Part shown: positions 1 to 64,000 of the stretch, one piece after another
Numbering within the stretch: the first letter of the stretch is position 1
Layout: each line of letters opens with the position of its first letter
IMG/VR virus record: IMGVR_UViG_3300045988_114702
Direction: 5' to 3' (one strand)
Source of the DNA: a virus
DNA length: 64,000 bases
Translations under genes and position numbers: made by a program
Notes under the pieces: generated by a model
Databases searched by the model: none
Told to the model about the DNA's origin: nothing
Seen by the model: the letters and a program-made list of their open reading frames with translations, nothing else

Positions 1-83
1 ATTTTTTTGTGCTTACTGCAATCCCAGTAGTTCTTGCACCACCGACACTGACCATTGCACAGGAACGACAGATGCGCTTTCAT
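1..83 (-). CDS. Partial small Cys-rich protein (C-terminus beyond left edge)
   Basis: ATG at 83-81 follows an AAAGGAGGG RBS. It reads MKAHLSFLCNGQCRWCKNYWDCSKHKK and runs off the window. Confidence 0.3.
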   Translation of the reverse strand, partial: MKAHLSFLCNGQCRWCKNYWDCSKHKK

Positions 84-215
84 GTGCCCTCCTTTGCATT
101 TTTGACCTTCGGTCCAGCCATGTGGCTTACAGCCCAAGACCAACCCACCATAGGCAATGCAGCCACAATCAGGATGATTCCGGCCGCATCCACGACCATC
201 GGACTAAAGAAAATT

Positions 216-620
216 TCACGAATCAGATTCATTAGATTCCTCCGCATTCACTATAAGTCCCGAAATTCCAACGTTCTCTTTTGCATAGCCCACAGCTTCT
301 TCTGCGGATACTGCCCACACATAAGATTTTTTGAGCAGTTCCCTATTACTCACTGGGGATCTATATTCCACTTTGTACTTATGAACTATTTTCCACTGCC
401 GGCGAGGTGCCGATGTTCCCTGCCAATACGCTGCTACCAGTTTTTGCTCTTCTACGCATACCGGGCGCAGCATTCCAAAATCGGGGTGTTCATAAGCTAC
501 TTTCTGCAAGGCTTCTTCTACGGCTTTCGGAGTGTTTTCTCCACGAATCCATGCAGAAAACATACATTTTTCTGCCGTATCATTTTTTCTTGCTTCGATT
601 GCGACCTCATAGCACGGCAC
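216..620 (-). CDS. Hypothetical early protein (134 aa)
   Basis: ORF packed in the co-directional early operon. No motif recognised. Confidence 0.5.
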   Translation of the reverse strand: MPCYEVAIEARKNDTAEKCMFSAWIRGENTPKAVEEALQKVAYEHPDFGMLRPVCVEEQKLVAAYWQGTSAPRRQWKIVHKYKVEYRSPVSNRELLKKSYVWAVSAEEAVGYAKENVGISGLIVNAEESNESDS

Positions 621-626
621 CCTTAT

Positions 627-833
627 TCACTCCTTTCCTGCCCGCCGATTGAAGTACACCGCCGGCGAAACACCGCGTTCATCACAGTCCTTGTTGTTGA
701 AACTGACGATTGCACCGCAGTTTTTCTTATTGGTGCACCGAACGCATTTCATGCCCGTGACGCTCACGACTTCATAGGTCGGTGCACCGCAGAAAGGGCA
801 CTCCCGGCTCTTAGGTTCAATGTGTGCTTTCAT
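627..833 (-). CDS. Small zinc-ribbon-like protein (68 aa)
   Basis: Two Cys pairs: CPFCG and CVRCTNKKNCG. Confidence 0.5.
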   Translation of the reverse strand: MKAHIEPKSRECPFCGAPTYEVVSVTGMKCVRCTNKKNCGAIVSFNNKDCDERGVSPAVYFNRRAGKE

Positions 834-1020
834 TTTTCCGTTCCTCTTTGTTCCATTTTTTCAAGGGCGCATAGTATCCGCACATCACGCAACAGACAAT
901 TCTGCGATGCTGCCCTAACAGTACGATAAGTTTCGTCGTCGCGCTTCTAAACGGCTTGCCCCATGCCAAAAAGCCGCTCCCGCATTTAGGACACGGGAGA
1001 ACCGCACCTGTTTTCTCCAT
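817..1020 (-). CDS. Small zinc-ribbon-like protein (67 aa)
   Basis: CPKCGS and CCVMCG motifs. Short overlaps with both neighbours. Confidence 0.5.
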   Translation of the reverse strand: MEKTGAVLPCPKCGSGFLAWGKPFRSATTKLIVLLGQHRRIVCCVMCGYYAPLKKWNKEERKNESTH

Positions 1021-1331
1021 CAGGATCCTCCCCTGCGCACCGACTTCTTACCATTTCCGGCAAACTTGTCAGGCCGTTCGTCGCTCATGCCTCGGGCCAG
1101 CACCAGCGCTCGCTGGTCATTCGGCATCTGGTAGACACAGCCAGTCGGAATGTGCATATACAGATCATTCAGCACAGCGCAGGCAATTTCTGCCGTTTCG
1201 TACTGACCCAGACGATATACCGCGCCGCCACCCGTAGGAACCGCCTTGATTTCGTGTTCGGGGCTCACATACACGCTGGTGCACTGGGCAATGTTCGTGA
1301 CAGAGTCCCATTTTTTATTCATGACGTACAT
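1020..1331 (-). CDS. Hypothetical early protein
   Basis: ATG at 1331 (MYVMNKK) lies 6 nt after GGAGGA. An alternative ATG at 1322 forms an ATGA overlap with the upstream stop. Confidence 0.5.
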   Translation of the reverse strand: MYVMNKKWDSVTNIAQCTSVYVSPEHEIKAVPTGGGAVYRLGQYETAEIACAVLNDLYMHIPTGCVYQMPNDQRALVLARGMSDERPDKFAGNGKKSVRRGGS

Positions 1332-1879
1332 TCTGTATCCTCCACATAGCACCAGCTCTGGGGTGCCCTTTTGACTTTGAGCGGTTCAAAACAGCATCCC
1401 GTCTGTAACAGCCGCGTGTATGTTTCCAGCGGTTTCGGGTGGTCATAAATCTTCAATTCCGAAATATGCCACGCCCAGCCTTGACCGTGCAGATATTCCC
1501 ATATCTGATCTCTGTTCATGCACGCCTGCTGCTCAAAATCATCCGGGGTGTGATTCAGCGGGGCAACTTCATAGATTTTGTCGCAGACAAATTCGCCAAC
1601 GACCATCTGCGTTTTGCCACGAACACTGTCCGGCAGCAGCTTATCGAACTTTACAAATACAGGATTTCCATGGTGGATTTCACCATCCATCGTTTCTTCG
1701 CCGTCTTTGAAAATGGTGATAAGCCGTTGCGGTGCTTTTGTGCAGTAGATGTACACTTTGAACGGTTTTCCTTTTCCATAAAGATGCTTCGGATAATTTT
1801 TCCGAATCTCCATGGTTTTCTTGCCCTGCAAGATGAGGTCGCACCATTCCGGCCGGATGCTCAAAAGAACTGCTTTCAC
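1319..1879 (-). CDS. ASCH-domain-like protein
   Basis: The N-terminus MKAVLLSIRPEWCDLILQGKKTMEIRKNYP resembles the ASCH beta-barrel signature. Confidence 0.6.
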   Translation of the reverse strand: MKAVLLSIRPEWCDLILQGKKTMEIRKNYPKHLYGKGKPFKVYIYCTKAPQRLITIFKDGEETMDGEIHHGNPVFVKFDKLLPDSVRGKTQMVVGEFVCDKIYEVAPLNHTPDDFEQQACMNRDQIWEYLHGQGWAWHISELKIYDHPKPLETYTRLLQTGCCFEPLKVKRAPQSWCYVEDTECTS

Positions 1880-2121
1880 TTTCCGTCAACCTCCGCGCAC
1901 GCCCTGCGGCAGGGTTCGCACTTTTTGTACGGCTCTTCGAGCCAGCAGTTGAACAGCAGGCACTTCGGCTTCCTGTATTCAGGCGGAGCCTTGTTTCCGT
2001 GAGTTTGGGTGCGTAGTGCATAGTATTTGCATGCCTCTTTTCCCCAAAAGTCACCACCGAAGGTACACTTTTCACGCCCCGGTGAAACCTCATGCTCAAC
2101 CATGATTTTCTTATATGCCAT
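1876..2121 (-). CDS. Hypothetical Cys-rich protein (81 aa)
   Basis: ORF with several Cys (CLLFNC, CEPCRRAC). ATGA-type coupling to the next gene. Confidence 0.45.
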   Translation of the reverse strand: MAYKKIMVEHEVSPGREKCTFGGDFWGKEACKYYALRTQTHGNKAPPEYRKPKCLLFNCWLEEPYKKCEPCRRACAEVDGK

Positions 2122-2130
2122 CTCTTAGCC

Positions 2131-2442
2131 TCACACTTCCCAGTCTTCAGGACAGCCCAAAACACATTCGCCATCTCCGTTATCACTGGTCGGTCTATCA
2201 AAGCAGCAGCCCTCACAGCCATCAGTGCGAGATTTGCAATGGTTCCTTATGGCGATTGCCATATCAACGGGATCCACCAATAAAGCGCTATGTGCTTCCT
2301 CATCGGTACCCACCTTGCGCAGAATCTCGCAGGTCTCTTTCATGCCTTGCCGATTTTTGCAATGAATGACTACGTCGTAGGTGTCATCGTACAGCTCAAA
2401 TTCGCCATCATCATTGCGTATAAGTAAGATTTCTTTGCTCAT
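2131..2442 (-). CDS. Hypothetical protein (103 aa)
   Basis: ORF in the operon. The C-terminal part is Cys-rich (CEGCCFD, CVLGC). Confidence 0.45.
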   Translation of the reverse strand: MSKEILLIRNDDGEFELYDDTYDVVIHCKNRQGMKETCEILRKVGTDEEAHSALLVDPVDMAIAIRNHCKSRTDGCEGCCFDRPTSDNGDGECVLGCPEDWEV

Positions 2443-2855
2443 TGTTCATCCTCCAAATAGGGCTTTGGCGGTTTAGGAATCGGCATCCAAATAGGATATA
2501 TGTCCGGCGCCCTTTTTACATAAAGCCATCCCTTGTTTGTAACAAATCCTTCAAGGCTGGCATCCAAAACAAGAACATCACCATACTGGTTCCCGTCTTT
2601 TTCCACAGGTGGTTCCTCTTCGGTCTTACGCCAGCGCAGGCTATCTTCTTTTCTATGGTTCCAACTATCAGCCTCCTCCAGCGCAAGAGAAAACCCAAAT
2701 CCAAGCGGACACTTGGAATCATCCGGGTGCGCCCAATAGCCGCGCTCGATTTCTCCAATTTTCTTTCCATCGACCGTTGTGACCTCACGGGTACTAATAA
2801 AAGGCTTGAGCTTTACGCCACAGAACGGGCAAGGTTTTAACGTTTCTCTTGCCAT
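2439..2855 (-). CDS. Lar-like zinc-finger N-terminus plus DUF551-like C-terminus
   Basis: LKPCPFCG near the N-terminus resembles restriction-alleviation Lar. The C-terminal WMPIPKPP resembles DUF551. Confidence 0.45.
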   Translation of the reverse strand: MARETLKPCPFCGVKLKPFISTREVTTVDGKKIGEIERGYWAHPDDSKCPLGFGFSLALEEADSWNHRKEDSLRWRKTEEEPPVEKDGNQYGDVLVLDASLEGFVTNKGWLYVKRAPDIYPIWMPIPKPPKPYLEDEQ

Positions 2856-2858
2856 TGC

Positions 2859-3371
2859 TCATGCCCCCTTTGGAAGGAGTGTCATATCATAGCCACTTTC
2901 CACGAACTTCACGCAGAGGTCATGCTTAATTCCGTTGCCAAGATAGGTGTAGATGTCCGCCATTTCCTCCCACGTAAAATTCGTACCCAGCAGCTTGTTG
3001 ATGCCCTCAAAGTGGAGTTTTCTTTCCTTCGGAGAAATGCCCTTAATTGCTGTGCGCGTAAGCCACTCCAGAATTTTTGCTTTCAGCTGGGTTTCATCGC
3101 TCACATCTCCCAGCCTGAAACAGGAATTGCTTCTCAGGCTGAAAATGAGCTCATTTTGCATATTCACGAACGACTGCGGAAACGCCGCCTGAATTTTCCT
3201 CGCCCACATGGTATCGAAAATGTTGAACCTTTCTACACCGCCTGTGGCTTCCGGCTCTTCTTTGGCAAGATAATCAATTGTATTTTCGACATCTGCCAGC
3301 GTGTGAATATGTCCCAGTGAACCTTCCATGCTCAGCACGGCCTTCAGCTGGTCAGCGTTAAGTGTTCTCAT
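2859..3371 (-). CDS. Hypothetical protein (170 aa)
   Basis: ATG follows a AAAGGAGG RBS and forms an ATGA overlap with the upstream stop. Confidence 0.5.
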   Translation of the reverse strand: MRTLNADQLKAVLSMEGSLGHIHTLADVENTIDYLAKEEPEATGGVERFNIFDTMWARKIQAAFPQSFVNMQNELIFSLRSNSCFRLGDVSDETQLKAKILEWLTRTAIKGISPKERKLHFEGINKLLGTNFTWEEMADIYTYLGNGIKHDLCVKFVESGYDMTLLPKGA

Positions 3372-3784
3372 TTTTTCGCTACCTCCTTTGCAGGCGCAGG
3401 CATCTCAGCCCACGCAATGATGTGGCCTCCAATGCTCTCATAACTATCCAGCCATTCCCCGTCTGTCGTATGGGACGTGGTCGTATATCGCTCTCCACCG
3501 GGGAACTCGACAGTTACAAGCACTTCATCCGACATGGTTTCAAACATCCCAAACCTCCACTGCTCAGTGTCCTTGAACTTTGCAAACCAAGATTCATGCT
3601 CAGGCGGCTTCCCAGTGCGCCAGTTCAGGCAGCTTGCAGGGTCAACAGCAGGGGCATTCTGAATCATCTCCGCGATGGCATCAGCTGTGCTGCTGTGATG
3701 GCCAAGCGCAGAGCCATTCTGCAAGCCCATGCTTGAGACCTTGTCGTACAGATCATCTGCGTAAATCAGTTTTTTCTCACTCAT
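3368..3784 (-). CDS. DUF551-like protein
   Basis: Start MSEKKLIY at 3784 follows AAGGGGG. The C-terminus reads WAEMPAPAKE. Confidence 0.45.
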   Translation of the reverse strand: MSEKKLIYADDLYDKVSSMGLQNGSALGHHSSTADAIAEMIQNAPAVDPASCLNWRTGKPPEHESWFAKFKDTEQWRFGMFETMSDEVLVTVEFPGGERYTTTSHTTDGEWLDSYESIGGHIIAWAEMPAPAKEVAKK

Positions 3785-4248
3785 TTTTTTGCTACCCCCT
3801 TCGGCGGCAAAGGCATCCACCCAACCACGGGAGAATCCACACGGTTATTGTAAACGTCATCCGGGTTGAAATAACGATATTCCCACCAGCCTTTAGGGAT
3901 AAAGTAATCATCGCTTTCTTCATCGTAGGTTCCCCACTCGAAAATTTCTTCCCAGTAGAAAGCGCTCTTTTCGGACAAGACTGTGCCATCTTCGTAGTGA
4001 GCCGTCGTAATCCCATATCCACCGCAGGCGGTTTCAAACAGAATCAGCACATCCTCTTCGACTTTCGGGGGATTTGCTTCGGGATTTCGCCATTCCGGCC
4101 ACAGGCTTACCGTGGACGCAGCCGCCACTGTTTTCTGAGCGTCTTTATAAGCCGCGCTGGCCGCAGCACTGTGTCCCTGCATCAAGCATTCCTTGCGGAA
4201 GAACCTCGCCATCAGGTCATTAGCATCAATCGGCCTTTTCTCGGTCAT
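3781..4248 (-). CDS. DUF551-like protein
   Basis: The C-terminus reads GWMPLPPKGV. 155-aa ORF. Confidence 0.45.
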   Translation of the reverse strand: MTEKRPIDANDLMARFFRKECLMQGHSAAASAAYKDAQKTVAAASTVSLWPEWRNPEANPPKVEEDVLILFETACGGYGITTAHYEDGTVLSEKSAFYWEEIFEWGTYDEESDDYFIPKGWWEYRYFNPDDVYNNRVDSPVVGWMPLPPKGVAKK

Positions 4249-4573
4249 CGTTGCCGCCCTCCCTTACCTGTTTCATCAGCTCTGCAGCATTGATAACAAC
4301 GCCATCGGTTCTCTCATACACTGTGCGAGCCAGTTCTTTGCCTTTATCGTCAATAGTGCTCTCAAAGGCATTGGCGGTAACTCGTAGGGCTGCAATTACA
4401 AAGGGAAGATCAATGTAGCAGTAGTCCTGGGAAACTTTGCTAATTTTACCAACAATATCGGTGAGCGCTTCACCAATGACGTTGAACGCTTCATCCGTCT
4501 TTCCTGCCAGCAATGCAGCTGAAACCCGAACCGCATAGGGGATTTTCTTCTTATCCATCGTTTTCCTCCTCAT
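4226..4573 (-). CDS. Hypothetical protein
   Basis: 115-aa ORF in the operon. The start may be the internal MDKKK. Confidence 0.4.
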   Translation of the reverse strand: MRRKTMDKKKIPYAVRVSAALLAGKTDEAFNVIGEALTDIVGKISKVSQDYCYIDLPFVIAALRVTANAFESTIDDKGKELARTVYERTDGVVINAAELMKQVREGGNDDREKAD

Positions 4574-4802
4574 AAATGCCGAGCGTCATATCCAGTTCAT
4601 ACGGCGTATCTCCTGCGGCATCCCTATCCGGCTCAAGTTCTACGTTTAACGTCTTGTCCTTTACCGAGATGGTGAGTGCACCGTTATTGAGTTTCACAGT
4701 GAAACTATCGCCATCGTTCAGTTTTTTGCCATCAGCCGCGTACAGCTCAAACGCAGCCTTGACCACGTCATTTACGCTGTCCATCAGACCTCTTTCACCC
4801 AT
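4551..4802 (-). CDS. Hypothetical protein (83 aa)
   Basis: Acidic ORF in the operon. Confidence 0.4.
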   Translation of the reverse strand: MGERGLMDSVNDVVKAAFELYAADGKKLNDGDSFTVKLNNGALTISVKDKTLNVELEPDRDAAGDTPYELDMTLGIYEEENDG

Positions 4803-4980
4803 TAGAAATCACCTTCATCTTCACCACATTGAATTTTTCATACTCCGGGTAGCAAGCTCTGGCCATCGCCTTAGCTCGTACAGCAGCACGCCTAATGCCC
4901 TTTTCATCGACAACAACGCACGGCAGGAGCGCAGAGCCACGTTTCCCGGATGCTGCGATAAGCATCTCATACTTTGCCAT
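4795..4980 (-). CDS. Hypothetical protein (61 aa)
   Basis: ORF in the operon. Its start overlaps the stop of the upstream small ORF. Confidence 0.4.
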   Translation of the reverse strand: MAKYEMLIAASGKRGSALLPCVVVDEKGIRRAAVRAKAMARACYPEYEKFNVVKMKVISNG

Positions 4981-5113
4981 CGTCTCGTCCTTTCTCCGAT
5001 TTCGGCGGGTGTGCTTCGCTCTGGCGGTCTATATCACCATCCACGCAGCACGCCGCATAAATCAGAAGTGCAGCCATCACCGCCAGAACCACCAGCACAA
5101 TCCAAAGCCACAT
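4967..5113 (-). CDS. Small single-pass membrane protein (48 aa, not in ORF track)
   Basis: ATG at 5113 follows GGGAGGGTG. It reads MWLWIVLVVLAVMAALLIYAACC and then a polar tail. Confidence 0.35.
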   Translation of the reverse strand: MWLWIVLVVLAVMAALLIYAACCVDGDIDRQSEAHPPKSEKGRDDGKV

Positions 5114-5119
5114 TTTGCA

Positions 5120-5674
5120 TCACCCTCCCAGAAGATTTTTCATCATATACCCGGCCATAGCCTGTGCATATGCCTGTTTAGGAACGTCCGCCGCACCATT
5201 CTCTTCCAGCAGCTCTTTGATGCTGTGTTCGCGTCCTGCGCCATCAATGGCCCGAACTCTGGTACTGCCGCGATTGACCGTCACCGTTTTCTTATCGCGC
5301 GGGTGGATGCCGAACGGAAGCTGGAAACCTTTCTCAAACACCCAGAGGTGATAGCAGTCGCAGACGTCCACCAGCCGGTCCTGCGTTGGGAACACTTCGA
5401 CGGCAACTCGCTTCTCGCCGAACAGGTCGTTCTTAATTTCCATCTTGACGGCCCACGGGATATCCCCGCTGCCGTCACTCCGGCCAACGCCCTCTGCCGC
5501 CGTAATCGTGACGTGTTCGACCTTGCCCCATTCCGTGCGGAGCAAACGAGACATCACGCTGTACTTCTGGTCTTCGCTGATCCATGCCCGATCCATCTCC
5601 CTCATCCAGCCGTGATAAGGTACTCCCAGCTCTTCAGCTGCCTGTTTCGGGGTAATCGTCTCAATCCACTTCAT
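5120..5674 (-). CDS. Hypothetical phage protein (184 aa)
   Basis: Well-formed ORF. No motif recognised with confidence. Confidence 0.5.
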   Translation of the reverse strand: MKWIETITPKQAAEELGVPYHGWMREMDRAWISEDQKYSVMSRLLRTEWGKVEHVTITAAEGVGRSDGSGDIPWAVKMEIKNDLFGEKRVAVEVFPTQDRLVDVCDCYHLWVFEKGFQLPFGIHPRDKKTVTVNRGSTRVRAIDGAGREHSIKELLEENGAADVPKQAYAQAMAGYMMKNLLGG

Positions 5675-5678
5675 GTTA

Positions 5679-6119
5679 CTACTCCTTTCCAGTGCTCATG
5701 CCCATCAGCTCCGGCGTATCAACTACATTTCCAACCACCTTTGCGGTCAGAACCAGGCTTGCAAGACCATGCTCGACAAGCTCCTTTCGGTTCTCCGAAA
5801 ATTCCGCGTAGAAACCAATATGGCCTACGCCGTAGTCGATGTATTCGCCGTATCTTACGGCAAAAATCACATCTTTTCCGCATCGATCGTCTTCCAAAAT
5901 GTCCCCCTCAAAAACAGGTACCCCGTTTTCGTCCGTCAGAGTTGTGTTCATACCGATCGTAAAAGGCTTGACCAGATGGGCGTATGCCGGCTCTTGCTCG
6001 GAGTTGATGTACCAGCCCTCGCCCGGGCGGCTGTTTTTCACACCTGGGGAGCGAATCAGGAATCCTTCATGCCAAACGCCATCTGCAGACTGCCCGCGAA
6101 AAGTTCTATCCTGCATCAT
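5679..6119 (-). CDS. YopX-like protein
   Basis: The pattern FRG...GFLI...VFEGDIL...VRYGEY...GFY resembles the YopX family. Confidence 0.55.
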   Translation of the reverse strand: MMQDRTFRGQSADGVWHEGFLIRSPGVKNSRPGEGWYINSEQEPAYAHLVKPFTIGMNTTLTDENGVPVFEGDILEDDRCGKDVIFAVRYGEYIDYGVGHIGFYAEFSENRKELVEHGLASLVLTAKVVGNVVDTPELMGMSTGKE

Positions 6120-7201
6120 GCTTCACCCCTTACCTTAACGGGAAGCACCAGCGCTTCATACTGCGGTTCAATCAGCTTTACAGGGGACAGCGGCCCAACT
6201 ACCCATGCGCTGACTTCGTCCTCTTCCATCGACTTCAAAGCCTCGCTCAGGAATTCAAGGTTGAAGCCGATTCGCAAGGGGTCTTCCAACTTTCCGCTAA
6301 AGGAAAACTCCTCATTCATTTGCGCGATCGTGCTGCGCATTGATGCTCTGCCGGTGCCGCCGGGCTCCAGGTCCATTACCAGAACGCTCTTTTCTTTTGC
6401 GTCTGCAGACCGGGCCAGCTTGACGCGACCCAGAACGCCCAGCAGTTCTTTTCTGTCAAGCGCAATTCGGGTTCCTTCATTTCTCTGGGCCACAACCTTA
6501 CCATAGTCCAGAAACGGCTCCGCAATCAGGCGGGACTTCACCTCGAAATTGCTGTCACTGAAAACAGCCTTTTTCCGGTCACGCACAATTTCCACGCTAC
6601 CATCCATAGAAAGCGTATCAACTGCCTTTGCCGTGGCCGCAGGAAGCGTAAAGCGAAAATCACCATCAGCTGTGCAATTGATTCTGGCAATCGCCATCCG
6701 GTATCCATCCAGCGCACAGATTTCCAGCACATCCTCGCCTTTCCGAGAGAAGCACAGGCCACGGTGCGCAGGGTGTTTATCGTCCTTCGACACCGCATAG
6801 AGGACTTTGGAGATTGCCCAGCTTAAATCGTTGGCCCCCACGATACACCGCTTTGCATCATTGCCCGGGCCAGAAAACTCCGGGTAGTTCTCTGCCGGCG
6901 TTGTGTTCAGGCGTGCCCTGGCCGTGCCGGATTTCACGGTAAGGATTCCTTTATCGGCCTCGATGCTGATTTCCGGTGCTACCGTGCCGCTGATAAAATC
7001 AACACCGCGCGGTGGAACCACCACATCCTGCTCAACCGGCTTGGACAGACCAGCACGGACGCTCAGTTCCAGATTGGTGGCGTATGCATTGGAGCCGCTC
7101 AACAGGATTCCTGCATCATCGGTGCCCACCGCCCGAACCTCCGGCACCGCCGTGCGCAACTTGGAAAACAGCGCTCCAAGTTCGCTTCGCTCAAACTTCA
7201 T
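6116..7201 (-). CDS. dnaN: DNA polymerase III beta sliding clamp, phage-encoded
   Basis: About 360 aa with DnaN-like three-domain length and sequence character (MKFERSELGALFSKL...). ATG at 7201 follows AAAGGAGAAAAGGAAG. Confidence 0.75.
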   Translation of the reverse strand: MKFERSELGALFSKLRTAVPEVRAVGTDDAGILLSGSNAYATNLELSVRAGLSKPVEQDVVVPPRGVDFISGTVAPEISIEADKGILTVKSGTARARLNTTPAENYPEFSGPGNDAKRCIVGANDLSWAISKVLYAVSKDDKHPAHRGLCFSRKGEDVLEICALDGYRMAIARINCTADGDFRFTLPAATAKAVDTLSMDGSVEIVRDRKKAVFSDSNFEVKSRLIAEPFLDYGKVVAQRNEGTRIALDRKELLGVLGRVKLARSADAKEKSVLVMDLEPGGTGRASMRSTIAQMNEEFSFSGKLEDPLRIGFNLEFLSEALKSMEEDEVSAWVVGPLSPVKLIEPQYEALVLPVKVRGEA

Positions 7202-8180
7202 CTTCCTTTTCTCCTTTCTCAAAGTGCTTCATGCTGAATTTCACATAGCATTCAGGGCACATATAAGCCACCCGCTCCGGGTTATCACCACGCTTTCTGC
7301 GCAGGAGCAGGGCGTACATTTCTTTCATGGGCTGGTATTTGCCACAGACCGTGCAGTGCTCCCACAAACGACTTTTCTGCACATCAGATGGAATTCTCTG
7401 AAGGAGGGGCTGCGGCTTCTCTCGCCGCATACTCTGAACGCCAACCACGTTTTCCATGCTACTTCGCATGAACACCGGCGTTCCAGCTGCATCTGCCGAT
7501 GTCAGAATATCCTGTATCCATCCAGCCTTTGGAATAACCTTTCCGGCATTTTGGCCTGTCTCCGCTCCAATAACTGCCCATTTCAGCTTTCGGAACGTTT
7601 TTGTTGCATCGCCTTCAAACGGTCCGAGAAGCGGCTCTATGGCTACGAACGTATTATACTTTTCGTTTGCCCACACACTGTCTGACAGAATCGTTGCGGT
7701 AGAGCCGTACCAGAAATTGTTTTTCTGTGGAAGTGCCCCATGGTTTGCAAGGTTCTGATATCTCACCGGGTACTGCGTCAAGAAAATGTACTGGTGCTGG
7801 GGTGCCATTTCGGCCGCAGCGAATACCTGAAGAATCCAATCTTCCGGCACCCACGGACCAAACAAGTCGCCGTCCGTGCATACCATGATGGTTGAGCCCA
7901 CTTTGACCTTTTGTGGCCAATCCATGCGATACTTATGTATCGTGGGCATAAATCCGGTTGGGTTGTTCAGAAAGCGGTTATTTGTGGTTTCCCATGGAGC
8001 GTCCAGCTCAAAGAGGTTCGCTCCGACCTGCTGAACCTTCGGACGTTCTGCAAGATTTCGTCTCCAGTCGCTGGCAAAGCGTAAAGCGCTCTTTTTTGCG
8101 TAGCAATATCGGCAGTCTTTCAGACATCCTGTTACAGGATTCCATGCGTAATCCGCCAATTCGTTTTTTGTTCTGTTCAC
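7191..8180 (-). CDS. Phage Gp37/Gp68 family (DUF5131) protein
   Basis: The N-terminal WNPVTGCLKDCRYCYA motif is typical of this family. Confidence 0.7.
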   Translation of the reverse strand: MNRTKNELADYAWNPVTGCLKDCRYCYAKKSALRFASDWRRNLAERPKVQQVGANLFELDAPWETTNNRFLNNPTGFMPTIHKYRMDWPQKVKVGSTIMVCTDGDLFGPWVPEDWILQVFAAAEMAPQHQYIFLTQYPVRYQNLANHGALPQKNNFWYGSTATILSDSVWANEKYNTFVAIEPLLGPFEGDATKTFRKLKWAVIGAETGQNAGKVIPKAGWIQDILTSADAAGTPVFMRSSMENVVGVQSMRREKPQPLLQRIPSDVQKSRLWEHCTVCGKYQPMKEMYALLLRRKRGDNPERVAYMCPECYVKFSMKHFEKGEKEDEV

Positions 8181-8377
8181 CGATAGATCCTCCCCGACTG
8201 GCTGTCGATCAGGACAATGCGCTCTGCAATCTCAAACCCTGCGGCATCTGCCACATACCGCAGAACGTGAATAAGATCATGCACCCGTTTCTCGTCCTTC
8301 TGGATGTTATTTTCGGCACGCGCCCGGGTGGGGTCCGGCGCACCGCTGGGGTTGTGTCCTTTGCGGGTATCAGGCAT
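8177..8377 (-). CDS. Hypothetical protein (66 aa)
   Basis: ORF with operon coupling. Confidence 0.4.
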   Translation of the reverse strand: MPDTRKGHNPSGAPDPTRARAENNIQKDEKRVHDLIHVLRYVADAAGFEIAERIVLIDSQSGRIYR

Positions 8378-8564
8378 TGCTATCCCCCTTGTCCAGAATC
8401 ATATAGTACTCGTACTGGGTGCCCGGGTTGGCGTTTGGACGGCGGCGCACGATGTCAACCCGATACCCCGCTTTCAAGAGCAGCCGTCCCAACTCTAAGC
8501 GTTCATCTTCCGAGAGTCCTTTTGCCTTAGACGGCGCAAGGGAAAGTTCGATTTTAGCCAACAC
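8370..8564 (-). CDS. Hypothetical protein (64 aa)
   Basis: ORF with operon coupling. Confidence 0.4.
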   Translation of the reverse strand: MLAKIELSLAPSKAKGLSEDERLELGRLLLKAGYRVDIVRRRPNANPGTQYEYYMILDKGDSNA

Positions 8565-10749
8565 GCTTTTCCACCTCCATCAGGTCGTGCATCAGCTCGT
8601 CAACCAGCAACTTACCGGCATTCGCGCCTGTGCGAATAATGTTTCCATTTTCCTTTAACTCTGCAAACTCCTGTGCACGGATTTCTTTGGACTGCTTTGC
8701 AAAAGAAATTTCCGATGCTGTCATGCGCCCCTGCACCACCTGCTGCCATTCCTCGATGAATGGCTTGGCATCTTCCAGATCTGCATACTGGTCGTTGTTA
8801 TAGCTGCGTTTCTGCCGAACTGTACCGCCCGGCTCCACCTCCAAGGTGTACCACGGCGTATTGGGGTCAGACTTCTTTCGCAGGAAGAAAATGTAGCTTT
8901 CCCGAACAGAAATACGCTCAAAGTACCTAGTTCCACGCTGGATGCAGTGGTCAAGGAACTTGCTCTCCTGCAAAATGTCCTTTGCGCCCTCTGGCACCCG
9001 GATAATGTACTCCGCTCCATCGTACTCGTAGATTTTGCGGATCTTCTTGTAGATGTTTTCGATATGGAACTGCTTTTCCAGCTGTTCCGCTTCCTTTTCG
9101 ATAGAGCGTTTTGCACCTTTCATGACTTCCATCCGGTGCCGCTTATTGCGCTCCAGCACAAGATCATCATGCCGGCGCTTCAAGTCGAGCGGGAACATCA
9201 CGCTTTCAAGCTGCATATTCATCCCCACTTTTTCGGCCATGTCAAGGTAGTCCGACCAGTCCTGCGCAACTCTAAGTGCGATATGGCCGTTGTAGCTACC
9301 CGTGATTCGTCTTGTTTGCTGGCGGAGATATTTCAAGCTTCGCGTCATTCCGCTTTTCTGTAATGTCTTGGCCATTCCTGAAAGATTTCGGATGTTGGCC
9401 GTCATTGCCATGTTCTTGCCATTGATTGCGAGGCCGGCTTCTTTCCATTCCAGCGCATTATCCACCTCGCGGAACGACTTTTTGCTCTGCGAGACCACGG
9501 CCAGTTCCTGACGGTTTAAGCCAAACACACCGTAATAGGTCTCTGCGCGAAGATTGATGCGGGTGCTGTGTTCATATTCGTCGTACACCTGAGAGCACAG
9601 CGCATCAGCCCAGCCCGTTTTCACAAGGCTTTCGGCCATCGGATACCGATTCACGATTTCCCACTGACGAACCTCCCATGGAAAATTGAGATGATTGTCG
9701 TACTGGTACATCCATTCAGATTTCAGCACTTTCCGAACATCACTCTCAAATTGGTCAGTATGGGATGCCAATGTATACGGCTGATACGGACCAGAGGGGG
9801 CCGTCAGCATTGCGGATAACTTCGGGCGCTGGCACATAATATATTCCTCTTTTTCACTCCAGCTGCGTTTCCACTGCTTGATGGTCTTTCCGTCCGTCCA
9901 CCATATCCCCCGGCCATGAAATTCCAGTTCTGCCCGACGATTGCTGAAATCGAAATACACCAGATAGCGGCGAATCCAGACCCCATCTCCCTGCGGCTTG
10001 CTCCAAAGGAATGTCCTTGCGGCCCACAGCCTTTTGACCGAATAGCGGGTATTACGAACCTGCATTTTCTCCCCGCAGCACTCGCACACTGCCGTGCTCT
10101 TGTGCTTGAGCAGTTCTGACAGCGTATATTCGCCGCCACAACAATCGCACCTTACCCGCTGAATCGAGACCTTCTTCTCAACTCCACCGGGTTCGATTAC
10201 GTTCTGCTTGTCGTTGGTGACCCAGAGAAAGCCCGCATCACTGCACACTTTCAAAACCTGTTTTCCGAAATCCTCTGGCGGTTCCGGCAGATTCTCAAAG
10301 AGTTTCTGGGTTTCAGCCGCCTGCCGTGCATTACGCTCTTCACGCTTCTTTCTGGCATGAGCTGACAGCGCATCTTCTACAATGCCGACCAGATAACCCG
10401 GTCTGCGGTCATCAAAATAGTTTTGCAGAAGCTCCGACTCTCCCTTTGTTGCCGGCACTTCGGTCCTCCATGTCAAACACTGGCAAGGTCTGACCTCAAT
10501 TTCACGCGGCGAAAGTTCGCTCTTTTTCGGATTCTCGTTCCCACGAAGCTCCCCCGTCCAGTAACCTCCGAAAAAACGCCACACGACCAGCGGCTTTTCC
10601 TTTTTGTCCCAGACGGCCACCGTCAGCACCTTTCCCTTGATGTAGCGACCCACGCCCTGCCCCTCGGCAACTGACATACACAGCGCCGCATCCAACTCTG
10701 GCCGCTTCGGCTCCGGCGCATAAAGTTTCAATTCTTCAACCTTTTTCAT
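8554..10749 (-). CDS. Large PcfJ-like protein (731 aa)
   Basis: The C-terminal region LDHCIQRGTRYFERISVRESYIFFLRKK...WYTLEV resembles the PcfJ-like domain. An internal Cys cluster reads CDCCGG...CECCG. Confidence 0.5.
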   Translation of the reverse strand: MKKVEELKLYAPEPKRPELDAALCMSVAEGQGVGRYIKGKVLTVAVWDKKEKPLVVWRFFGGYWTGELRGNENPKKSELSPREIEVRPCQCLTWRTEVPATKGESELLQNYFDDRRPGYLVGIVEDALSAHARKKREERNARQAAETQKLFENLPEPPEDFGKQVLKVCSDAGFLWVTNDKQNVIEPGGVEKKVSIQRVRCDCCGGEYTLSELLKHKSTAVCECCGEKMQVRNTRYSVKRLWAARTFLWSKPQGDGVWIRRYLVYFDFSNRRAELEFHGRGIWWTDGKTIKQWKRSWSEKEEYIMCQRPKLSAMLTAPSGPYQPYTLASHTDQFESDVRKVLKSEWMYQYDNHLNFPWEVRQWEIVNRYPMAESLVKTGWADALCSQVYDEYEHSTRINLRAETYYGVFGLNRQELAVVSQSKKSFREVDNALEWKEAGLAINGKNMAMTANIRNLSGMAKTLQKSGMTRSLKYLRQQTRRITGSYNGHIALRVAQDWSDYLDMAEKVGMNMQLESVMFPLDLKRRHDDLVLERNKRHRMEVMKGAKRSIEKEAEQLEKQFHIENIYKKIRKIYEYDGAEYIIRVPEGAKDILQESKFLDHCIQRGTRYFERISVRESYIFFLRKKSDPNTPWYTLEVEPGGTVRQKRSYNNDQYADLEDAKPFIEEWQQVVQGRMTASEISFAKQSKEIRAQEFAELKENGNIIRTGANAGKLLVDELMHDLMEVEKRVG

Positions 10750-11284
10750 CGTGTGCCGCCTCCAAACTCTCCGACGTGTAATTTTTCCCGGGCAAAACCT
10801 TCACTCCATCGACCTGTTGAGCAATGCAAGCAAATTCGTTTTCTCCCCGGACGATGAAGCAGAGCCACTCGCCACGTGCACCAGCCAGTTCCTTGCCCTG
10901 ACCATACGCGATGTGGAACGGCCTCTTGAAGCAATCTTCGAATTTTTCTGCCGGATGCTCAAACGCATAATTTGCGTGCATAAGAAGGAACTCGTCTTCT
11001 TTCAGCCTGCGAAGCGGTACAATTTCGGTACAGCTGCTCCGCGTCCGGTAGTCATCCTCATCGATATCACCGCCAGCTGCGATGGCCCAGAACTCGTTTT
11101 TCCCGTCCCAAGCATACCAGTTAAGGCAGTCCAGCGGATCCAGACAGTAATGGAATCCCGTATTGGCGCATTTTGCCTTTTCGGTCTTGCTCACTTCGCC
11201 CGGCTGGTACTGATAGCTGCCATCGCCGAGCGTAGCAATCAGCCCCGGCTTGAATCCTTTGAATCCTAAAATCATCAGAGCCAC
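10736..11284 (-). CDS. Conserved hypothetical protein (FKGF...GFHYC..PLDC type)
   Basis: The N-terminus GFKGFKPGL...CANTGFHYCLDPLDCLNWY is a recurrent phage/ICE family signature that I cannot name reliably. Confidence 0.45.
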   Translation of the reverse strand: MALMILGFKGFKPGLIATLGDGSYQYQPGEVSKTEKAKCANTGFHYCLDPLDCLNWYAWDGKNEFWAIAAGGDIDEDDYRTRSSCTEIVPLRRLKEDEFLLMHANYAFEHPAEKFEDCFKRPFHIAYGQGKELAGARGEWLCFIVRGENEFACIAQQVDGVKVLPGKNYTSESLEAAHDEKG

Positions 11285-11823
11285 CCATCCAAGGAAAGCT
11301 GCATATCGTCTTCCGCAGGCGTTTCCTTCTTCTTTTTTGCCGGCTTTTTCGCATCCGTTTTCTTTTCTGCTTTGGACGCAGGCTTGGTTGTGTGAGCTGG
11401 TGCCGCCTGCTTCGGAACATTGGGGGATGCCTCTTCCGGTTTGACGGTGGCCGGAGCCTGCATCTCAGCTTCCGTAGGCGGTGCGCCAGTCAGTTTGATG
11501 TTCATGCTGAACGAAACCTCGGCATTCGGAAAGTAAAACTGCACGGCGCGGCGGTAGGTTTCGAGGTCGGACAGAACTTCGCCTGCGTTGTTGACAACAG
11601 CGGCGCAACATTCGGAGAACGTGCGCTGCGTATTGCAGACGACCTCTGCGAACCGCGGCTCCTGGTCTACAAAGCCAAGCAGTGTCCGCAGAACATAACT
11701 CTGCACGCTCTTTGCGGCACGACTGCCCTTGAACAGCTTGTCCTCAGCTTCCAGCTTTGCTTTTGCTTTAGCTCGCCAATCGACGAACTCAACTGTGGTT
11801 GTGGTGTGTGTGGTGGAATCCAT
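11275..11823 (-). CDS. PcfK-like / AcrIIA9-family-like protein with K/P-rich tail
   Basis: The N-terminal about 110 aa (AEDKLFKGSRAAKSVQSYVLRTL...YRRAVQFYFPNAEVSF) resembles the PcfK-like domain. A basic low-complexity tail ends in MQLSLDGWL. Confidence 0.5.
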   Translation of the reverse strand: MDSTTHTTTTVEFVDWRAKAKAKLEAEDKLFKGSRAAKSVQSYVLRTLLGFVDQEPRFAEVVCNTQRTFSECCAAVVNNAGEVLSDLETYRRAVQFYFPNAEVSFSMNIKLTGAPPTEAEMQAPATVKPEEASPNVPKQAAPAHTTKPASKAEKKTDAKKPAKKKKETPAEDDMQLSLDGWL

Positions 11824-11835
11824 ATTGTCCTCCTA

Positions 11836-12810
11836 TCAGAAAAAGCTAAGTTGCCCACCCTTGCCCTCGGAGAACACCGGTTCCTGTTCCGGCGCTCTTT
11901 GCGGCTTTTTAGCGGCTTTTGGCTTTTCCGTGTTCTTTGGTTTCTCGAGATTTTTAGGAGCTTCAGGGGATTTTTGTGGTTCGGATTTTGGCGCATCTGC
12001 GACACGCTCTTTCCTTATCGGTTGAGTGACCAGTTCCATCTGCGCCATAAAGATTCGATATTGCCAAACCGGGATCCTGAGCATCGGCGTATACCAGACG
12101 TTCCCTTTGTCAACTGGAAGCAGCCCCCTTTTGTCATAAGACACAGACGGGCTTGCAAGCGTATCACCGATGACGACATACCCCGGCATTCCAAGCAGAC
12201 TCATTTGCAGATAGCACATCATGCCCACGATGTAGTCAATGTCCTGCGCCACAAACAGTACATCCGTCTGATAATTGATGCCTTTCTTTCTGCATTCGTT
12301 TGCGAACGCCACCAGCAAGGCCCCAGCGCCGCAGGTCGGATCACAGACCGCAACCCATCCCCTATCTCCGATTTTCTGCTGAAACTCTTCTGCGGGGGTC
12401 GTTACTGCGGACATGAACTCACACAGGTGGTAGGGCGTAAAGAATTGTCCTGCATGGTCGTTTCCAAGCCCCAAGCACATATACAACTCGCCAAGGAAGT
12501 CCTGTTCCGGGTTGTCCTCTAGTGCCACGACCAACAAGGCCAGCATTTCCGTAAATGCTTCCATTTCCGGCCGCGTGTATTTTCCTGCGATTGATAAGTA
12601 CTGCTTCTCGCGTTCGTCAAAGTGGCTCTGATCTGTCGCATTGGACACCGCAATAGCACTCATGGTGATCCAATCGCTCCAGACCTGCCAGCGTGACCGA
12701 CCATTGCTCGAAAACACTTCAAACTTTTTTACAAGTTCCTTCTGTGCTTCACCCCGGACATGGCGAACATCACTCCCCATTGGAATCGCCCCCTTTGCCC
12801 TGCGGAACAT
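11836..12810 (-). CDS. N6-DNA-methylase-like protein lacking an obvious NPPY/F motif, with K/P-rich tail
   Basis: SAM motif VCDPTCGAGALLVAF and the following AQDID...GDTL block are present. No NPP[YF] was found. The tail ends in GGQLSFF. The start could be the internal M at 12780. Confidence 0.6.
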   Translation of the reverse strand: MFRRAKGAIPMGSDVRHVRGEAQKELVKKFEVFSSNGRSRWQVWSDWITMSAIAVSNATDQSHFDEREKQYLSIAGKYTRPEMEAFTEMLALLVVALEDNPEQDFLGELYMCLGLGNDHAGQFFTPYHLCEFMSAVTTPAEEFQQKIGDRGWVAVCDPTCGAGALLVAFANECRKKGINYQTDVLFVAQDIDYIVGMMCYLQMSLLGMPGYVVIGDTLASPSVSYDKRGLLPVDKGNVWYTPMLRIPVWQYRIFMAQMELVTQPIRKERVADAPKSEPQKSPEAPKNLEKPKNTEKPKAAKKPQRAPEQEPVFSEGKGGQLSFF

Positions 12811-13501
12811 CCTGTTTTTTGAACGGTCTTCTCTTTATTCGTCCAAGGCTGTCAGTAAGACCTAGAATGTTGTTTCCGCTCGGCGTTTCTCGGTCAACCC
12901 GATTTCCTTTATTTTTGATGTGAGTTTTTTCCCACTCTGCAAACGTTGTAACATGCTGCGCCGCCGCCTGATCGAGCAGGCGCTTAGCATAGCACCATGG
13001 GTGCTTCGCTTGGTGGCGCATCGCTTCTTCCAGCGTAGCAACCACCAAAGCGTCTTCCATCCCGGTCTCTCGCAAATCCCGAAATTCTGCTGCCATGTAG
13101 GGCGTAAGCATACTGTCGCATCCAGCCCAGACCCAGTAGCTTTCCGGGGTGTCATCAGGCGGGCCGGTTGATTTTTCTGGATTTTCCTCAGTTGTGGATT
13201 CTTCAAAACCCATTCGGTTTTCTGGGTTTTCTTGATTTTCTTTTGATTTGCGAGGTCTGCCACCTCTGGCACCGTTTGCCCTATTGGCAGCGGCCTGACG
13301 CTCGTATGCTTCATTGGAAGCATCGATTTTGGCTTTTATTGCCGCCCAAACAAAGCGCTCATTCCCCAGAAACTTCGGTTCTGAACCAGTTTCCTTGTAA
13401 TCCATCATAGCCCATAGAATTCGGCCCCGTTCCGCTTCATTGAACGGTTCTAGCAATGCTCTGTAATCCTTCACCCACAGTTTTATGTAATCATTCGCCA
13501 C
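12770..13501 (-). CDS. DnaD-domain replication/replisome-organiser-like protein
   Basis: GTG at 13501 follows GGAGGTGGA. The C-terminus LEEAMRHQAKHPWCYAKRLLDQAAAQHVTTFAEW resembles the DnaD/DnaB_2 domain. Confidence 0.55.
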   Translation of the reverse strand: MANDYIKLWVKDYRALLEPFNEAERGRILWAMMDYKETGSEPKFLGNERFVWAAIKAKIDASNEAYERQAAANRANGARGGRPRKSKENQENPENRMGFEESTTEENPEKSTGPPDDTPESYWVWAGCDSMLTPYMAAEFRDLRETGMEDALVVATLEEAMRHQAKHPWCYAKRLLDQAAAQHVTTFAEWEKTHIKNKGNRVDRETPSGNNILGLTDSLGRIKRRPFKKQDVPQGKGGDSNGE

Positions 13502-14159
13502 GCTCCACCTCCCCTTTCGGTTTTTGATTGAGCGAAAGCACTTTACATAGATGCCGATCCAGCTTGATGCCATAGATATGGTAATCAGCAAACAGGGCTT
13601 TTTCTCTGCGGTGCGCTTCTTCATGGTGCCGCCGACAAAGGGCTATCGCATTCAGCCCGACATGGACGATAGCTTCTCTATCTCGACCCATGCCCACGCG
13701 GTCAACATGGTGCACCTCTGCAGGCTGGTTGCAAATTGCACACCGGCGATTTTCAAGGCAAAGATACAGGTACTTGCCAATATCATCCGTCTGGGTGAGC
13801 AGGCTGTCCTTTGTGGGCACTCCCCAATGGAAGCAAAACTGAATCAGGTATGTAATAAACTCTCGGGCCGTGGTCATATCGCAATTCGAAAGGGAGAACC
13901 ACTCCCGCAGACAGCGGGAACAGAAATCCCATTCCAGATAAAGCCGAAGTTCTTCCGGCTCCTGCCCTGACCACAAAGAAATATCTCGGATAATAGCGAA
14001 AATCTTGCGGCGCTGGTCTGCGGAAATGGTTCGGCCATCATCCAGACGGACTTCTACCCGCCGGGGGCGCTTCTGCGCCAGAAACCGGCTGATGTCTACG
14101 TCGGGTTTCAGGACAAGCTTTCCGTTCTCCAGCTTCTCAATTTTCGCTGTCACAATCAT
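13491..14159 (-). CDS. Putative HNH nuclease (HNHc_6-like)
   Basis: Motif CAICNQPAEVHHVDRVGMGRDR...ALCRRHHEEAH. ATG at 14159 follows AAGGAGAA. Confidence 0.6.
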   Translation of the reverse strand: MIVTAKIEKLENGKLVLKPDVDISRFLAQKRPRRVEVRLDDGRTISADQRRKIFAIIRDISLWSGQEPEELRLYLEWDFCSRCLREWFSLSNCDMTTAREFITYLIQFCFHWGVPTKDSLLTQTDDIGKYLYLCLENRRCAICNQPAEVHHVDRVGMGRDREAIVHVGLNAIALCRRHHEEAHRREKALFADYHIYGIKLDRHLCKVLSLNQKPKGEVERGE

Positions 14160-14805
14160 GCGCGTTCTCCTTGTCCACATGGACGTGCATCGGAATATAA
14201 ACGCTGTTTGCTTTCATATTCCGTGCCAAAAAGTCATTGCATTTCGCTTCTGACAGGTGATTTCTGAGCACCTGCAGTTCGTAGGCATACTGCCCAGCTA
14301 CCTTTTTCTCTTGGATTTTGGCTTGTATATCTTCATCCCGGTAGTTCGATTCTATCAGATAAAGGTCATAGCCGATCGCCTGAATGCCATCCAAATTGTT
14401 AGTATCAGTGGCATAAATCACCTTGCCAGACGGAAAATGCACCTTATACCCACAGTTGGGTACGTTATGGGCTAGCATTACCGGAATCACATTGCACAGG
14501 CCGTACCCATACAACGTTCGCGGGGTCAGTACATCAATCTGACGCTCCGGCACCCCTGCAGCTATGAGCGGCGGCACCAGCCAGCGGCAACACCCGAAGC
14601 GGAGTGTCGGCCGCTCACTGGCAAGCCGCTTGATGGTTCGCTTCTGGAAGTGATCTGAGTGGATATGCGTCAGAAGCACAAGCTTCAGTCTCGGAACATA
14701 CGGCTCCAACGCCTTATACGGCACGCCGCAGTCTACCAGCACAAAATCTTCCAGAATCGTGGCGTTACCATCGCTGCCGGTGCTGATAATGTTGTACCTG
14801 ACCAT
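14137..14805 (-). CDS. MBL-fold metallo-hydrolase
   Basis: HxHxDH motif (LLTHIHSDHF). The size is typical of phage MBL proteins found next to RecT. Confidence 0.7.
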   Translation of the reverse strand: MVRYNIISTGSDGNATILEDFVLVDCGVPYKALEPYVPRLKLVLLTHIHSDHFQKRTIKRLASERPTLRFGCCRWLVPPLIAAGVPERQIDVLTPRTLYGYGLCNVIPVMLAHNVPNCGYKVHFPSGKVIYATDTNNLDGIQAIGYDLYLIESNYRDEDIQAKIQEKKVAGQYAYELQVLRNHLSEAKCNDFLARNMKANSVYIPMHVHVDKENAHDCDSEN

Positions 14806-15761
14806 CAGAGCGATGCCAGATCAACGGCTTCTTCCACCGCGTCCGCCTCCGGTTCCGGCAGATCCATGGTTTTTGCTGTCCGCTCAATCTTGGGCGGCTC
14901 GGCTTCGTTCTTCTGGCTCGGCTCTGCCGGATCCAGCACTTCAGGAAGAAGTTCGCCGCTTGCCACATCAGGCATCATTACTCGGCCATCCCGCTCGTAG
15001 GCGGTGGTCATTTCCACTGTCATAATGCCCCACTTGGAAATCAGCTGACGCAGCATTGTCTTTTTGGACATCGCGTCAAAATTCTTATACCAAAAGCTGG
15101 AGTACTTCCACAGTTCGTCCTGCGGGATTTCACCATTCAGCAGCTTCTGGTACGCCTTTGCGCTGAACGCCGGGCTGTACTTGTCGGCATGAGCCATCAT
15201 CTGGTCTGCTGTCCAGTACAGGGTTTTCTCGAAGCCGTTGATGTACTCAAAGTGGGCAATATAGCCCACGGTCGGCATCGATGCACGCTTCTCAAAATCT
15301 TCGATGAAGTGCATTTCATGGAATCGTTCTTCAAAGGGATCCCATCCGGTCAGCTCCCCGTTCTTCACTTCCAGCACGTTCAGGCGCTTGTACTGGCCCG
15401 TGCGCAAGGCCAGCTGGATATAACCCTTATATCCAAGCACAAACTGTGCTTTGACACTTGCAGGCTTAATCATCTGGCCATTCTTGTACTTTGCCTTGGA
15501 CTCGAAAGGAATCAGATAAAACTGGCCCAACTGTGGAGAGGGCTGCAGATTCAGGCTTTCGCCCAGCAATGCGCCAGCAAGGATCGTGCCTGCATCGCAC
15601 TTCTGCAATTCCGGATTGACAGCAACGGCGCTAGTGATATTGGCAATGAAGCGGGCGCCGCGCGCCGGATCGCCCAGCGTGTTATTTACGAGATTTTTGT
15701 ACATCGGAGTCTGGATTGCCTGCGAAAAGCGCATTTTCTGCGGCTGCATTGCTTTAGCCAT
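14805..15761 (-). CDS. recT: RecT-family single-strand annealing recombinase
   Basis: The N-terminal half (GDPARGARFIANITSAVAVNPELQKC...QFYLIPF) matches RecT family character. Confidence 0.8.
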   Translation of the reverse strand: MAKAMQPQKMRFSQAIQTPMYKNLVNNTLGDPARGARFIANITSAVAVNPELQKCDAGTILAGALLGESLNLQPSPQLGQFYLIPFESKAKYKNGQMIKPASVKAQFVLGYKGYIQLALRTGQYKRLNVLEVKNGELTGWDPFEERFHEMHFIEDFEKRASMPTVGYIAHFEYINGFEKTLYWTADQMMAHADKYSPAFSAKAYQKLLNGEIPQDELWKYSSFWYKNFDAMSKKTMLRQLISKWGIMTVEMTTAYERDGRVMMPDVASGELLPEVLDPAEPSQKNEAEPPKIERTAKTMDLPEPEADAVEEAVDLASL

Positions 15762-16737
15762 TGCTATTTACCTCCTGATTCTCAATGCCAATGGAATCCA
15801 TGTACTTCTGAATTTCATCGACTTTGTCATTTACGAAAGACTTTAGTTCCCGCAGCTGGGTCAGAGTGCCGCGGCACTGGAACGTGCGTCCCATAAAAGC
15901 AAACTTTGCATTCATGACCTGTTCCGTGCTCTCCTTCTGGGAGTCCTCAGTCTCCTGCTCGTCCATAACGGGCGGTTCGGTGCCCATGACCTGAGGCGCA
16001 GACAGTTCTTCCTCTGCCACATCCAGAACGGCCTTTTCTGCTTCTTGTGCCCGAAGCTGGGCTTCCAGACGCTGCTTGCGCTCGGCTTCTTCCCGGGCAA
16101 TACGGTCTTTGCGCTGGCTCACGCTGTTAATGGCAACAGCCAAACTTCCGCACAGCTTATACTCGGCCATGATCTCCGGGGCATTTTCCATGCCGTTGAT
16201 GCAGGCTACGTCAGCCGCAACCTTTTCCACATACTCCTTGACCTTGGCTTTCAGGGATTTCAGGCTTGCGGTCAATGTGACTGCAACGCCGACATCCTCA
16301 TAGGTGACCCACTCAACGCCGCTGGCCTTGACCATCTCAGCAAAGTAATCCTTGACCTTTTTTTCCTTGTCGGCTTTCAGTCCGGCTTCCACGTCCGTGA
16401 TTTTGCCCTTCAGTGCTTCATCTGCCGGACCGTACACGTCCGTAACGCATTCTTTGTAAACCTCGTCGAAGTCCTCAAACGGCTGCATGATCTGCTTCTT
16501 CACGGCCATGCGCCGGGCATCCAGATCCTTGCGGTCACGGTTCAGCGCCGCCCGGCGCTCCTTTACAACTTTGAGGGTTTCTTCCGTGCAGGCCAGCGAA
16601 AGCGCCTCCTTGACGGACTCCTGAGCCTGTGCTTTGATGCTGTGCAGCTGCTCCTTGATGATAGGAAGCTGCTGCACCACAATCAGACTATCTGCCAACG
16701 CCGTGGTCTGATTGGTGGTAGTAATTTCCTTTTCCAT
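15754..16737 (-). CDS. DUF1351-like protein (RecT-associated)
   Basis: ATG at 16737 follows AGGAGG. Coiled-coil-rich protein of about 327 aa in the usual position upstream of recT. Confidence 0.55.
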   Translation of the reverse strand: MEKEITTTNQTTALADSLIVVQQLPIIKEQLHSIKAQAQESVKEALSLACTEETLKVVKERRAALNRDRKDLDARRMAVKKQIMQPFEDFDEVYKECVTDVYGPADEALKGKITDVEAGLKADKEKKVKDYFAEMVKASGVEWVTYEDVGVAVTLTASLKSLKAKVKEYVEKVAADVACINGMENAPEIMAEYKLCGSLAVAINSVSQRKDRIAREEAERKQRLEAQLRAQEAEKAVLDVAEEELSAPQVMGTEPPVMDEQETEDSQKESTEQVMNAKFAFMGRTFQCRGTLTQLRELKSFVNDKVDEIQKYMDSIGIENQEVNSNG

Positions 16738-16910
16738 GTGTACCTCCTGATTCTCTGTATAGAAAAACGGCAGTAGGAATGCTCCTGACCGCCGCTTCGT
16801 ACCTGTTGAAAAAATCAACCGATTATGCTACAATATGGTTGTGTGTGGTGGAGACCTGCATTTTCCGGCTTGATGTTCCTGCATCAAGCGCCAACGGAAC
16901 GTGTGGGTCT

Positions 16911-17165
16911 CTATCCATTTGTAGCGCGCTGACCATTCTGGTCAGCGCTTTTTTCGTGTGCGGCGAGTATATCCCACACCGAGAGCTGCCCTACAATCTG
17001 GCGCTCAGCGGTGATTTTAGGCTGTGTGACAGTCCTGATTCTGCGGGGCTTTGCGGGTGCTCGGAGCCGTTTTCCGAACTCCTTGACGTAACACTTCGCG
17101 CCGTACCCCACTTCGATTGCCGCCGGATCTGTAATGACCCTGTGACACCGAGCGCACCTTGTCAT
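16911..17165 (-). CDS. Small CxxC protein (DUF6011-like)
   Basis: MTRCARCHRVITDPAAIEVGYGAKCY. Overlaps the 3' part of the neighbouring membrane-protein frame. Confidence 0.4.
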   Translation of the reverse strand: MTRCARCHRVITDPAAIEVGYGAKCYVKEFGKRLRAPAKPRRIRTVTQPKITAERQIVGQLSVWDILAAHEKSADQNGQRATNG

Positions 17166-17406
17166 TCTTCTTCTTTCCTCCAAAAAGCGCCTGCATCTGC
17201 AGTTCGTGCATCAGGCGGGACGCAATAATGATTGCACCAACAATGAGAATCCACTCCCCGCCAATTGCCCAGTAGCCGCGCCAGCGATATGTACTGGGCA
17301 GCTGCCACAAGGCCATAAGCCCACCGGAAATTACGCCGGCCAGCGTGTCCAGCAGTCCAACAACGACCCAGCCCGTCACGGTCAAATGCCTTTCTTTGCG
17401 TTTCAT
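17017..17406 (-). CDS. Membrane protein (2 TM) with basic tail
   Basis: ATG at 17406 follows AAGGGGG and forms an ATGA overlap. Two hydrophobic helices. The last about 50 codons overlap 16911-17165 in another frame. Confidence 0.45.
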   Translation of the reverse strand: MKRKERHLTVTGWVVVGLLDTLAGVISGGLMALWQLPSTYRWRGYWAIGGEWILIVGAIIIASRLMHELQMQALFGGKKKNDKVRSVSQGHYRSGGNRSGVRREVLRQGVRKTAPSTRKAPQNQDCHTA

Positions 17407-17714
17407 TTCAGGTTTGCCCCCTTCATGTAGGTTTCGATCAGTGCCCACTTGCGAACATCCATCGGCTGGTGAACAGCATCTTCCAGTGCTTCTTCGGTTC
17501 CGCAGCGGTCACAAATCGTGATGCCCGGAACTTGACGGGAAAGAGCATTGCTGTGCAAGCGCATCTTCATGGTCTGCTTTCCGCATCGAGGGCACGGAAG
17601 CACCTGCGCCATTTCGGCGGCAGCATCCTGCACATCCCGATATGTTGCAAAAACTTCGTCCAGCAGCATCCTCTCGGTGTGCGCCTGAATCATTTGCGCC
17701 ATCTTATGAAACAT
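17403..17714 (-). CDS. Zinc-ribbon protein (103 aa)
   Basis: CPRCGKQ...CDRCG motif. Confidence 0.45.
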   Translation of the reverse strand: MFHKMAQMIQAHTERMLLDEVFATYRDVQDAAAEMAQVLPCPRCGKQTMKMRLHSNALSRQVPGITICDRCGTEEALEDAVHQPMDVRKWALIETYMKGANLK

Positions 17715-18321
17715 CCCTTTCTCCTTCCAGCAGCCCTACCATTGCGTTCCACACCTTGTCCGTGTAGGCTGTGCTATATGTGCCAGCAGACCAAGCCTTT
17801 TTGGCTCCGGCTGTGCCAAGGTTATAGGCCATCAGAGCGCAATTCACATTGCCCTCGTACTCGCTGAGATACATACCCAGCATATAGCACCCAGCCTGAA
17901 TGTTCTGGTGGGCATCCAGCAGATCCGTTATGCCAAGTTTATCTTTGAGCCACCCGGCGTTTATGCTGTTTATCTGCATCAAGCCATAATCCCCGGTAGA
18001 GCTGCGCGCCGCCGGGGTAAAGCCGCTCTCGACCTGCATGACGGCATAAGCCAGTTCCAAGGGCACATCGTAGAGGTCGCACATTTTCTCCGTGTAGGAC
18101 TGTAGTTCCGCATCCAGCGGCACCTGATATGTAACCGGCTCATACGGAACCGGGTCCTGACGAACGCATTCAACCTGCTCGATCTCGGCCACCACCGGTA
18201 CCGTAACCAGCGTTTCAACCGGCGGCTTCTGCTGGAAAGCGAACGCCGCGGCGATGTTTCCGACCACCAGAAGCTGCGCCGCTGCCGCCGCTGCCAGCGG
18301 CACGAGCGTTTGTGCTTTCAT
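17704..18321 (-). CDS. Lytic transglycosylase (SLT domain) with N-terminal signal/TM
   Basis: VESGFTPAARSSTGDYGLMQINS matches the SLT catalytic region. MKAQTLVPLAAAAAAQLLVVGNIAAAFAF is a hydrophobic leader. Start uncertain (18321 or 18363). Confidence 0.7.
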   Translation of the reverse strand: MKAQTLVPLAAAAAAQLLVVGNIAAAFAFQQKPPVETLVTVPVVAEIEQVECVRQDPVPYEPVTYQVPLDAELQSYTEKMCDLYDVPLELAYAVMQVESGFTPAARSSTGDYGLMQINSINAGWLKDKLGITDLLDAHQNIQAGCYMLGMYLSEYEGNVNCALMAYNLGTAGAKKAWSAGTYSTAYTDKVWNAMVGLLEGERDVS

Positions 18322-18514
18322 CCTCCCGCACCTCCTCCAAAAGACCAAAACGTTCCATCGCATACCGCCGGGGCACCCGGCCAGGAAACGTGAGGTTTCC
18401 CCTTGCTTCCAGTTCCTGATTCATCTGCTGGATGTACTTATATGCTCGGGACTTGCCACAGCCAACCAGTTCCGCAACCTCTGCACAACCGATGAAATAC
18501 GACTCTTTGCTCAC
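18215..18514 (-). CDS. HTH DNA-binding protein (excisionase/MerR-like)
   Basis: GTG at 18514 follows AAGGGGGA and overlaps the upstream stop as GTGA. The HTH reads CAEVAELVGCGKSRAYKYIQQMN. Confidence 0.5.
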   Translation of the reverse strand: MSKESYFIGCAEVAELVGCGKSRAYKYIQQMNQELEARGNLTFPGRVPRRYAMERFGLLEEVREDESTNARAAGSGGSGAASGGRKHRRGVRFPAEAAG

Positions 18515-18960
18515 GACTGCCGTCCCCCTTTCGAAAAACGCATATTGTTCATTGCCACATTCAGGTCGTTGGCCAAACGCATGATTTCGTCCCATTCGGC
18601 TTGCTCGCTCTCAGCGATCTGGCCATCTGCGGCGATTTCTACCATTGCCTCCCGCTTTGCACAGAAGCGCTGAACCGCCGCCAGAACGCCCAGCACAGCT
18701 TCCGGCAGGTCTTTCAACTGGATCTCAGGCACGACCCGTTTGCCGAGATCTGATGTCAACCGCAGATGCTGCACGGCCAGATATGGGGCTTGATACACGT
18801 CACACATGGCGCTCGCTACATCGCTGGGCACTGGACGCTGGCTCTGCTCATAGTCCCGCAGGCTGTCAACCGACACGTTCAAAAGCTGCGATGCTTTTTC
18901 CTGCGTAAAACCAGCAGATTTCCGCGCATTTTTGTAAATATTCTGGCTTTCAATCGCCAT
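18511..18960 (-). CDS. XRE-family HTH regulator (149 aa)
   Basis: IYKNARKSAGFTQEKASQLLNVSVDSLRDYEQ is a classic XRE HTH. Confidence 0.65.
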   Translation of the reverse strand: MAIESQNIYKNARKSAGFTQEKASQLLNVSVDSLRDYEQSQRPVPSDVASAMCDVYQAPYLAVQHLRLTSDLGKRVVPEIQLKDLPEAVLGVLAAVQRFCAKREAMVEIAADGQIAESEQAEWDEIMRLANDLNVAMNNMRFSKGGRQS

Positions 18961-18999
18961 TTCTTCACGCCGTCCTTTCTGGTATACTTGAGATGTAGG

Positions 19000-19212
19000 T
19001 TAGCTCCGGTACGCCACCCCGCTGATGTTCAGGCACTTTTCGATTGCGCCCTGGACGTTCTCGGACGGCACCAGCACACCATTGACGACTTGGCTGATAT
19101 GCGAGCGAGAAAAGCCCGTTTCCTTTGCCAGTTCCGTAACGGTCATATCGTCATGGTCGATCATGGCCTTCTTGACAGCCACGCACCAATCCGGCATCGT
19201 AGTCTTTTTCAT
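19000..19212 (-). CDS. Cro-like HTH regulator, first gene of the early operon
   Basis: ATG at 19212 follows GGAAGGAG. The HTH reads MTVTELAKETGFSRSHISQVVNG. A palindromic operator lies immediately upstream. Confidence 0.65.
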   Translation of the reverse strand: MKKTTMPDWCVAVKKAMIDHDDMTVTELAKETGFSRSHISQVVNGVLVPSENVQGAIEKCLNISGVAYRS

Positions 19213-19240
19213 GCTTTTTCTCCTTCCTAACAAAGATTTA

Positions 19241-19269
19241 TCTAACAAGTGTATTGAACACTTGTTAGA
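19241..19269. promoter_or_regulatory. Palindromic operator TCTAACAAGTG-N7-CACTTGTTAGA
   Basis: Perfect 11-bp inverted arms sit 29 nt upstream of the cro-like start. An extra half-site CTAACAAAG lies at 19227-19235. Confidence 0.6.
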
Positions 19270-19298
19270 TTTCTGATAAAATGAAAGAGCCAGTACCC

Positions 19299-19497
19299 AC
19301 CATTCAACGCGTTCCCCTGTCGTTAAGCGAAGCTGTCATGGGAGCGGCGCTATAACTGCACAGCATCCAACTTGCGGCTGTTGTCCGCTATGCTTTGCAG
19401 CGGCGCTTGTCTTTAGGAGGTCAACGTTCATGGTTCGTATTGCGTGGTACGAATGAACCCCTTTGCTGAGAGGTTCTGGGGGAACGCGCTGAATGGT
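19299..19497. repeat. About 200-nt element closed by an 18-19 bp inverted repeat (candidate structured RNA or MITE)
   Basis: CCATTCAACGCGTTCCCC (19300-19317) pairs with GGGGAACGCGCTGAATGG (19479-19496) with one mismatch. Internal hairpins are present. Confidence 0.35.
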
Positions 19498-19520
19498 AAG
19501 CGCTGTACCCTTTCACTTAA

Positions 19521-19548
19521 CATTTGTTCTGTACAAGTGTATTATAAT
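19521..19548 (+). promoter_or_regulatory. Putative promoter/operator of the CI-like gene
   Basis: CATTTGT-N5-ACAAGTG palindrome (19521-19539) abuts TATAAT (19543-19548), 65 nt upstream of the CI-like ATG. Confidence 0.4.
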
Positions 19549-19612
19549 CCATCAATTGCAACGTTTCAAGCTGTTTGAGCATCAATTGATGGATTTTGTG
19601 AGGATACACAAA

Positions 19613-19924
19613 ATGACAACCGAAAATTTGTATGATTCTATCGCCCTTGCGGAAAACATCAAAATTCAGGCAAAGGCACGCAATATCCAGCTGAAGGATA
19701 TGTACGCCGAACTCGGAATGAGCAAAGGCGTTCTTTCCAACTTGCGAACCGGTCGCATGATTGCCGCCGACAGTCTGGCGCGCATCGCTGACTACTTGGA
19801 CTGCTCCATGGACTTCCTTATGGGGCGCACCGTTGACCCCGCTGTGCAGCGTATGGAGTTAACAGATGAAGAACGTCAAAAGGTTACGGATTTCATTCAG
19901 TTCATTCTGAGCCAACGGAAATAA
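19613..19924 (+). CDS. CI-like XRE repressor
   Basis: ATG at 19613 follows GAGGA. The HTH reads LKDMYAELGMSKGVLSNLRTGR. The C-terminus reads LDCSMDFLMGRTVDP. Divergent from the cro-like gene. Confidence 0.7.
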   Translation: MTTENLYDSIALAENIKIQAKARNIQLKDMYAELGMSKGVLSNLRTGRMIAADSLARIADYLDCSMDFLMGRTVDPAVQRMELTDEERQKVTDFIQFILSQRK

Positions 19925-19929
19925 TACTC

Positions 19930-19960
19930 AGAGCCGCTCCGATGGCTCTATTTTGCGTTT
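19930..19960 (+). terminator. Rho-independent terminator
   Basis: AGAGCC-N8-GGCTCT stem followed by a T-rich run ATTTTGCGTTTT. Confidence 0.5.
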
Positions 19961-20045
19961 TCTATTCTTCCGCAGGGAATTTGCCGTCCGATAGGATATG
20001 CGGCTCAAATCGCTTCTCTGTGGACATTTGTTCGATTTGGTGAAA

Positions 20046-20249
20046 TCAGCCATCAATGACGAAGTGCGCGCCCTCGGTGATAAGCACCGTACCGCGATGC
20101 TCGTCATTGACGATGGTTGTCCGTTTGCCGATGTACTCAGCTGGCAGTTCGCCCCGCTTCACTCGTTCAAGGTTGTACGGAGATGCTTCCCAACGTCCCT
20201 TGTAGGACTCTGGGATCTTGCGCCACTCCGCTTTTGTGTAGTGACGCAT
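20046..20249 (-). CDS. Hypothetical protein (about 67 aa)
   Basis: ATG at 20249 overlaps the upstream stop (TGATG) and follows GGGGG. The longer ORF extends to 20309. Confidence 0.4.
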   Translation of the reverse strand: MRHYTKAEWRKIPESYKGRWEASPYNLERVKRGELPAEYIGKRTTIVNDEHRGTVLITEGAHFVIDG

Positions 20250-20584
20250 CAGGTCTGCCCCCATTCTTCCCCATTCAGTTCCATCCAGCCGTAGGGGTCG
20301 CAGTACCACCAGCTGGATGCACCATCCTCGGTGAGCCGCACGATATCGGACACGCTCATGCTGTGGCCAGAGAAATCAACGGGTCGATTCGACCCGTTGA
20401 AGAGTGCGAACAGGCGAAGAAGCATCCTGACCACTTCCGGGACAGACGGAATCTCACCGCCATATACCCGGCGGTAGTTCTCCCGGTGGATGCCGCCCAG
20501 CTGTGCGGCCTGATCGGATGCCATGAACCGCAGTTTTACCTGCTCCATGGTGTCCTCTTTCAGCTGGTAGATCTCATACTTCAT
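20249..20584 (-). CDS. YodL-like domain protein
   Basis: MKYEIYQLKED...NYRRVYGGEI...FNGSNRPVDFSGHSMSVSDIV matches the YodL-like pattern. ATG follows GGAAAGGAAG. Confidence 0.55.
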   Translation of the reverse strand: MKYEIYQLKEDTMEQVKLRFMASDQAAQLGGIHRENYRRVYGGEIPSVPEVVRMLLRLFALFNGSNRPVDFSGHSMSVSDIVRLTEDGASSWWYCDPYGWMELNGEEWGQT

Positions 20585-20689
20585 GTGAATCTTCCTTTCC
20601 TTGGTTTGCGGTGTTGGTTCCCGCGACCATCTTCGTGATGCCACGAAAATGGTTTCGGCCGATACCGGCGGCCATCATCAGGCGGGGTC

Positions 20690-20914
20690 TTAGTGGTCCG
20701 GTCTTTCATCGCCCAGTGTCTCCCATGTCCCACCGGGGAGAAAGAACTCCGCTGTACGATCTTCAAGCGCAGCCACGAAGTTCTCCCACCTCGGCCAGCG
20801 GACTTCATAGCCGTTGACGATCATATACGTGAAGCCCTCGCTGCGGTACTTGCTCTCCAAATGGCTCTCTTCCAGCTGAAAAAGTGGAATGGACTTGTTT
20901 GCAATCTTTTTCAT
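20690..20914 (-). CDS. Hypothetical protein (74 aa)
   Basis: ORF in the operon. Confidence 0.4.
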   Translation of the reverse strand: MKKIANKSIPLFQLEESHLESKYRSEGFTYMIVNGYEVRWPRWENFVAALEDRTAEFFLPGGTWETLGDERPDH

Positions 20915-20934
20915 CGTTCAGACCTCCAATTTGA

Positions 20935-21327
20935 TTAAACGTCAAAGCTGACCGAATGATATGCGAACCAGTGCCCGCAGCGGCGGTGCAGCTTGTACCA
21001 GTTTGTGAAGCGCTGCCCAGAGCAGTCATAGGCCGTCGGGTAAAACTCGTAGTAGCGGTTTTCCCGGAACCACTCGGCCGCATCGGTCTTGCTGGCCTTG
21101 TCCAGCTCGTTCGGGAGCTGCACCAGCTCAATGTAGCCATCAATGCCGCGCTCCTCGATAATGCGGCTGTCAGGTGCCGGGCGGTTGTTGTAGTCCCGGA
21201 TCTCCTTCTTGATGCTGGCAATAAATGCGGCCATGCCGGACTTCTGTTCGGCGGTGGTGGTGTCCCGGATGAACGCCAGCAGGGTGTAAGCATCTCTCAG
21301 CTTCTCGGCGTCGGTGATCTTAAACAT
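20935..21327 (-). CDS. Hypothetical protein (about 130 aa)
   Basis: ATG at 21327 follows GGAGGACAAGACA. Confidence 0.45.
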   Translation of the reverse strand: MFKITDAEKLRDAYTLLAFIRDTTTAEQKSGMAAFIASIKKEIRDYNNRPAPDSRIIEERGIDGYIELVQLPNELDKASKTDAAEWFRENRYYEFYPTAYDCSGQRFTNWYKLHRRCGHWFAYHSVSFDV

Positions 21328-21348
21328 TGTCTTGTCCTCCAATATTGT

Positions 21349-21669
21349 TTAGAATTCGTTGAAGTCTCCAGCATCGAACAGCAGACCGCTTCTGAATTTC
21401 AGGCTGAGCTTGCTTTCAGGGGGCTTGCGCTTGAAAACAGGCTTTCCGTTCACCAACTCTGCATACACGGAAAAACTGCAGCGTGTACCTTGGAGAGTGA
21501 TGTAAACACCGTTCTGATAAGCACGGAGTTCGCCAAGTTCCAGTCCCCAAGAAGTGGTAAACTCAAGGTTTCGGCTCAACGCATTGTGGAGAGATGACTT
21601 CTTGTTGTCCGGCATCATCCTGAAAAGCTCCAGCGCTTGCTTCTCGCAGTGCACGTTTTTGATTTCCAT
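21349..21669 (-). CDS. Hypothetical protein (106 aa)
   Basis: ORF in the operon. Confidence 0.4.
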   Translation of the reverse strand: MEIKNVHCEKQALELFRMMPDNKKSSLHNALSRNLEFTTSWGLELGELRAYQNGVYITLQGTRCSFSVYAELVNGKPVFKRKPPESKLSLKFRSGLLFDAGDFNEF

Positions 21670-21672
21670 GGT

Positions 21673-21828
21673 TCAGCCCTCCTCAATGACCCATCCGGCA
21701 CAATAGCCGGGATCGCGAAGCCTTGCCTTTGCAAGTGCTTCATCGAACGTCCGGGCACGAACCCGGACAGGCGGCAGGTCGCCGCCCACGATTTCCCATG
21801 TAGCCATGGGTGCTACAAATCTCTCCAT
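21673..21828 (-). CDS. Small protein (51 aa, not in ORF track)
   Basis: ATG at 21828 follows GGAAAGGAAA. It reads MERFVAPMATWEIVGGDLPPVRVRARTFDEALAKARL. First gene downstream of operator B. Confidence 0.4.
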   Translation of the reverse strand: MERFVAPMATWEIVGGDLPPVRVRARTFDEALAKARLRDPGYCAGWVIEEG

Positions 21829-21845
21829 GTTGCGTTTCCTTTCCA

Positions 21846-21874
21846 TCTAACAGGTGAATGAATCACTTGTTAGA
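21846..21874. promoter_or_regulatory. Palindromic operator TCTAACAGGTG-N7-CACTTGTTAGA
   Basis: Near-identical copy of the 19241-19269 operator. Followed by two TCTCAT-N4-GTGAGA copies at 21885-21900 and 21915-21930. Confidence 0.55.
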
Positions 21875-21963
21875 TATATTATAATCTCATAAAAGTGAGA
21901 TAGCAATACAATATTCTCATTTTTGTGAGATTCATGCTTTTGCACAAAAAGGTGGTGTTCTAT

Positions 21964-22209
21964 TTGTTGTTTTGGGAACGTTTTTATCGGATGTGCGAAA
22001 TCCGCGGAACAAAGCCAAATCCGCTTGCCAAAGAGCTTGGCATCTCATCTGGAGCTGTCACGCGCTGGAAGAATGCAGAAGATCCTCCGTCTGGAAAAAC
22101 ACTCATGCTGCTTGCGGACAAACTGGACTGTTCCGTTGACTACCTGCTTGGCCGCACCGATGATCCTGTTCTTCATCAATTGGATTCGTCCTCGTCATCA
22201 GCCTTATAA
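21964..22209 (+). CDS. XRE-family repressor-like protein (paralog 2)
   Basis: TTG at 21964 lies 8 nt after AAGGTGG (the ORF is open from 21925). The HTH reads LAKELGISSGAVTRWKNA. The C-terminus reads LDCSVDYLLGRTDDP. Confidence 0.6.
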   Translation: MLFWERFYRMCEIRGTKPNPLAKELGISSGAVTRWKNAEDPPSGKTLMLLADKLDCSVDYLLGRTDDPVLHQLDSSSSSAL

Positions 22210-22245
22210 CGCGCGCCCGCGCGTGATGAAGACGATAGTCTTCAT
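22209..22245 (+). terminator. Tandem hairpins followed by a T-rich tract
   Basis: ACGCGCG-CC-CGCGCGT and ATGAAGAC-GATA-GTCTTCAT, followed by a long T/C-rich run. Confidence 0.45.
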
Positions 22246-22284
22246 ATCTTCTTATTCTTTTTCTTCTTCTTTTCTTAAGAAGAT

Positions 22285-22500
22285 GGGTTTTTTCGGTTTT
22301 TAAAAAACCCAATGGGTTTTCACGTTTCACACACATTTAGAAGAATCGTCGATTTATCAAGAACTACTTTGCATCCAATTTTGATATTTGACCTTCAAAT
22401 TTGACTTTTCGACCTTGAATTTCACTTTTATGTTCGTGTTTTTCAAAACCCAAAAAAGCGAACGTAACCGAAAAAACCCATTCGGTTTTTTCGGTTTTTG
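22285..22500. repeat. AT-rich repeat-dense non-coding region
   Basis: GGGTTTTTTCGGTT (22285-22298) and its reverse complement AACCGAAAAAACCC (22467-22480). Direct repeats TTTGACCTTCAAATTTGAC and TTTCGACCTTGAATTTCAC. Confidence 0.35.
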
Positions 22501-22513
22501 AGAAAGGTGGGGT

Positions 22514-22888
22514 TTACACCCCGCCAGGAACCACCTTGGAGATAACGAGCCTCCCGGCGAATCGCTGAAACTTTTCCGGCGAGCGAAACAGCTTCTCGAA
22601 ATAGGCTGCATCTTCTTCCCGCAGATCCGCGAAGTCCTCTGCCGAGAGCCCAACTACCAAGAACGTGCCGGCAATGATGTCGTAGGGCTTACCGTTCTTG
22701 TACAACGCTCGGTTCAGTTCAAGCCCGCAGCACTTGCCCTCCTCATTGCAGATCAGGCCGACCGGGCGGCGTTCATCCGGGTAAATCACCTCAATATAGC
22801 CGCCTACGAGGCTCTGCAGGCTTGCAAGTTCGTTGGCAACGTTAATGCGTTCCGGGGCTTTGCCCGGCTCAATTTTCAGTGCTTTCAT
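22514..22888 (-). CDS. DUF3846-like protein
   Basis: MKALKIEPGKAPERINV...LQSLVGGYIEVIYP...GLICNEEG pattern. Confidence 0.55.
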   Translation of the reverse strand: MKALKIEPGKAPERINVANELASLQSLVGGYIEVIYPDERRPVGLICNEEGKCCGLELNRALYKNGKPYDIIAGTFLVVGLSAEDFADLREEDAAYFEKLFRSPEKFQRFAGRLVISKVVPGGV

Positions 22889-22891
22889 GGC

Positions 22892-23125
22892 TTAATTCTC
22901 CTTTCTTGCTTTCAGCGGTTCGCCATTCCATGCCACGCAATACGGGTGTGCATCCAGATCAGTGCCGTGCATCCAGCCGCCCTGCACAGCCATTGCGGCT
23001 TCCACCCGGTACGATTCCCGGGTGCGGCTCCGCTTGACGTTCTTGTACAGAGCCCCACCGTGGGACTTCTGGAATGCTTTTGCTTCATCCTCGGTCTTAA
23101 AAAACTTGTTGCAATACATAGTCAA
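22892..23125 (-). CDS. Hypothetical protein (77 aa)
   Basis: ORF in the operon. Confidence 0.4.
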   Translation of the reverse strand: MTMYCNKFFKTEDEAKAFQKSHGGALYKNVKRSRTRESYRVEAAMAVQGGWMHGTDLDAHPYCVAWNGEPLKARKEN

Positions 23126-23171
23126 TCCTCCTGTGTTTCAAACGTGTTGGTTCCGGTCATGCTATTGTGGT

Positions 23172-23762
23172 TCAGTCCTCCTTTCTGTTCAGCTGGTACC
23201 CAGTGCCGCGATAGCTGATGATGTACCGGTAATCCGGCGTGCGGAACACCTCAATGCGGCTCTTATCCACGTTCTTGATGCCCAGTTTCCGGCGAATGAA
23301 CGGAACCGCGATCTTGATGGTTTTGGCGTTGGTCATGTCCTTGTTCCGGCGGTCAGGCCGCTGTGCATAGCGGCGCATCCGTACCTTGCTGACGGTCTCT
23401 GCATCCGCTGCGGTGCCATAGAACTTTTTGTAATCGCCGTAACCATTCACTTCGTAGTACCGCTGGATGCTGATTTGCTCCAGCCGGTCATTCCAGATGG
23501 TGTCTGCGTGGTTCTCATCGGCATCCGGGGAAACGTGCTCCTTCTCAAGAACGCGACCAGCGATCAGCTCCACACCCTGCTTGTCCCATCCCTCGGTGAA
23601 GGTCCGAAGCAGGACACGAACGACCTCAGCGCCATCCGTCAGGTCAATGTGGGCGATCTCGCCCTGACTGCCGCGCATCGTTGCGGTGTTGAAGTGATAG
23701 CCACGCTCCAGATACTTGTTCACTTCGGCTGTGAATACCTTGTTGATGTCTGCATACGTCAT
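23172..23762 (-). CDS. Hypothetical protein (about 196 aa)
   Basis: ATG at 23762 follows AAGGGGGA. Confidence 0.45.
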   Translation of the reverse strand: MTYADINKVFTAEVNKYLERGYHFNTATMRGSQGEIAHIDLTDGAEVVRVLLRTFTEGWDKQGVELIAGRVLEKEHVSPDADENHADTIWNDRLEQISIQRYYEVNGYGDYKKFYGTAADAETVSKVRMRRYAQRPDRRNKDMTNAKTIKIAVPFIRRKLGIKNVDKSRIEVFRTPDYRYIISYRGTGYQLNRKED

Positions 23763-23775
23763 AATCGAATCCCCC

Positions 23776-24015
23776 TTATCGAACAATTGTACAACCGGCG
23801 TATTTAAAGTTCTTTGCCGCCACTGCAACTTCGGACAGATGCTTTGCAAACTCTGCTACTCTCTCCGGGTTTGCTTCCGGGCAACTGGCCGAAATGCTAA
23901 TCTGCACCTTTTCGCCTGAAACCAAGCCAACTTCGATGCACTCATCCAGCGTGTCAATCTGCTTTGTGAAATCATGCATCGCCCGGCTCAATTCGCTGTA
24001 TTTTACTGTTCTCAT
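23776..24015 (-). CDS. Hypothetical protein (about 79 aa)
   Basis: ATG at 24015 follows GGAGGACAGGACA. First gene downstream of operator cluster C. Confidence 0.45.
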   Translation of the reverse strand: MRTVKYSELSRAMHDFTKQIDTLDECIEVGLVSGEKVQISISASCPEANPERVAEFAKHLSEVAVAAKNFKYAGCTIVR

Positions 24016-24042
24016 TGTCCTGTCCTCCATTGGCTCTTGCAA

Positions 24043-24122
24043 TCTAACAAATGTTTGATTGTGATTATATAATAATCCAACACTTGTTAGAGGACAAGAC
24101 CGCAAAGCAAACATTTGTTAGA
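24043..24122. promoter_or_regulatory. Operator half-site cluster (TCTAACAAATG, CACTTGTTAGA, CATTTGTTAGA)
   Basis: Half-sites at 24043-24053, 24081-24091 and 24112-24122, lying between divergent genes. Confidence 0.5.
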
Positions 24123-24168
24123 TTTCAGCACCGTGCACAAGATTCTTAGAAGAAAGCTGGTAAAACGT

Positions 24169-24516
24169 ATGACGGTTACAGTACAACGCATCGTCGATCT
24201 GACCGAACACTATGGCACATCAGGCGCTTTTATAGCGCGCCTATGTGGGAAAAGTCGTTCCCTGATTGCTGGTTGGAAGGACGGTAAGGCAACTCCAACG
24301 GATGCAGACCTTTCTATCATTGCGGACCTCTACGGGGTGTCCGTGGCCTACCTGCGCGGCGAGGTAGACGCCCCTGCATCAAACGTCAAAAATGCTATGC
24401 AGCAACAACTTATGGACAGTGTACAAGGCCTGACCGACGATGAAATGCGAAAGGTTATAGAATACGTTCGCTTCCTGAAATTTCTGGATGCAGAACAAAA
24501 GGCAGACCCCCAATAA
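24169..24516 (+). CDS. XRE-family repressor-like protein (paralog 3)
   Basis: The HTH reads SGAFIARLCGKSRSLIAGWKDG. The C-terminus reads YGVSVAYLRGEVDAP. The ORF is open from 24115 (TTG), so the start is uncertain. Confidence 0.55.
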   Translation: MTVTVQRIVDLTEHYGTSGAFIARLCGKSRSLIAGWKDGKATPTDADLSIIADLYGVSVAYLRGEVDAPASNVKNAMQQQLMDSVQGLTDDEMRKVIEYVRFLKFLDAEQKADPQ

Positions 24517-24543
24517 GGGAGCCTGCCCATGCTGAAGGATGCG

Positions 24544-24675
24544 TTACTGCTCCTTCAGCTGCCCGATGTACTCAAGCACCTGCCGGATCTGTTCAGGGGG
24601 TAAATCCTTGATTTCGTCCCGCAGAACTTCATCCAGCACTTCTCCGTGCTTCGGGTGTTCATCCGATGCTGCCAT
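24544..24675 (-). CDS. Possible small protein (43 aa, not in ORF track)
   Basis: ATG follows GGAAGGAG. It reads MAASDEHPKHGEVLDEVLRDEIKDLPPEQIRQVLEYIGQLKEQ. Confidence 0.25.
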   Translation of the reverse strand: MAASDEHPKHGEVLDEVLRDEIKDLPPEQIRQVLEYIGQLKEQ

Positions 24676-24804
24676 GTGCCATCACTCCTTCCCGGCTTAC
24701 AGATAGGCCATTGAAAGAGTATGACATCTGTACTTTGCATTTCCAGCTTTTGGAAACATATACCAATGCTCGTGATAAAATAACAGGAAAGGTTATGGTG
24801 TGAT

Positions 24805-25830
24805 ATGGGATTCAGGTATAGAAAAAGCATTCGGCTTGGTGGTGGGTTCCGCATCAATATTTCTGGTAGCGGTGTTGGATACTCATGGGGTGTTCCCGGG
24901 TATCGAATCACCAAAACAGCGAACGGAAAAATCCGGCAAACCGCCTCCATCCCGGGAACCGGACTGAGTTATTCGACCGAGGAATCCATTTATAAATCTG
25001 CACGAAAAAGCGCTCTAAAAGAAGAACCATATACAGATACGGAAGTTATTCAATCTACCGACCGCGCAGACTATAAAAATTCCGACTTCAAGGCGCTTAT
25101 GAAGCGAATCAACCGGGTTTGCTTTCTCAATAAAGCATCATTTATCGTTGGAGCTATCAGCCTGCTCGCTTTCATCGTTCTTCATACACCGCAGCGGCTT
25201 TTCCTGACCATTTTATCATTCATCATATTTCTCTATGCCCACTATATTGCTCCTGTAAATTTGGAATACGACTTCACCGATGAACAGTTTGATGCCTACG
25301 AAGAATGGTATAACGCTTGGCGTAAATTATTTGCCTGTGATGCCGTTTTCTATGTACCCGAAACCCACACCAACAGCAGCGCAAAAAAGAATGGCGGTGC
25401 CGAGAAAACCGTATCCGAAGAAAAAGCTCTCGGAATGCCTGCACTCCCCTATTTTCTCAGAACAAATGTGCCTGTTTTTTCGGCCGCTCTGAATAAGAAG
25501 GAGTCCATTTATATTTTCCCGGATAAGGTGTTCTATCTCCACAATAGCAAAATCAGCGCATACGACCTTTCGGAGGTCTCTTTCAATGTCGATTCTGTCA
25601 ACTGTGTCACGGATCAGGAGCATCTACCGGCGGATAGCAAGGTGGTCAAAGAAACTTGGCTCCGGGTCAATGCCGATGGTTCCCCCGACCGACGCTATAA
25701 GAACAACAAGAAATGCCTTGTCTGCGAATACGGCAGGCTGCGCATCCGCTCTGACAGCGGACTAAATATTTATTTTCTGCTTAGCAATTCCGACAACGTA
25801 GACCAGTTCAAGGCAATTCTTCCACAATAA
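24805..25830 (+). CDS. DUF4236-domain membrane protein (lysogeny-side accessory gene)
   Basis: The N-terminus MGFRYRKSIRLGGGFRINISGSGVGYSWGVPGYR matches the DUF4236 pattern. Two central hydrophobic helices. Confidence 0.6.
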   Translation: MGFRYRKSIRLGGGFRINISGSGVGYSWGVPGYRITKTANGKIRQTASIPGTGLSYSTEESIYKSARKSALKEEPYTDTEVIQSTDRADYKNSDFKALMKRINRVCFLNKASFIVGAISLLAFIVLHTPQRLFLTILSFIIFLYAHYIAPVNLEYDFTDEQFDAYEEWYNAWRKLFACDAVFYVPETHTNSSAKKNGGAEKTVSEEKALGMPALPYFLRTNVPVFSAALNKKESIYIFPDKVFYLHNSKISAYDLSEVSFNVDSVNCVTDQEHLPADSKVVKETWLRVNADGSPDRRYKNNKKCLVCEYGRLRIRSDSGLNIYFLLSNSDNVDQFKAILPQ

Positions 25831-25837
25831 AAAAAGA

Positions 25838-25870
25838 CCCCGGCCATTATAAAAATGGTCGGGGATTTAT
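25838..25870 (+). terminator. Rho-independent terminator
   Basis: CCCCGGCCAT-N7-ATGGTCGGGG followed by ATTTAT. Confidence 0.5.
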
Positions 25871-25893
25871 AAACTCTTCAGGAGGTATATTCG

Positions 25894-27006
25894 ATGCCCT
25901 GCTATAAAGACGAAAAAACGGGAACTTGGTATTGCCAGTTTCGATATACTGATTTCACCGGAGCGCAGAAGCAGAAGCGCAAGCGCGGCTTCAAAACCCG
26001 CCGCGAAGCGCAGGAGTGGGAGCGGGAATTTCATCTGCAGAAAGCCAAAAGCTGTGATATGACACTTGCCAGCTTTGTGGAGTTATACTTCAACGACCGG
26101 GAGCATCATGTCCGTGGCACCACAATGGACACTAAGCGAAATATTTTTGACACCAAAATTGTTCCGCTTCTCGGAAACCGGAAAATGAACGAAATCACAG
26201 CCCTGGACATTCGAGACTGGCAACAGCGGGTCAAGGAGATGGGCGAAGCCACTGGTCTGCCTTATGCGGAAACGTATCTCTATACCATTCATGCACAGTT
26301 GACTGCCCTCTTTAACTATGCCCAGACATTCTACGGTCTGCAATTCAATCCGTGCGATGCAGCCGGCTACATGGGGTCCTCTATCGCCGGTGAAATGCTT
26401 ATCATCACAAAAGACCAGTACGAGATTTTACGAAAAGAATTTCGCAATGAGGCCTATCTTCTGGCATTTGATATTCTATTCTGGACAGGATGCCGTGAAG
26501 GTGAAATGTTGGCGCTGCTGCCGAAAGACCTGACTGATGATGACCAGTTGCGAATCTATAAAACTTATCACCGGAAAAAGGGTCAAGACATTCTCGGCCC
26601 CACCAAGAATAGCAAAAAGGGCGGCAACAGAAATGTGCCTATCCCCCATTGGCTGGCAGAAGAATTTCGTACCTACTGTTCTAAACTATACGGCCTGACC
26701 CCAGATGACCGGGTATTTTACATGACCTGTACAGCCCTCAACAAAGAATTGACCCGCTGCACCCAGATAACCTATCTGCCGGACATTCGTGTCCACGATC
26801 TTCGGCACAGCCACGTTTCTCTCTGTATCGAACTTGGGTACTCTATTGTTCTGGTGGCCAAGCGGATAGGGGATACTGTTCCTGTTGTCATGCGGACATA
26901 CGCCCATCTGTACCCCAATAAGCAGCAGGAACTCGTGTCAAGGCTGGAAACTCTCAGTACTTCCTCTTCCTCCAAGGATGAATCCGATTTGATGCCACTC
27001 GTCTAA
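25894..27006 (+). CDS. int: Tyrosine recombinase / phage integrase
   Basis: The N-terminus YKDEKTGTWYCQFRY... is an integrase arm-binding-type domain. The C-terminal HDLRHSH and RTYAHLY carry catalytic His/Tyr motifs. AGGAGG RBS. Confidence 0.85.
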   Translation: MPCYKDEKTGTWYCQFRYTDFTGAQKQKRKRGFKTRREAQEWEREFHLQKAKSCDMTLASFVELYFNDREHHVRGTTMDTKRNIFDTKIVPLLGNRKMNEITALDIRDWQQRVKEMGEATGLPYAETYLYTIHAQLTALFNYAQTFYGLQFNPCDAAGYMGSSIAGEMLIITKDQYEILRKEFRNEAYLLAFDILFWTGCREGEMLALLPKDLTDDDQLRIYKTYHRKKGQDILGPTKNSKKGGNRNVPIPHWLAEEFRTYCSKLYGLTPDDRVFYMTCTALNKELTRCTQITYLPDIRVHDLRHSHVSLCIELGYSIVLVAKRIGDTVPVVMRTYAHLYPNKQQELVSRLETLSTSSSSKDESDLMPLV

Positions 27007-27018
27007 GCCGAAAACGAA

Positions 27019-27380
27019 TGATGTCACAGCTCGTTTTTTGATGTCACGATGTCACAAAAGCCCCAGAAAGTTTCGATTTCTCGTTACTTTCCGGGGCTTT
27101 CAAATTATTCTCCGATAATAAACCGCGCTACCATTTCCGGCACATCCAGCAGGTGCTTTTTGCCACAGATGATGTCAAAATGATGTCAGAAGTCGATTTT
27201 TGCTCATTTTTCAATCGTAGACACGTTTATTTTTTAGATATTCCATTATTCGAGCTCGATTCCGGAAAGTAGGTTTTTGGTTACACCAAGTCCATTTTTC
27301 CGGTTTTGGCGTGCATAAATTCCGTTGCTTCCATTGTGTGTTTTTGAGTGCACAATGGATTGCTGTCAAATTGATGTCAC
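27019..27380 (+). promoter_or_regulatory. Putative attP region with six direct GATGTCA repeats
   Basis: GATGTCA at 27020, 27040, 27048, 27171, 27182 and 27373, all in the same orientation. Also CCATTGTG-N12-CACAATGG at 27331-27358. Confidence 0.45.
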
Positions 27381-27501
27381 GGGTCTTTGACTATCTATCA
27401 AGTGGTTCATTCAGGTGTTAGATACATTATTATAATACACCTGTTTGCAAGAAGCGTCAATGGGCATAGAAAAAGAGGACAGCTTTACGCTGTCCCCTCT
27501 C

Positions 27502-27774
27502 TCACTCGCCGTCTTTTCTTTGGCCTGTCACAGGCTTTTCAAAGCCGGTCCGGTTTCGCACCCTCGGCTCAGGATTCGGTTCCCGAACCAGTATCTCAGT
27601 CGGGCTGCAGTCCAGCGCTTCGCAGATGAGGTCTAAATGGTTCAGATTCATCCGCTCGGCGATTTCGTTGTAGTAGTCGCTGATTGTAGTGGGGCGAATG
27701 CCCGTGGCGCGTGCCAGATCTGCTTGCGTCCATTTCAGCTCGCCTAGCTTCTTGGACAGTAAAATTCTAATCAT
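27502..27774 (-). CDS. XRE-family HTH regulator (90 aa)
   Basis: LKWTQADLARATGIRPTTISDYYN is an XRE HTH. A TGTTAGA motif lies upstream at 27833-27839. Confidence 0.65.
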   Translation of the reverse strand: MIRILLSKKLGELKWTQADLARATGIRPTTISDYYNEIAERMNLNHLDLICEALDCSPTEILVREPNPEPRVRNRTGFEKPVTGQRKDGE

Positions 27775-27868
27775 ATTCTCGCTCGCTCCTTACAATAAAA
27801 GATAACTTTTTCCACTGGAAAAGTCAGGAAAATGTTAGATTATCACGAATCTTGTTATTTTTTATCGT

Positions 27869-27932
27869 AAAAAAGCAAAAAAACACCCCCGTTACCCACT
27901 TCGACTTATAGTCTGATGGGTAACGGGGGTGT
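27869..27932 (-). terminator. Strong rho-independent terminator ending the late/lysis operon
   Basis: Perfect 16-bp stem ACACCCCCGTTACCCA/TGGGTAACGGGGGTGT, followed on the minus strand by TTTTTTTGCTTTTT. Confidence 0.65.
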
Positions 27933-27934
27933 AA

Positions 27935-28327
27935 TCATTTGCTCCGAGTATTCAGGTCGGCAAGCTGGCGTTGGTCGGATTCCCTATATCGCTCATCCAC
28001 ACCTTCCAGATGTGCAAGGCTTCTTTTCAGTTCTCCATTCCAATAAATCTGACCCGTTTCGGTCTCCATTCGCTCAATGCCGGCACAAATGCAGGATAGC
28101 AGGTCAAATGTAGCCTTTCGGCTGTCCATCTGCAAAATATACCGTTCTCGGCGCCGCTCATCGTCCTTTTCGCGTTTCTTTGCGGCACGATCAGCAGCTC
28201 CCTTGATAAGGATTTGATTCACAGCAAAACTAATCGCTCCACCCAGAAGTGTTCCAAGAAAAGCAACTACCGCTAAAAGCCACGCCGGAACGGCGACAGT
28301 GACTGTTTCAGCTGTCTCTGCAAGCAC
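27935..28327 (-). CDS. Membrane-anchored coiled-coil protein (lysis-associated?)
   Basis: N-terminal TM (VAVPAWLLAVVAFLGTLLGGAISFAV) followed by a charged helical region. Last gene before the terminator. Confidence 0.45.
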   Translation of the reverse strand: MLAETAETVTVAVPAWLLAVVAFLGTLLGGAISFAVNQILIKGAADRAAKKREKDDERRRERYILQMDSRKATFDLLSCICAGIERMETETGQIYWNGELKRSLAHLEGVDERYRESDQRQLADLNTRSK

Positions 28328-28416
28328 CTACATCCTCCTTTCAGTCCTCCGGCTGTGTCAGCAATTCGATCCATCTCGTTACGGGAAGACGATCCAAGAG
28401 CCAATCCACAAGCCGC

Positions 28417-28725
28417 TTAAGCATTCTTCAGCACCTCCAGCCCAGACTTTGCAGCGTTAAACGATGTCTGGACTGCTTTGCGAATTAAGTCGTCCGTCAC
28501 AAGGAAGCGAATCGGTGCAGGCACCTTTTCGCGCAGCCAAGACACAACAACCGCAAGGCGCGCCTCGCCCAGTTTGGTACCAACGAACTCCTTCTCCGCT
28601 TTGGAGATAGCATCGATTGCCCACTCGATCAGAAGCGCCTTATAGCCGAAGCGAATCGCCACGACGGACAGAACTGCCATAATCAGAATCACGATACAGG
28701 CGGTAACAATATTCATAACGCTCAT
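28417..28725 (-). CDS. Holin-like protein (LL-H-type architecture)
   Basis: 102 aa with an N-terminal TM (NIVTACIVILIMAVLSVVAI) and an amphipathic tail. Immediately downstream of the endolysin. Confidence 0.5.
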   Translation of the reverse strand: MSVMNIVTACIVILIMAVLSVVAIRFGYKALLIEWAIDAISKAEKEFVGTKLGEARLAVVVSWLREKVPAPIRFLVTDDLIRKAVQTSFNAAKSGLEVLKNA

Positions 28726-28744
28726 AGATTATAACCCCTTTCTC

Positions 28745-29470
28745 TCAAAGCTGCTTAGCGAGAGCCGCCTTTGTCTTTGCTCCAGCAATGCCATCAACTG
28801 TCAGACCGTGAGCACTCTGGAACTCCTTGACTGTTTTTTCGGTATTCGCCCCGAAGATACCGTCCTTGTCGATTCCCAGTGCACCCTGCAGCACCGAATT
28901 GTACAAGCGCTGTGGGAAGCCGCTGGTGGACTTTTTCAGGTTGCTGGGTCCGAAAAGTTCTGCGACCCAGTTGGACGTGTATGCAGTAGAGCCTGCCACA
29001 TTCGGGATGCCTGCGTACTGATGCACCGATACATACCCAGTAGAAATATCGTTGATGCGAATTTCCCAATGCAGGTGACTTCCGGTGCTGTGGCCGGTGC
29101 TGCCCTCAACACCAATCAGATCTCCCGGTTTCAGCTTCTGCCCGACGGCCACGTTGATTTTGGACAGATGCCCAAAATACATATAGTAGGCAGTGCTGCC
29201 GATACGAACCACAACACGCTGGCCAAAACCTTTCTTCGGAAGCGTTGCACACTCCCATCCAGCACGAATAACCGTACCGTAAACCGGGCAATAGATGCTT
29301 TTGTCTCCAATGCCCACGAGATCATATCCTTGGTGATATGTACCGTTTGCTCGCAGGTTTCGGTATGCCTGCGACACTCTGAAAGTGCCCTTATACGGAG
29401 AAATCAAAAAATCCACCTCTATTCCAAACAAAAAAGCCGCGCTGACCATCAGCACGGCTTCTCTCAACAC
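28745..29470 (-). CDS. Endolysin: M23 peptidase plus PG_binding_1 domain
   Basis: M23 motifs HQGYDL and GSTGHSTGSHLHWEIR. The C-terminus reads GIFGANTEKTVKEFQSAHGLTVDGIAGAKT. Start uncertain (GTG 29470, ATG 29449, or a downstream TTG after GAGGTGGA). Confidence 0.75.
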   Translation of the reverse strand: MLREAVLMVSAAFLFGIEVDFLISPYKGTFRVSQAYRNLRANGTYHQGYDLVGIGDKSIYCPVYGTVIRAGWECATLPKKGFGQRVVVRIGSTAYYMYFGHLSKINVAVGQKLKPGDLIGVEGSTGHSTGSHLHWEIRINDISTGYVSVHQYAGIPNVAGSTAYTSNWVAELFGPSNLKKSTSGFPQRLYNSVLQGALGIDKDGIFGANTEKTVKEFQSAHGLTVDGIAGAKTKAALAKQL

Positions 29471-29635
29471 TTTATAGCATCGTATTCGGCTTGCAGGATT
29501 GCTCTCTGCTCACCATAATTTTCAGGCTCTTCTCCTGTTTCAGCTGAAATGTCCTCCCAGCAATCCAGAAGATGAACCGCCGATGCTAACAAAACTTCGA
29601 GCTTTTGTTCTCGGCTCAAATAAAAGCACCTTCCA

Positions 29636-29776
29636 TCAGGATTCCTTCGGTCGCGGACCGCAGATACGCAAGGCCTGCGCCTTGGTCAGCTCGCCCTCGT
29701 CAACCTTTTCCCACACGCCTGCAGCGGTGATCTTCTTCATGCGGTACATAGTGCGATAAAACTGTTCCTTGCCCAT
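29636..29776 (-). CDS. XkdX-like small protein (46 aa, not in ORF track)
   Basis: TAATG overlap with the upstream stop. MGKEQFYRTMYRMKKITAAGVWEKVDEGELTKAQALRICG resembles the XkdX family. Confidence 0.5.
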   Translation of the reverse strand: MGKEQFYRTMYRMKKITAAGVWEKVDEGELTKAQALRICGPRPKES

Positions 29777-30108
29777 TACAGCTCACCTCCCATAAACAGA
29801 GTTTCCAGCACGCTCACACGCTCTTCCAGAGAGGGCGCAGCTTCATCAGCGGTCGTCCATGCTTCTGCATAGACCCACCAATCATCAGCCGCCGCCGTGA
29901 TGCTTTCCACGGTTTCCTCTGCATAATCGGAACCCAACTTGCAAAGAGCCGTGGTGCACTCCCACGAAGTACCGCCCTGCTCTCCTTCGGGAGCCTCGGT
30001 TCGTACCTCATGAGCGTCCTTACGCAGGTACAGCCAAGCCGTACCGTCCGGCAGTTTTTCCAGCGTTACCGCCTGCGGATTATGGTCAAGGTTCTCGGTA
30101 AAAATCAT
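29776..30108 (-). CDS. Acidic hypothetical protein in the XkdW position
   Basis: 110 aa. Forms an ATGA overlap with the RT stop and is followed by the XkdX-like ORF. Confidence 0.45.
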   Translation of the reverse strand: MIFTENLDHNPQAVTLEKLPDGTAWLYLRKDAHEVRTEAPEGEQGGTSWECTTALCKLGSDYAEETVESITAAADDWWVYAEAWTTADEAAPSLEERVSVLETLFMGGEL

Positions 30109-31349
30109 GCTGCTATCCTCACTTTCTTCATTGCATTTCTTTGTGTCGTTACGCGGATTGCTACTTTTGCGGCCGTGAACAGCTTTTTCTGTTTTAGGGC
30201 TTCGCTGATTGCACGAGATTTTGTCCAGTCAAAATAGCCGTTATAGCTGACCAGCTTGTATGACCGCCAGACCGGCACATATCCATTTCGTGAAACATCA
30301 GCCTTGGCTCGAATGTACTGCCGCCGAGCCCTCAGAAAAATTCTGGGGCGTATCGTGGTGTAGGTACGGTGCATCACATAGCCAGCCATATCCAAACCCG
30401 GGCATCCTTTTGCCGCTCCCGTTAGGTGTCTGCGTTGATGCTCTTCAGCGGCGCTAAGAAAGTCCACACGAACCCACTCGTTTTTTATTGTCAATCCCAG
30501 TTCGGTCAGCGCCCACTTAGTCAATTTTCGGGCTGCACTCTGTATGTCAGCCCATCGTCGGCCAAACAAAACAAGGTCATCCATATAGCTACCGCTGCGG
30601 ATCACGAATCGCGTGGATGCTCCACGGCGAATCTTTGCATAACTCATGACCTTGACCAGCATATAGCTGGCAACAAGGTTAAAAAGCCACGCTTCAAGAT
30701 AGCCGCCGATAAGCAATCCCTCACCCGGAGCCATTGCTAAAAGACATTTGACAACAGCCAGAAGCCATGTTGCTCCCGGGATTTCTTTCTGCAGGATCTT
30801 CATCACAAGTTCCTGTTTTGTGTGGGCGTATGCCCCCTGCACATCCAGCTTTATTGCATACTGTATGCCAAGACTTTTTCTGCGAAGCCAACGCTCGACT
30901 TGACGCTTCAAAGCGATTTGTCCCTTGCCGGGAATACTGGCAAATTGATACGGCAACAGTTTTGCCTGAAGCAACGGGCGAAGTCCAAGTACCGCCAAAT
31001 GCCCAAAAGCTTGGTGCATTGGACAGCAGTTAGACAGTTCCCGCCGTTTCATGCTGATTCCATCAATTCTGTAGAACACGCTCACAGGGTCAAGATCAAG
31101 GTCGTCTGTTTCTCCGTCCAACAAATCTTCTATCCGTTGCTCCATTTCAAGAGCAATCCCATTTACGGCTTCTAAACGCGGGTTCCAGTCGTTTACGCGG
31201 GCGGCGCTCGATAGTTGTGCACGGCTTACACCTCCATATTTTTCCACCGTAGCGAGGTAATCCCGGCGGAACCATTTCTTATCAAAAGCTTCAAGGACAG
31301 CACGCTCGCACATTTCATGATTGAGCGACAAGTACCTCTTTGTTTTCAT
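30105..31349 (-). CDS. Reverse transcriptase (DGR-type by context)
   Basis: YMDDLVLFG catalytic box, and upstream RT motifs (RRELSNCCPMHQAFGHLA...ASIPGKG). ATG at 31349 follows GGAGG (the ORF is open to TTG at 31382). Confidence 0.85.
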   Translation of the reverse strand: MKTKRYLSLNHEMCERAVLEAFDKKWFRRDYLATVEKYGGVSRAQLSSAARVNDWNPRLEAVNGIALEMEQRIEDLLDGETDDLDLDPVSVFYRIDGISMKRRELSNCCPMHQAFGHLAVLGLRPLLQAKLLPYQFASIPGKGQIALKRQVERWLRRKSLGIQYAIKLDVQGAYAHTKQELVMKILQKEIPGATWLLAVVKCLLAMAPGEGLLIGGYLEAWLFNLVASYMLVKVMSYAKIRRGASTRFVIRSGSYMDDLVLFGRRWADIQSAARKLTKWALTELGLTIKNEWVRVDFLSAAEEHQRRHLTGAAKGCPGLDMAGYVMHRTYTTIRPRIFLRARRQYIRAKADVSRNGYVPVWRSYKLVSYNGYFDWTKSRAISEALKQKKLFTAAKVAIRVTTQRNAMKKVRIAA

Positions 31350-31592
31350 ATCCTTAAAGCCTCCAAACTTGCTGATGTTCAACGGATTTCGGTTGCCGTT
31401 TCAGGCCTTAAATCAGGCAAAACGGATTTCTACTACTCACCGCCACGCAGTCCCAAAAACTGCGGCCACGCTCTCACCAATGCGTCCGTATATCTCGAAA
31501 CGCTCAGCTACATGGTGTCGGTATAACATGATCTTAGTGGTCAAGCCACAGGCGCAATGAAACGCTTATGCCCTTTTGAGGGCTATTTATCA

Positions 31593-31742
31593 TCAGCATT
31601 CCGGGGCACGCCGTTCCAGCTCGAGTTCGCCGGGGAATTGTTGCCATTCGCGCAAGGCAGGCCGCAGTTAGCACCGTCATTCAGGTTGCCACCGCGCCAC
31701 GGGGCGTACAGACCCGCCGAACTGGGCGAAATAAACGCAGCC
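31593..31742 (-). repeat. DGR template repeat (TR)
   Basis: Non-coding copy of VR. 22 of its 24 coding-sense adenines differ in VR. The ORF-track entry 31583-31804 is its pseudo-translation. Confidence 0.85.
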
Positions 31743-31772
31743 ACACGCCGCTTCATTGCTCCATAAAATAAT

Positions 31773-31808
31773 CGGCTTGCGCCGATGGTAAACCATCGGC
31801 GCAAGCTG
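31773..31808 (-). terminator. GC-rich hairpin (14-bp perfect stem) with T-rich trail on the minus strand
   Basis: GCTTGCGCCGATGG-TAAA-CCATCGGCGCAAGC, followed on the minus strand by GATTATTTTAT. Confidence 0.5.
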
Positions 31809-31827
31809 GGAAACGTGAACAGGGATT

Positions 31828-31863
31828 AGGGGGTTACACCCCCTCTATGTGCCTACGGCACAT
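31828..31863 (-). promoter_or_regulatory. Two tandem 7-bp hairpins with identical triloops just 3' of the VR gene stop
   Basis: AGGGGGT-TAC-ACCCCCT (31828-31844) and ATGTGCC-TAC-GGCACAT (31847-31863). Confidence 0.45.
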
Positions 31864-31865
31864 AT

Positions 31866-33593
31866 TCACCCTCTCTTTTTGCCCGAGCCAGCAAGCCGGG
31901 GCACGCCGCACCAGCCCGAGAACGCCGGGGAAACGCCGCCAAACGCGCAAGGCAGGCCGCAGCAAGCACCGCCATACAGGTAGCCACCGCACCAAGGGGC
32001 GCACAGACCCGCCGAACCGGGCGAAACAAACGCAGCCCGTACATAGGTGGAACCGCTGCCATTGAACTTTTCATACATCATGGCTTCCGTACCCAACTTG
32101 CCCAGCTTACGGATATAGTGCCACGACCAAGTCGCCTTGTCGTTCAGGTCGAAGGAGCCGGTCTGGGCATAGTCCGAGGAGATAGAACCAACCTGCTTCT
32201 CACCGCTCTTGCAGGAGAACACGTCATAGTGCCAGTGGTCATCGTCCACGATGCTGGCTTTCCACAGAGGGTCAAGCTGTTCCGTATAAGCGCCGATCTG
32301 CATCTCGATGCCGGCCACACGGTACGGATATTTTCCGTTCGTCAGATTACCCCGACATCCATCGCTATGTCCCTGCACGCCCTCTGTTGTGCCGGACTCC
32401 CACGGCATAGTAGATACCAGCATCGTGGTCGTAGTGTCGATAGGAGAATCCAACTCAAGGTTCAGAGCCACATACTCGGTCTCGCTCACGGTCACATTGG
32501 TAATGCTGGAAATCTTGGCCCAGTTGAAAATATTGTGATTATAGTCCGTGTTGCGGTCCGTTCCCGTATTCTCGCCACGCTCACCCATGCAAACAGCAGA
32601 GCCCACAAGGAAATTTGCCCCCTGCGCTTTCGTCACGAGCACTCGCTTTACTCCCGTTTCCGCCACAGCAGGGCTGTACTGGTAATTATAGACAGTGCAG
32701 CCCTCCAGCTTGCCGCTGTTGCTCAGCGTCCAATGGCGCAGCCGCCACTGCGCCAGAACATACTGCTGGTCGCAGTCAGTCCACAGGGCATCATAAGCGG
32801 TGATTTTACGAGCCAGAGGGATAGCAGCGTTGGCGCTTGTCCACGGCATCGGGGGCAGTCCAGCACCGCTGGTCATTCCACCCTTGGAATTTTTGCCGCC
32901 AAGGAAAGCCGGGTGCCATGTCAGCCAGCGGCGACTCTTATCAGGGGCCACATCGCCAGCCATAGGATCATAGCCGCCGCCCTCGAAGGTGCGGAAAGAG
33001 TTATACAGGTATGCGCCATCCTCCCACTCCTTCAGCATCAAGGACAGAGCGAAGCAGTAAACGGGTGCGGTTTCGCCGGAAAGATCAAACCCGGTTTCAC
33101 CCTCAACTGCCAGCACGTTCATCGTGCCATCTTCCAAGGACAGCGCATTGGCGCGAATGTACCATGTGAAAGGATCCTCTTCCGACCAGTCTGCGGTTTC
33201 CGGGCTGGTGTCAGTCAGAAGCGGAGCCGCTTCACGCCCGTCTGCCAGATCATCCAGCGGGGTGCCGGTGTAATCACCACTCACATCATCACTGTAGAAG
33301 CGAACGGTGTAGGTTTTGCTGCGAGCGCTCTCTGCGAGCATTTTCGCAAAGCGTTCCAGGCGCTGATACTTCGTCACGCCATCACCGGCAGACAGCGGCC
33401 ACCAGCTCCAGAAGATTTCTGTGGTATTTTTGCCATCCAGCAGACCGCGGAATGTTGCATCCACGAATTCTGCGCCGGCAGTACCGGCAGCAATGCCTGC
33501 CAAAATGTCATTTTGGCGTTTCATCTGAGCGGCCAGTTCCAGACCGGTTTCATCGCTCATAGGATGATTGATAAGTTCCCATGTGTCACCCAT
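31866..33593 (-). CDS. DGR target protein (putative receptor-binding fibre protein with variable C-terminus)
   Basis: 575 aa located in the fibre locus. The last about 50 codons are the VR (...CAPWCGGYLYGGACCGLPCAFGGVSPAFSGWCGVPRL...). Confidence 0.8.
   Translation of the reverse strand: MGDTWELINHPMSDETGLELAAQMKRQNDILAGIAAGTAGAEFVDATFRGLLDGKNTTEIFWSWWPLSAGDGVTKYQRLERFAKMLAESARSKTYTVRFYSDDVSGDYTGTPLDDLADGREAAPLLTDTSPETADWSEEDPFTWYIRANALSLEDGTMNVLAVEGETGFDLSGETAPVYCFALSLMLKEWEDGAYLYNSFRTFEGGGYDPMAGDVAPDKSRRWLTWHPAFLGGKNSKGGMTSGAGLPPMPWTSANAAIPLARKITAYDALWTDCDQQYVLAQWRLRHWTLSNSGKLEGCTVYNYQYSPAVAETGVKRVLVTKAQGANFLVGSAVCMGERGENTGTDRNTDYNHNIFNWAKISSITNVTVSETEYVALNLELDSPIDTTTTMLVSTMPWESGTTEGVQGHSDGCRGNLTNGKYPYRVAGIEMQIGAYTEQLDPLWKASIVDDDHWHYDVFSCKSGEKQVGSISSDYAQTGSFDLNDKATWSWHYIRKLGKLGTEAMMYEKFNGSGSTYVRAAFVSPGSAGLCAPWCGGYLYGGACCGLPCAFGGVSPAFSGWCGVPRLAGSGKKRG
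31888..32037 (-). repeat. DGR variable repeat (VR)
   Basis: Aligns to TR at an offset of 295 nt. There are 24 mismatches, 22 of them at TR adenines. Confidence 0.85.
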
Positions 33594-33608
33594 TTCTTAT
33601 ACCCCCTT

Positions 33609-33872
33609 TTAGGTGCTTTTCTTGATGAAAAACGACAGTCGGCCGCTCTCGTCCGGGCCAAGTGCATAGCTTGCAGAAGCAGCGCTTGCCGCAGCCTGCT
33701 GGGCCGCAGCTGTCGTCTTGTTCAACAGATCCTTCGATGTCTCGGCAGCGGCCTTGCTGGTCTCTGCACTATCTTTCGCCGCATCCGCAACAGCTTTTGT
33801 CTGACTATACAGTTCATCCAATTTTGCTGCTGATTTCCTGCGAGCGATTGCGTAGGTCAAAATATCAATCAT
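33609..33872 (-). CDS. Small Ala/Ser-rich fibre-associated protein
   Basis: 87 aa. The C-terminus YALGPDESGRLSFFIKKST is shared with 34139-34726. Confidence 0.45.
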   Translation of the reverse strand: MIDILTYAIARRKSAAKLDELYSQTKAVADAAKDSAETSKAAAETSKDLLNKTTAAAQQAAASAASASYALGPDESGRLSFFIKKST

Positions 33873-33884
33873 ACGCCACCATCC

Positions 33885-34061
33885 TTACATCGGGTAGAAC
33901 TTCCCGGTAGAATCGGCTATGTAGATATTGCCTGTGTGGATAACCAGTGCTTGCGCCCCCATCGGTGCAGATTTGATATTCTGCAGGTCTGCTTCATCGT
34001 CGCAGTAGTACACCGTGGCCGGCTGGGCTGCGGTGCCATACTGCTGCATAACTTTGAACAT
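33885..34061 (-). CDS. Hypothetical small protein
   Basis: The likely start is MFKVMQQYG. The ORF is open to 34088. Confidence 0.35.
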   Translation of the reverse strand: MFKVMQQYGTAAQPATVYYCDDEADLQNIKSAPMGAQALVIHTGNIYIADSTGKFYPM

Positions 34062-34138
34062 AGAAACTCCTTTCCAGATTATAGCCATGCAACATCTGTA
34101 AATCTGATTTTTGTTAGAAAATCACGGATTCCGTGATT

Positions 34139-34726
34139 TTAACTGCTCCTGCGAACAAAAAAGGAGAAACGGCCATCGGCATCCGGTCCGAATGCAAAAT
34201 TGATAGATGCCGCCGATCCCGCCACCTGATTGGCAATGTCCGCCGTCCGGTTCATGTAGTTCAGCGCATTTCCTTCGGATGTTCGAGCGTCTGCCGCGCT
34301 ATCCCTCGATGCACGCTCGCTTGCCGCCGCAGAAGACGCATTTTCCGTGGAGATTCTTTCGGACTTACTGGCCGCGATTGCGCTGGCATTCGCGGCAGAT
34401 GCACTCTGCGCTGCGGCCTGCTCTGAAGCGCTGGTATTGGCTACCAGCCGCTTGATTTCTTCGACGTTTTTCAGAATTGCATCTGCCACATCATCGCGGA
34501 TTGCGTAGAGCAACCGCCATTCATCAGCTCCATCCAAAACGTACTGTGCTGCCATTTCGATGCAGTATGCTTGACTGGCCGGCTTTGCGAATTTCTTGAC
34601 CTTGTACGATGAACCTGTGCTTTTGCTCGTAGGCAGTCCTTTGACATCTTCCATCGTGTCCACATAGAATGAGTACCACGCTTCGGTCTCAGTTTCCAGC
34701 AGGGTACTCGCAATCAGAATCGCCAT
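34139..34726 (-). CDS. Ala/Ser-rich fibre-associated protein
   Basis: 195 aa. The coiled A/S-rich middle and the C-terminus FAFGPDADGRFSFFVRRSS are paralogous to 33609-33872. Confidence 0.45.
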   Translation of the reverse strand: MAILIASTLLETETEAWYSFYVDTMEDVKGLPTSKSTGSSYKVKKFAKPASQAYCIEMAAQYVLDGADEWRLLYAIRDDVADAILKNVEEIKRLVANTSASEQAAAQSASAANASAIAASKSERISTENASSAAASERASRDSAADARTSEGNALNYMNRTADIANQVAGSAASINFAFGPDADGRFSFFVRRSS

Positions 34727-34737
34727 ACATTCTCCTT

Positions 34738-36078
34738 TCAGCCGATTCCATTTTCATCAGCGAATTTCAGAAGGGCTGCTCTTTCGATTTTAAGAAACTC
34801 TTCATAGTCGGCAGCGGGAAGTATCTCGAGAGCATCATCTTTTGGCAGTTCAGCCTTGATGGGAAGGCAATCCCCTATTTCGATGTACCGCCGGTTGTGA
34901 TAGTATGCGCTTGCAAGAACGCGGGCTTTATGAACCCAGCAGATGCCCGTAAAGCGTTTATTGGCTGTGCCGTACATCTCATAGTTCAAACCGGAACACC
35001 AGCCACAGCCGGCAGATACAGGGCAGTCAATACACTTCTGCTCAGACTGTGAGGTGAGGGTAATCGCATCGAGTTCTGCTTTAGCCTTGCGTTGGGAATC
35101 AGTGGTATACAGACCATCATAGACGCTGCCGAAGCGAACTTTCTTCGACTTTTCCTCGCCAATACTAATGGGTGCGTATCGAATGCAGGGGTACGCAGAT
35201 CCATCAGGAGCAAACGATAGCATAGAGCCCGTGCCACCACAAAAGTTGTGATTGTCTTTAGCTCTCCCCCCTAAGAGGCTGTCAAAAATTGTGACCAGCA
35301 CATCCAGCCTATTGTTCACAATGTAGTTAGCCACAATTTTCAATTGGCTGTACAAAACATAGCCATCTGACGGATTATAAAGAGGCTCATAAGCATAGTT
35401 ACAGGCAATGCTGTCGCATCCCTCATTCAGCATCATTATGATGCTATCTGCGATATACTTGAACGAACCGGGAACAAAAGTCATTTTCGTTGAACCGTTC
35501 CAGCCGTACTTTTTACTGTCCTGAAACGCTTTCCACGCCTTTGCGAAGCTTCCGTTTCCATGTTCATCAAGTCGGTACATATCATGAAGCTCCTGCACGC
35601 CGTCAATACTGACGGTAACGGACATCATTTCATGATATTTCTCAAAAAGGTGCTGCGCTTCAGGACTGAACCACAGCTGACCGTTTGTGGCAAACGAAAT
35701 TCTGGTAAACGGCGCAAGAGGGATACTGCGTTTCCAGCATTGCTCAAACCAGTAATCGCAGATGTATTCAATCAAGGGGGCTTCCAGCAAAGGCTCTCCC
35801 CCGATAAAGTCAAGAACAACGGCTTTTGTGTCTTGGTTGACGAAGTCAGAGGTGTTCTGCTTATACAGATCCAGCAGATAATCAACGATTCTTTTGCCGG
35901 TTTCGGGAGTCATACTCTCCGCTCCTTTGTGATGCTCGTAGCAATACGAACACCTGAGATTGCACCCGCTGGTCACCTGAAATGTAACATTGCGACAAGC
36001 ACTTCGCGTTTCAGGTAAATCACGGCAGTACAGTCTCTGGACAGAGTTTCCGTAATCCTCAAACCGTTTGCTTTTCAA
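34738..36078 (-). CDS. Radical SAM enzyme with C-terminal SPASM domain (peptide/protein maturase-like)
   Basis: CNLRCSYC (CX3CX2C). SPASM-type CGGTGSMLSFAPDGSAYPC and CIDCPVSAGCGWC. TTG at 36078 lies 9 nt after GGAGG (the ORF is open to GTG at 36132). Confidence 0.8.
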   Translation of the reverse strand: MKSKRFEDYGNSVQRLYCRDLPETRSACRNVTFQVTSGCNLRCSYCYEHHKGAESMTPETGKRIVDYLLDLYKQNTSDFVNQDTKAVVLDFIGGEPLLEAPLIEYICDYWFEQCWKRSIPLAPFTRISFATNGQLWFSPEAQHLFEKYHEMMSVTVSIDGVQELHDMYRLDEHGNGSFAKAWKAFQDSKKYGWNGSTKMTFVPGSFKYIADSIIMMLNEGCDSIACNYAYEPLYNPSDGYVLYSQLKIVANYIVNNRLDVLVTIFDSLLGGRAKDNHNFCGGTGSMLSFAPDGSAYPCIRYAPISIGEEKSKKVRFGSVYDGLYTTDSQRKAKAELDAITLTSQSEQKCIDCPVSAGCGWCSGLNYEMYGTANKRFTGICWVHKARVLASAYYHNRRYIEIGDCLPIKAELPKDDALEILPAADYEEFLKIERAALLKFADENGIG

Positions 36079-36361
36079 ACAACTGCACCTCCTTCCGTCC
36101 AAAGTCAAATTGGTATCCGTTGAAAGGTTCACTGCTCAAATCGATGTGGTTTTTCAGTACCGCGTTCTGCGCCATCTGCAGTTTCATGTGGGCCATACGG
36201 CACAGTTCCGCATAGTGCATGATAATTTCCTTTGTATCGGAGTTTGCTTTGGCGTTCAGTTGGCGGTTGAGTACTGCCATAATTTTTTCGTATGAATCAA
36301 CCTCATAAAATGCCCGTTCCACAGTCTCGCTTTCGACTTGGGACAGTTCAATAATCTTCAT
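36059..36361 (-). CDS. Small helical protein of the radical-SAM cassette
   Basis: 100 aa lying between the Cys-repeat gene and the maturase. Possibly the accessory protein of CXXX-repeat systems. Confidence 0.45.
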   Translation of the reverse strand: MKIIELSQVESETVERAFYEVDSYEKIMAVLNRQLNAKANSDTKEIIMHYAELCRMAHMKLQMAQNAVLKNHIDLSSEPFNGYQFDFGRKEVQLFEKQTV

Positions 36362-36375
36362 GTTGGCATCCTTTC

Positions 36376-36960
36376 TCAGCAGGCATCAATCTTGGGAAGT
36401 CGCCCCACGATCTGAGTATACCGGGCCCGAATTTTGTTCATGGCTCCCATTGCAGAAGTAAGTGCCCGAAGATTTTCATTGAAGTTCAGCCGAAGGTAAT
36501 CGGTTAAAGTACGAAGAACGTACCACATCGCAAAGATATCTGCATCCTCAGAGCAGGCATATTCCCCGGCACTCCGCAGTGTATCTCCACATTTCAGCTG
36601 CTTAGTGACAGGATTTGCGGAAAAATTGAACGTCCGTGCTGCCAAACCAAGGGCCAGAAGTTTTTTGCGCTCTTCGGACGCGCTCTCAATTTTGCAAGCC
36701 TCCAGCGCCGAATCGATTACAGTCAAACAGTAGATAAACCAGTTATCAAAATCCGTTGCATCAAGAGCGCAAAGGGCTCCAACATAACTAAGGCACCAAA
36801 GCAGCTTGTCTTCTCCATTGGGTGTTGCAGAAAGAAGCACATCCCAGTCCTCTGTATTTACCGGTTCCTGCTGAAGTAGTTTGATAAGCGGCAGATTGCG
36901 GAGGTATGATGCATCAACATCAGCATCAGCATTTTTTGCATAACGAACAGTCATTTCCAT
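36376..36960 (-). CDS. Hypothetical helical protein of the radical-SAM cassette
   Basis: 194 aa. No motif recognised. Confidence 0.45.
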   Translation of the reverse strand: MEMTVRYAKNADADVDASYLRNLPLIKLLQQEPVNTEDWDVLLSATPNGEDKLLWCLSYVGALCALDATDFDNWFIYCLTVIDSALEACKIESASEERKKLLALGLAARTFNFSANPVTKQLKCGDTLRSAGEYACSEDADIFAMWYVLRTLTDYLRLNFNENLRALTSAMGAMNKIRARYTQIVGRLPKIDAC

Positions 36961-36972
36961 ATCATTCTCCTA

Positions 36973-38076
36973 TTACCACAAAAGTCCTCCAGAACAATTT
37001 CCTCCACAACTCCCGCTGCAGCTACCACTACAGCTACCACTGCAGGAGCCAGAGCAACCGTCGCAACTGGTATCGCAACTGCTCGTACAGCGCTCGCCGC
37101 AGTGCGAATTGCATGAACCCTTGCAACTATTAGAACAGCCCGATTCACAGTTCAAAAGGCAACCTGAACCCGTGCAGGTTTCCTGACAGTCACTAGCGCA
37201 ATAGCTTTTGCAGTTCGTGGTACAGTTACTTGCACAGTCGTCTGCGCAATTTGCGCTACAGCTTCCCTCACAAGTACTTGAACATCCATCACAACTACCA
37301 GAACATCCTCCCTTGCAGGATGTCTTGCAATTGTTAGTGCAGTTATCCGCACACGTCTTTGTACAGCTTCCTGTGCAACTACCAGTACAAGTGCCTACGC
37401 ACGTTCCAGCGCATGTACCTGTGCAACCGCCAGCACAACTTCCCCCGCAGTCATTGGCACACGTCTTCGTACAGGTTCCTGTGCAGGTGCCGGTACAGCT
37501 GCCAGTACAGGTGCCTGTACAGGTGCTGGTACAGTCGTTGGCGCACGACTTAGTGCAGGAACCCGTGCAAGTCCCTGTGCAAGTGCTCACACAAGAGCCG
37601 GTGCATGAGCCGGTGCAATCATTGGCACAGCTTTTTGTGCACGAGCCGGTACAGCCTCCCGTACATGAGCCGGTACAGCTGGAACAGGCTGAATAGCAAC
37701 CCGTAGTGCAGAGCCCCGAGCAAGCCCCGCCGCAGCCGCTGGATGTTGCAGTTTCAGAAATCGCGCTCAATTGGCTAAGCAGTGCAGCCGCCCGGGTGAG
37801 CACATCTGCAGCGACCTTGGAGCCGTTTTCCGGTGTGATAGCGCTTCCGGTAATCGCCGAGATAGGCTGTGTAATTTTCTGGATGTGCTCATTGGTAATT
37901 TGCCTACCGGCCGCAGGGACGACAGAAAAAGAACTGATATAAGCCGCCATGCTTCCAACGCTCTGGCCCTGTCCTGTCCCTTCGCTTTTTCCGCGACGAT
38001 TAAGTTCAGCGTCCAGCTGTTTTTTAAGTTCTGTGTAGTCGGCCGAGTAAACCTTTGTGCTTCTTTGAGCCATCAC
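36973..38076 (-). CDS. CXXX-repeat protein (367 aa, 63 Cys)
   Basis: A 114-aa ordinary N-terminus is followed by 63 Cys spaced CX3 almost without interruption (CTGSCTGSCTKSCANDC...). The ATG overlaps the tail-fibre stop. Confidence 0.7.
   Translation of the reverse strand: MMAQRSTKVYSADYTELKKQLDAELNRRGKSEGTGQGQSVGSMAAYISSFSVVPAAGRQITNEHIQKITQPISAITGSAITPENGSKVAADVLTRAAALLSQLSAISETATSSGCGGACSGLCTTGCYSACSSCTGSCTGGCTGSCTKSCANDCTGSCTGSCVSTCTGTCTGSCTKSCANDCTSTCTGTCTGSCTGTCTGTCTKTCANDCGGSCAGGCTGTCAGTCVGTCTGSCTGSCTKTCADNCTNNCKTSCKGGCSGSCDGCSSTCEGSCSANCADDCASNCTTNCKSYCASDCQETCTGSGCLLNCESGCSNSCKGSCNSHCGERCTSSCDTSCDGCSGSCSGSCSGSCSGSCGGNCSGGLLW
36994..37734 (-). repeat. 12-nt-periodic coding tandem repeat (TGY-NNN-NNN-NNN)n
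   Basis: This is the DNA encoding the CXXX tract. It also produces spurious VQLPVQ-type ORFs on the opposite strand. Confidence 0.7.
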
Positions 38077-39104
38077 ACACCACCTACTCTCACCTTCACA
38101 AGCCGCAGATCCGTGCGGTTATCACCCTCACAGGCGTATCCCACAATTTTGTTCGCCGGGTACGATTCGCACGAGCCGACCGCGCGCCCAACGCCGGGCG
38201 CGCTGGACAGAACGATGTAATCGCCCGTATGGACAGGTCCAACCACTTTCGTGTGAACACGTCCTGCTAAGGACACCGGAATAAAATCGGGCAGGTTTTC
38301 CTCAAGGAAATCCTGCCCTTCAACCACTTTATTTCCACCAATGAGCATAGCGTACTCATCCGTGTGGATGCCTGCGATACGGCTAGATAGGTTCGTGGCC
38401 TTGATATACCGTTCCATCTGGCTCCCAGTATCCAGAGCGATAATATCACCGGGTTCGGTCTGCTCGCCACGCGGCATGAGCTCCGCATAGTCGTTGTAGA
38501 CCGCATCGTAGACACGCTGCGCGGAAATATCACCTGACACCGACAAAGACTTAAAGTGTGCATCACCTGCGGATGTCACATAATGTACCGTGCCGTTTGC
38601 AAAATACACCGTTCCGGTGAACGTGCCGCCCACATTGCGCATTGCGCCAAGGTTTTTGCAGGCATCAGCGGAGGTGCCAGAACCTGTACCACCGCGTTCA
38701 ATCGGAAGGTTCCCGCTTGTAATCTGGCTTGCAGAATGTTCATGCGTAGACGGTGCAAAAGCATTCGCGTGTTTACCATCAACCGTATCGGCATCACAGC
38801 CTTCCATCAGCCCGTATGCAGCCAGCAGGGCCACAATCTGTTTCGCCGTAAAATCGCTCTTAGGCAACGCGCTGTTTGCCGTTCCCTTAACGGTAGACAG
38901 GTCGGAAATGGCCTGATTCAGCAGGGCACTCAAAATATATGTAACCATGTTGAACTGCTGGCTTGTCGGCTTTCCGTTCAAACCGCCGACAATAGAAGCC
39001 CAGCCGCCTTTCCAATCCTCCAACGAAATGTCTTGCTTCACGCCAGACACAGAAAACGCCGCAGTTGCATAATCTTCAAGCGCTCCTGCACGACCTTCTG
39101 CCAT
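38073..39104 (-). CDS. Tail fibre protein
   Basis: DADTVDGKHANAFAPSTHEHSASQITSGNLPIERGGTGSGTSADACKNLG is a widespread phage fibre motif. It follows the baseplate genes. Confidence 0.7.
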   Translation of the reverse strand: MAEGRAGALEDYATAAFSVSGVKQDISLEDWKGGWASIVGGLNGKPTSQQFNMVTYILSALLNQAISDLSTVKGTANSALPKSDFTAKQIVALLAAYGLMEGCDADTVDGKHANAFAPSTHEHSASQITSGNLPIERGGTGSGTSADACKNLGAMRNVGGTFTGTVYFANGTVHYVTSAGDAHFKSLSVSGDISAQRVYDAVYNDYAELMPRGEQTEPGDIIALDTGSQMERYIKATNLSSRIAGIHTDEYAMLIGGNKVVEGQDFLEENLPDFIPVSLAGRVHTKVVGPVHTGDYIVLSSAPGVGRAVGSCESYPANKIVGYACEGDNRTDLRLVKVRVGGV

Positions 39105-39120
39105 AATAAATCACCCCCAG

Positions 39121-39702
39121 TTAATTGATGGACTGTGCAAACATTCCCTCGCCGAAACCTGCAACTCGCGGATTGAGATCCACAAATCCAAAGGTTTCTG
39201 CGTCCTCGGTCGAGCAATCCACGCGAACTTTTACTCCGGCCGGGCGTACAATAAGGTCATGCGTTCCCAAAATAGACATGACCATATCAGAAAACGGTGC
39301 CGAAATCGAAAGGAAGATTGTCGCCGGAACATCTCGGCGTTCACTATAAACCACCTGCGTTGCTCCGAAGATGATTTTGGTTGCTTCAATGATTTCATCC
39401 GGCGTACAGCGGCAGGAATTGACAAAAGCCTTATACTTCAGGCAGACGCGATAAATATCGTCATTATCCGCAAGTTCTCGGCTTCCAATCATTGCTCCAG
39501 CCTGCTGGCGGGTCAAGCAGACCAGCTGTCCAAGCCGGTCAAGCCAAACACCTGTGCAGCTATCAAAATTGTTCAGATTTTCCAGACCGCCCAGAAACAG
39601 AGAGGCGTTTTCATATTCCGGCGCAACGGCCCAGATGATGCCATCAAGGTTTGACATTTTTTCAACGCTGAGAGGTGTTTCTTTCAGAACTTCGTAGCCC
39701 AT
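39121..39702 (-). CDS. Baseplate/tail protein (P2 gpI / YmfQ-like)
   Basis: ATG at 39702 (TAATG overlap). Lies downstream of the baseplate J gene. Call based on weak similarity by eye. Confidence 0.45.
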   Translation of the reverse strand: MGYEVLKETPLSVEKMSNLDGIIWAVAPEYENASLFLGGLENLNNFDSCTGVWLDRLGQLVCLTRQQAGAMIGSRELADNDDIYRVCLKYKAFVNSCRCTPDEIIEATKIIFGATQVVYSERRDVPATIFLSISAPFSDMVMSILGTHDLIVRPAGVKVRVDCSTEDAETFGFVDLNPRVAGFGEGMFAQSIN

Positions 39703-39935
39703 TAGGATACCCCTTTGCTGGAAAACTGCAAAATCCATTTCCCGGCTGAGTTCTTTCGATAGATTGCAGGCGGGGTTATAATTCTGGCAATGCTTCCCAT
39801 TTCGCAATCTTCTGGTAAATCCTTCAGATCATCTACGGTATCGCAAATATAGTCTCCCAGTTTGCTCTCTTCGTAAGACTCCAGTTGAAACTGCATCGGC
39901 AGTTTGCCATACATTTCCTTATAAGCGTCAATCAT
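39702..39935 (-). CDS. Hypothetical small tail protein (77 aa)
   Basis: ORF between baseplate J and the gpI-like gene. Confidence 0.4.
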   Translation of the reverse strand: MIDAYKEMYGKLPMQFQLESYEESKLGDYICDTVDDLKDLPEDCEMGSIARIITPPAIYRKNSAGKWILQFSSKGVS

Positions 39936-41446
39936 GCTTTCACCACCCGGATGCCGCTCATGCTAAGAACCGGCTGTTGGTTGATTTCAACCGGGACAAT
40001 GCCTGTCAGCATAGAATTATCGGCAACTCCTTCAATGTCCGGTTTTTCGCTCAATAAGCCTCGGATTTCGACATAATCAACGCCGGACACGCTTTCCATG
40101 ATGGGGCGGATGAACGTTTGCAGGCGAATTGTTGTGCCTGCTGAAAGAATTTCTTCCATCAGCAGGGACTTGATTCTCGCCGCATAATCATCGTCCAGCC
40201 CGCCAGAACTCGTAACCGTAACAGAGAGCAGCAGATAAACGTCATTCACTCGAGTAAATTCCAGATACTGCCGATTGCCGTTAATGTCGGTAGCGTAAGC
40301 ATAATGCTTCCCGTATGCACGAATGCCGCCCGCTTTGTTTTTCCAGATGATGTTGGCCACATCTTCATCGCTGCCGCCCTGGACAACAATTTCAATGCTA
40401 TGCGGAGGTCTGCCCGCCGCATCGGTCGTATCGTTGTAGTTCTCGTATCCAGCCGCAAAGGTCACACCATCCACATCGCTGTACAGCAAGGAAACGATGC
40501 TTGCGACTGTGCCGGTGCCGCGGCTTGCAACACGGTTTGTGTAACTCGTTCTGGCCTCGGCATCCGTCTGGGTTAGTCGGCCCTTTATCGGCGCGATATC
40601 ATTGGTGCAGGCTGTCCAGCCATCCACAGTAGTGACAATCTGCGTAATAACACCATCAGCCAACACATAGCTGCCATATTCCGCGCTTTCAAACTGGATA
40701 TTGCTGGTCACTTCCGTAACCGTAATGTACTTGCACAACGTTGCCGAAAAGCTGTCAGCGGCGCCCGATGCAGTCAAAACGATTGAATGTTCTCCTTGAT
40801 CGTCAGTTTCGTCCGAAACAGCAATGCCGAACTTTACCAAGGCATCAAAGGACTGGACAGCCGCAAGCATCTGCGAGTACGCATCGTCATACGAGGACAC
40901 GGTCATTTTCTTTGTGACGCTGGAACTTTCTGCATAGGTTCCAACTTCTCCGCTTGTCGCATTGCGAGAAACGCCAAAATCAAACGTAAAGGTTCCTGCA
41001 ATGCTTTCAATCGGACGAATCGCCAGCTTTCTCCAGTTTGCGCTGGAGATTATGGATGCACTGACCGCCTGAAAAGTACGTTGCGGTCTGCTGCTCGACT
41101 GAATCAAAGCGCCAACCGGAATGACCGTTCCCTCTTGGCCAGTACAAGAGATAAAATACTTAGTTTTGGCCTGTCCAATGCGGCTCACCCCGCCCACCTG
41201 CATCACGTTATCTAACGCAACGCCGCAGGCCGTATTGGGGAAAAGCTGCTGATATGCAGCAGCATAAGCCTCCCAGAGTTCTGCCGGGGCATCCGCAAAA
41301 ATTGTAAACAAGACGTTCATCACGCTTTGCGGGTTCTCCGATGGGTCAACTCCGACCTCGTCTTTAAACCTTTTGCAGATGTCGGTGTAAATTTCATCCA
41401 GTCGGCGCATTTGAAAGCCCTTATCCGTCACTCCGTAGTCCGACAT
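39932..41446 (-). CDS. Baseplate J-like protein
   Basis: 504 aa. The N-terminus (GFQMRRLDEIYTDICKRFKDEVG...) and position are typical of the Baseplate_J/gp47/XkdT family. Confidence 0.7.
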   Translation of the reverse strand: MSDYGVTDKGFQMRRLDEIYTDICKRFKDEVGVDPSENPQSVMNVLFTIFADAPAELWEAYAAAYQQLFPNTACGVALDNVMQVGGVSRIGQAKTKYFISCTGQEGTVIPVGALIQSSSRPQRTFQAVSASIISSANWRKLAIRPIESIAGTFTFDFGVSRNATSGEVGTYAESSSVTKKMTVSSYDDAYSQMLAAVQSFDALVKFGIAVSDETDDQGEHSIVLTASGAADSFSATLCKYITVTEVTSNIQFESAEYGSYVLADGVITQIVTTVDGWTACTNDIAPIKGRLTQTDAEARTSYTNRVASRGTGTVASIVSLLYSDVDGVTFAAGYENYNDTTDAAGRPPHSIEIVVQGGSDEDVANIIWKNKAGGIRAYGKHYAYATDINGNRQYLEFTRVNDVYLLLSVTVTSSGGLDDDYAARIKSLLMEEILSAGTTIRLQTFIRPIMESVSGVDYVEIRGLLSEKPDIEGVADNSMLTGIVPVEINQQPVLSMSGIRVVKA

Positions 41447-41801
41447 GGGACAGTTCCACCTCGCTTTCTATTTCTCCTTCGGTGGTGGTCGCGGTAAAAG
41501 ACGCTCGGAGCGTTCTGGTCTTTGCATCCTTTATAAGGTTGATGGTGCCCACCCCTGTTACGCCATCAACAGCAAGGATTTGGTCTCGCAGGGCCTTCTC
41601 GATCAAGGCTCGATTCGGAACCTTCACAAGGATTGTTTCAAAGTAAGGCGTGCCCATAGCGGTATTGAACACCCATTCTCCTTTGATCCAGCGCAGACGA
41701 ATTTGCACACCCTGCCGAACGGCATCGATGATTTCAAAATCGCCGGTTTCGTTGATGTATAAATCACCATCAGCAGCAAGCGCAAGGTCTTTCAATGCCA
41801 T
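41421..41801 (-). CDS. Baseplate wedge protein (gpW/gp25- or XkdS-like)
   Basis: 126 aa. DGDLYINETGDFEIIDAVRQGVQIRLRWIKGEW pattern. Confidence 0.55.
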   Translation of the reverse strand: MALKDLALAADGDLYINETGDFEIIDAVRQGVQIRLRWIKGEWVFNTAMGTPYFETILVKVPNRALIEKALRDQILAVDGVTGVGTINLIKDAKTRTLRASFTATTTEGEIESEVELSHVGLRSDG

Positions 41802-42496
41802 TACTGCGGACCTCCTGTCTTTCCGTGTACGCCAGCATGGGTATGCGTATTCATTACGATGCCACCAAGTACCAGCGTGCCAGAAATGTTCACGTTTCCT
41901 TGCACCTGAATGTTGCCTTTGATTTCCGTATTGCCGGTAACATCAAGCAACGGAGTGGTAATTTTGGTACTGCCATCCGTCACCTCGATGTTAGAACCGC
42001 CTCTTTGAACAAAGACGGAACTGTCTTTCAAGGTTATGGTTGTGTCTTGCTTTTTCAGTTCGATGCAGTCTTTCTTGACCGTGATGGTCGCAGTCGGCGC
42101 AAAAACAACTGCTGCGTCCTCACTTCCGGCACGCTTAACCTGCTCGCTAGACGATGCAGGCAAGCCCGGCAGCAAGGTTGCGTTGGATAAGTCCCACTTC
42201 AAGTCCGTTCCAGAGCCGCCCTCTCCAAAAATAGCCACACATCCATCCCCGGAATGCACAGGAAAGGCAAACCCGATTGTGCCGCCTGCTCCGGTAGGCA
42301 TCAGGATAGCCGTGCCCGAAATTTTAGGGTAGGGTACTTCCCTATCATCATCGGTCGTTACTTTCAAATCCGGCGTTAGTTCAGCAGTGAAATTTTCGGA
42401 CACGTTACCAACCTTAGCAGGTGCCGAGGTGTGGATATTATCCCTCATGTACTGGTCGATGATGCTCACGACTGCATCGCGGAAGTCCTGATCCAC
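41801..42496 (-). CDS. Baseplate spike/central hub (gpV/Mu gp45-like)
   Basis: The C-terminus GNIQVQGNVNISGTLVLGGIVMNTHTHAGVHGKTGGP is typical of gpV-type spikes. Confidence 0.6.
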   Translation of the reverse strand: MDQDFRDAVVSIIDQYMRDNIHTSAPAKVGNVSENFTAELTPDLKVTTDDDREVPYPKISGTAILMPTGAGGTIGFAFPVHSGDGCVAIFGEGGSGTDLKWDLSNATLLPGLPASSSEQVKRAGSEDAAVVFAPTATITVKKDCIELKKQDTTITLKDSSVFVQRGGSNIEVTDGSTKITTPLLDVTGNTEIKGNIQVQGNVNISGTLVLGGIVMNTHTHAGVHGKTGGPQ

Positions 42497-42497
42497 G

Positions 42498-43394
42498 CTA
42501 TTTCACCTCCACAAATTGCCCAACGCATTGCCAATCGTCGCCCTCCGTATCGCCAATGAACCTGATTTTTGACGCCCGGTAGTTTCCCTTATCCTCTCGG
42601 GATTCTACTTTCACATAATCGTCAATCTGAATATGGCCATTCAGGCAATACGTAACCTCAATGCCTTTCTTGGCCTTTCTTTTGGTCGTATTGGAACTCG
42701 CGTTCTTACTCGTTGAAGATTTGCTGCTGGTCGATGCGGATTCAAAGAAAGGCTTCGGTGAACCGATCATGCCGGAATCGGCCGAAAGGACATAAGCCGC
42801 CATCGTTAGCGGTTCATCCAGTGCGCATATCTGAATAATACCATTCTGAACACTCCAGCGAAGTTTGCTTCTGTCGCACAGCCGCCCGATAAGCGTCTTT
42901 CCTGTGCCAACAAAAGCAAAATTCTTAAAGTCGATCATTTTGGCCTTGGGGGAAAGTTTGACTTCACATCCCATTTCCTGGGCAACATCCCTGACGATTT
43001 TTTCTCCGTTCACAACGCCCGAATAACTCAGGCTCACCGTTGTATCTCGTGCGGATGTAAAGCTGTCCACAAACTCAATTGTGGTCTGCCGGTTCGCTCC
43101 GTTTGTTTCCGTTTCAAAGCACGTCAAAGAACCGCCCATAATAACGGGCAGGTCATCACCATATCCAGCGCGCAGCTCAATCAGGCAATCTTCCTGCTCC
43201 AAAAGGCGCAAGGTTTCATCTGCCAGATTCCAAAGTGTGATTTTCCCCGTATTAGAACTTGAACTATCACCAATTTCACAGGAAAAGGAACATCGGATAG
43301 CCCTCTTCGTTTTTTCGTTGGGTTTTCCGATTTCACGACCGACAGAATTATTTTTCCCAATTCTTACTCGGTACTGTCTATCCCAGATATCCAT
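42498..43394 (-). CDS. Tail/baseplate hub protein (gpD/XkdQ-like)
   Basis: 298 aa. Call based on position between the tape measure and the spike. Confidence 0.4.
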   Translation of the reverse strand: MDIWDRQYRVRIGKNNSVGREIGKPNEKTKRAIRCSFSCEIGDSSSSNTGKITLWNLADETLRLLEQEDCLIELRAGYGDDLPVIMGGSLTCFETETNGANRQTTIEFVDSFTSARDTTVSLSYSGVVNGEKIVRDVAQEMGCEVKLSPKAKMIDFKNFAFVGTGKTLIGRLCDRSKLRWSVQNGIIQICALDEPLTMAAYVLSADSGMIGSPKPFFESASTSSKSSTSKNASSNTTKRKAKKGIEVTYCLNGHIQIDDYVKVESREDKGNYRASKIRFIGDTEGDDWQCVGQFVEVK

Positions 43395-43397
43395 CTG

Positions 43398-43730
43398 TCA
43401 CACTCCAAGCTGTCTTGCAGGAAGGTATAGCAGTTTCGCCTTTCCGTCCACAAAATCGTTGCGGCCAATTGTTTCCTGCTCCGTTTCAACGCCAAGGACG
43501 CCCGGCGGGCCTCCTTGGGTTTGATAGTAGAAATTCCAAATTGTCCCCGGCACGAGCCTCGCCATGCCGAGGATAATATTCATTTCTGCATCGTAGATGC
43601 TAAGCATCCAAAAACCGCCGTATGCGTTCCATGTCAGCCGAAGATTGTAATATACTTCGTCAAGGTTCACGCGCATAATGGAATCGTTTCGGTCTGGTAC
43701 AGAGATCTCATAGTATTCCAAATCCATCAT
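43398..43730 (-). CDS. Hypothetical tail protein (110 aa)
   Basis: ORF in the tail operon. Confidence 0.4.
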   Translation of the reverse strand: MMDLEYYEISVPDRNDSIMRVNLDEVYYNLRLTWNAYGGFWMLSIYDAEMNIILGMARLVPGTIWNFYYQTQGGPPGVLGVETEQETIGRNDFVDGKAKLLYLPARQLGV

Positions 43731-43737
43731 CTATACC

Positions 43738-44301
43738 TCACTTAAACAATCCAATGGCTTTTGCCCCAGAACAAAGAATGCTGCTGCGGGAAGAAGATTT
43801 TCCGCTATCGGAAGATTTTGCTGTGGAGGTGCTCTTCTGGCTCGCGCCAGTATTCTTTTTAGACGTTCCCCCTCGAGCATACTTTATGCTGATATTGGCA
43901 GTTTCTGTCGAATTGATAGACACCTGCTTCAACTTCAGTTCAATACGCTCGCTGTTGCTTTCCTCTTTGGGGAACGTCACACTTTCGATGCAGACGTTCT
44001 CATAGCTATCGCCTCCGGCCGTAAAGGTCATTGGCATTCTTTTTTCCCACAGCTGACGCAGTTCTTCTACTGCGCTTTGCACCCGGCTCGATGATGCCGG
44101 GTGCCGGTCCGCCCATGTAATCGGCGCGTTAGAAATCACAGCTGTGACATCAAGCGTCACCGCTTCCAGACAGATGTGGTCACTGGCGCTATATCCTTCT
44201 TCCGTTGCATAGCCCGGGATCTTGCTGGACAATGTTTCCGGGCGTTTGATGATAGCGTCAAACTCAAAATCTCCAAGTCGAGCGGGCTGTGTCGCTTCCA
44301 T
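43738..44301 (-). CDS. Hypothetical tail protein with Ser-rich tail (187 aa)
   Basis: ORF directly downstream of the tape measure gene. Confidence 0.4.
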   Translation of the reverse strand: MEATQPARLGDFEFDAIIKRPETLSSKIPGYATEEGYSASDHICLEAVTLDVTAVISNAPITWADRHPASSSRVQSAVEELRQLWEKRMPMTFTAGGDSYENVCIESVTFPKEESNSERIELKLKQVSINSTETANISIKYARGGTSKKNTGASQKSTSTAKSSDSGKSSSRSSILCSGAKAIGLFK

Positions 44302-44307
44302 CAGGCA

Positions 44308-46242
44308 TCACCTCCCGTAATTAAGCGCATGCGCCAAATCTTTCGTAGATTGCGAGGACTGCGAACTCACGGTAGACTGCAGTTTGGATGCGGCATTGCG
44401 ATCAGACACTTGGAACGTGTAGCTTTGTCGGTTTTCCTGTTTTACAGTGATGTTTTTGGTGTTCGTGGTTTGAGCAATCGGCCGCTGTGATGCCGTTGTT
44501 GTAGACACCGGCCTTCCTCCCGAAATAAACGCGCTGGCGGCGTTTCTGCTTGCAGCAGTACTCCCAGAAGAAGTCTGCACCCCTGTCGGCGAATTTCCAC
44601 TGCTTGTGCGGCCGCTGCCGCCAGAGGGCTTCCCGCCTCCCATACCGCTAAAGCCAGACGGGTTCTTGTCAGAACCGTCCCCTCCATCAGAATCATCGGA
44701 GCCATCGTCGTTTCCGCCGGTAAAGAAATTCTTCACGCCGTTCCACAGGTTCTTGGCCCAGGTGATTTTATCGCCGAACCAGTCAAAGAATCCCTTCAGC
44801 CAATCCCAGATTGCCTGTGCGCTTTCTTTCAGCGGTTCCCAGGTTTCGCCAAAAGCAGCCCGTCCCAGGCCATTCAGGATGTCAAGAAAATCCTGCCACA
44901 GTTCCTTGCAGCCGGTCAGGAATTGCGTCCAATCACCGGTCTGAAAGCCTGTAATCAAGCCAGCCAGAAGATCAAACAGGTGCCCGCCCAGCGTGATGAT
45001 GTCTGCGGTCAGGTCAACCAGTCCTTGCCACAGGGCTTGCAAGACAACTAGAATCGTGCCTTTGTGCTCCTCCCAGAACTGACCCAGTGAATCAAGAGCA
45101 TCTCGGCCAAATTGCTTTGCTCCCTCAAAGAATGCGCTGATTTTCTCTCGCAATGCATCAACGTCAACACCAGCTTCGCTCAGGAGCCGGCCAAAGACGC
45201 TGTCGCCGCCTTGCAGGAAGGTGAAAACATCTTCCAGCACAAGGAACAGCAAAAGCCATTTTGCGGCCGCAAGGGCAGTTTGCAGATTAAATCCTTGCAG
45301 GAGTTTCACCGCGCCTGCCAAAAAAGACAGAATCTTGCTTCCATTGGTGGCAAGGAATAGAGCCGTTGCGACCATCACGATCAGCTTCAGCAGCTGTTCC
45401 ACGCCGCCAAGTTTCTCGGCAATATTTTTCAGCCACGAAGTCAGCCGTTGTGCTTTTCCTATCAGGAAATCGCTTATGGTTTTTATTGTTTTGCCAATAC
45501 TGGTTGTGATGCCAAGCATGTCATCTGCGCCTGCAAGCCAAAGCCCCCACTGATTTCTGACATAAGTAAGAGCGTCCCCGATGCCGAAACCGAGTTCATT
45601 AAAGTTCTTTTGAATGTCGCTTTCCGCCGCAAAGAACGCTTCTTTCAGTTGCTTTGCGGAAAGTTTTCCGCTCTCTGCCAGATTTTGGAGTTGCTTTTCG
45701 GACACTCCCATTGCAGACGAAATGGCTTTCACCACCTCTGGGGCAGCTGTTTTTAAGTTGGAAAAGCTAGATTTGTCCAGCTTGCCCGAAGACATAGCCT
45801 TTTGCAGTACACTCATGGTGTTGTCAAGATTTGCTTCTCTGCCGGAGCCTTTTTCCAGCTTTTCGACAAGCGAAACAAACTTCACAGCATCATCAACTGG
45901 GAACAGCTTACTGTTCAGCTGCACCAGCTTTGTCACATCTCCGGCCATGACCCCGTATTCTTCACGGCAATCCTGAGCCCCTTTCAGAATCTTCTGCTGG
46001 ATATCCGCTTGGTCTCCCATCTCGCGGGTTGCCCCGCGGATGGTATCGTTGATACTGCCAAATTCCTCTGCAAGACTAGCAAGCTTAGTAAAGGAAAAGC
46101 CGATGCCGATTGCGCCAAGTGCTTTAGCTGCAAAGCCTTTTACTTCGTTGATAGCGCTTTTTGCGTCATCAACAGAGCTTTTATCGACCTTGAACAGAAT
46201 TTGATTGACGAACTTTCCGATTACAGTTTCCTTCGCCGCCAC
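44308..46242 (-). CDS. Tail tape measure protein
   Basis: 644 aa, helical, with hydrophobic central segments and a Gly/Ser-rich C-terminal region. GTG start directly after the chaperone region. Confidence 0.75.
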   Translation of the reverse strand: MAAKETVIGKFVNQILFKVDKSSVDDAKSAINEVKGFAAKALGAIGIGFSFTKLASLAEEFGSINDTIRGATREMGDQADIQQKILKGAQDCREEYGVMAGDVTKLVQLNSKLFPVDDAVKFVSLVEKLEKGSGREANLDNTMSVLQKAMSSGKLDKSSFSNLKTAAPEVVKAISSAMGVSEKQLQNLAESGKLSAKQLKEAFFAAESDIQKNFNELGFGIGDALTYVRNQWGLWLAGADDMLGITTSIGKTIKTISDFLIGKAQRLTSWLKNIAEKLGGVEQLLKLIVMVATALFLATNGSKILSFLAGAVKLLQGFNLQTALAAAKWLLLFLVLEDVFTFLQGGDSVFGRLLSEAGVDVDALREKISAFFEGAKQFGRDALDSLGQFWEEHKGTILVVLQALWQGLVDLTADIITLGGHLFDLLAGLITGFQTGDWTQFLTGCKELWQDFLDILNGLGRAAFGETWEPLKESAQAIWDWLKGFFDWFGDKITWAKNLWNGVKNFFTGGNDDGSDDSDGGDGSDKNPSGFSGMGGGKPSGGSGRTSSGNSPTGVQTSSGSTAASRNAASAFISGGRPVSTTTASQRPIAQTTNTKNITVKQENRQSYTFQVSDRNAASKLQSTVSSQSSQSTKDLAHALNYGR

Positions 46243-46509
46243 TTATGTATCCCCCCTTCTGTCCTCTTGGCTTTTGGCGTACTCAATGTCCCGCTGCATC
46301 ATAATCAGGTCGTAGAGTTTTAGCATTTCATCCAGATTATAAACATAGGTCAGTTCGTACATCGAAGCCACCCGCTCACGAATCAGGGTATACATAATCC
46401 ATTCAAGGTTCGTTACTCTGTCGTTGTCGAACTCTCCGTATTGTTCGAGCTGCCCGCATGGCGCACTTTGAAAAGGCGTCCAAAGAGGGTGCTCGCATCG
46501 CTGAAAAAA
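46243..46509 (-). CDS. -1 frame extension of the tail assembly chaperone (gpGT-like product)
   Basis: The -1 frame is open without stops from the slippery site to a TAA at 46243-46245. Confidence 0.45.
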   Translation of the reverse strand, partial: FFQRCEHPLWTPFQSAPCGQLEQYGEFDNDRVTNLEWIMYTLIRERVASMYELTYVYNLDEMLKLYDLIMMQRDIEYAKSQEDRRGDT

Positions 46510-46928
46510 CCGCTGAAGTTCAGACGGATAACTTCAGCGCAAAGGATAAGCATACCAGCAAGGTACTGACAGAAGATTTCGTCATAAGCATCTTCATTCA
46601 TAACTTCATAAACCCCATTTTCGGGATTCAGAACGCGCACATTGCTGTGGCTCAGCAGAAGTTCATTTACCAGCTTACTCAATGTTCTTCCATCAATGCG
46701 GCCAAGCGCCTTGACCAGCGAATCCTTGTCCATGTCCATCCCGTCAAACATTTCCATGTGAATGGCATCCTTATCGTTGCTTGCAACCGAAACGGTGCCC
46801 AGGATAGGCAGGATGATGGATGCGACATCGCCAAAGATGTAGGTAGCATCCCTTGCGCCAAACGGGCGAATCTTAAACTGGTATTCACCAACCGTAATGT
46901 CGCGCATTTCCATGCGTTTCATTTTCAT
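46413..46928 (-). CDS. Tail assembly chaperone (gpG-like)
   Basis: ATG at 46928 follows AAAGGAAGGAA. Lies between the tube and tape measure genes. Confidence 0.55.
   Translation of the reverse strand: MKMKRMEMRDITVGEYQFKIRPFGARDATYIFGDVASIILPILGTVSVASNDKDAIHMEMFDGMDMDKDSLVKALGRIDGRTLSKLVNELLLSHSNVRVLNPENGVYEVMNEDAYDEIFCQYLAGMLILCAEVIRLNFSGFFSDASTLFGRLFKVRHAGSSNNTESSTTTE
46503..46509 (-). promoter_or_regulatory. Slippery heptamer T TTT TTC (programmed -1 frameshift site)
   Basis: In-frame X XXY YYZ arrangement (ggT TTT TTC) within the chaperone gene. Confidence 0.5.
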
Positions 46929-46944
46929 ATCAGGTTCCTTCCTT

Positions 46945-47370
46945 TCAGTTCTTCGGTTCCATCTTACCAACAGCCCGCAGCGTCCACTCCTGGCTCTGGC
47001 CGGTCTTGCCATAAGCACACGGGGCAGGCTTGGAAACCCATGCCTTGGACGCTGTGAAGTCCGGGTTAGAGCCCAGATCCTTGACCTGCATATTGAAAAG
47101 GCCGTTGCCCGGGGTCTGCTTGTTATTGTTGTACTGCTTCAGCAGCCAGTTGTTTGTTTTGGAACCGTACTGCAGGACCAGCTTGATTTCGTAGCGAGGA
47201 TCATCCGGAATCGAAATGACCACTTCGCCATCTGCGCCGGCTTCATCTGTCACACCATCGCCCTGCGGAGTGATGGTGATAAAACCATCTTCCGTAAAGC
47301 CCGATGCGATATGAATGCCCATAGTGCATAAAACGTTTTTCGGGGAATAGACAGTTACATCTCCACGCAT
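46945..47370 (-). CDS. Tail tube protein (DUF3277-like)
   Basis: 141 aa. VYSPKNVLCTMGIHIASGFTEDGFITITPQGD pattern. Follows the sheath-like gene. Confidence 0.55.
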   Translation of the reverse strand: MRGDVTVYSPKNVLCTMGIHIASGFTEDGFITITPQGDGVTDEAGADGEVVISIPDDPRYEIKLVLQYGSKTNNWLLKQYNNNKQTPGNGLFNMQVKDLGSNPDFTASKAWVSKPAPCAYGKTGQSQEWTLRAVGKMEPKN

Positions 47371-47387
47371 TTAGCGGTGCTCCTTTC

Positions 47388-48431
47388 TCAGTAATTCAGT
47401 GTGCCGCCAATTTTTGCGGCGATCAGTGCGCCCGCCAGCTGCGCAGTCCACGTCACACCGGTAAGGCGGCGGCTCTTGCGGGTTGCGGCATCCAGGTCGG
47501 CCGCACGCGGCACCGTGACAGTATAGGCGCGGGATGCTTCTCCATCATCAGAGGAAGCATCCTGCACAATGCCACCAGCACGCACGCCCTCTTCCAGGGC
47601 ATCAATAACAGCATTCTGTACCAGCGCGATGCCCTGGTCGGTGTAGGGCACCTTGGGCAGTCCTAGGAGCAGGTTCAGCACCTTGGACTGAATCTCGGTC
47701 TTCAGCCAGTCACGGAAGCGGATGGTGTCAATCCATTCGCCGCCGCTCACCTTGCCGCCCTGCACCATGGCCTTGCTGCCAACGGTCGTATAGTACGAAA
47801 TATTGCGTGCTTCCAGGCTTGCAATATCCGTAGTGGACAGACCCTGCGCAGACACCATGGAAAGCGACTTGAAGCACCACTGCTCACTGCCCGGGTCATA
47901 GGAAAGGAACCGGGCAGCGTAGGCGCAGTTCACACAGTCATTCTCTGCGGTCGCATGAATCACTGCGGTGCGCAGCATAGCATCCGATACCGGAGAGGAC
48001 GAAATACCAGTAGTTTCGCAGACGCAGAGTTTTTCATTTGCTTCTGTCCAGTCCGCGATGCTCTGGTAAAAGTCCTCCTTGATGCCCGCCGGGCAGATGC
48101 AGTACCAGCCCGGCATACCAATGGCCCGGTCAAGGGTCACATCCACCTTTTCGGTGGAACCGCTGGACAACTTCTGCACCGCAATCATGACTGCAGGCGG
48201 CTTCGGCGACTGGCCAAACACCTTGCTGGCCGCGATGTACACAGGATCATCAGACGTAAAGCCGGCCCCTTTGAGGTCCTGCAGACTGGCATAGCCCGCC
48301 ACATCAGGCGTAACACGACCGCCGGGCGTTTTCGGCAGCGGGCCCATGATAAGAATGGTATCGTAGCCGCCATCGATGGACATCGCCTCAGAAATCTGGA
48401 TATTGACCTCAACGATTTTGTCGATATTCAC
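47388..48431 (-). CDS. Tail sheath-like / major tail protein (DUF3383-like)
   Basis: 347 aa. The N-terminus reads IVEVNIQISEAMSIDGGYDTILIMGP. Paired with the DUF3277-like tube gene. Confidence 0.55.
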   Translation of the reverse strand: MNIDKIVEVNIQISEAMSIDGGYDTILIMGPLPKTPGGRVTPDVAGYASLQDLKGAGFTSDDPVYIAASKVFGQSPKPPAVMIAVQKLSSGSTEKVDVTLDRAIGMPGWYCICPAGIKEDFYQSIADWTEANEKLCVCETTGISSSPVSDAMLRTAVIHATAENDCVNCAYAARFLSYDPGSEQWCFKSLSMVSAQGLSTTDIASLEARNISYYTTVGSKAMVQGGKVSGGEWIDTIRFRDWLKTEIQSKVLNLLLGLPKVPYTDQGIALVQNAVIDALEEGVRAGGIVQDASSDDGEASRAYTVTVPRAADLDAATRKSRRLTGVTWTAQLAGALIAAKIGGTLNY

Positions 48432-48446
48432 GTTGCTTTCACTCCT

Positions 48447-49037
48447 TTACTCATCTTCAAATTTCTTCTCGACTTCAACCTCATCAAACCATCCGGCTTT
48501 CATGTCCGCGACCGTTTTGGATGCCGCGCTGGCATGGTCTTCCGAATATTCTCCGTCAGCCGGAGCCAAAGCAGCGTACTCCTTCGTACTCTGCACAAAG
48601 TCCACATAAAAGGAACAGCGCGCCCTCTCTACGCCGGGCGCGCTGTTGTGGATTGCTTCAGGTGATCCGTCTGCGCATACCGTGATGTTCATGGCGCGCA
48701 TTTTGTCACCCGCGTATTGGCTGTCAAAGAACTGAACAGCCTGCTCAAGGTCATCTACGGCCGTTGACAAACCAACCTTTTTCACCCCGGCGGCGTGCTC
48801 TGTCTTGCTCTCGGTGACCAGTTCAGCAGAAAACGGAATGTGCTTGCTTTTTTCCTGCCAAAGAATACCGTCCTCGATACGCTCAAACGAACCAACCTGG
48901 TCGATGCGTTCAAAATCCAGAACGACATACGGGAGTGGTGGGCGCACGGAATTGGGATAGCTGTAAATCACCGTGCAATGGGGGTACAGTTCCACAAACA
49001 TGAGCCGAACCTTCTCACGACACTCAGCTGGTGTCAT
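48447..49037 (-). CDS. Neck/tail-completion protein (hypothetical)
   Basis: ATG at 49037 follows AAAGGGGAGAA. Confidence 0.4.
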   Translation of the reverse strand: MTPAECREKVRLMFVELYPHCTVIYSYPNSVRPPLPYVVLDFERIDQVGSFERIEDGILWQEKSKHIPFSAELVTESKTEHAAGVKKVGLSTAVDDLEQAVQFFDSQYAGDKMRAMNITVCADGSPEAIHNSAPGVERARCSFYVDFVQSTKEYAALAPADGEYSEDHASAASKTVADMKAGWFDEVEVEKKFEDE

Positions 49038-49386
49038 TGGCGTTCTCCCCTTTCTCGCCCTCAACGGCTTCAAACTCCGATATCCAGTGCTTCAGGATTG
49101 TATTTCCCCAGTAGATGGACGATTTACAGGCGTACCACTGCCCCATGTAAAGCAGGCGGTCACCGGTCATTTGCTTATCCGGTTCCGTAGGAAAAAGCTG
49201 GACATCGCTATACACGGTCAGAATGCCGGTCGTAGAACGGCCGGAAGCATCATCCTGATTGCGGCGCGTTTTGGCCTGTACATCAAGCGGAAGCTGCATA
49301 TCCGAGTAAGTTGTTTCGGCCGTGCCACTGTCCCACCTGGTGCCCTTATAGCGGCGCACGGTGTACATCTGCTTAAAGATGTTCAT
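49024..49386 (-). CDS. Hypothetical head-tail joining protein (120 aa)
   Basis: ORF in the neck module. Confidence 0.4.
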   Translation of the reverse strand: MNIFKQMYTVRRYKGTRWDSGTAETTYSDMQLPLDVQAKTRRNQDDASGRSTTGILTVYSDVQLFPTEPDKQMTGDRLLYMGQWYACKSSIYWGNTILKHWISEFEAVEGEKGENANDTS

Positions 49387-49913
49387 TTCTTTCCTTTCGT
49401 GATAACGTACTGGCAGTTCTGACGCAAAGCACCCGTATCAATCAGGGGTTTCGTGGAACTTTTGCCCTCAATATGTACAGGCACCGGGCCTTTCTTTCCG
49501 TATTCATTCATCATCCAGCCGCCCTCGATGGTAATGGGTGCATTGGGGGCCCATTCCTCATCCTTGATTGCATCCTGAATCATGGACTTTGCCTGCGAAC
49601 CTATCGCATTGGCAACTTCATCAGCTGTTTCCAGAGAGGACAATGCCTGCTGCGAAAACTCTGACAGTTCTTCCGAGTGCTTCTTAATGGTGTCCATAAA
49701 AGGGCGGGCTGGAATCATCACAGAACCATCTTTGTGGAGGGTTCCGTAGTGGTTCCAGTAGGCAACCTCGGCCAGCGATGTTTCATCGTCAGCCGCCTTT
49801 TGATCCGCCTGATACCCAACCTCTATGGTCACATCGGCCAGTTCATTCAGGCGTTCCATCGCCGCTCTGCCCTCCGGGGTCAGGTCAAGACCAATGTCTC
49901 CAACTACCGCCAT
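49383..49913 (-). CDS. HK97 gp10-like head-tail joining protein
   Basis: The C-terminal KPLIDTGALRQN motif is typical of the gp10 family. Confidence 0.5.
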   Translation of the reverse strand: MAVVGDIGLDLTPEGRAAMERLNELADVTIEVGYQADQKAADDETSLAEVAYWNHYGTLHKDGSVMIPARPFMDTIKKHSEELSEFSQQALSSLETADEVANAIGSQAKSMIQDAIKDEEWAPNAPITIEGGWMMNEYGKKGPVPVHIEGKSSTKPLIDTGALRQNCQYVITKGKK

Positions 49914-49926
49914 AGGGTGGGCCTCC

Positions 49927-50310
49927 TTATCGAATCATGATGGGCACGATATGTCGGTTTCGAACCGAAATAAACTGCAAGCCGTAGGAAGTAAGCTGAT
50001 ATTCAGCATCTCCGGTAGTCCCGGCAGTGCTAGTAGCAAAGGAAATGCTCACTCCACCTTCGGATACGCTGGCAAGCCGCCCGGTGTTCGCAATGGTTCC
50101 AAGAGAACTGTCACCATTGCCTGCCATTTTCATAGCATGACACACCAAAAGCGCCACAGCCAGATTATAGTCCGCTCCAAATTTTTTCTGCGAAATAACC
50201 GGTGCTTGCAGACCAATCCAGAACGAAATGTCTTCGTCCGACATGGTCTTAAACTCGGTGCCCACCATCTTTACGATTTTGGTAATGGCAGCGATATCAG
50301 GCGCATCCAT
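49927..50310 (-). CDS. DUF4054-like head-tail adaptor
   Basis: 127 aa. The ISFWIGLQAPVISQKKFGADYNLAVALLVCHAM pattern resembles DUF4054. Confidence 0.5.
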   Translation of the reverse strand: MDAPDIAAITKIVKMVGTEFKTMSDEDISFWIGLQAPVISQKKFGADYNLAVALLVCHAMKMAGNGDSSLGTIANTGRLASVSEGGVSISFATSTAGTTGDAEYQLTSYGLQFISVRNRHIVPIMIR

Positions 50311-50522
50311 CAGGACTCAGCCTCTGCCGAAGCATCGGAAGCGGGCTCCGGCTCAGCCTTGGCCTTGCGTGCCTTCTTCTCCTGTACCTCCTGCACATAG
50401 CCCATATCAATGTAGAAAGGCACCGCATCCTCACAGGCTGCGTCAATGTCCGCGGTATCGCCCGGCAGCAAGGACACGCCGCCGATGCAGATAGGCTTTA
50501 CAGAAATGTTTTTGATCTTCAT
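50310..50522 (-). CDS. Hypothetical head protein (70 aa)
   Basis: ORF directly downstream of the capsid gene. Confidence 0.4.
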   Translation of the reverse strand: MKIKNISVKPICIGGVSLLPGDTADIDAACEDAVPFYIDMGYVQEVQEKKARKAKAEPEPASDASAEAES

Positions 50523-50537
50523 GATGTTGCTCCTTTC

Positions 50538-51602
50538 TTACAGGCCATAGACCAGGCAGGCAGACAGAGGATAAGGAATAGCCATGCCTGCATCGCGCCC
50601 TTCGCAGTTGATGACAATTTCCAGATTACGATCCTGCGGCGCGTGCTGCAGGAATGCCATAGGCACATCATGGTACATCTTTTCAGCGTCCTTGGTGTAC
50701 AGCAGGCCGATGTTCTTACCCGTGGTGTTGTAGTCCGTATTGCCCTTGGACAGTTCGCCAGCAACCTCCCAGTTGGTAATCTGGGGAGTATGGTCCTTGA
50801 TGTAGGACAGCACAGATTCACCGGTGCCATCAATGCGGCGCAGGTTCAGGCTGGTGTAGAGGTCATTGGGCATGACCCAGGAATCCGGGTGCTCCACACT
50901 CTGGGTCAGGGTGTCAATGTAGTTCAGAATGCCGGCAATGTCTGCGGCGATTTCATCGGCCGTTTTGCTTGCCCAGTCAGACTTGCCGCTGGCACCGTTC
51001 TGGAGGGTGTAGATGGGGATATTATTGTCGGAGGACAGCACGCCGATGATGCCGGTCTTTGCATCGCCGTTCCAGATCAGGTGATTCACCTTCACATCAT
51101 ACACGCGGCGGGCGGCTTCTGCACGGGCGGAGTCCAGAGACTTCATGATGCCCAGAACGGCATTGCGGCGGCAGGCGCGCAGTTCCTGCACATTGTAACC
51201 GTAGCTGTCACCGATGTTGACGATTTCAGCACGATGGGGAGTGCCCTTCACATCAACGCGGGGCAGGTCTGAAGCATAGTTGGCGATGATGTCAGCAAAG
51301 CCCACAGGCTCATAGGAGTAGTACTCGATGTAGGCCGCGCCCTCATCGGTATCGCTGGTCTGCGGGAAGATTTTCAGGCCAGACAGTTCCGGAAACTCCT
51401 TGTCATACGCCTTGGTCTTAACGTGAGCCAGCTGCTTGGCAAAGAAGATGCCTGCATTGTCAGCGGCATCCAGACGAAGCGCTGCGCCAGGGAAAGGATT
51501 CTTATACGCCTGATTGATAAGCGAAGAGCATTTGCCGGACAGGGCAACGCGGTCTTCCTCGCTGTAGCCATTGGCGGGGTCAAAGGGATTAAACTTAGCC
51601 AT
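50538..51602 (-). CDS. Major capsid protein (DUF2184-like)
   Basis: 354 aa. The N-terminus reads MAKFNPFDPANGYSEED...FFAKQLAHVKTKAYDKEFPEL. Flanked by the scaffold and decoration genes. Confidence 0.7.
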   Translation of the reverse strand: MAKFNPFDPANGYSEEDRVALSGKCSSLINQAYKNPFPGAALRLDAADNAGIFFAKQLAHVKTKAYDKEFPELSGLKIFPQTSDTDEGAAYIEYYSYEPVGFADIIANYASDLPRVDVKGTPHRAEIVNIGDSYGYNVQELRACRRNAVLGIMKSLDSARAEAARRVYDVKVNHLIWNGDAKTGIIGVLSSDNNIPIYTLQNGASGKSDWASKTADEIAADIAGILNYIDTLTQSVEHPDSWVMPNDLYTSLNLRRIDGTGESVLSYIKDHTPQITNWEVAGELSKGNTDYNTTGKNIGLLYTKDAEKMYHDVPMAFLQHAPQDRNLEIVINCEGRDAGMAIPYPLSACLVYGL

Positions 51603-51615
51603 AGGTTATACCTCC

Positions 51616-52104
51616 TTAGAGCTGCTCTACGAACTGGGCGGGTGCGATGCCGTTCTGTGCCGCACCGATGAAGCGGGCCTTAACGGCCAGGTTGGTGCCC
51701 TTGATCGGAGTGAACTTGCCGGCATCATCACCGGTAATCACCAGATACACCGGCTGGCCATAGGCGGGTTCCACAGAATCAACCAGCTGCACCCACAGCT
51801 TGCCGGACTGGCAAACGTCCAGGATCTGGCCCTTGCGCAGGAGCACGGCACCATCATCGTCCATTTCGGTATTGGCGCTGTACATCACAACGCCTTCAAA
51901 CTTATCGGCAGTTGCGCCGGTAGCCGGCAGGGCAATATCCTTGCCCGGCTCGGTGCCCTGCACAACGCCGCAGCCGAAGAACAGCTTGCCATCCTCTGCA
52001 CCATTCCGGCGGGTGACTGCATCGTAATTCGCACGGTCATAAAGCAGGCCGGGCATACCGCGGCTAGGCTCGCCGTAGTTCATCTGTACTGCCATATTGC
52101 TCAT
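51616..52104 (-). CDS. Putative capsid decoration/cement protein
   Basis: 162-aa beta-rich ORF between the scaffold and capsid genes. Confidence 0.4.
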   Translation of the reverse strand: MSNMAVQMNYGEPSRGMPGLLYDRANYDAVTRRNGAEDGKLFFGCGVVQGTEPGKDIALPATGATADKFEGVVMYSANTEMDDDGAVLLRKGQILDVCQSGKLWVQLVDSVEPAYGQPVYLVITGDDAGKFTPIKGTNLAVKARFIGAAQNGIAPAQFVEQL

Positions 52105-52107
52105 AGC

Positions 52108-53478
52108 TTAGTCCTCCTTCTCGCCAGCATGACGCTGGATCATACGATCGCGGGCCTCGTCAGGGTTGTTCTTCTTGCCCACATTGCGGACTGCCGCATT
52201 TGCGGAATCAGCATTGAACACCTGACGACGCTGGTCTGCCACAGTCTTGCGACCATTGATTTTACCCTTTGCGATATCAAAAGCCGCGTTGATGTAGGCT
52301 TTGCTCTTGCCATCCAGACGCATACCCGGAATAACGGCATGAACGACCTTTTTCTTTGCCTGCATTACCGGCATGGACTCCATGCCATCCAGATGCAGCT
52401 TATCGCCCAGCCGACACAGTTCCACACGCTGGCTGACCTGCGCGGCAATGGATGCGGCGCTGTCATGGTTCAGCTGGTTGCTGGAATCGTCCGAGGTATC
52501 ATCCTCATCTTCGGTAGGCTTGGTGTCGTCCTCTGCAGCATCAGCGCGGGCATTTGCGGCATCCAGCATAGACAGCAGGGTGTTGATGTCCGCTTTAGCC
52601 TGACCGTCCTCCATGGCATCACGGCGGGCAGTAATCTCTGCCAGCGCATCGGGCTTTGTAGGATCATCCTCGCCATCATCCTCGGTGGGCTTTGCAGGCT
52701 CACCGCCTGCTGCCGGGTCATTTTCATCGTCAGCAGTAGCGCCGCCGGCTGTTGCCGCCATGTACGCCTTGATTGCTGCCTGAATGCCAACGGGGTCAAG
52801 GCCGGGAGCCGCAGGGGGACCGCCCGCATCCTCGCCATCATCAGTGGTAGGCTTCGTAGTGTCCACGGTGGTATCATCGTCCTGAGTGGGGTTGTTCATC
52901 TTTTCGTTCTCATCCATAGGGGTCATACCTCCATTGTTATCTTGGCTGTCCATATTCAGGCGGGCATCATCACCGGCACGGGCGACAGCAACCAGTGCCA
53001 GATGATTGACACGGATATGGGTCTGGATTGCATCATACGGCTCTCCGTTCCATTCTCCGGGTTCCATGATAAGGTCCTGATAATACCCAACAGACAGTTC
53101 CCGCAGACCGGATGCCTTTACCGCATCCGGGTCGTCAATGACGATTTTTGCACGAACGGTTTCTCCGTCCTGCTGTCCAGGGGTCAGGATTGTTCCCACT
53201 CTCTCCCGGCGGGCATTGTCCTTGTCGATTACCTGCGCATCGTGGGTTATGATGATGGGTTTTCCCTCATAGCTTGCAAGGCTTTCCGGGGCAAACACAT
53301 CTTCCGGCCTGCGCAATTCTCGACGCTCCGAGCCATCTTCCAGCGTGTACTTGAAGATGCCCGTGCGGGTCAGGATGGGGTTATCATAAAAATATCCCTC
53401 GGTGCTGTAATGCTCATCGACAGGCACACTGTCTGTCCGCATTTCGCTCCGAAGGACTAGCGGCGGATTCTGTTTCAT
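52108..53478 (-). CDS. DUF2213-like scaffolding protein with acidic repeat region
   Basis: The N-terminal half ends in ...LSVGYYQDL...IRVNHLALVAVARAGDDARL (DUF2213 pattern). The middle is Asp/Glu/Thr/Pro-rich. Confidence 0.55.
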   Translation of the reverse strand: MKQNPPLVLRSEMRTDSVPVDEHYSTEGYFYDNPILTRTGIFKYTLEDGSERRELRRPEDVFAPESLASYEGKPIIITHDAQVIDKDNARRERVGTILTPGQQDGETVRAKIVIDDPDAVKASGLRELSVGYYQDLIMEPGEWNGEPYDAIQTHIRVNHLALVAVARAGDDARLNMDSQDNNGGMTPMDENEKMNNPTQDDDTTVDTTKPTTDDGEDAGGPPAAPGLDPVGIQAAIKAYMAATAGGATADDENDPAAGGEPAKPTEDDGEDDPTKPDALAEITARRDAMEDGQAKADINTLLSMLDAANARADAAEDDTKPTEDEDDTSDDSSNQLNHDSAASIAAQVSQRVELCRLGDKLHLDGMESMPVMQAKKKVVHAVIPGMRLDGKSKAYINAAFDIAKGKINGRKTVADQRRQVFNADSANAAVRNVGKKNNPDEARDRMIQRHAGEKED

Positions 53479-54395
53479 TGTTTCTTCTCCTTAAAGGCTG
53501 CAGAATTCAGCCTATCGAAGTTAAAGACAGGTTTTGCAACACAGCGGCACTGGTAGTCCTCTCCGGGATTGCAATGCCGCCCGCTATACACTTTGCCGTG
53601 CTTTGTCATGTACCACATGGCCGGCGGATCGTCATAACGGAATTTCTGGCCATCAAGTTCACGGTGGCATTCGCGCACACGTTCATCACCTGATGAACTC
53701 CAGATATATTCCTCTACCCCAGCGGATTCCTGCCTTGTGCGGGTCAGATTCGCGCTCAGGGTGCCCACCTGGTCACGCGCAAGAAGATTGGCTTTCGACT
53801 TGGTCACATCAAACCGGCGTTGAATTTCATTGGAAATCGCCGCCGGGGTGCGGCCTTTTGCAAAACCCTCAATAATGACGTTCTCCATATCATCGAAGCA
53901 GTCGCTTTCAATGCTGGTAATGAAGCTGACATTTTGCTCAACCCATCTTTTAAGCATCAGGTCGTATCTTTCGCCGAGAAAGAAGTCGTCATGGATATCC
54001 ACTCCCAGCGTGGCGCGCACGCTGCGCTGCCATTCTTTGAGTTGCCGCCGGTCGGTGTAGTCAGCGCACCGGCGAACATCCCGTTCCAACGGATCGGTTT
54101 TCAGCCGCCGACTGAGCCGGTCACGCATAATGCGGAACCTGCTCTGGATGCGGCGAACCATGTCGCTGTATCCATCATGTCTGATGCTGTCGGAGCCGGT
54201 TTTCTGTTCTTCCGCAACGATAGCCAGAATTTCAGGCATGGATTCTCGCACAATCTTCTGCAGTTCTTTCAACCGCCGATTTTCGATTGCGCGCATCTTG
54301 CTTTCTGCCCACTGCGGATACTCCGGCTCGATCTTTGATTTTTTCATCATTGAAGAGCGCCCGGTCATGCCGGGCCCATTATTCTTCACAGGCAT
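53475..54395 (-). CDS. Head morphogenesis protein (SPP1 gp7 / Mu F-like)
   Basis: WSSSGDERVRECHRELDGQKF...GRHCNPGEDYQCRCVAKP is a MuF domain signature. ATG at 54395 follows AAAGAGG (a GTG at 54401 is also possible). Confidence 0.75.
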   Translation of the reverse strand: MPVKNNGPGMTGRSSMMKKSKIEPEYPQWAESKMRAIENRRLKELQKIVRESMPEILAIVAEEQKTGSDSIRHDGYSDMVRRIQSRFRIMRDRLSRRLKTDPLERDVRRCADYTDRRQLKEWQRSVRATLGVDIHDDFFLGERYDLMLKRWVEQNVSFITSIESDCFDDMENVIIEGFAKGRTPAAISNEIQRRFDVTKSKANLLARDQVGTLSANLTRTRQESAGVEEYIWSSSGDERVRECHRELDGQKFRYDDPPAMWYMTKHGKVYSGRHCNPGEDYQCRCVAKPVFNFDRLNSAAFKEKKQ

Positions 54396-54442
54396 ATCCA
54401 CCTCTTTATCTTTCCGGGAACCATTTTCCCTTTGCAGACATC

Positions 54443-54481
54443 AAAAAGACCCTGCATCTCCACCTTGATGCAGGGTCTTTG
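54443..54481 (-). terminator. Hairpin terminator downstream of the tRNA cluster
   Basis: AAAGACCCTGCATC-N8-GATGCAGGGTCTTT, with a T-run on the minus strand. Confidence 0.5.
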
Positions 54482-54681
54482 TTCTTATGGCATGCAGCGC
54501 TTGAATTTTTGACCTTTTGCTTACAGCGCGCATCCGTCCAAGTGCGAAGCGGAAGGAACGCGGTTTATGGCTCCGCGCCGGCTCTGTCATGGAACAGGCC
54601 GGAACACTTCGCAGCGGTCTGTTGGGAGCAGGGTCGGTGCTCCCTCATGCCATCGAGGTGCCGATTACGGTGTACGGCGGG

Positions 54682-54758
54682 TGGTGCTGGAGGTGGGGAT
54701 TGAACCCACAGCCTGACGGTTACAAATCGCCTGCTCTGTCCTATTGAGCTACACCAGC
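54682..54758 (-). tRNA. tRNA-Thr (anticodon UGU), CCA encoded
   Basis: Manual cloverleaf: acceptor GCTGGTG/CTCCAGC (one T-T mismatch), D arm GCTC/GAGC, anticodon loop TTTGTAA, T arm GTGGG-TTCAATC-CCCAC. Confidence 0.7.
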
Positions 54759-54765
54759 GTAAAAG

Positions 54766-54838
54766 CCGAGGGTACCGGGCTCGAACCGGCGGTCTGGGAG
54801 TCAAAGGCCCATGCCTTATCCAACTTGGCCAACCCTCG
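54766..54838 (-). tRNA. tRNA-Gln (anticodon UUG), no encoded CCA
   Basis: Acceptor CGAGGGT/ACCCTCG, anticodon arm TGGGC-CTTTGAC-TCCCA, T loop TTCGAGC. Resembles Firmicutes tRNA-Gln. Confidence 0.65.
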
Positions 54839-54841
54839 ATA

Positions 54842-54917
54842 TGGAGCAGTCAACGGGGCTTGAACCCGCGGCATCCTGCTTGGAGGGCAGGCGCTCTACC
54901 AACTGAGCTATGACTGC
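54842..54917 (-). tRNA. tRNA-Gly-like (anticodon UCC) with unusual C at position 33, CCA encoded
   Basis: Acceptor GCAGTCA/TGACTGC, discriminator T, anticodon arm CCTGC-CCTCCAA-GCAGG, T arm GCGGG-TTCAAGC-CCCGT. Confidence 0.6.
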
Positions 54918-54982
54918 AAACAAAAAGAGCCTTTGCGAGGGACGCTTTCACGTCACCTGCAAAGGCTCTCAACGCCAATATT

Positions 54983-55180
54983 TTAGTCAAACACCTTTTT
55001 GCCTTCGGCAAACTTCTTTTTAGCTTCGTTCAGGCTGATGCGGTTATAACCGCCGCGATAATCAGGATCCGCTCTCTGCACGCCATCATTTACCCAGCCG
55101 CACACGGGGCATTCCTCAAAATCGTTGTCTTCATCAAAGCTATGCTGCCCACATACCGGGCAGAGGATTTTCTCAGTCAT
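54983..55180 (-). CDS. CPCC-family cysteine-rich small protein
   Basis: MTEKILCPVCGQHSFDEDNDFEECPVCGWVNDGVQ. ATG follows GGAAGGAA. Confidence 0.5.
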   Translation of the reverse strand: MTEKILCPVCGQHSFDEDNDFEECPVCGWVNDGVQRADPDYRGGYNRISLNEAKKKFAEGKKVFD

Positions 55181-57512
55181 CTTCGATTCCTTCCAATTCA
55201 AGCTGACGTTTATAGTAATCTTCCCCATCGTCAGGCTTGAACATCGTTCTTACGCCCTTCTCTGGGGAACCTTTTGCAAAGTCATTTTTCTTCGCGTCAT
55301 ACCGGCACACAAGGCCATCTTTTGTCTTGTAGCCTTTTATACCGTTTCCGCACGGGCTTTCCAAAAGTTGAACCGCCCGCTTTTCGTACTGCTCCTTTGT
55401 TGTAATGCCATCGGGAGCGTACTCAGCGGCGTGGGTTCTTCCATTCTGCCAGTGGTTGTTCAGTTTCTGCTTGTTGGGGAAACCTTTCACCTTGAAAATG
55501 TTCGCGCCTTTTGCCGAAACTGCGTTAGAATTTATTTTAGCATGACTTTGAGAATCATTCAAGTCTTTTGATGAATTTTCCTCGCTCGATACATCTTTTG
55601 ATGATGTAGAACCGCCAGAACTGGAGAACTTTCCATCTTCATCGCGGTTGTGCTTGCTCTCGTCAAAATCATCCAGTGTAATGCCCAGCCGGTCAAGGTA
55701 TTCTTTCACGCTTCTGAGAAACGGTTCAAACACAAGTCCACCGGGCACATCCTGTTTCAAAATCTGTTCAGGGGGCATCCATGTAGCCGTGAACATCTCC
55801 TTTTGGTCACACCGAGGAACGCCATCGAAGCCATTGACGAGATAGATCTGAACGGGAAGCACCTCATCCGGCTTGCCCTTGCAGTTGCCGAGATAGGTAA
55901 TATCTCCCACGTCAATATTGAACTCTTCCTTTGCTTCCCGGCGGAATGCCACGCTCGGCGTTTCCCCGGGTTCGATGTGACCGCCGGGGCCGCACCAGCC
56001 TTGCCCATCGGAGCGTTGGCCGCAGAGGATTTTTCCATCATTCAGAACGAAGCCGGCAACATAACCGCAGTCACCTTCATCCGTAACCAGGTTGCCTGCC
56101 GCAGGCGGGTTCTGCGGATTGGTCGGCTGGGGAACGTCAGCCTCGCCCAAGCCCCAGTCCTGATTAACATCTGCTTCCGTGATGATGTTTTCAGGGTCAA
56201 ACTGTTCATCCTGCGCCAAGGACTGGCGAACCTCGGGGATTTCCAAAATACCAGCCGTAACGTATGTAGATACAGTCTGTGCTCTGGTAAGCTGGGCCGC
56301 GGCATTTGCCTGGTCCTGCGTAGCCTTTTCATCATCAGACAGGCTCCATGCGCTCTTGTAGGTGATAGTGTACTCCGGCACCTCTTTGATTTCGCCGTTC
56401 CACACCATTCCGCGCAGAATCAGTTCGACCAGCGTGCGGGTGTTGTCCCGGAGGTCGCCAGACTGGATGCCGGACACGGCTTCCTTATAGTTCTCCATGT
56501 CCCCTTCGCCGGTGGCATTTTCACCCGCTGGGGAACGGCCAAAGAGCCTAGTCTGCGGGATATGGCTCACAGCAGACAGCATTGCGCAGGCATTGTCCAG
56601 AATGTCCTTAACACCAGCCACAGACAGGGATTGAATGCCCACATCCTCGCCATCTGCATCAATAAAGACCATGTTCAACAGATTACGGGCAAGGTCAAGC
56701 ATCTCCATACGCTGAAGAACCGTATCGTCACCGTCTACTGTAGACAGGACATTTGCGAGATTCTTCATTTTGTATGTCACCATTGACAGCCGTTCCAGCA
56801 AGCGAATGGAGTAGCCCGGACCGATGCAGGCGTTGCGAAGTTCTTCGCGGATGTGCATATACTCCGGAATGCCCCATGTACGGTAGAGGTTGGCCATCGT
56901 GGAGCCTTCGGGGATCTCCCCGTTATGGAATATCAGGCAGCGGGAAGAATGCACCACATAGCTGCCGTACACGCTGTTCACCTGGTAAAACTCCGGGATG
57001 CCCGTACCGCCTTTGCGGTAGTTTTCATCGTCAGGGTTGTTCTCATAGCCGTTGATCCACAGCGGGAACACCTCGTTGCGGCCGTAAACCAGCAATTCTG
57101 CCACGCCGTGAACATCCCGCCAGTTCAGCGGATCCTGAAGAAGTCTGCCATCGTCCACCAGCATAACAACAGCGGAGCCACCGAACAGACGCGCCCATTT
57201 CAGCGCCTTTGCAAGTTTGCTTTGGTAGTGAATGGTCTGCAGGTGGTCATCCAGCCGCTTTTGTAGGTCTTTATCCTTGATACCCAGGTCAATGCCATTC
57301 TTGGTGGCATCATCCGCTGGGGCATCAATGATGGTCGAAAACAGACCATTTCCTGCATAAAGGTCGGCCAGTTCCGCGTCTGTCACAGCAGCACCAGTTG
57401 CCCACTGGTAATACTCGGTGCTATCGTGCTGGGTGCCATACTTGTTCAGGACGTTGTAATAGCCATCGAGGCGAAGTTGTGGTTTGATTTTACCGGCAAT
57501 AACTTTTTTCAC
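55173..57512 (-). CDS. Portal protein (DUF1073-like) fused to a Nudix hydrolase domain and a C-terminal module
   Basis: N-terminal about 440 aa are portal-like. Nudix box GGHIEPGETPSVAFRREAKEEFNI at aa 509-532 (about 55698-56072). A Ser-rich linker and a 115-aa C-terminal domain follow. Confidence 0.7.
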   Translation of the reverse strand: MKKVIAGKIKPQLRLDGYYNVLNKYGTQHDSTEYYQWATGAAVTDAELADLYAGNGLFSTIIDAPADDATKNGIDLGIKDKDLQKRLDDHLQTIHYQSKLAKALKWARLFGGSAVVMLVDDGRLLQDPLNWRDVHGVAELLVYGRNEVFPLWINGYENNPDDENYRKGGTGIPEFYQVNSVYGSYVVHSSRCLIFHNGEIPEGSTMANLYRTWGIPEYMHIREELRNACIGPGYSIRLLERLSMVTYKMKNLANVLSTVDGDDTVLQRMEMLDLARNLLNMVFIDADGEDVGIQSLSVAGVKDILDNACAMLSAVSHIPQTRLFGRSPAGENATGEGDMENYKEAVSGIQSGDLRDNTRTLVELILRGMVWNGEIKEVPEYTITYKSAWSLSDDEKATQDQANAAAQLTRAQTVSTYVTAGILEIPEVRQSLAQDEQFDPENIITEADVNQDWGLGEADVPQPTNPQNPPAAGNLVTDEGDCGYVAGFVLNDGKILCGQRSDGQGWCGPGGHIEPGETPSVAFRREAKEEFNIDVGDITYLGNCKGKPDEVLPVQIYLVNGFDGVPRCDQKEMFTATWMPPEQILKQDVPGGLVFEPFLRSVKEYLDRLGITLDDFDESKHNRDEDGKFSSSGGSTSSKDVSSEENSSKDLNDSQSHAKINSNAVSAKGANIFKVKGFPNKQKLNNHWQNGRTHAAEYAPDGITTKEQYEKRAVQLLESPCGNGIKGYKTKDGLVCRYDAKKNDFAKGSPEKGVRTMFKPDDGEDYYKRQLELEGIEDD

Positions 57513-57531
57513 CTTTTCTCCTTTCCGGCTA

Positions 57532-58929
57532 TCATATCAGACTGCGCACATCAAAGATGCCGCCCTCATACAGCGCAAGAGCTACCGCGTCAGCGCGGTC
57601 AGGACTGGTCAGGCCGCGCTTCTTCAAGGCATCCTTGCCTTCAAGTTTCAGCTTCAGTGGTGTGCCCGCGAAGATGTATTTACGGGTGGTAAGTTGTCCT
57701 ATCAGGGTTGAATCGTTCGGGATATGTAGGGTGCCTGCCGTGGCCATATCCCGTAGGACTGCCCACATCCACGTTGCGATATCTGCATAGCGCCCGGCGG
57801 CTTCCTTGTCCGGCACGGCGCTGGAGAAGTTCACCGGCACGACCATCAGCTTGGTTAGCTTCTGCCGAATCTTTTCTCGGTTGAGAATGTCGGTCACGCC
57901 GCCGCCAACGCCGGTGTCATCAATGACCGCATAAATCAGGCCGCGGTACTGCGGATACGCTGCACGCAGGGCTTTATATATCGCAATGATATCATCTGCC
58001 GTAGCGTACAGGTCTTGACCGTGGCGTGTGACCAGCTTTTGGATATCTCCATCAATGTTCTGTGCAATGGCCGTATCATCGTTGCCAAAGCGGGCAACGT
58101 CACACCCGATGGATATCCGGGCTGGAGAACAATGTTCCAGAGGTTCAGTATTGACAGCCTTTGTGGCGAGTGCCATCGGAATAAAGACATCGTCCTCATT
58201 CTCCGGGAACTCTCCGTCAACACGGACACGGACTACATTGCTGTTCTTGCCGAACTTCCGCTCCAAGTCAGCGATATTCTGCTTATTCGTGCGGGGGCTG
58301 TCCCTGCTGGACACCTTCATACAGTAGTAGGACTGGGCGTCCACGGTATGCGAATCGTGGAATGTGCCAGTGTTCTGCGTTGGGTTTCCGCACATCAGTA
58401 AGCGGTTGTTATCGCCGGAAAGCGTGCCCTGTATAGCCTCCATGATGGGGTCAGCAACACCAGATGCCTCATCCACCACGAAAAGCATATTGTCTTCGTG
58501 GAAGCCCTGCATATTCTCCGGCTTGGTGGCTGTTCGAGCCACGGCGAACCAGCGTTTCTCATGTCCTCTCATGTAAACACGAGTCTTTGTCCATACAAGC
58601 ATAGCCTGCAAGACAGGGCTGCGTTCCTGCCACTTGGCAATCTCGGCCCAGAGGACATCATTTAACTGCTGACGAGTCGGAGCCGTGCACACCACGCGTG
58701 GATACGGGAAGCAGGACAGAAACCAAAGGACTAGGTTCGCTTCAAAAGCAGTCTTGCCAACGCCCTGTCCTGAGCGAATTGAAACCTTGCGGTGTTGTGC
58801 AATAGCTGTGGCGGCTTCTTTTTGCCACGGATCAGGCGCAAAGCCAGTCACCTCCGCAAAGAATTTGCAGGGATTTTTGCGGTACAAGGGCACCCGCCGG
58901 GCAAAGACTTCACGTTGCTTCATCGCCAT
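57532..58929 (-). CDS. terL: Terminase large subunit
   Basis: Walker A-like SGQGVGKT, plus a nuclease-half pattern with acidic residues. ATG at 58929 follows GGAGGG (the ORF is open to 58974). Confidence 0.8.
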   Translation of the reverse strand: MAMKQREVFARRVPLYRKNPCKFFAEVTGFAPDPWQKEAATAIAQHRKVSIRSGQGVGKTAFEANLVLWFLSCFPYPRVVCTAPTRQQLNDVLWAEIAKWQERSPVLQAMLVWTKTRVYMRGHEKRWFAVARTATKPENMQGFHEDNMLFVVDEASGVADPIMEAIQGTLSGDNNRLLMCGNPTQNTGTFHDSHTVDAQSYYCMKVSSRDSPRTNKQNIADLERKFGKNSNVVRVRVDGEFPENEDDVFIPMALATKAVNTEPLEHCSPARISIGCDVARFGNDDTAIAQNIDGDIQKLVTRHGQDLYATADDIIAIYKALRAAYPQYRGLIYAVIDDTGVGGGVTDILNREKIRQKLTKLMVVPVNFSSAVPDKEAAGRYADIATWMWAVLRDMATAGTLHIPNDSTLIGQLTTRKYIFAGTPLKLKLEGKDALKKRGLTSPDRADAVALALYEGGIFDVRSLI

Positions 58930-59752
58930 CGTCTGCGCCCTCCGATTCCGCATCCGCGGCTTCAACGGCCGCAACCCAATCGTCTACCAACTCGTTCTTG
59001 CCGCTGTTGCTCATTCTGCGCAGGTCGGCAAGCTGTTGTATCACCTTGGACTTCTGGCGCTGTACATCGGTCAATAGCCGCTCTAAGCGTTCCACGATAA
59101 GGTAGCTTGATTCAATGGTGGTTGATGTTTCTACGGTGGTGCCGGGGAGCCTTTCTTCCCGACTGACTTTGGCATCTATCCGCTCAATGTAGACCTCCTT
59201 GTCGTGGGCCTCTTTTTCCTTATCCTCATCCAAGCGGGTAAACGACCGGCTGGACTTGGATGTGTGCACCGACTGGATGTGCTGCTTTTTTTCCTGGACT
59301 GCGGAAATGCGCTGAAGCAGAAAAGCCTCCCGGGCAGTCAGCAGTTGAAGTTCCTGTATCAGCAGATCTTCTGCATCCACATCCTTCGTGCAGTCCTGAA
59401 TGGCTTTTTGGTTTTCCTCTGAAAAAGAGCCAAACATCACCGCAGACCAGCCACCGTGTTTCAAGGCATTCTGGTTACCCGGCGGCGCGCCTCCATGGTT
59501 GCCAACTGCATTGACATTACCCAGCGGTGCACCCGGCTTTGGCTTGCCATCCTGCGGGGCTTTCTGGGTGCATTTGGAAGATGCACCCTTGGGGTGCGGC
59601 GGGGTGCGTTTCTTGGGTGCACCCTTTTGTGCATCCCAATAGCGCTTCTTCCACGATTTCACAGTGTTCGGCGATACGTCCAGCTTCTTTGCGATTTCGG
59701 TGCATCCCATCCCTTTCTTATAAAGGGTGAACGCCTTATCTCGCTTTTCCAT
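58910..59752 (-). CDS. terS: Terminase small subunit (N-terminal HTH)
   Basis: MEKRDKAFTLYKKGMGCTEIAKKLDVSPNTVKSWKKRYW. Immediately upstream of terL and overlapping it. Confidence 0.6.
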   Translation of the reverse strand: MEKRDKAFTLYKKGMGCTEIAKKLDVSPNTVKSWKKRYWDAQKGAPKKRTPPHPKGASSKCTQKAPQDGKPKPGAPLGNVNAVGNHGGAPPGNQNALKHGGWSAVMFGSFSEENQKAIQDCTKDVDAEDLLIQELQLLTAREAFLLQRISAVQEKKQHIQSVHTSKSSRSFTRLDEDKEKEAHDKEVYIERIDAKVSREERLPGTTVETSTTIESSYLIVERLERLLTDVQRQKSKVIQQLADLRRMSNSGKNELVDDWVAAVEAADAESEGADDGDEAT

Positions 59753-59865
59753 CTACATCGCCACCACTATCCTTCTTCATTTTCTGTCCCGGTATCTACC
59801 CGGGCTGTTGTGTTGTTCCGAAGAAAAAGCGCCGACCCTTTGTAGAGCCGGCGCCGCGTCCCCTC

Positions 59866-60327
59866 TCACACGACCTTTGCGAGAGCGGTTTTAGAGATCA
59901 TCAGGTTTCCCAGTTCCACGGCCAGGAATGTGCCCGCGAACAGGCCAGCACTTGTCAGCCAGAACGGCGCGCCGACCATCATAGACAGCTCCACACCGAT
60001 GAACAGAGCCACGGACAGGGAGAGAATAACCGCTTTCCACAGAATCCCCAGCTTTTTCCACGGCCCCCAGACCACCAGTGCGTATGCAGTCCCCTCAGCC
60101 AACAGACCAAAGAGCACATCGACCGGGCCGAAAGGACTCGTTGCGTTTGCGATTGCAATTCCCAACAGCACCGCCGGGGCATACCGTTTATCCTTGAACG
60201 GGAGCGCACACAGCATATTGGCCACGCGGAACTGCACAGCTCCCCAGGACAGCGGGTTCAGGGTAGTTAATGCGACATACAGAGCCGCGACAACTGCAGT
60301 TTGGCAGAGGGCTTTGGTGTTTTTCAT
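59866..60327 (-). CDS. queT: QueT-like queuosine-precursor transporter (membrane)
   Basis: The five-to-six TM pattern and the N-terminus TKALCQTAVVAALYVALTTLNPLSWGAVQFRVANML resemble the QueT family. Confidence 0.55.
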   Translation of the reverse strand: MKNTKALCQTAVVAALYVALTTLNPLSWGAVQFRVANMLCALPFKDKRYAPAVLLGIAIANATSPFGPVDVLFGLLAEGTAYALVVWGPWKKLGILWKAVILSLSVALFIGVELSMMVGAPFWLTSAGLFAGTFLAVELGNLMISKTALAKVV

Positions 60328-60341
60328 GTTCCCTGTCCCCC

Positions 60342-60653
60342 TCATACCATAACGACCACATTACCGTGGGGTGCGTCATTCACCGCGGATTCGACCATGA
60401 TCCAGCTGGGGTGCACTTCCTCAACCAGCTTTTTCTTCAGCTTGCTGGCCGCTTCCTCGATGACCAGGCTTTCACCTTCCAGACATTCGCGGATGAACTT
60501 GTCGATCTCGCAGTAGTCCGGGATAATCTCTGCCGGCTCCATGGTCACGGTAAATTCATTGGTGTAGTCTGCCTTTCCGATGGGGCAGAAGCACCGGCAT
60601 TTCTGCTTGTAGACGATTTTTCGCACGCCGTAGCGATTTTCAAACTTAGCCAT
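60342..60653 (-). CDS. QueF-like T-fold protein (preQ0 reductase-like)
   Basis: CFCPIGKADY aligns by eye with the QueF catalytic CPxTGQPDF. The later IEE aligns with the QueF FHE. ATG follows AAGGAGAAG. Confidence 0.45.
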   Translation of the reverse strand: MAKFENRYGVRKIVYKQKCRCFCPIGKADYTNEFTVTMEPAEIIPDYCEIDKFIRECLEGESLVIEEAASKLKKKLVEEVHPSWIMVESAVNDAPHGNVVVMV

Positions 60654-61512
60654 TGTTTTCTTCTCCTTTCGGCTTCTGAACGATGAACAGCAGTTCTTTT
60701 GCCTCACGCGGGAACGGAATCGCCATAAAGGCTGTGAGGAATGCAGACGGGACATAGGCTTTCATGCGGGTGTAGAAGTCCCGCAGTGCCGGTTCCTGCT
60801 TGGAATAGAACTCGTCCATCTCCCGGACGCTGGTGACCAGACCAACCTCCTGCACAATGCTGAATCCGATTTCGGCCAGCTTGGCTTTCAGTTCATCGTA
60901 GCCCCACTCATAGACATGAGCGCGGTACTGGGTCTGATACCCATTGCCCGGGGTGTTCGGACAGGAGAGAAACATCTTTGCACCCGGCTTCATCACCTTG
61001 TAGCATTCTGCAAGGCTTTTTGCGCCGTCCGTAGGGTGCATATGCTCAATGGCAGAGGTGTAAATCACAAAATCGGCAAACCCCGCCGGGATGACTTTCG
61101 ACATCTCAGCAACGTTGCCCAGCTTCCAACCCACCCGGAACGGGTAGTAGGAAGTCAGATCTTTAGGTTCAAGGTTCTTTGCGGTTGCGCCGCGCATAGC
61201 CTCTTTGATGTTCGCTTTGCTGATGTCTACGCCGGTATAGGATGCAATATCCTTTGCGTAGTAGCGCAGCAGCGGGAGCATCAGAGAGCGGCCGCAGCAC
61301 ACATCCAGCACGTTCATGCCCTTTTTCGCCATGTGGGCGGCGGCAAGGTGCTGGATATAGTTCATTACGTCCAGATTGGTGAAGAAACCGTCTCTGAACT
61401 GCATATAAAAATTCCGCATCTGGTAGGTGGTGCAGAGAATTTTTTCTCTGTCCATGCCATCCTCAACGCGGTATACGATATCTTTATCCACGCCATTTTC
61501 CTTTCGTATCAA
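60646..61512 (-). CDS. Class I SAM-dependent methyltransferase
   Basis: Motif I VLDVCCGRSLM and the later VIYTSAIEHM. Start uncertain (TTG 61512, GTG 61491 or ATG 61455). Confidence 0.65.
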   Translation of the reverse strand: MIRKENGVDKDIVYRVEDGMDREKILCTTYQMRNFYMQFRDGFFTNLDVMNYIQHLAAAHMAKKGMNVLDVCCGRSLMLPLLRYYAKDIASYTGVDISKANIKEAMRGATAKNLEPKDLTSYYPFRVGWKLGNVAEMSKVIPAGFADFVIYTSAIEHMHPTDGAKSLAECYKVMKPGAKMFLSCPNTPGNGYQTQYRAHVYEWGYDELKAKLAEIGFSIVQEVGLVTSVREMDEFYSKQEPALRDFYTRMKAYVPSAFLTAFMAIPFPREAKELLFIVQKPKGEENNG

Positions 61513-62233
61513 GGTACTTCTGGTATTTGATCCACTCTTTCAGCGCATACTCTCGGCGAATCCGGTAGTCTGCGCCTATCATGCCCTTCGGGGGTCTGAC
61601 CACAACCATTTCTGAGCCGTTGAAGTAGGACAAGCCGCCAAAATTGACCTGTGTAGTCCATGTGGTGCTATCCACGCTATAAAAGCCAAAGTCAACCGCG
61701 TCCTTTTTGGTGTAGCCCAGACCGTGCACCCGCACCCCGCAGGCGTTCGCATACTGCACCAGCCGTTTGATGTAGCCGTACTCGCTGGGCTGAATGTGCT
61801 TGATTGCGAAGCCGCCGATGCCGATATAGGGATAGTCCCTGCACAGGCGCTTGAACTCGTCAAGGCCGCGGGAGCGGTGCCAGACGGGAATGCTCTGCTT
61901 GCCCGTTTCGGCTTCAAGGCGGGTTCTCATGCGCTTTACCGCATCATAACCTACGATGATATCTACGTCCAACTCGAAGAAGTGTTGCACGTTGTGGCGG
62001 TTGATGAAGCCGATATACCTGCTCAGGTACCCGTCCCAATCCACTGGCTTTGATGAAGCCTCTACCCCGTGCATAAACGTGAATGCCCCGCTGTCGAGCA
62101 GGAACATCTTCCACTTCGGCATTTCCTCGACCTGCCACGGCTTGATATAGAAAAAGCTCTCCAGAACGTACTCCGGCCTGTTTTCCCGCACGATTTTCTC
62201 TGACGGGAATGTTCCCGCCAAACACAGCCTCAT
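61484..62233 (-). CDS. TGT-superfamily / DpdA-like putative DNA transglycosylase
   Basis: LLDSGAFT, ELDV, IGIGG, VHGLG and SVDSTTW blocks resemble TIM-barrel TGT/DpdA motifs. Confidence 0.45.
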   Translation of the reverse strand: MRLCLAGTFPSEKIVRENRPEYVLESFFYIKPWQVEEMPKWKMFLLDSGAFTFMHGVEASSKPVDWDGYLSRYIGFINRHNVQHFFELDVDIIVGYDAVKRMRTRLEAETGKQSIPVWHRSRGLDEFKRLCRDYPYIGIGGFAIKHIQPSEYGYIKRLVQYANACGVRVHGLGYTKKDAVDFGFYSVDSTTWTTQVNFGGLSYFNGSEMVVVRPPKGMIGADYRIRREYALKEWIKYQKYLDTKGKWRG

Positions 62234-62817
62234 GTTTCAAACCATTCTCCGCAGTGCGGGCACTGGATAAGCTTAGAGCCGCTCTGTTGCGCCGTAGCGG
62301 GCTGAAAAGGTGCAGGCTGTCCAGATTGCTGGCTTTCGGGGTCCGGGCCTGTATCGGTCGCTTTGGGCGGCTGTTGGGCAGGCTCCGTGAAAAACTCCTC
62401 AAAATCAGAATCGTCCACATCCCGGAGCAGACCATCAAGTTCCACTTCGCTGAAGCCAGTGCTGCTCAGATCTACATCCAGCGCCTGCAATGCATCCATT
62501 TCGGCGCGGAGCACATCATCATTCCAAGAGGATGCCTCTGCCACCTTGTTGTCTGCAATGCGGTATGCCTTAATCTGCGCGTCCGTCAGGTCATCGACCC
62601 GGATGCAGGGCACTTTGTCCATGCCCAGCCGTTTTGCGGCCTCATAGCGGGTGTGTCCGGCAATGATCGTGCCTTTTCCATCAATCAAGATGGGCACCCG
62701 GAATCCAAATTCCTTGATGCTTTGGGCTACCGGACCAACGGCTGCTTCGTTGTTTCTGGGGTTGTTCTCATAGGGATGGATCTGCGAAATATCCTGATAC
62801 ACTACTTGCTGATTCAT
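62230..62817 (-). CDS. ParB-like N-terminal (nuclease/Srx) domain protein
   Basis: ISQIHPYENNPRNN...IIAGHTRYEAAKRLG is a ParB N-terminal signature. C-terminal CPHCG. ATG follows AAGGGAGAAAAA. Confidence 0.65.
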   Translation of the reverse strand: MNQQVVYQDISQIHPYENNPRNNEAAVGPVAQSIKEFGFRVPILIDGKGTIIAGHTRYEAAKRLGMDKVPCIRVDDLTDAQIKAYRIADNKVAEASSWNDDVLRAEMDALQALDVDLSSTGFSEVELDGLLRDVDDSDFEEFFTEPAQQPPKATDTGPDPESQQSGQPAPFQPATAQQSGSKLIQCPHCGEWFET

Positions 62818-63011
62818 TTTTTCTCCCTTCTTTGCTTTTCCGCTGGCGTTGCGGAACAAATTAGGGAGCGGCGGTATCTTTCCTCCTTTCTGGGCATAAA
62901 AATACCCGTCCGGTGGCGAAACCGGGCGGGCAATGCGCTATGATTAGAATTTTACGGTATTATTGTACCACTTTTGCCGTGACGCGTCCATGACATCTTT
63001 TTGACATCGGA

Positions 63012-63587
63012 CTAAGACATTTCCAATGCGTCGATACCAAACATCAGCATCGAGATTTTATCCACTGCTGCATCATGGTCACGGTAAACCTGCCGGGCGC
63101 TCACGTTTTCCTGCATCGCGATCTGCTCCACAGGCTTGGCAGTCTCGTCAATGTACATGGCCTTGATGATGCGCAGGCCCCGCTTCAGAGCTTCATTGTC
63201 GCTCTGGGCGCAGTAGGTTTCGTACAGGCCAAGCATTGCATCGATATGGCGAATCATGATTTTAGTGCGCCGGCAGCTGTTGCGGATGGATTCAACCGTA
63301 ATGGCATTGTTCCGCTGGAGCATCATGTCCAGCAGTTCCAGTGCGGTTTCTTCCTCCTGACCATCATGTTCGCCAGCCTCGTCCGTATAGACCGCACCCG
63401 TGCAATGTTTTTTGAACATCCGGTAGTTCTTCAGGAGCAACTTCGTGTTCCGCAACCGGCGGTCACACCGGCCTGCGGCTTTACGGGCCTGCTCGGCCAC
63501 AACTTCCTTTGCACCCTCGCGGGCAGCTTTGCGGGCAGTTTCTTCGATGAACGCCATCATATCTTCCGGGATAGTCATTTTGCGCAT
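63012..63587 (-). CDS. ArpU/RinA-like late transcriptional regulator (sigma region-4-like)
   Basis: LLLKNYRMFKKH and the C-terminal IAMQENVSARQVYRDHDAAVDKISMLMFG HTH. Lies upstream of the packaging genes. Confidence 0.45.
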   Translation of the reverse strand: MRKMTIPEDMMAFIEETARKAAREGAKEVVAEQARKAAGRCDRRLRNTKLLLKNYRMFKKHCTGAVYTDEAGEHDGQEEETALELLDMMLQRNNAITVESIRNSCRRTKIMIRHIDAMLGLYETYCAQSDNEALKRGLRIIKAMYIDETAKPVEQIAMQENVSARQVYRDHDAAVDKISMLMFGIDALEMS

Positions 63588-63679
63588 CCTCCTGTTCTAC
63601 GTTGCCAAAATCCATCAATTTAGGTATAATAGAATTGCTTTTCTCGGGGGATTGCGCAAGCAGTCCTCTTTTTGTTTGC

Positions 63680-63988
63680 TCAAATTGCGCTCATGCGGCG
63701 GGAAATTTCGCTCTGGCTCAAAACGGCCAGCGGCTGGCGGGTAATGCCGCGCTCTGCTGCCATCTTAGCCGATACGGCCTCCATTGCCCGCAGCATATCT
63801 GCCCTCTGGGCTTCTGCGGAGCCGCCGGGCAGGATATGATCTTTGCTTTCCCGCATATCGTTGATTTTGAGTTCTTCCTGCAAAGCCTGTTCCGAACAGC
63901 GGCGAAGCAGTTCCATTGCATAGGCTTCACCGTCCTGCTCTACCCATCCGATGTACTGCCGGTAGTTATCCAGCGTTTCCTGTTTCAA
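63680..63988 (-). CDS. Hypothetical protein (102 aa)
   Basis: ORF near the right edge. No motif recognised. Confidence 0.35.
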   Translation of the reverse strand: MKQETLDNYRQYIGWVEQDGEAYAMELLRRCSEQALQEELKINDMRESKDHILPGGSAEAQRADMLRAMEAVSAKMAAERGITRQPLAVLSQSEISRRMSAI

Positions 63989-64000
63989 GCGGGCAAGCCG

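Follow-up and report, generated by a model that had tools for sequence, protein, structure and literature searches.

An adenine-directed diversity-generating retroelement in the tail module of a Faecalibacterium prophage

Introduction

When a reverse transcriptase gene lies beside two near-copies of the same repeat, one of them forming the end of a phage structural gene, two questions arise. Is this a working diversity-generating retroelement (DGR), and what does it diversify? The locus considered here, part of a 64,000-nucleotide stretch of viral DNA (the window), raises both. In our reading it is very probably a functional, or very recently functional, DGR of a Faecalibacterium prophage, diversifying a probable receptor-binding protein of tail-fibre or baseplate-attached type. 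The hosts of these elements are Faecalibacterium, whose prophages are known to be rich in DGRs (PMC5883640, PMC11792537). DGRs lacking Avd and DGR-rich Faecalibacterium prophages have both been published already, and the element, though well supported, is an ordinary instance of a kind of system already known to occur widely among these gut phages.

All features described below lie on the minus strand. The cassette runs from the target gene with its variable repeat (VR), through twin hairpins, a terminator-like hairpin, the template repeat (TR) and a 243-nt structured spacer, to the reverse transcriptase (RT) and a small gene, orf110.

An adenine-specific repeat pair

VR (31888-32037) makes up the final ~50 codons of the open reading frame at 31866-33593, as the original prediction had placed it. 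TR (31593-31742) is a non-coding, AAY-rich copy 295 nt downstream, in which no reading frame is conserved across lineages. In the exact, gapless alignment the two repeats differ at 24 of 150 nt, and 22 of these mismatches fall on TR adenines (Fisher exact p=5.6e-22). These are the counts first proposed for the locus, and the translations then given for the two repeats were also correct. An independent repeat search recovered the same pair at the same spacing. The edges of the homology are sharp (abrupt onset at 31742/32037, end at 31593/31888), and the window holds a single VR, with its A-templated mutable sites between 31909 and 32027.

In the window copy, 22 of the 24 TR adenines have a different base in VR (A>G 11, A>T 10, A>C 1). 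The original prediction counted all of these as substituted adenines; the count holds, but three of them need another reading. The two repeats share an identical 13-nt GC-rich block, CGGCGTGCCCCGG (TR 31601-31613, VR 31896-31908), again as predicted. In the 8 nt that follow, VR reads CTTGCTGG (31888-31895) and TR reads AATGCTGA (31593-31600), which differ at three positions: TR has AA..A where VR has CT..G (VR 31895, 31894 and 31888). These three differences recur unchanged in every close VR examined (13/13); they are a fixed difference of the IMH/IMH* type rather than products of mutagenesis. Once they are set aside, real diversification amounts to 19 of 21 adenines in the window copy. A shared GC-rich block with a differing end fits the IMH/IMH* arrangement of DGRs, in which the differing sequence determines the direction of transfer, the block serving as the IMH-like 5' part in VR and AATGCTGA as the IMH*-like end of TR.

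The target and its tail-module setting

The target gene (31866-33593) encodes a protein of 575 aa with a variable C-terminus, probably a tail-fibre or receptor-binding protein. It matches phrog_17147 (function unknown, E=1.8e-219). Its neighbours encode Dit-like, Pam3 gp18 baseplate plug, DUF2612, cement and tail-fibre PHROG proteins. Among 474 clusters, every full-length match listed has the 276-aa module at its C-terminus. In the 67 family members scanned, the commonest recognisable N-termini are BppU_N (baseplate upper protein; 5 members), collagen (4) and fibre repeats (1). The target thus seems to be a modular C-terminal tip borne on fibre or baseplate N-termini and encoded in a tail/baseplate module, in agreement with the fibre locus originally suggested.

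Could the DGR be real and its target nevertheless serve something other than a receptor, for instance as a decoration or adhesion protein for mucus or other environmental ligands? Some members of the family do bear CBM or head-fibre domains, Hoc-like Ig proteins are the targets of other Faecalibacterium phage DGRs (PMC5883640), and the target itself has no Pfam match even at E<=10 and only a low-confidence AF2 model. We nevertheless consider a non-receptor target unlikely, given that the gene stands at the distal end of the tail/baseplate block, adjoining a tail-fibre-like protein and with the lysis genes directly after it, and that BppU_N and collagen or fibre repeats predominate among the recognisable N-termini. 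The target would then be a receptor-binding protein, and variation in VR would alter host or receptor specificity.

The original prediction also proposed a C-type-lectin fold for the variable C-terminus. In DGR variable proteins with this fold (Mtd, TvpA, TaqVP), VR makes up the C-terminal ligand-binding surface of an FGE-type domain. The AF2 model of the target has a pLDDT of 41 (~25 over VR) and is unusable for the fold. The target-family profile has a sole match in the PDB, TaqVP (5vf4, E=1.4e-4), a weak similarity limited to two short segments. It places VR on VR through the pattern R..W...G.L..G..AGL...............W....R, the TaqVP VR being residues 341-381 (bioRxiv 10.1101/432187). This alignment gives a faint hint of a C-type-lectin fold.

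Spacer RNA and hairpins

Between TR and RT lies the spacer (Sp) RNA region (31350-31592), whose length is 243 nt and not the ~210 nt first estimated. RNAalifold applied to the spacer alignment yields 61 pairs in 10 helices, with compensatory change at 17 pairs. Alignment cells are paired in 98.1% of cases, against 31-39% when the partners are slid, and the observed values were reached by 0/500 shuffles. Nucleotide identity to distant lineages is 73-75% in the spacer, compared with 66-71% in the RT gene. From these alignments we take the spacer to be a conserved structured RNA. Rfam has no match to it or to the surrounding sequence at E<=1 (29500-34000; group II intron and retron RNA included).

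In helix 1 the 3' arm CATCAGCA (31370-31377) pairs with TGCTGATG (31591-31598) at the TR 3' end, making this helix a candidate template:primer duplex; its analogue in BPP-1 is TR118-129:Sp47-56 (bioRxiv 10.1101/2023.10.23.563531). Neither arm varies among 32 sequences, and the helix therefore gains no support from covariation, a point that we count against the proposed reading of the element.

Hairpin A (31846-31864; stem TATGTGCC/GGCACATA, loop GTA) starts 2 nt after the stop codon of the target gene. It is followed by hairpin B (31828-31844; stem AGGGGGT/ACCCCCT, loop GTA), which has another stem in distant lineages at a conserved position. In five lineages the twin hairpins begin 2 nt past the stop codon with differing stem sequences and z-scores of -3.5 to -5.9. 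A hairpin or cruciform after VR, as expected of DGRs, is therefore present, and hairpin A is a candidate target-recognition hairpin or cruciform that may act in homing. Two features weigh on the other side: a terminator-like hairpin (31775-31806; 14-15 bp stem, then a T-run) separates VR from TR, and a search for a sigma-70-like promoter for TR-RT found none.

orf110 and the search for accessory genes

Directly 3' of RT, its start overlapping the RT stop codon (ATGA), is orf110 (29776-30108), which encodes an acidic protein of 110 aa (pI 4.06). The same arrangement occurs in 54/54 loci and in 4 further contigs, while the family comprises only 76 clusters. The AF2 model (pLDDT 82) has a beta-sheet plus helices and is not a four-helix bundle. 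This model has no fold match in the PDB, and the BFVD matches are uncharacterised gut-phage proteins only. orf110 travels with the cassette and is a candidate accessory factor or fibre chaperone.

None of 36 small ORFs on the minus strand of the prophage matched Avd, HRDC or MSL (Pfam and NCBIfam, E<=0.1), and the flanking genes likewise include no known accessory. This counts against a DGR; such accessories are not universal, as 26-29% of DGRs have none (PMC5758913).

Variation among related loci

The pattern seen in the window recurs in 36 related loci, each with its own adenine-specific TR/VR pair, and in many of them all mismatches fall at TR adenines (e.g. 17/17 or 19/19). The original prediction expected polymorphism confined to the A-templated sites of VR, and this is what near-identical assembled elements display, the comparison being made between assemblies and not within one population. 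Two such elements, L010 and L014, differ at 10/24 A-templated VR sites, at 0/126 non-A VR sites and, elsewhere in the target gene, at 1/1556 positions. For the window and L016 the corresponding values are 15/24, 2/126 and 14/1556, with 0/150 in TR. Across close relatives TR is invariant or nearly so while VR varies. Fourteen independent contigs carry 14 distinct VR alleles, in which all four bases are used at the A-sites (A 73, T 56, G 54, C 27), and the 90%-identity clusters of the target gene have 3000-4000 distinct members each. Where lineages differ in VR at non-A positions, each follows its own TR, and hence information flows from TR to VR. Hypervariability of this kind, confined to A-templated sites between assemblies, is evidence of ongoing diversification, and by the same comparisons the window copy is probably active.

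Decay is a further possibility to be weighed: the cassette of this prophage may no longer diversify, and the differences between TR and VR would then be a fossil of past activity. Non-adenine mismatches are absent from most relatives, but the window copy has two (G>T at TR 31700, C>T at TR 31696), which counts against an active DGR. This copy also has no recognised accessory gene, and the RT match of one relative, L057, is split in two pieces (a disrupted RT). Moreover, Gulyaeva et al. found several Faecalibacterium DGR prophages in culture to be without read-level VR variation (PMC11792537). Yet the RT frame of the window is intact, and 13 viral contigs share its protein at 100% identity; nine of these contigs have a TR/VR pair, each with a different VR. 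The TR, spacer helices and hairpins are likewise intact and consensus-like, and a TR 100% identical to that of the window accompanies VRs that differ from the window VR at 15-16/24 A-sites (L014 and L016). Set against these observations, decay appears very improbable, and we keep to a functional or very recently functional DGR.

The reverse transcriptase

The RT gene (30105-31349; 414 aa) contains the predicted YMDD box within SYMDDLV and matches PHROG 1423 (E=1e-61). Searched against the PDB, the profile of the RT clade finds the BPP-1 RT (bRT) only (E=2.8e-8), with retron and group II RTs both missing from the matches at E<=1. The window RT and bRT have the RTs of Butyrivibrio phages as common relatives. 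By these profile matches the enzyme would belong to the clade of DGR RTs, its only solved relative being the BPP-1 enzyme; the grouping with retron or group II RTs that would have spoken against the original prediction was not seen.

Motif 4 of DGR RTs usually has the form [I/L/V]GxxxSQ. In this clade the alignment gives the consensus IGGY[LMP][ED][AS]W (LLIGGYLEAWLFN in the window): the usual SQ is replaced, the I-G pair is invariant (I214 and G215, equivalent to bRT I181 and G182), and so is W221. In bRT, Q187 contacts the incoming dNTP (bioRxiv 10.1101/2023.10.23.563531). With IGGYLEAW in the window instead of the IGSLTSQ of BPP-1, this glutamine is not conserved, which counts against the assignment. 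A unique sequence motif is said to define DGR RTs (bioRxiv 10.1101/432187).

An ordinary duplication that diverged by point mutation, recombination or editing, next to an unrelated retron, group II intron or Abi-type RT, has a negligible probability: the Pfam RVT_1 score is weak (below the gathering threshold, a point against the DGR), the sole NCBIfam match is a group II RT model and some database relatives are annotated as 'retron-type', but the score for that model is 27 bits, far short of its cutoff of 300, the profile and Rfam searches recover neither kind of RT nor its RNA, and the pattern repeats in 36 loci. Deamination or editing is excluded, since the mismatches concern a single base in only one of the copies and A>G, A>T and A>C are each frequent. 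This explanation has already failed the tests applied.

A proposed mechanism

By analogy with BPP-1, we infer the following course for the DGR. The transcript of TR and spacer would fold, and the 3' part of the spacer (CAUCAGCA, 31370-31377) would pair with the TR 3' end (UGCUGAUG, 31591-31598), setting a spacer adenosine as a cis-primer beside the GC-rich block. From there, RT would copy TR toward its 5' end, misincorporating opposite adenines. The cDNA would then replace VR, with the 3' crossover within the shared, IMH-like GC block, while homology would fix the 5' crossover. The outcome would be ~21 variable nucleotide positions in roughly 12 codons (mostly AAY), forming a C-terminal ligand-binding surface.

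Comparison with known systems

The prototype, the BPP-1 DGR (mtd-avd-TR-brt), shares most of this layout: VR at the 3' end of a tail-fibre gene, an A-rich non-coding TR just upstream of RT, adenine-specific transfer from TR to VR, a GC-rich block common to both repeats followed by a short differing stretch (IMH/IMH*), a hairpin just downstream of VR, and a structured spacer RNA between TR and RT, part of which is able to base-pair with the 3' end of TR. The window element departs from it in four respects: no Avd was detected, motif 4 is without SQ, the structured spacer has 243 nt (140 nt in BPP-1), and the acidic orf110 follows RT. In addition, its RT is longer (414 versus 328 aa), the strand proposed as primer sits close to the 3' end of the spacer instead of mid-spacer, and its host is a Gram-positive gut anaerobe.

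Closer in setting are the DGRs of the Faecalibacterium prophages Lagaffe, Mushu, Taranis, Toutatis, Epona and Brigit, and of Roos, Pioen, Lelie and CP11 (PMC5883640, PMC11792537). These have the same host genus, a temperate context and structural-protein targets; in several, Avd is likewise lacking and the target has no known function, and the activity of these DGRs was inferred from variation among cognate IMG/VR genomes (PMC5883640, PMC11792537). The window element differs in having one VR, not two, and a target without a DUF6273, Mtd-like or Ig domain match in Pfam. A tblastn search of the window RT and target against a phage collection returned no Faecalibacterium phage record; the best matches were uncultured faecal contigs at 40-48% identity.

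Among DGRs without accessories, the target-TR-RT order on one strand resembles Architecture A1 (TR-RT core), and the window element, too, has none of the genes avd, HRDC and MSL (Wu et al. 2018, PMC5758913). The conservation, beside the cassette, of a small acidic protein with no known function also recalls the Avd-less Lineage 3 and its CH1 (Wu et al. 2018, PMC5758913), a likeness by description alone (pI 4.7 for CH1 and 4.06 for orf110). CH1 has 160-169 aa and is reported only in the Bacteroides-type Lineage 3a (PMC5758913), whereas orf110 has 110 aa and occurs in Faecalibacterium-type phages. Finally, the C-terminal VR of TaqVP (Thermus aquaticus, PDB 5VF4), which has an FGE-type C-type-lectin fold, aligns with the VR of the target family; unlike the phage target of the window, TaqVP is a cellular protein, and its DGR has Avd.

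A diversity-generating retroelement in the tail-fibre block

By the defining tests for such elements, the cassette at the end of the tail-fibre block of this Faecalibacterium prophage is a diversity-generating retroelement (DGR); it works like the prototype DGR of Bordetella phage BPP-1. A repeat search returned a single long direct repeat (31594-31742 and 31889-32037, spaced by 295 nt), where the original prediction had placed the template repeat (TR, 31593-31742, minus strand) and the variable repeat (VR, 31888-32037, minus strand). Ungapped alignment of the two 150-nt segments on the minus strand confirmed the 24 mismatches first counted by eye. Twenty-two of these fall at TR adenines (11 A>G, 10 A>T and one A>C; Fisher's exact p=5.6e-22), 22 of the 24 TR adenines differ in VR, and the homology ends abruptly on both sides. 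VR supplies the ~50 C-terminal residues of a 575-aa target protein (ORF 31866-33593, minus strand), the translation of TR is AAY-rich as had been proposed, and a 414-aa ORF carrying SYMDDLV, the putative reverse transcriptase (RT), lies downstream of TR (30105-31349, minus strand). The distance between TR and RT had to be corrected, from about 210 nt to a measured 243 nt. Neither adenine-masked scoring nor blastn found a second VR within the window.

A 13-nt GC block is common to TR (31601-31613) and VR (31896-31908). Directly 3' of it lie the last three adenine differences (AA..A in TR, CT..G in VR), which are the same in every VR examined. Being invariant and adjoining the GC block, they are therefore a fixed difference of the IMH/IMH* type (a shared GC-rich element followed by a differing stretch at the 3' ends of the repeats), and not products of mutagenesis.

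The two non-adenine mismatches are a G>T at TR 31700 (VR 31995) and a C>T at TR 31696 (VR 31991), the latter changing Arg to Cys. Most relatives have no non-adenine mismatch at all, and the T at the first position is present in the TR of one related locus (L018). Post-homing point mutation, rare non-adenine misincorporation or an older TR allele are all possible origins.

Two hairpins follow VR, starting 2 nt past the stop codon of the target gene, with the first at 31846-31864. They are kept in five of five lineages, and their stem sequences differ among them. Between the target gene and TR, a strong hairpin (31775-31806, minus strand), whose 14-15 bp stem is followed by a T-run, looks like a terminator. 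Upstream of TR (31743-31774), no sigma-70-like promoter for TR and RT was detected. The transcript of TR, spacer and RT may arise by read-through or from an unrecognised promoter.

Diversification across related loci

Related elements were compared to tell diversification from mere divergence of two repeats. Searching with the RT protein returned 49 loci on viral contigs, 13 of them with an identical RT, as well as five loci in genomes, namely two from Faecalibacterium MAGs (100%), one from F. prausnitzii strain 2 (CP186691; 91%) and the others from Bulleidia and Subdoligranulum MAGs (66-67%). Each of the 36 loci in which both repeats were found has its own TR/VR pair, with mismatches nearly all at TR adenines (e.g. 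17/17, 19/19 and 21/21) and with all three types of substitution. Among 13 close elements, VR varies in 21 of the 24 TR-adenine columns, which span 31909-32027 of the window. A few non-adenine columns vary as well, and in these the TR of the lineage differs too, so VR tracks its cognate TR.

The clearest evidence for diversification over simple divergence comes from pairs of near-identical elements, which we compared directly because a diversity profile over 14 loci is blurred by differences between lineages in the central part of the target gene. Loci L010 and L014 differ at one of 1556 positions in the rest of the target gene, at 10 of the 24 VR positions templated by TR adenines (A-sites), at none of the other 126 VR positions and at one of 150 TR positions. 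For the window and locus L016, the corresponding differences are 14/1556, 15/24, 2/126 and 0/150. Fourteen independent contigs carry 14 different VR alleles on a common non-adenine scaffold; these differences are between assemblies and not within one population, so they speak for recent activity of the family and not of the window copy itself. The A-sites of the 14 contigs hold A 73, T 56, G 54 and C 27 times. At the protein level, single 90%-identity clusters of the target in the protein database contain 3000-4000 distinct sequences each.

In four target homologues (P0014, P0038, P0046 and P0094), VR and TR are collapsed into one, and the C-termini consist of the unmutated TR-encoded sequence followed by TR-flanking residues (...ANGNNSPANSNWNGVPRHADD...). 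The collapse stems either from misassembly at the repeat or from a genuine deletion between VR and TR.

The target protein and its family

The target gene closes a tail and baseplate block with Dit-like, Pam3-type baseplate plug, DUF2612 and tail-fibre PHROG genes; the gene for an M23/PG-binding endolysin comes after the target and the DGR. The protein has no Pfam match even at E<=10 and receives no functional name from Pfam, NCBIfam or PHROGs. Its last 276 residues define a large family, with 474 clusters at 50% identity in an exhaustive search. This module is C-terminal in all the full-length matches listed, in proteins of 260-1365 aa. The 67 members scanned for N-terminal domains include five with BppU_N, four with collagen, two with a CBM (two types, one each), one with phage fibre repeats and one with a head fibre domain.

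A profile of 100 family members has one meaningful match in the PDB, 5vf4_A (E=1.4e-4). This is the Thermus aquaticus DGR variable protein TaqVP, which has an FGE-type C-type-lectin fold with its VR at residues 341-381 (bioRxiv 10.1101/432187), the very stretch aligned to the VR of the target family. As a sign of a C-type-lectin fold in the target, this profile match is suggestive but not conclusive. An AlphaFold model of the full protein (34 homologues, >=63% identity) was too poor for a fold search, with a mean pLDDT of 41 and ~25 over VR.

The reverse transcriptase

General models recognize the RT poorly: it scores 23.7 bits with Pfam RVT_1 (threshold 29.6) and 27 bits with the NCBIfam group II RT model (cutoff 300). 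PHROG 1423, 'reverse transcriptase', matches it at E=1e-61. A profile built from its clade (26 members, 45-91% identity) has a single match in the PDB at E<=1, 8ub7_A (E=2.8e-8), which is 100% identical in sequence to the product of brt of phage BPP-1 (bRT). At the same threshold, the clade profile matched no retron or group II RT in the PDB. Butyrivibrio phage RTs are matched by both the window RT and bRT.

Invariant residues of the clade include the catalytic aspartates of YMDD and, in motif 4, the I-G pair (bRT I181 and G182). The rest of this motif is different, reading IGGY[LMP][ED][AS]W in the clade versus IGSLTSQ in bRT. Residue Q187 of bRT, reported to contact the incoming dNTP (bioRxiv 10.1101/2023.10.23.563531), aligns to an invariant tryptophan (W221) or to an alanine. 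Given the invariant residues, the replaced Q187 and the exclusive PDB match to bRT, the protein is best filed, on profile and motifs, as a putative DGR RT with an atypical motif 4.

A structured spacer RNA

The 243-nt spacer is more conserved than the RT gene, with 73-75% versus 66-71% nucleotide identity to distant lineages. From 32 distinct sequences, RNAalifold predicts 61 pairs in ten helices. Standard pairs occupy 98.1% of cells on this structure; sliding the partners by 1-3 columns lowers this to 31-39%, and none of 500 shuffles reached the observed values. Changes on both sides occur in 17 pairs (0-6 when slid). Only four or five lineages contribute, and the independent events are thus few.

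In a predicted closing helix, UGCUGAUG from the 3' end of TR (31591-31598) pairs with CAUCAGCA (31370-31377), which lies ~20 nt ahead of the ribosome-binding site of RT. Since neither arm varies, the helix rests on conservation and on analogy with BPP-1, where TR 118-129 pairs with spacer 47-56 and presents spacer A56 as a primer beside the first templated base (bioRxiv 10.1101/2023.10.23.563531). In the window, the predicted branch or priming nucleotide lies near A31370 and the first base to be templated near 31599-31601. A duplex like the BPP-1 'cPRT stop', between the region upstream of TR and the spacer, was not found by eye, and Rfam gave no match in 29500-34000 at E<=1.

Accessory genes and orf110

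A search of the flanking ORFs and of 36 small ORFs on the prophage strand found no accessory variability determinant (Avd), HRDC or MutS-like protein. This is not unusual, since 29% of curated DGRs come without any accessory gene and one RT lineage is entirely without avd (PMC5758913), and a recognisable Avd is missing from most DGRs of Faecalibacterium phages (PMC5883640). Some Avd-less DGRs are accompanied by an acidic 'CH1' protein (PMC5758913).

The small gene orf110 (29776-30108, minus strand) encodes an acidic protein of 110 aa (pI 4.06) and starts in overlap with the stop codon of RT. In all 54 loci, and in four further contigs found by searching with orf110 itself, it is the gene directly 3' of RT. 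The linkage also holds in distant loci (49-58% identity), in which other genes stand in place of the fibre genes upstream and the lysis genes downstream. The family comprises 76 clusters among 5.8 billion, has no match in the phage collection and is given no functional name by Pfam, NCBIfam or PHROGs. AlphaFold models the protein as a four-stranded sheet with helices (pLDDT 82). No sequence or fold match was obtained in the PDB (best fold E=0.2), and the matches in BFVD were all uncharacterised proteins of ~105 aa from uncultured gut siphoviruses (E=1.7e-5, TM 0.52).

The linkage makes orf110 a candidate DGR accessory factor, or a candidate fibre chaperone kept linked to the target. Compared as a possible substitute for Avd, it has a predicted fold other than a four-helix bundle. 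Going further, the clade might use a mechanistically distinct, Avd-independent mode, in which an invariant tryptophan stands at the bRT Q position, the longer and differently organised spacer RNA provides the scaffolding that comes from Avd in BPP-1, and orf110 is a new essential accessory. The fold of orf110 is confidently predicted, no relative of known structure was found and its family is confined to the cassette; as a whole, we regard this mode as rather unlikely.

Relation to known DGRs

Faecalibacterium is a keystone genus of the gut, associated with health, and DGRs are unusually frequent among its temperate phages (PMC5883640, PMC11792537), with DGRs in 10 of 18 prophages in one study (PMC5883640) and further ones in another (PMC11792537). 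The window element agrees with 'architecture A1', the accessory-less layout of Wu et al. (PMC5758913), and with the gut-phage, tail-protein-targeting clades of Roux et al. (PMC8144416). The cassette had no megablast match among 50,697 phage records, and its protein-level matches in the phage collection were confined to uncultured faecal contigs. At the sequence level it thus appears to be none of the described Faecalibacterium phages; the kind of DGR is itself already known.

The current understanding of DGRs is unchanged, and the cassette adds a well-resolved example with a target family that has no Pfam model. For this 474-cluster family, found on many different fibre and baseplate N-termini, 'DGR-diversifiable receptor-binding tip' would be a possible annotation. 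In addition, the absence of Avd, the conserved structured spacer and the always-linked small acidic protein make this a compact system in which to study the priming and control of DGR reverse transcription when Avd is missing. Specialist attention is merited by the altered motif 4 of RT, the long spacer RNA with its covariation, orf110 and the large unannotated target family.

Remnants and neighbouring genes

Some related loci appear to carry incomplete cassettes. At L057 (5-576), the RT match is interrupted, its two pieces covering residues 211-303 and 308-400 at 71-73% identity. This suggests a disrupted RT; the orf110 homologue downstream is intact. L070 and L071 (both 6001-7404; P0167-P0182) contain 467-aa chimeric ORFs, in which a phage-integrase N-terminus (Arm-DNA-bind_4 and SAM_3) is in-frame with the C-terminal ~60% of RT (91% identity). 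The chimera is followed by orf110, an M23 lysin and an HTH gene, with no target, VR or TR. At least 24 contigs are on record with this protein, and the upstream neighbourhood differs between the two loci read. It resembles a widespread prophage remnant, produced when a deletion joined an integrase gene to the RT gene.

The two Faecalibacterium MAG loci resemble the window only as far as ~27245, between a Cro/C1-type HTH gene (27502-27774, minus strand) and a tyrosine-integrase-like gene on the opposite strand (25894-27006, plus strand). This point is probably a prophage end or a module boundary.

Just upstream of the target, the tail-fibre block holds two linked genes (34738-36132 and 36973-38076, minus strand). 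One encodes a radical SAM/SPASM peptide maturase, whose best model is TIGR04115 (CXXX-repeat target family; 295 bits, cutoff 350) and which is conserved at 73-99% in close relatives. The product of the other (367 aa) consists nearly entirely of CxxxCxxx repeats (CTGSCTGSCTKSCANDC...) and matches TIGR04117/TIGR04114 and phrog_6085. A phage structural-module protein with its own radical SAM maturase is unusual.

Follow-up and report, generated by a model that had tools for sequence, protein, structure and literature searches.

The locus at positions 34,738 to 38,076 of the window (the whole 64,000-nt stretch of DNA that was analysed, from IMG/VR record IMGVR_UViG_3300045988_114702) raises the question of why a phage should keep, inside its tail-fibre operon, a radical SAM/SPASM maturase and a protein built on a long ladder of cysteines, and what becomes of that protein once it is made. 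The genome carrying this cassette is that of a complete temperate Faecalibacterium myovirus. We give about an even chance to the cassette being a reduced, phage-adapted CXXX-repeat radical SAM system, whose 366-aa substrate is kept in one piece and works together with the distal tail, either as part of a fibre or whisker or as an accessory. From the evidence set out below we infer that the ladder is the substrate of the maturase, that thioethers are formed on it and that the product is carried in or on the virion.

The ladder protein (36973..38076, minus strand like all the genes of the operon discussed here) is 367 aa long from the GTG at 38076, or 366 aa from the ATG at 38073. Its 63 cysteines, at residues 115-361, all fall inside the last 253 residues, with 58 of the 62 Cys-to-Cys intervals being CX3, three CX2 and one CX4, exactly as counted in the preliminary description; when these 253 residues are shuffled 20,000 times, the number of CX3 intervals is 6.6 +/- 2.4, with a maximum of 18. 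The ladder is entered through a motif, SSGCGGACSGLCTTGCYSAC, that begins at residue 112 and has the invariant form C-x-[SGA]-[AS]-C-[ST]-G-[LMA]-C, and the C-terminus reads ...CSGSCSGSCSGSCSGSCGGNCSGGLLW, with the aromatic tail GGLLW at its end. The cysteine codons are mixed (33 TGC and 30 TGT), and tandem repeats at the DNA level are weak. The repeat model TIGR04114 matches the ladder at 36.5 bits (E 4e-9, cutoff 20), and the protein also matches phrog_6085. AF2 predicts a three-helix fold for the N-terminal domain, residues ~10-110 (pLDDT 84-94), in which E24, R27, R28 and K67 are invariant, and gives the ladder part a pLDDT of 35-55 with no confident fold. No known tail protein resembles the N-domain in structure, and none is matched by the ladder protein in fold or sequence.

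The neighbours of this gene place it among tail genes. Directly upstream is a gene for a 343-aa tail-fibre-like protein (38073..39104) with weak PHROG tail-fibre matches; the ladder gene start overlaps its TGA stop and is preceded by an AGGTGG ribosome-binding site. Most viral loci, and many distant prophages as well, have a homologue of this fibre gene immediately before the ladder or cassette. There follow p194 (36376..36960), p100 (36059..36361) and the maturase gene (34738..36078), with junctions that are overlapping or at most 14 nt long and have ribosome-binding sites, and neither a strong internal terminator nor an internal promoter signal was found in the operon. Directly downstream of the maturase gene, after a gap of 11 nt, comes the gene for a 195-aa coiled-coil tail-fibre-like protein (34139..34726; PHROG tail and tail-fibre matches), which is the conserved downstream neighbour of the cassette within the Faecalibacterium phage group. 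The C-terminal motif GPDxxGRxSFF of this protein is found again in the ORF at 33609-33872. The DGR beside the operon is real, 21 of 23 TR/VR mismatches falling at TR adenines. All ORFs and coordinates of the preliminary description are correct, and its placing of the cassette within a tail-fibre operon adjoining a DGR, with the ladder start overlapping the fibre-gene stop, is borne out.

The maturase is best read as 446 aa from the TTG at 36078, the start chosen earlier, because GGAAGGAGG lies 7-8 nt upstream; the alternative GTG at 36132 given by the ORF finder has no such ribosome-binding site. Both the CNLRCSYC motif (C57/C61/C64, CX3CX2C) and the full SPASM pattern already described are present, the latter as a seven-Cys motif for two auxiliary clusters (C298...G311xxxxC316; C367xxC370x5C376xxC379; C398), and all the cluster cysteines are invariant across 10 homologues of 48-80% identity. 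Besides Pfam Radical_SAM and Fer4_12 and phrog_1802, by far the best family match is a full-length one to TIGR04115 (295 bits, E 1e-87), on which a classical enzyme (locus L120) scores 490.6 bits; 295 bits is under the 350 cutoff, and the phage enzyme belongs to a sister clade and not to the equivalog itself. The next-best family is PapB NF047865, at 136 bits against a cutoff of 340, and the QhpD model TIGR03906 gives 72.6 bits. The closest solved structure by sequence is CteB (5WGG, E 1e-24), over the radical SAM core and SPASM domain. The enzyme ends ~35 residues beyond its TIGR04115 match and has no match to the TIGR04119 domain.

The two genes between ladder and maturase had been put down as unknown helical proteins, which stands for p194 and falls for p100. 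The helical p194 is a narrow orphan with no match in NCBIfam, Pfam, PHROGs or PDB sequences, and a search of 1.84 billion proteins yields just 41 cluster representatives for it; set against the TIGR04119 domain and the positional equivalents in other lineages it reaches an hhalign probability of 0.2%, and tblastn finds no match to it in L030-L032. It is a lineage-restricted, facultative fourth gene of the cassette, and L075, L076 and L083-L087 are among the loci without any gene between ladder and p100. For p100 itself there is no direct NCBIfam match, TIGR04116 being missed even at E<=10. When alignments of phage-type and classical proteins are compared by hhalign, however, they match over the full length with 96.8% probability (E 3e-10), and TIGR04116 (cutoff 50) gives 58-96 bits for the classical-locus proteins that were reached by iterative profile search. 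By these profile comparisons p100 is a putative homologue, remote, divergent and outside the curated model, of the 'CXXX repeat peptide modification system protein' (TIGR04116). Its predicted fold is a helical hairpin with a small three-stranded sheet (AF2 pLDDT 90).

That the ladder ORF might not be conserved in relatives, and so might not be translated, had been named as a way in which the whole idea could fail; in fact 49 of the 51 related loci in IMG/VR carry the ORF unbroken. Six of nine relatives compared retain 63/63 cysteines, and all 63 are kept at 61-67% ladder identity. The dN/dS of the protein is 0.06-0.31, with 0.13-0.16 for the ladder and 0.16-0.31 for its non-Cys positions, and the gene is under purifying selection; the cassette genes as a set are real, intact, selected and co-inherited. 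We also considered whether the ladder is an oddity of one phage and rejected this, as long ladders with the same conserved three-helix domain are widespread in Clostridia prophages (140-496 aa, 11-95 Cys), the domain lying C-terminal of the ladder in some lineages. No isolated or cultured phage carrying the system was found.

A region that is 25% cysteine with small polar residues between, and that has no predicted fold of its own, could also be a metallothionein-like, metal- or Fe-S-binding tail appendage, in which free thiols hold Zn, Fe, Cu or clusters, and the maturase modifies a few sites or serves another substrate. The hosts are strict anaerobes, in which thiols stay reduced, and this would suit such an appendage. 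Metallothioneins, however, use CXC and CXXC, and CX3 is an atypical spacing for a metal cluster; moreover, in essentially every locus the ladder is inherited together with the maturase and the TIGR04116-like gene, and the unit composition shared with the classical radical SAM target peptides points to a common enzymatic modification. On balance we find metal binding improbable.

Comparison across loci bears on where the product acts. Tail-fibre or baseplate genes adjoin 32 of the 43 long-ladder loci and none of the 36 loci that have a short peptide or no peptide at all (Fisher p = 6e-13), and the association of long ladders with tail modules is recurrent. Many of the 11 long-ladder loci with no identified tail gene are truncated contigs; L062 and L073 were scanned and gave no tail match. 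The order fibre, ladder, (p194), p100, maturase, coiled-coil fibre, DGR target persists where the tail proteins are just 33-48% identical (L041, L052). In the distant loci L066 and L095 a tape measure, baseplate wedge, baseplate and tail fibre lie directly upstream of the cassette, and in L084, L079 and L072 the upstream genes are of siphovirus minor-tail and fibre type.

Genes near tail fibres can be morons, and the cassette might be a conflict gene set, used in anti-defence, superinfection exclusion or the manipulation of the host, which simply fills the variable region downstream of the fibre gene. It is indeed mosaic: identity in L007-L019 and similar loci is 93-100% in the flanks, 77-80% for the maturase and only 48-51% for p100, a rapid turnover typical of conflict and host-range loci. 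Receptor-binding tail parts such as the adjoining DGR target would, however, be equally expected to diverge fast, and the tight translational and operon coupling, the small compositional contrast (GC 0.49-0.51, against 0.51-0.55 in adjacent 2-kb windows) and the holding of the same slot in very distant phages make a moron quite improbable.

The exported short-peptide systems, from which the whole family descends or to which it is sister, suggest another kind of product. Here the cassette would be a phage-carried RiPP system: the N-domain would be a long leader, and the ladder, as one core or several, would be modified, released at lysis and cut by host proteases, giving a non-virion antimicrobial, signal or metal chelator that aids the lysogen or the phage. 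Several features fit. The ladder is predicted to be disordered, the inverted domain order recalls RiPP followers, and the substrate in L043-L051, a very large AT-rich phage group, is of classical size (108 aa, 14 Cys), with no recognisable tail genes nearby. The N-domain is seen only joined to ladders and so could serve solely as a leader by which the maturase recognises its substrate, with no part in docking to the virion. On the other side, no transporter-sized or peptidase gene is found in any phage-type locus, no repeated cleavage motif is visible on reading the ladder, and its conserved length and 63 cysteines are unexpected for a multi-core precursor that is cut into pieces. The coupling of the ladder to the fibre gene speaks against it as well, as does the distal-tail position, which is kept in myo- and sipho-type prophages of many families and where short-peptide loci never occur. 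We therefore regard a RiPP as unlikely. Among the readings first offered for this DNA, the comparative context favours a crosslinked fibre or whisker, and the lack of an exporter and the retention of 63 cysteines disfavour an exported multi-core RiPP.

For an uncleaved substrate that functions at the distal tail, the following course of events may be proposed. The ladder gene would be translated late, coupled to the upstream tail-fibre gene, and its folded N-domain and entry motif would give the protein a recognition element of its own, in the role that a leader has in RiPPs (or, in the C-terminal version, a follower). The maturase, which has no fused RRE and would be aided by p100, would move along the ladder modifying cysteines, most likely leaving one short-range intramolecular thioether per CX3 unit, and these thioethers would staple Gly-centred turns in series into a rod that resists reduction and proteases. 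As there is neither a leader peptidase nor an exporter, we propose that the modified protein is neither cleaved nor secreted; it would join the tail-fibre apparatus, perhaps via the N-domain and/or the short aromatic C-terminal tail. That serial covalent stapling yields, in the tailed phages of anaerobic Firmicutes, a filament of the tail-fibre apparatus with tens of thioether or other Cys-derived crosslinks is a tentative suggestion, short of an even chance, and the modification may be something other than a crosslink.

This locus puts an orphan radical SAM family, known only bioinformatically, into a biological context and offers for it a putative substrate that is both tractable and very large. 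If the proposal is true, the ladder protein would be the first enzymatically crosslinked 'RiPP-like' structural protein of a virion, the CXXX-repeat family would receive its first function and chemistry, and how long the appendage is would depend on the number of ladder units, which runs from 13 to more than 90. A ladder on the virion would mean that RiPP-type maturation machinery can be used for building viral structural proteins. This would suit strictly anaerobic hosts, in which disulfides cannot be used and an extracellular appendage would be hardened in the gut by a redox-inert crosslink. A CX3-stapling enzyme that works serially would also be of interest to peptide engineers. There is a practical side too, in that cassettes of this kind lie in prophages of Faecalibacterium and many gut Clostridia, where genome-mining tools could count them among ranthipeptide or antimicrobial BGCs. 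Genomic studies of Faecalibacterium already read 'ranthipeptide BGCs' as possible antimicrobials (PMC12802319, PMC11169845); such calls may include the ladder cassette, and the antimicrobial reading would be altered if some of them prove to be parts of tail modules.

Among known systems the nearest is the CXXX-repeat system, which is defined bioinformatically by the target repeat TIGR04114, the radical SAM enzyme TIGR04115, the associated protein TIGR04116 and the maturase domain TIGR04119; the preliminary description had named the trio correctly, and the HMM searches gave the TIGR04114 and TIGR04115 matches reported above. Our literature search found no paper on the chemistry of this system or of TIGR04115, and the family is known though uncharacterised; its apparent use in the building or decoration of a phage tail is absent from the literature searched. 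Judged by profiles and gene content, the phage cassette is a divergent, reduced form of it: the CXXX-type assignment holds in that TIGR04115 is the best family and TIGR04114 is passed, whereas full membership does not, given the sub-cutoff maturase and the missing TIGR04119 and exporter. The CX3 units have the same composition in both (T/S/A/G at the first position, Gly in 40-46% at the second, S/T/G at the third), and in both the genes for target, radical SAM enzyme and small partner are adjacent. The phage substrate, however, has 366 aa and 63 cysteines and is joined to a folded domain of ~110 aa, whereas most classical peptides have 47-72 aa and 6-11 cysteines, with sizes of up to 138 aa and 16 cysteines where the N-terminus is signal- or TAT-like, so that the target is several-fold longer, as had been supposed. 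TIGR04119 is present at 260 bits in the classical locus L120, and classical loci come with an ABC exporter; both are missing from the phage type, which is embedded in tail modules and carries the extra orphan p194.

For the chemistry, the nearest characterised or solved relatives, PapB, CteB and QhpD, are all thioether formers and may provide a lead. Of the characterised enzyme families, that of PapB is the closest by HMM score. PapB is a SPASM enzyme, carries two auxiliary clusters and works repeatedly on six CXXXD motifs, and its substrate binding is ascribed to an RRE (PMC12373016). It differs in that its product from PapA (freyrasin) is a small peptide and in that it requires an Asp/Glu acceptor C-terminal to the Cys; only ~19% of CX3 units in this ladder hold Asp or Glu, so that thioether crosslinks, as first suggested, are plausible but PapB-type Cys-to-Asp/Glu chemistry cannot be general. 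Nor is an RRE-like element found in the phage maturase, by alignment to CteB, or in p100, by PDB structure search (best E-value 0.41). The maturase aligns to CteB, the SCIFF enzyme, only from chain residue 90, past the N-terminal RRE of ~90 residues, which has no counterpart in it. SCIFF peptides have six Cys in about 45 aa. QhpD, another SPASM radical SAM enzyme, puts Cys thioethers into a protein subunit that is not exported and is kept in a larger assembly. Its substrate QhpC, the gamma-subunit of quinohemoprotein amine dehydrogenase, is a small, non-viral enzyme subunit with three to four crosslinks to Asp/Glu and no repeat ladder, and the pair is the closest conceptual precedent for the crosslinking of a structural polypeptide.

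The Cys-ladder protein is encoded on the minus strand at 36973-38076 (367 aa from a GTG start, 366 aa from the ATG at 38073), and recounting the ORF bore out the preliminary description of it in counts, spacings, C-terminus and coordinates. Its 63 cysteines lie between residues 115 and 361, and the 62 intervals between them comprise 58 CX3, three CX2 and one CX4; over 20,000 shuffles of the 253-residue region, CX3 spacings numbered 6.6 +/- 2.4 and never exceeded 18. The ladder start is preceded by an AGGTGG site and overlaps the TGA of the upstream gene (38073-39104), which encodes a 343-aa tail-fibre-like protein, while the remaining junctions of the cassette have gaps of at most 14 nt, each with a good ribosome-binding site. 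For the radical SAM/SPASM maturase (rSAM; 34738-36078), TTG 36078 is most probably the start, as had been proposed, because GGAAGGAGG lies just upstream. No strong terminator was found on the minus strand from 39104 to 34139. A plus-strand ORF of 162 aa lies opposite the ladder gene at 37208-37696, and the related loci L007, L010, L019 and L022 have one of 241 aa; these are not genes but arise from the repetitive, stop-poor sequence that codes for the ladder.

A related rSAM (45-99% identity) is encoded in 51 IMG/VR loci, and the ladder ORF is intact, with 13-64 Cys, in 49 of them, which disposes of the earlier concern that it might not be conserved as an ORF. The protein of L030, at 158 aa with 13 Cys, is among the short natural versions. 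All 63 cysteines are kept in comparison with relatives whose ladders are 61-67% identical. In those comparisons with unsaturated synonymous sites, to which the values are restricted, dN/dS is 0.06-0.15 for the N-terminal domain that precedes the ladder (the N-domain), 0.13-0.16 for the ladder and 0.16-0.31 for its non-Cys positions. Birth of the ladder by recent DNA repeat expansion is ruled out by the mixed Cys codons (33 TGC, 30 TGT), by the saturated synonymous sites between relatives and by TRF, which found only short and weak tandem arrays. The ladder is an old feature of the protein and a maintained one. Conserved throughout the family are the N-domain of about 110 aa and an invariant ladder entry, C-x3-C-x-G-x-C-x3-C, to which C115, C119, G121 and C123 belong in the window's protein; the Faecalibacterium group also keeps a short aromatic C-terminal tail (e.g. 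LLW, LFF, FLF or VHW).

The preliminary description had proposed comparison with the models of the CXXX-repeat radical SAM system, and this comparison placed both partners. For the rSAM the best NCBIfam family is TIGR04115 ('radical SAM peptide maturase, CXXX-repeat target family'), matched end-to-end at E 1e-87 and 295 bits, a score below the curated cutoff of 350 bits, with PapB second at 136 bits; on the TIGR04114 repeat model the ladder scores 36.5 bits, above the cutoff of 20. The alternative that the enzyme is an anaerobic sulfatase maturase is ruled out, the anSME models scoring only 43-60 bits. The CX3CX2C motif and the full set of seven SPASM cysteines are retained, and the alignment of the enzyme to CteB (5WGG) begins only at residue 90 of the CteB chain, so it lacks a fused RRE.

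The two small proteins between ladder and enzyme had both been described as unknown; one remains an orphan and the other does not. The 100-aa p100 (36059-36361) has no direct NCBIfam match, but iterative searching with a profile of its phage homologues led to small proteins of classical CXXX-repeat loci that score 58-96 bits on TIGR04116, and an independent profile-profile comparison of the p100 type with the classical proteins gave 96.8% probability (E 3e-10) over the full length. It is therefore a divergent 'CXXX repeat peptide modification system protein'. Its predicted structure combines a helical hairpin and a small sheet (pLDDT 90); this fold, with only generic coiled-coil structural matches, gives no support to a discrete RRE. 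The other, p194 (36376-36960), is an orphan of narrow distribution, for which 1.84 billion proteins yielded 41 representatives. hhalign rules it out as a detached TIGR04119 maturase domain (probability 0.2%) and detects no similarity to the helical proteins of 146-195 aa that occupy the same slot in other lineages.

The N-domain is predicted confidently by AF2 (pLDDT 84-94), with helices at residues 10-28, 61-75 and 89-104; no confident fold was obtained for the ladder. The N-domain was rejected as a known tail-fibre anchor or solved fold, since nothing in the PDB matched it (best E 2.9), and a BFVD search with the fold returned uncharacterised homologues only, one of them auto-named 'TNFR-Cys domain-containing protein' in UniProt, a misleading label. 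Its profile finds 152 database proteins, all labelled 'hypothetical'. A Pfam search gave no family match for the ladder protein, p194 or p100. Some database homologues of the ladder protein (P0001, P0017, P0030, P0070 and others) carry the precomputed tag PF27846.1; a search of three of these with the local Pfam copy did not recover it even at E<=10, so the Cys-repeat or the N-domain may already have a recent Pfam entry.

A wider scan, with one genome per species, showed three classes of ladder locus. The first, found in many Clostridia, has long ladder proteins with the same N-domain (140-496 aa, 11-95 Cys), sometimes split into a gene for the N-domain with a short ladder and a following pure ladder gene. 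Such two-gene substrates are seen in L072, L077, L078, L083, L086, L088 and L091, the first product having 11-18 Cys and mostly ending …GCAxS[ST]M…, the second having 41-64 Cys and mostly ending …GQSTVxV…; a gene for a beta-rich protein of about 100 aa separates the substrate from the TIGR04116-like gene in L072, L078, L086 and L091. In L070, an ORF that runs off the contig end (4255-5388; at least 378 aa and at least 95 Cys, 93 CX3) lacks the N-domain and is composed of near-identical 28-aa super-repeats (…CSTVCWGACTGTCSSSCGAECSQT…). The second class, in Desulfosporosinus, Desulfocucumis, Brevibacillus and Clostridium, inverts the order: in L093-L097 and L107 an N-terminal ladder is followed by a conserved C-terminal three-helix domain and the gene lies downstream of the rSAM, an architecture that parallels RiPP 'follower' peptides. 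The host of L097 is a Brevibacillus, an aerobic genus unlike the other ladder hosts. The third class consists of the classical peptides, most of 47-72 aa with 6-11 Cys and often multicopy, a few with signal- or TAT-like N-termini reaching 94-138 aa and up to 16 Cys.

The window is a complete temperate myovirus, with large terminase, portal, protease, major head, sheath, tape measure, baseplate wedge, endolysin-like peptidase and integrase genes. Prophage copies occur in MAGs of Faecalibacterium, with rSAM identity of up to 97%, and also in the complete F. prausnitzii chromosome NZ_CP186691 (L059), where it is 74%, and in Gemmiger formicilis, where it is 49%; locus L058 is from G. formicilis DFI.6.10. 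The cassette was not found in any isolated phage, and megablast of the region gave no match among GenBank phages; the sole GenBank phage match is MT835573, a faecal contig without annotation, and FP_Brigit, the nearest phage with a name, has only 32% identity in baseplate J. Adjoining the cassette is a complete DGR (30105-33593) with a reverse transcriptase (30105-31382), a template repeat (TR; 31594-31742) and a variable repeat (31889-32037) at the C-terminus of a 575-aa target, phrog_17147; 21 of the 23 mismatches between the repeats fall at TR adenines. About 60 nt 3' of the target stop, and just 5' of the TR, there is a strong GC-rich hairpin of 14 bp (31806-31775). The 195-aa coiled-coil protein encoded downstream of the rSAM (34139-34726) and the 87-aa product of 33609-33872 have in common an Ala/Ser-rich coiled-coil sequence and a C-terminal GPDxxGRxSFFxxxS, and have the look of paralogues, both of them small proteins of a fibre or whisker.

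In the Faecalibacterium phage group the order fibre, ladder, p194, p100, rSAM, coiled-coil fibre, DGR target persists even at 33-48% tail-protein identity. In genera further away, at L066 of Vallitalea and L095 of Desulfocucumis, the cassette comes immediately after genes for tape measure, tail protein, baseplate wedge, baseplate protein and tail fibre; in L084, L079 and L072, where the wedge is absent, it follows siphovirus-type minor-tail and fibre genes. Within the fetched stretch a tail gene accompanies 32 of 43 long-ladder genome loci, many of the other 11 being truncated contigs, as against none of 36 short-peptide or no-peptide loci (Fisher p = 6e-13). The cassette itself is mosaic: across 34139-39104, relatives L007-L019, L027, L033, L039 and L042 have flanking fibre genes 93-100% identical to those of the window, with the rSAM at 77-80%, p194 at 76-82% and p100 at 48-51%. 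Rapid turnover of this sort is common in tail host-interaction regions. In L023 and L024 the N-terminal two-thirds of the ladder protein match the window (N-domain 99%), while its C-terminal third is of the L021 type, as are p194, p100 and the rSAM; this places a recombination breakpoint within the ladder, close to a conserved CDGCSS[ST]CEG segment. A rival to a part in the virion is that the cassette is a moron.

Genomic context is the key discriminator among the readings. The most serious rival, that the ladder protein is the precursor of a released RiPP, earns that place because the N-domain never occurs without an attached ladder among its profile matches, and because a group of AT-rich phages of very large size (L043-L051, on IMG/VR contigs of up to 179 kb; rSAM 46% identical) has a classical-sized substrate of 108 aa and 14 Cys, with the same entry motif, downstream of the rSAM and no recognisable tail genes nearby. 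The rSAM ORF of this group seems broken under genetic code 11 (in L043, pieces 8196-8975 and 9129-9377), which may reflect stop-codon recoding. Our best reading, for virion role and chemistry alike, is that the ladder protein is a substrate left uncleaved, in which the folded domain and entry motif would stand in for a RiPP leader; the rSAM together with p100 would modify the ladder cysteines in series, and the modified product would act with the distal tail. A metal-binding appendage is a further rival.

As to the chemistry, thioether formation at Cys is the activity of all the nearest characterised relatives of the rSAM (PMC12373016; HMM and structure matches). PapB requires Asp or Glu as the acceptor, on the C-terminal side of the Cys (PMC12373016); such a residue is present in only 17-20% of the CX3 units. 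Long substrates have units of the same composition as short ones (T/S/A/G, then Gly, then S/T/G), which suggests that the two share one chemistry, of a non-PapB kind, acting at a turn centred on Gly; our guess would be a thioether to a carbon of Ser, Thr or Gly. The classical rSAM owes its greater length, about 720 aa, to a second maturase domain, TIGR04119 (260 bits for the enzyme of the classical locus L120), and it is followed by an ABC exporter; the phage type has neither. Literature searches on the CXXX repeat and TIGR04115 found no experimental paper on a CXXX-repeat radical SAM system, and those on ranthipeptides and phage, SPASM and tail fibre, RiPP and prophage, and thioether and virion found no description of the present one. 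What is new relative to the CXXX-repeat system is the giant substrate fused to a folded domain, the absence from the locus of both the second maturase domain and the exporter, the recurrent position in phage tail modules, and the wide spread in prophages of gut Clostridia.
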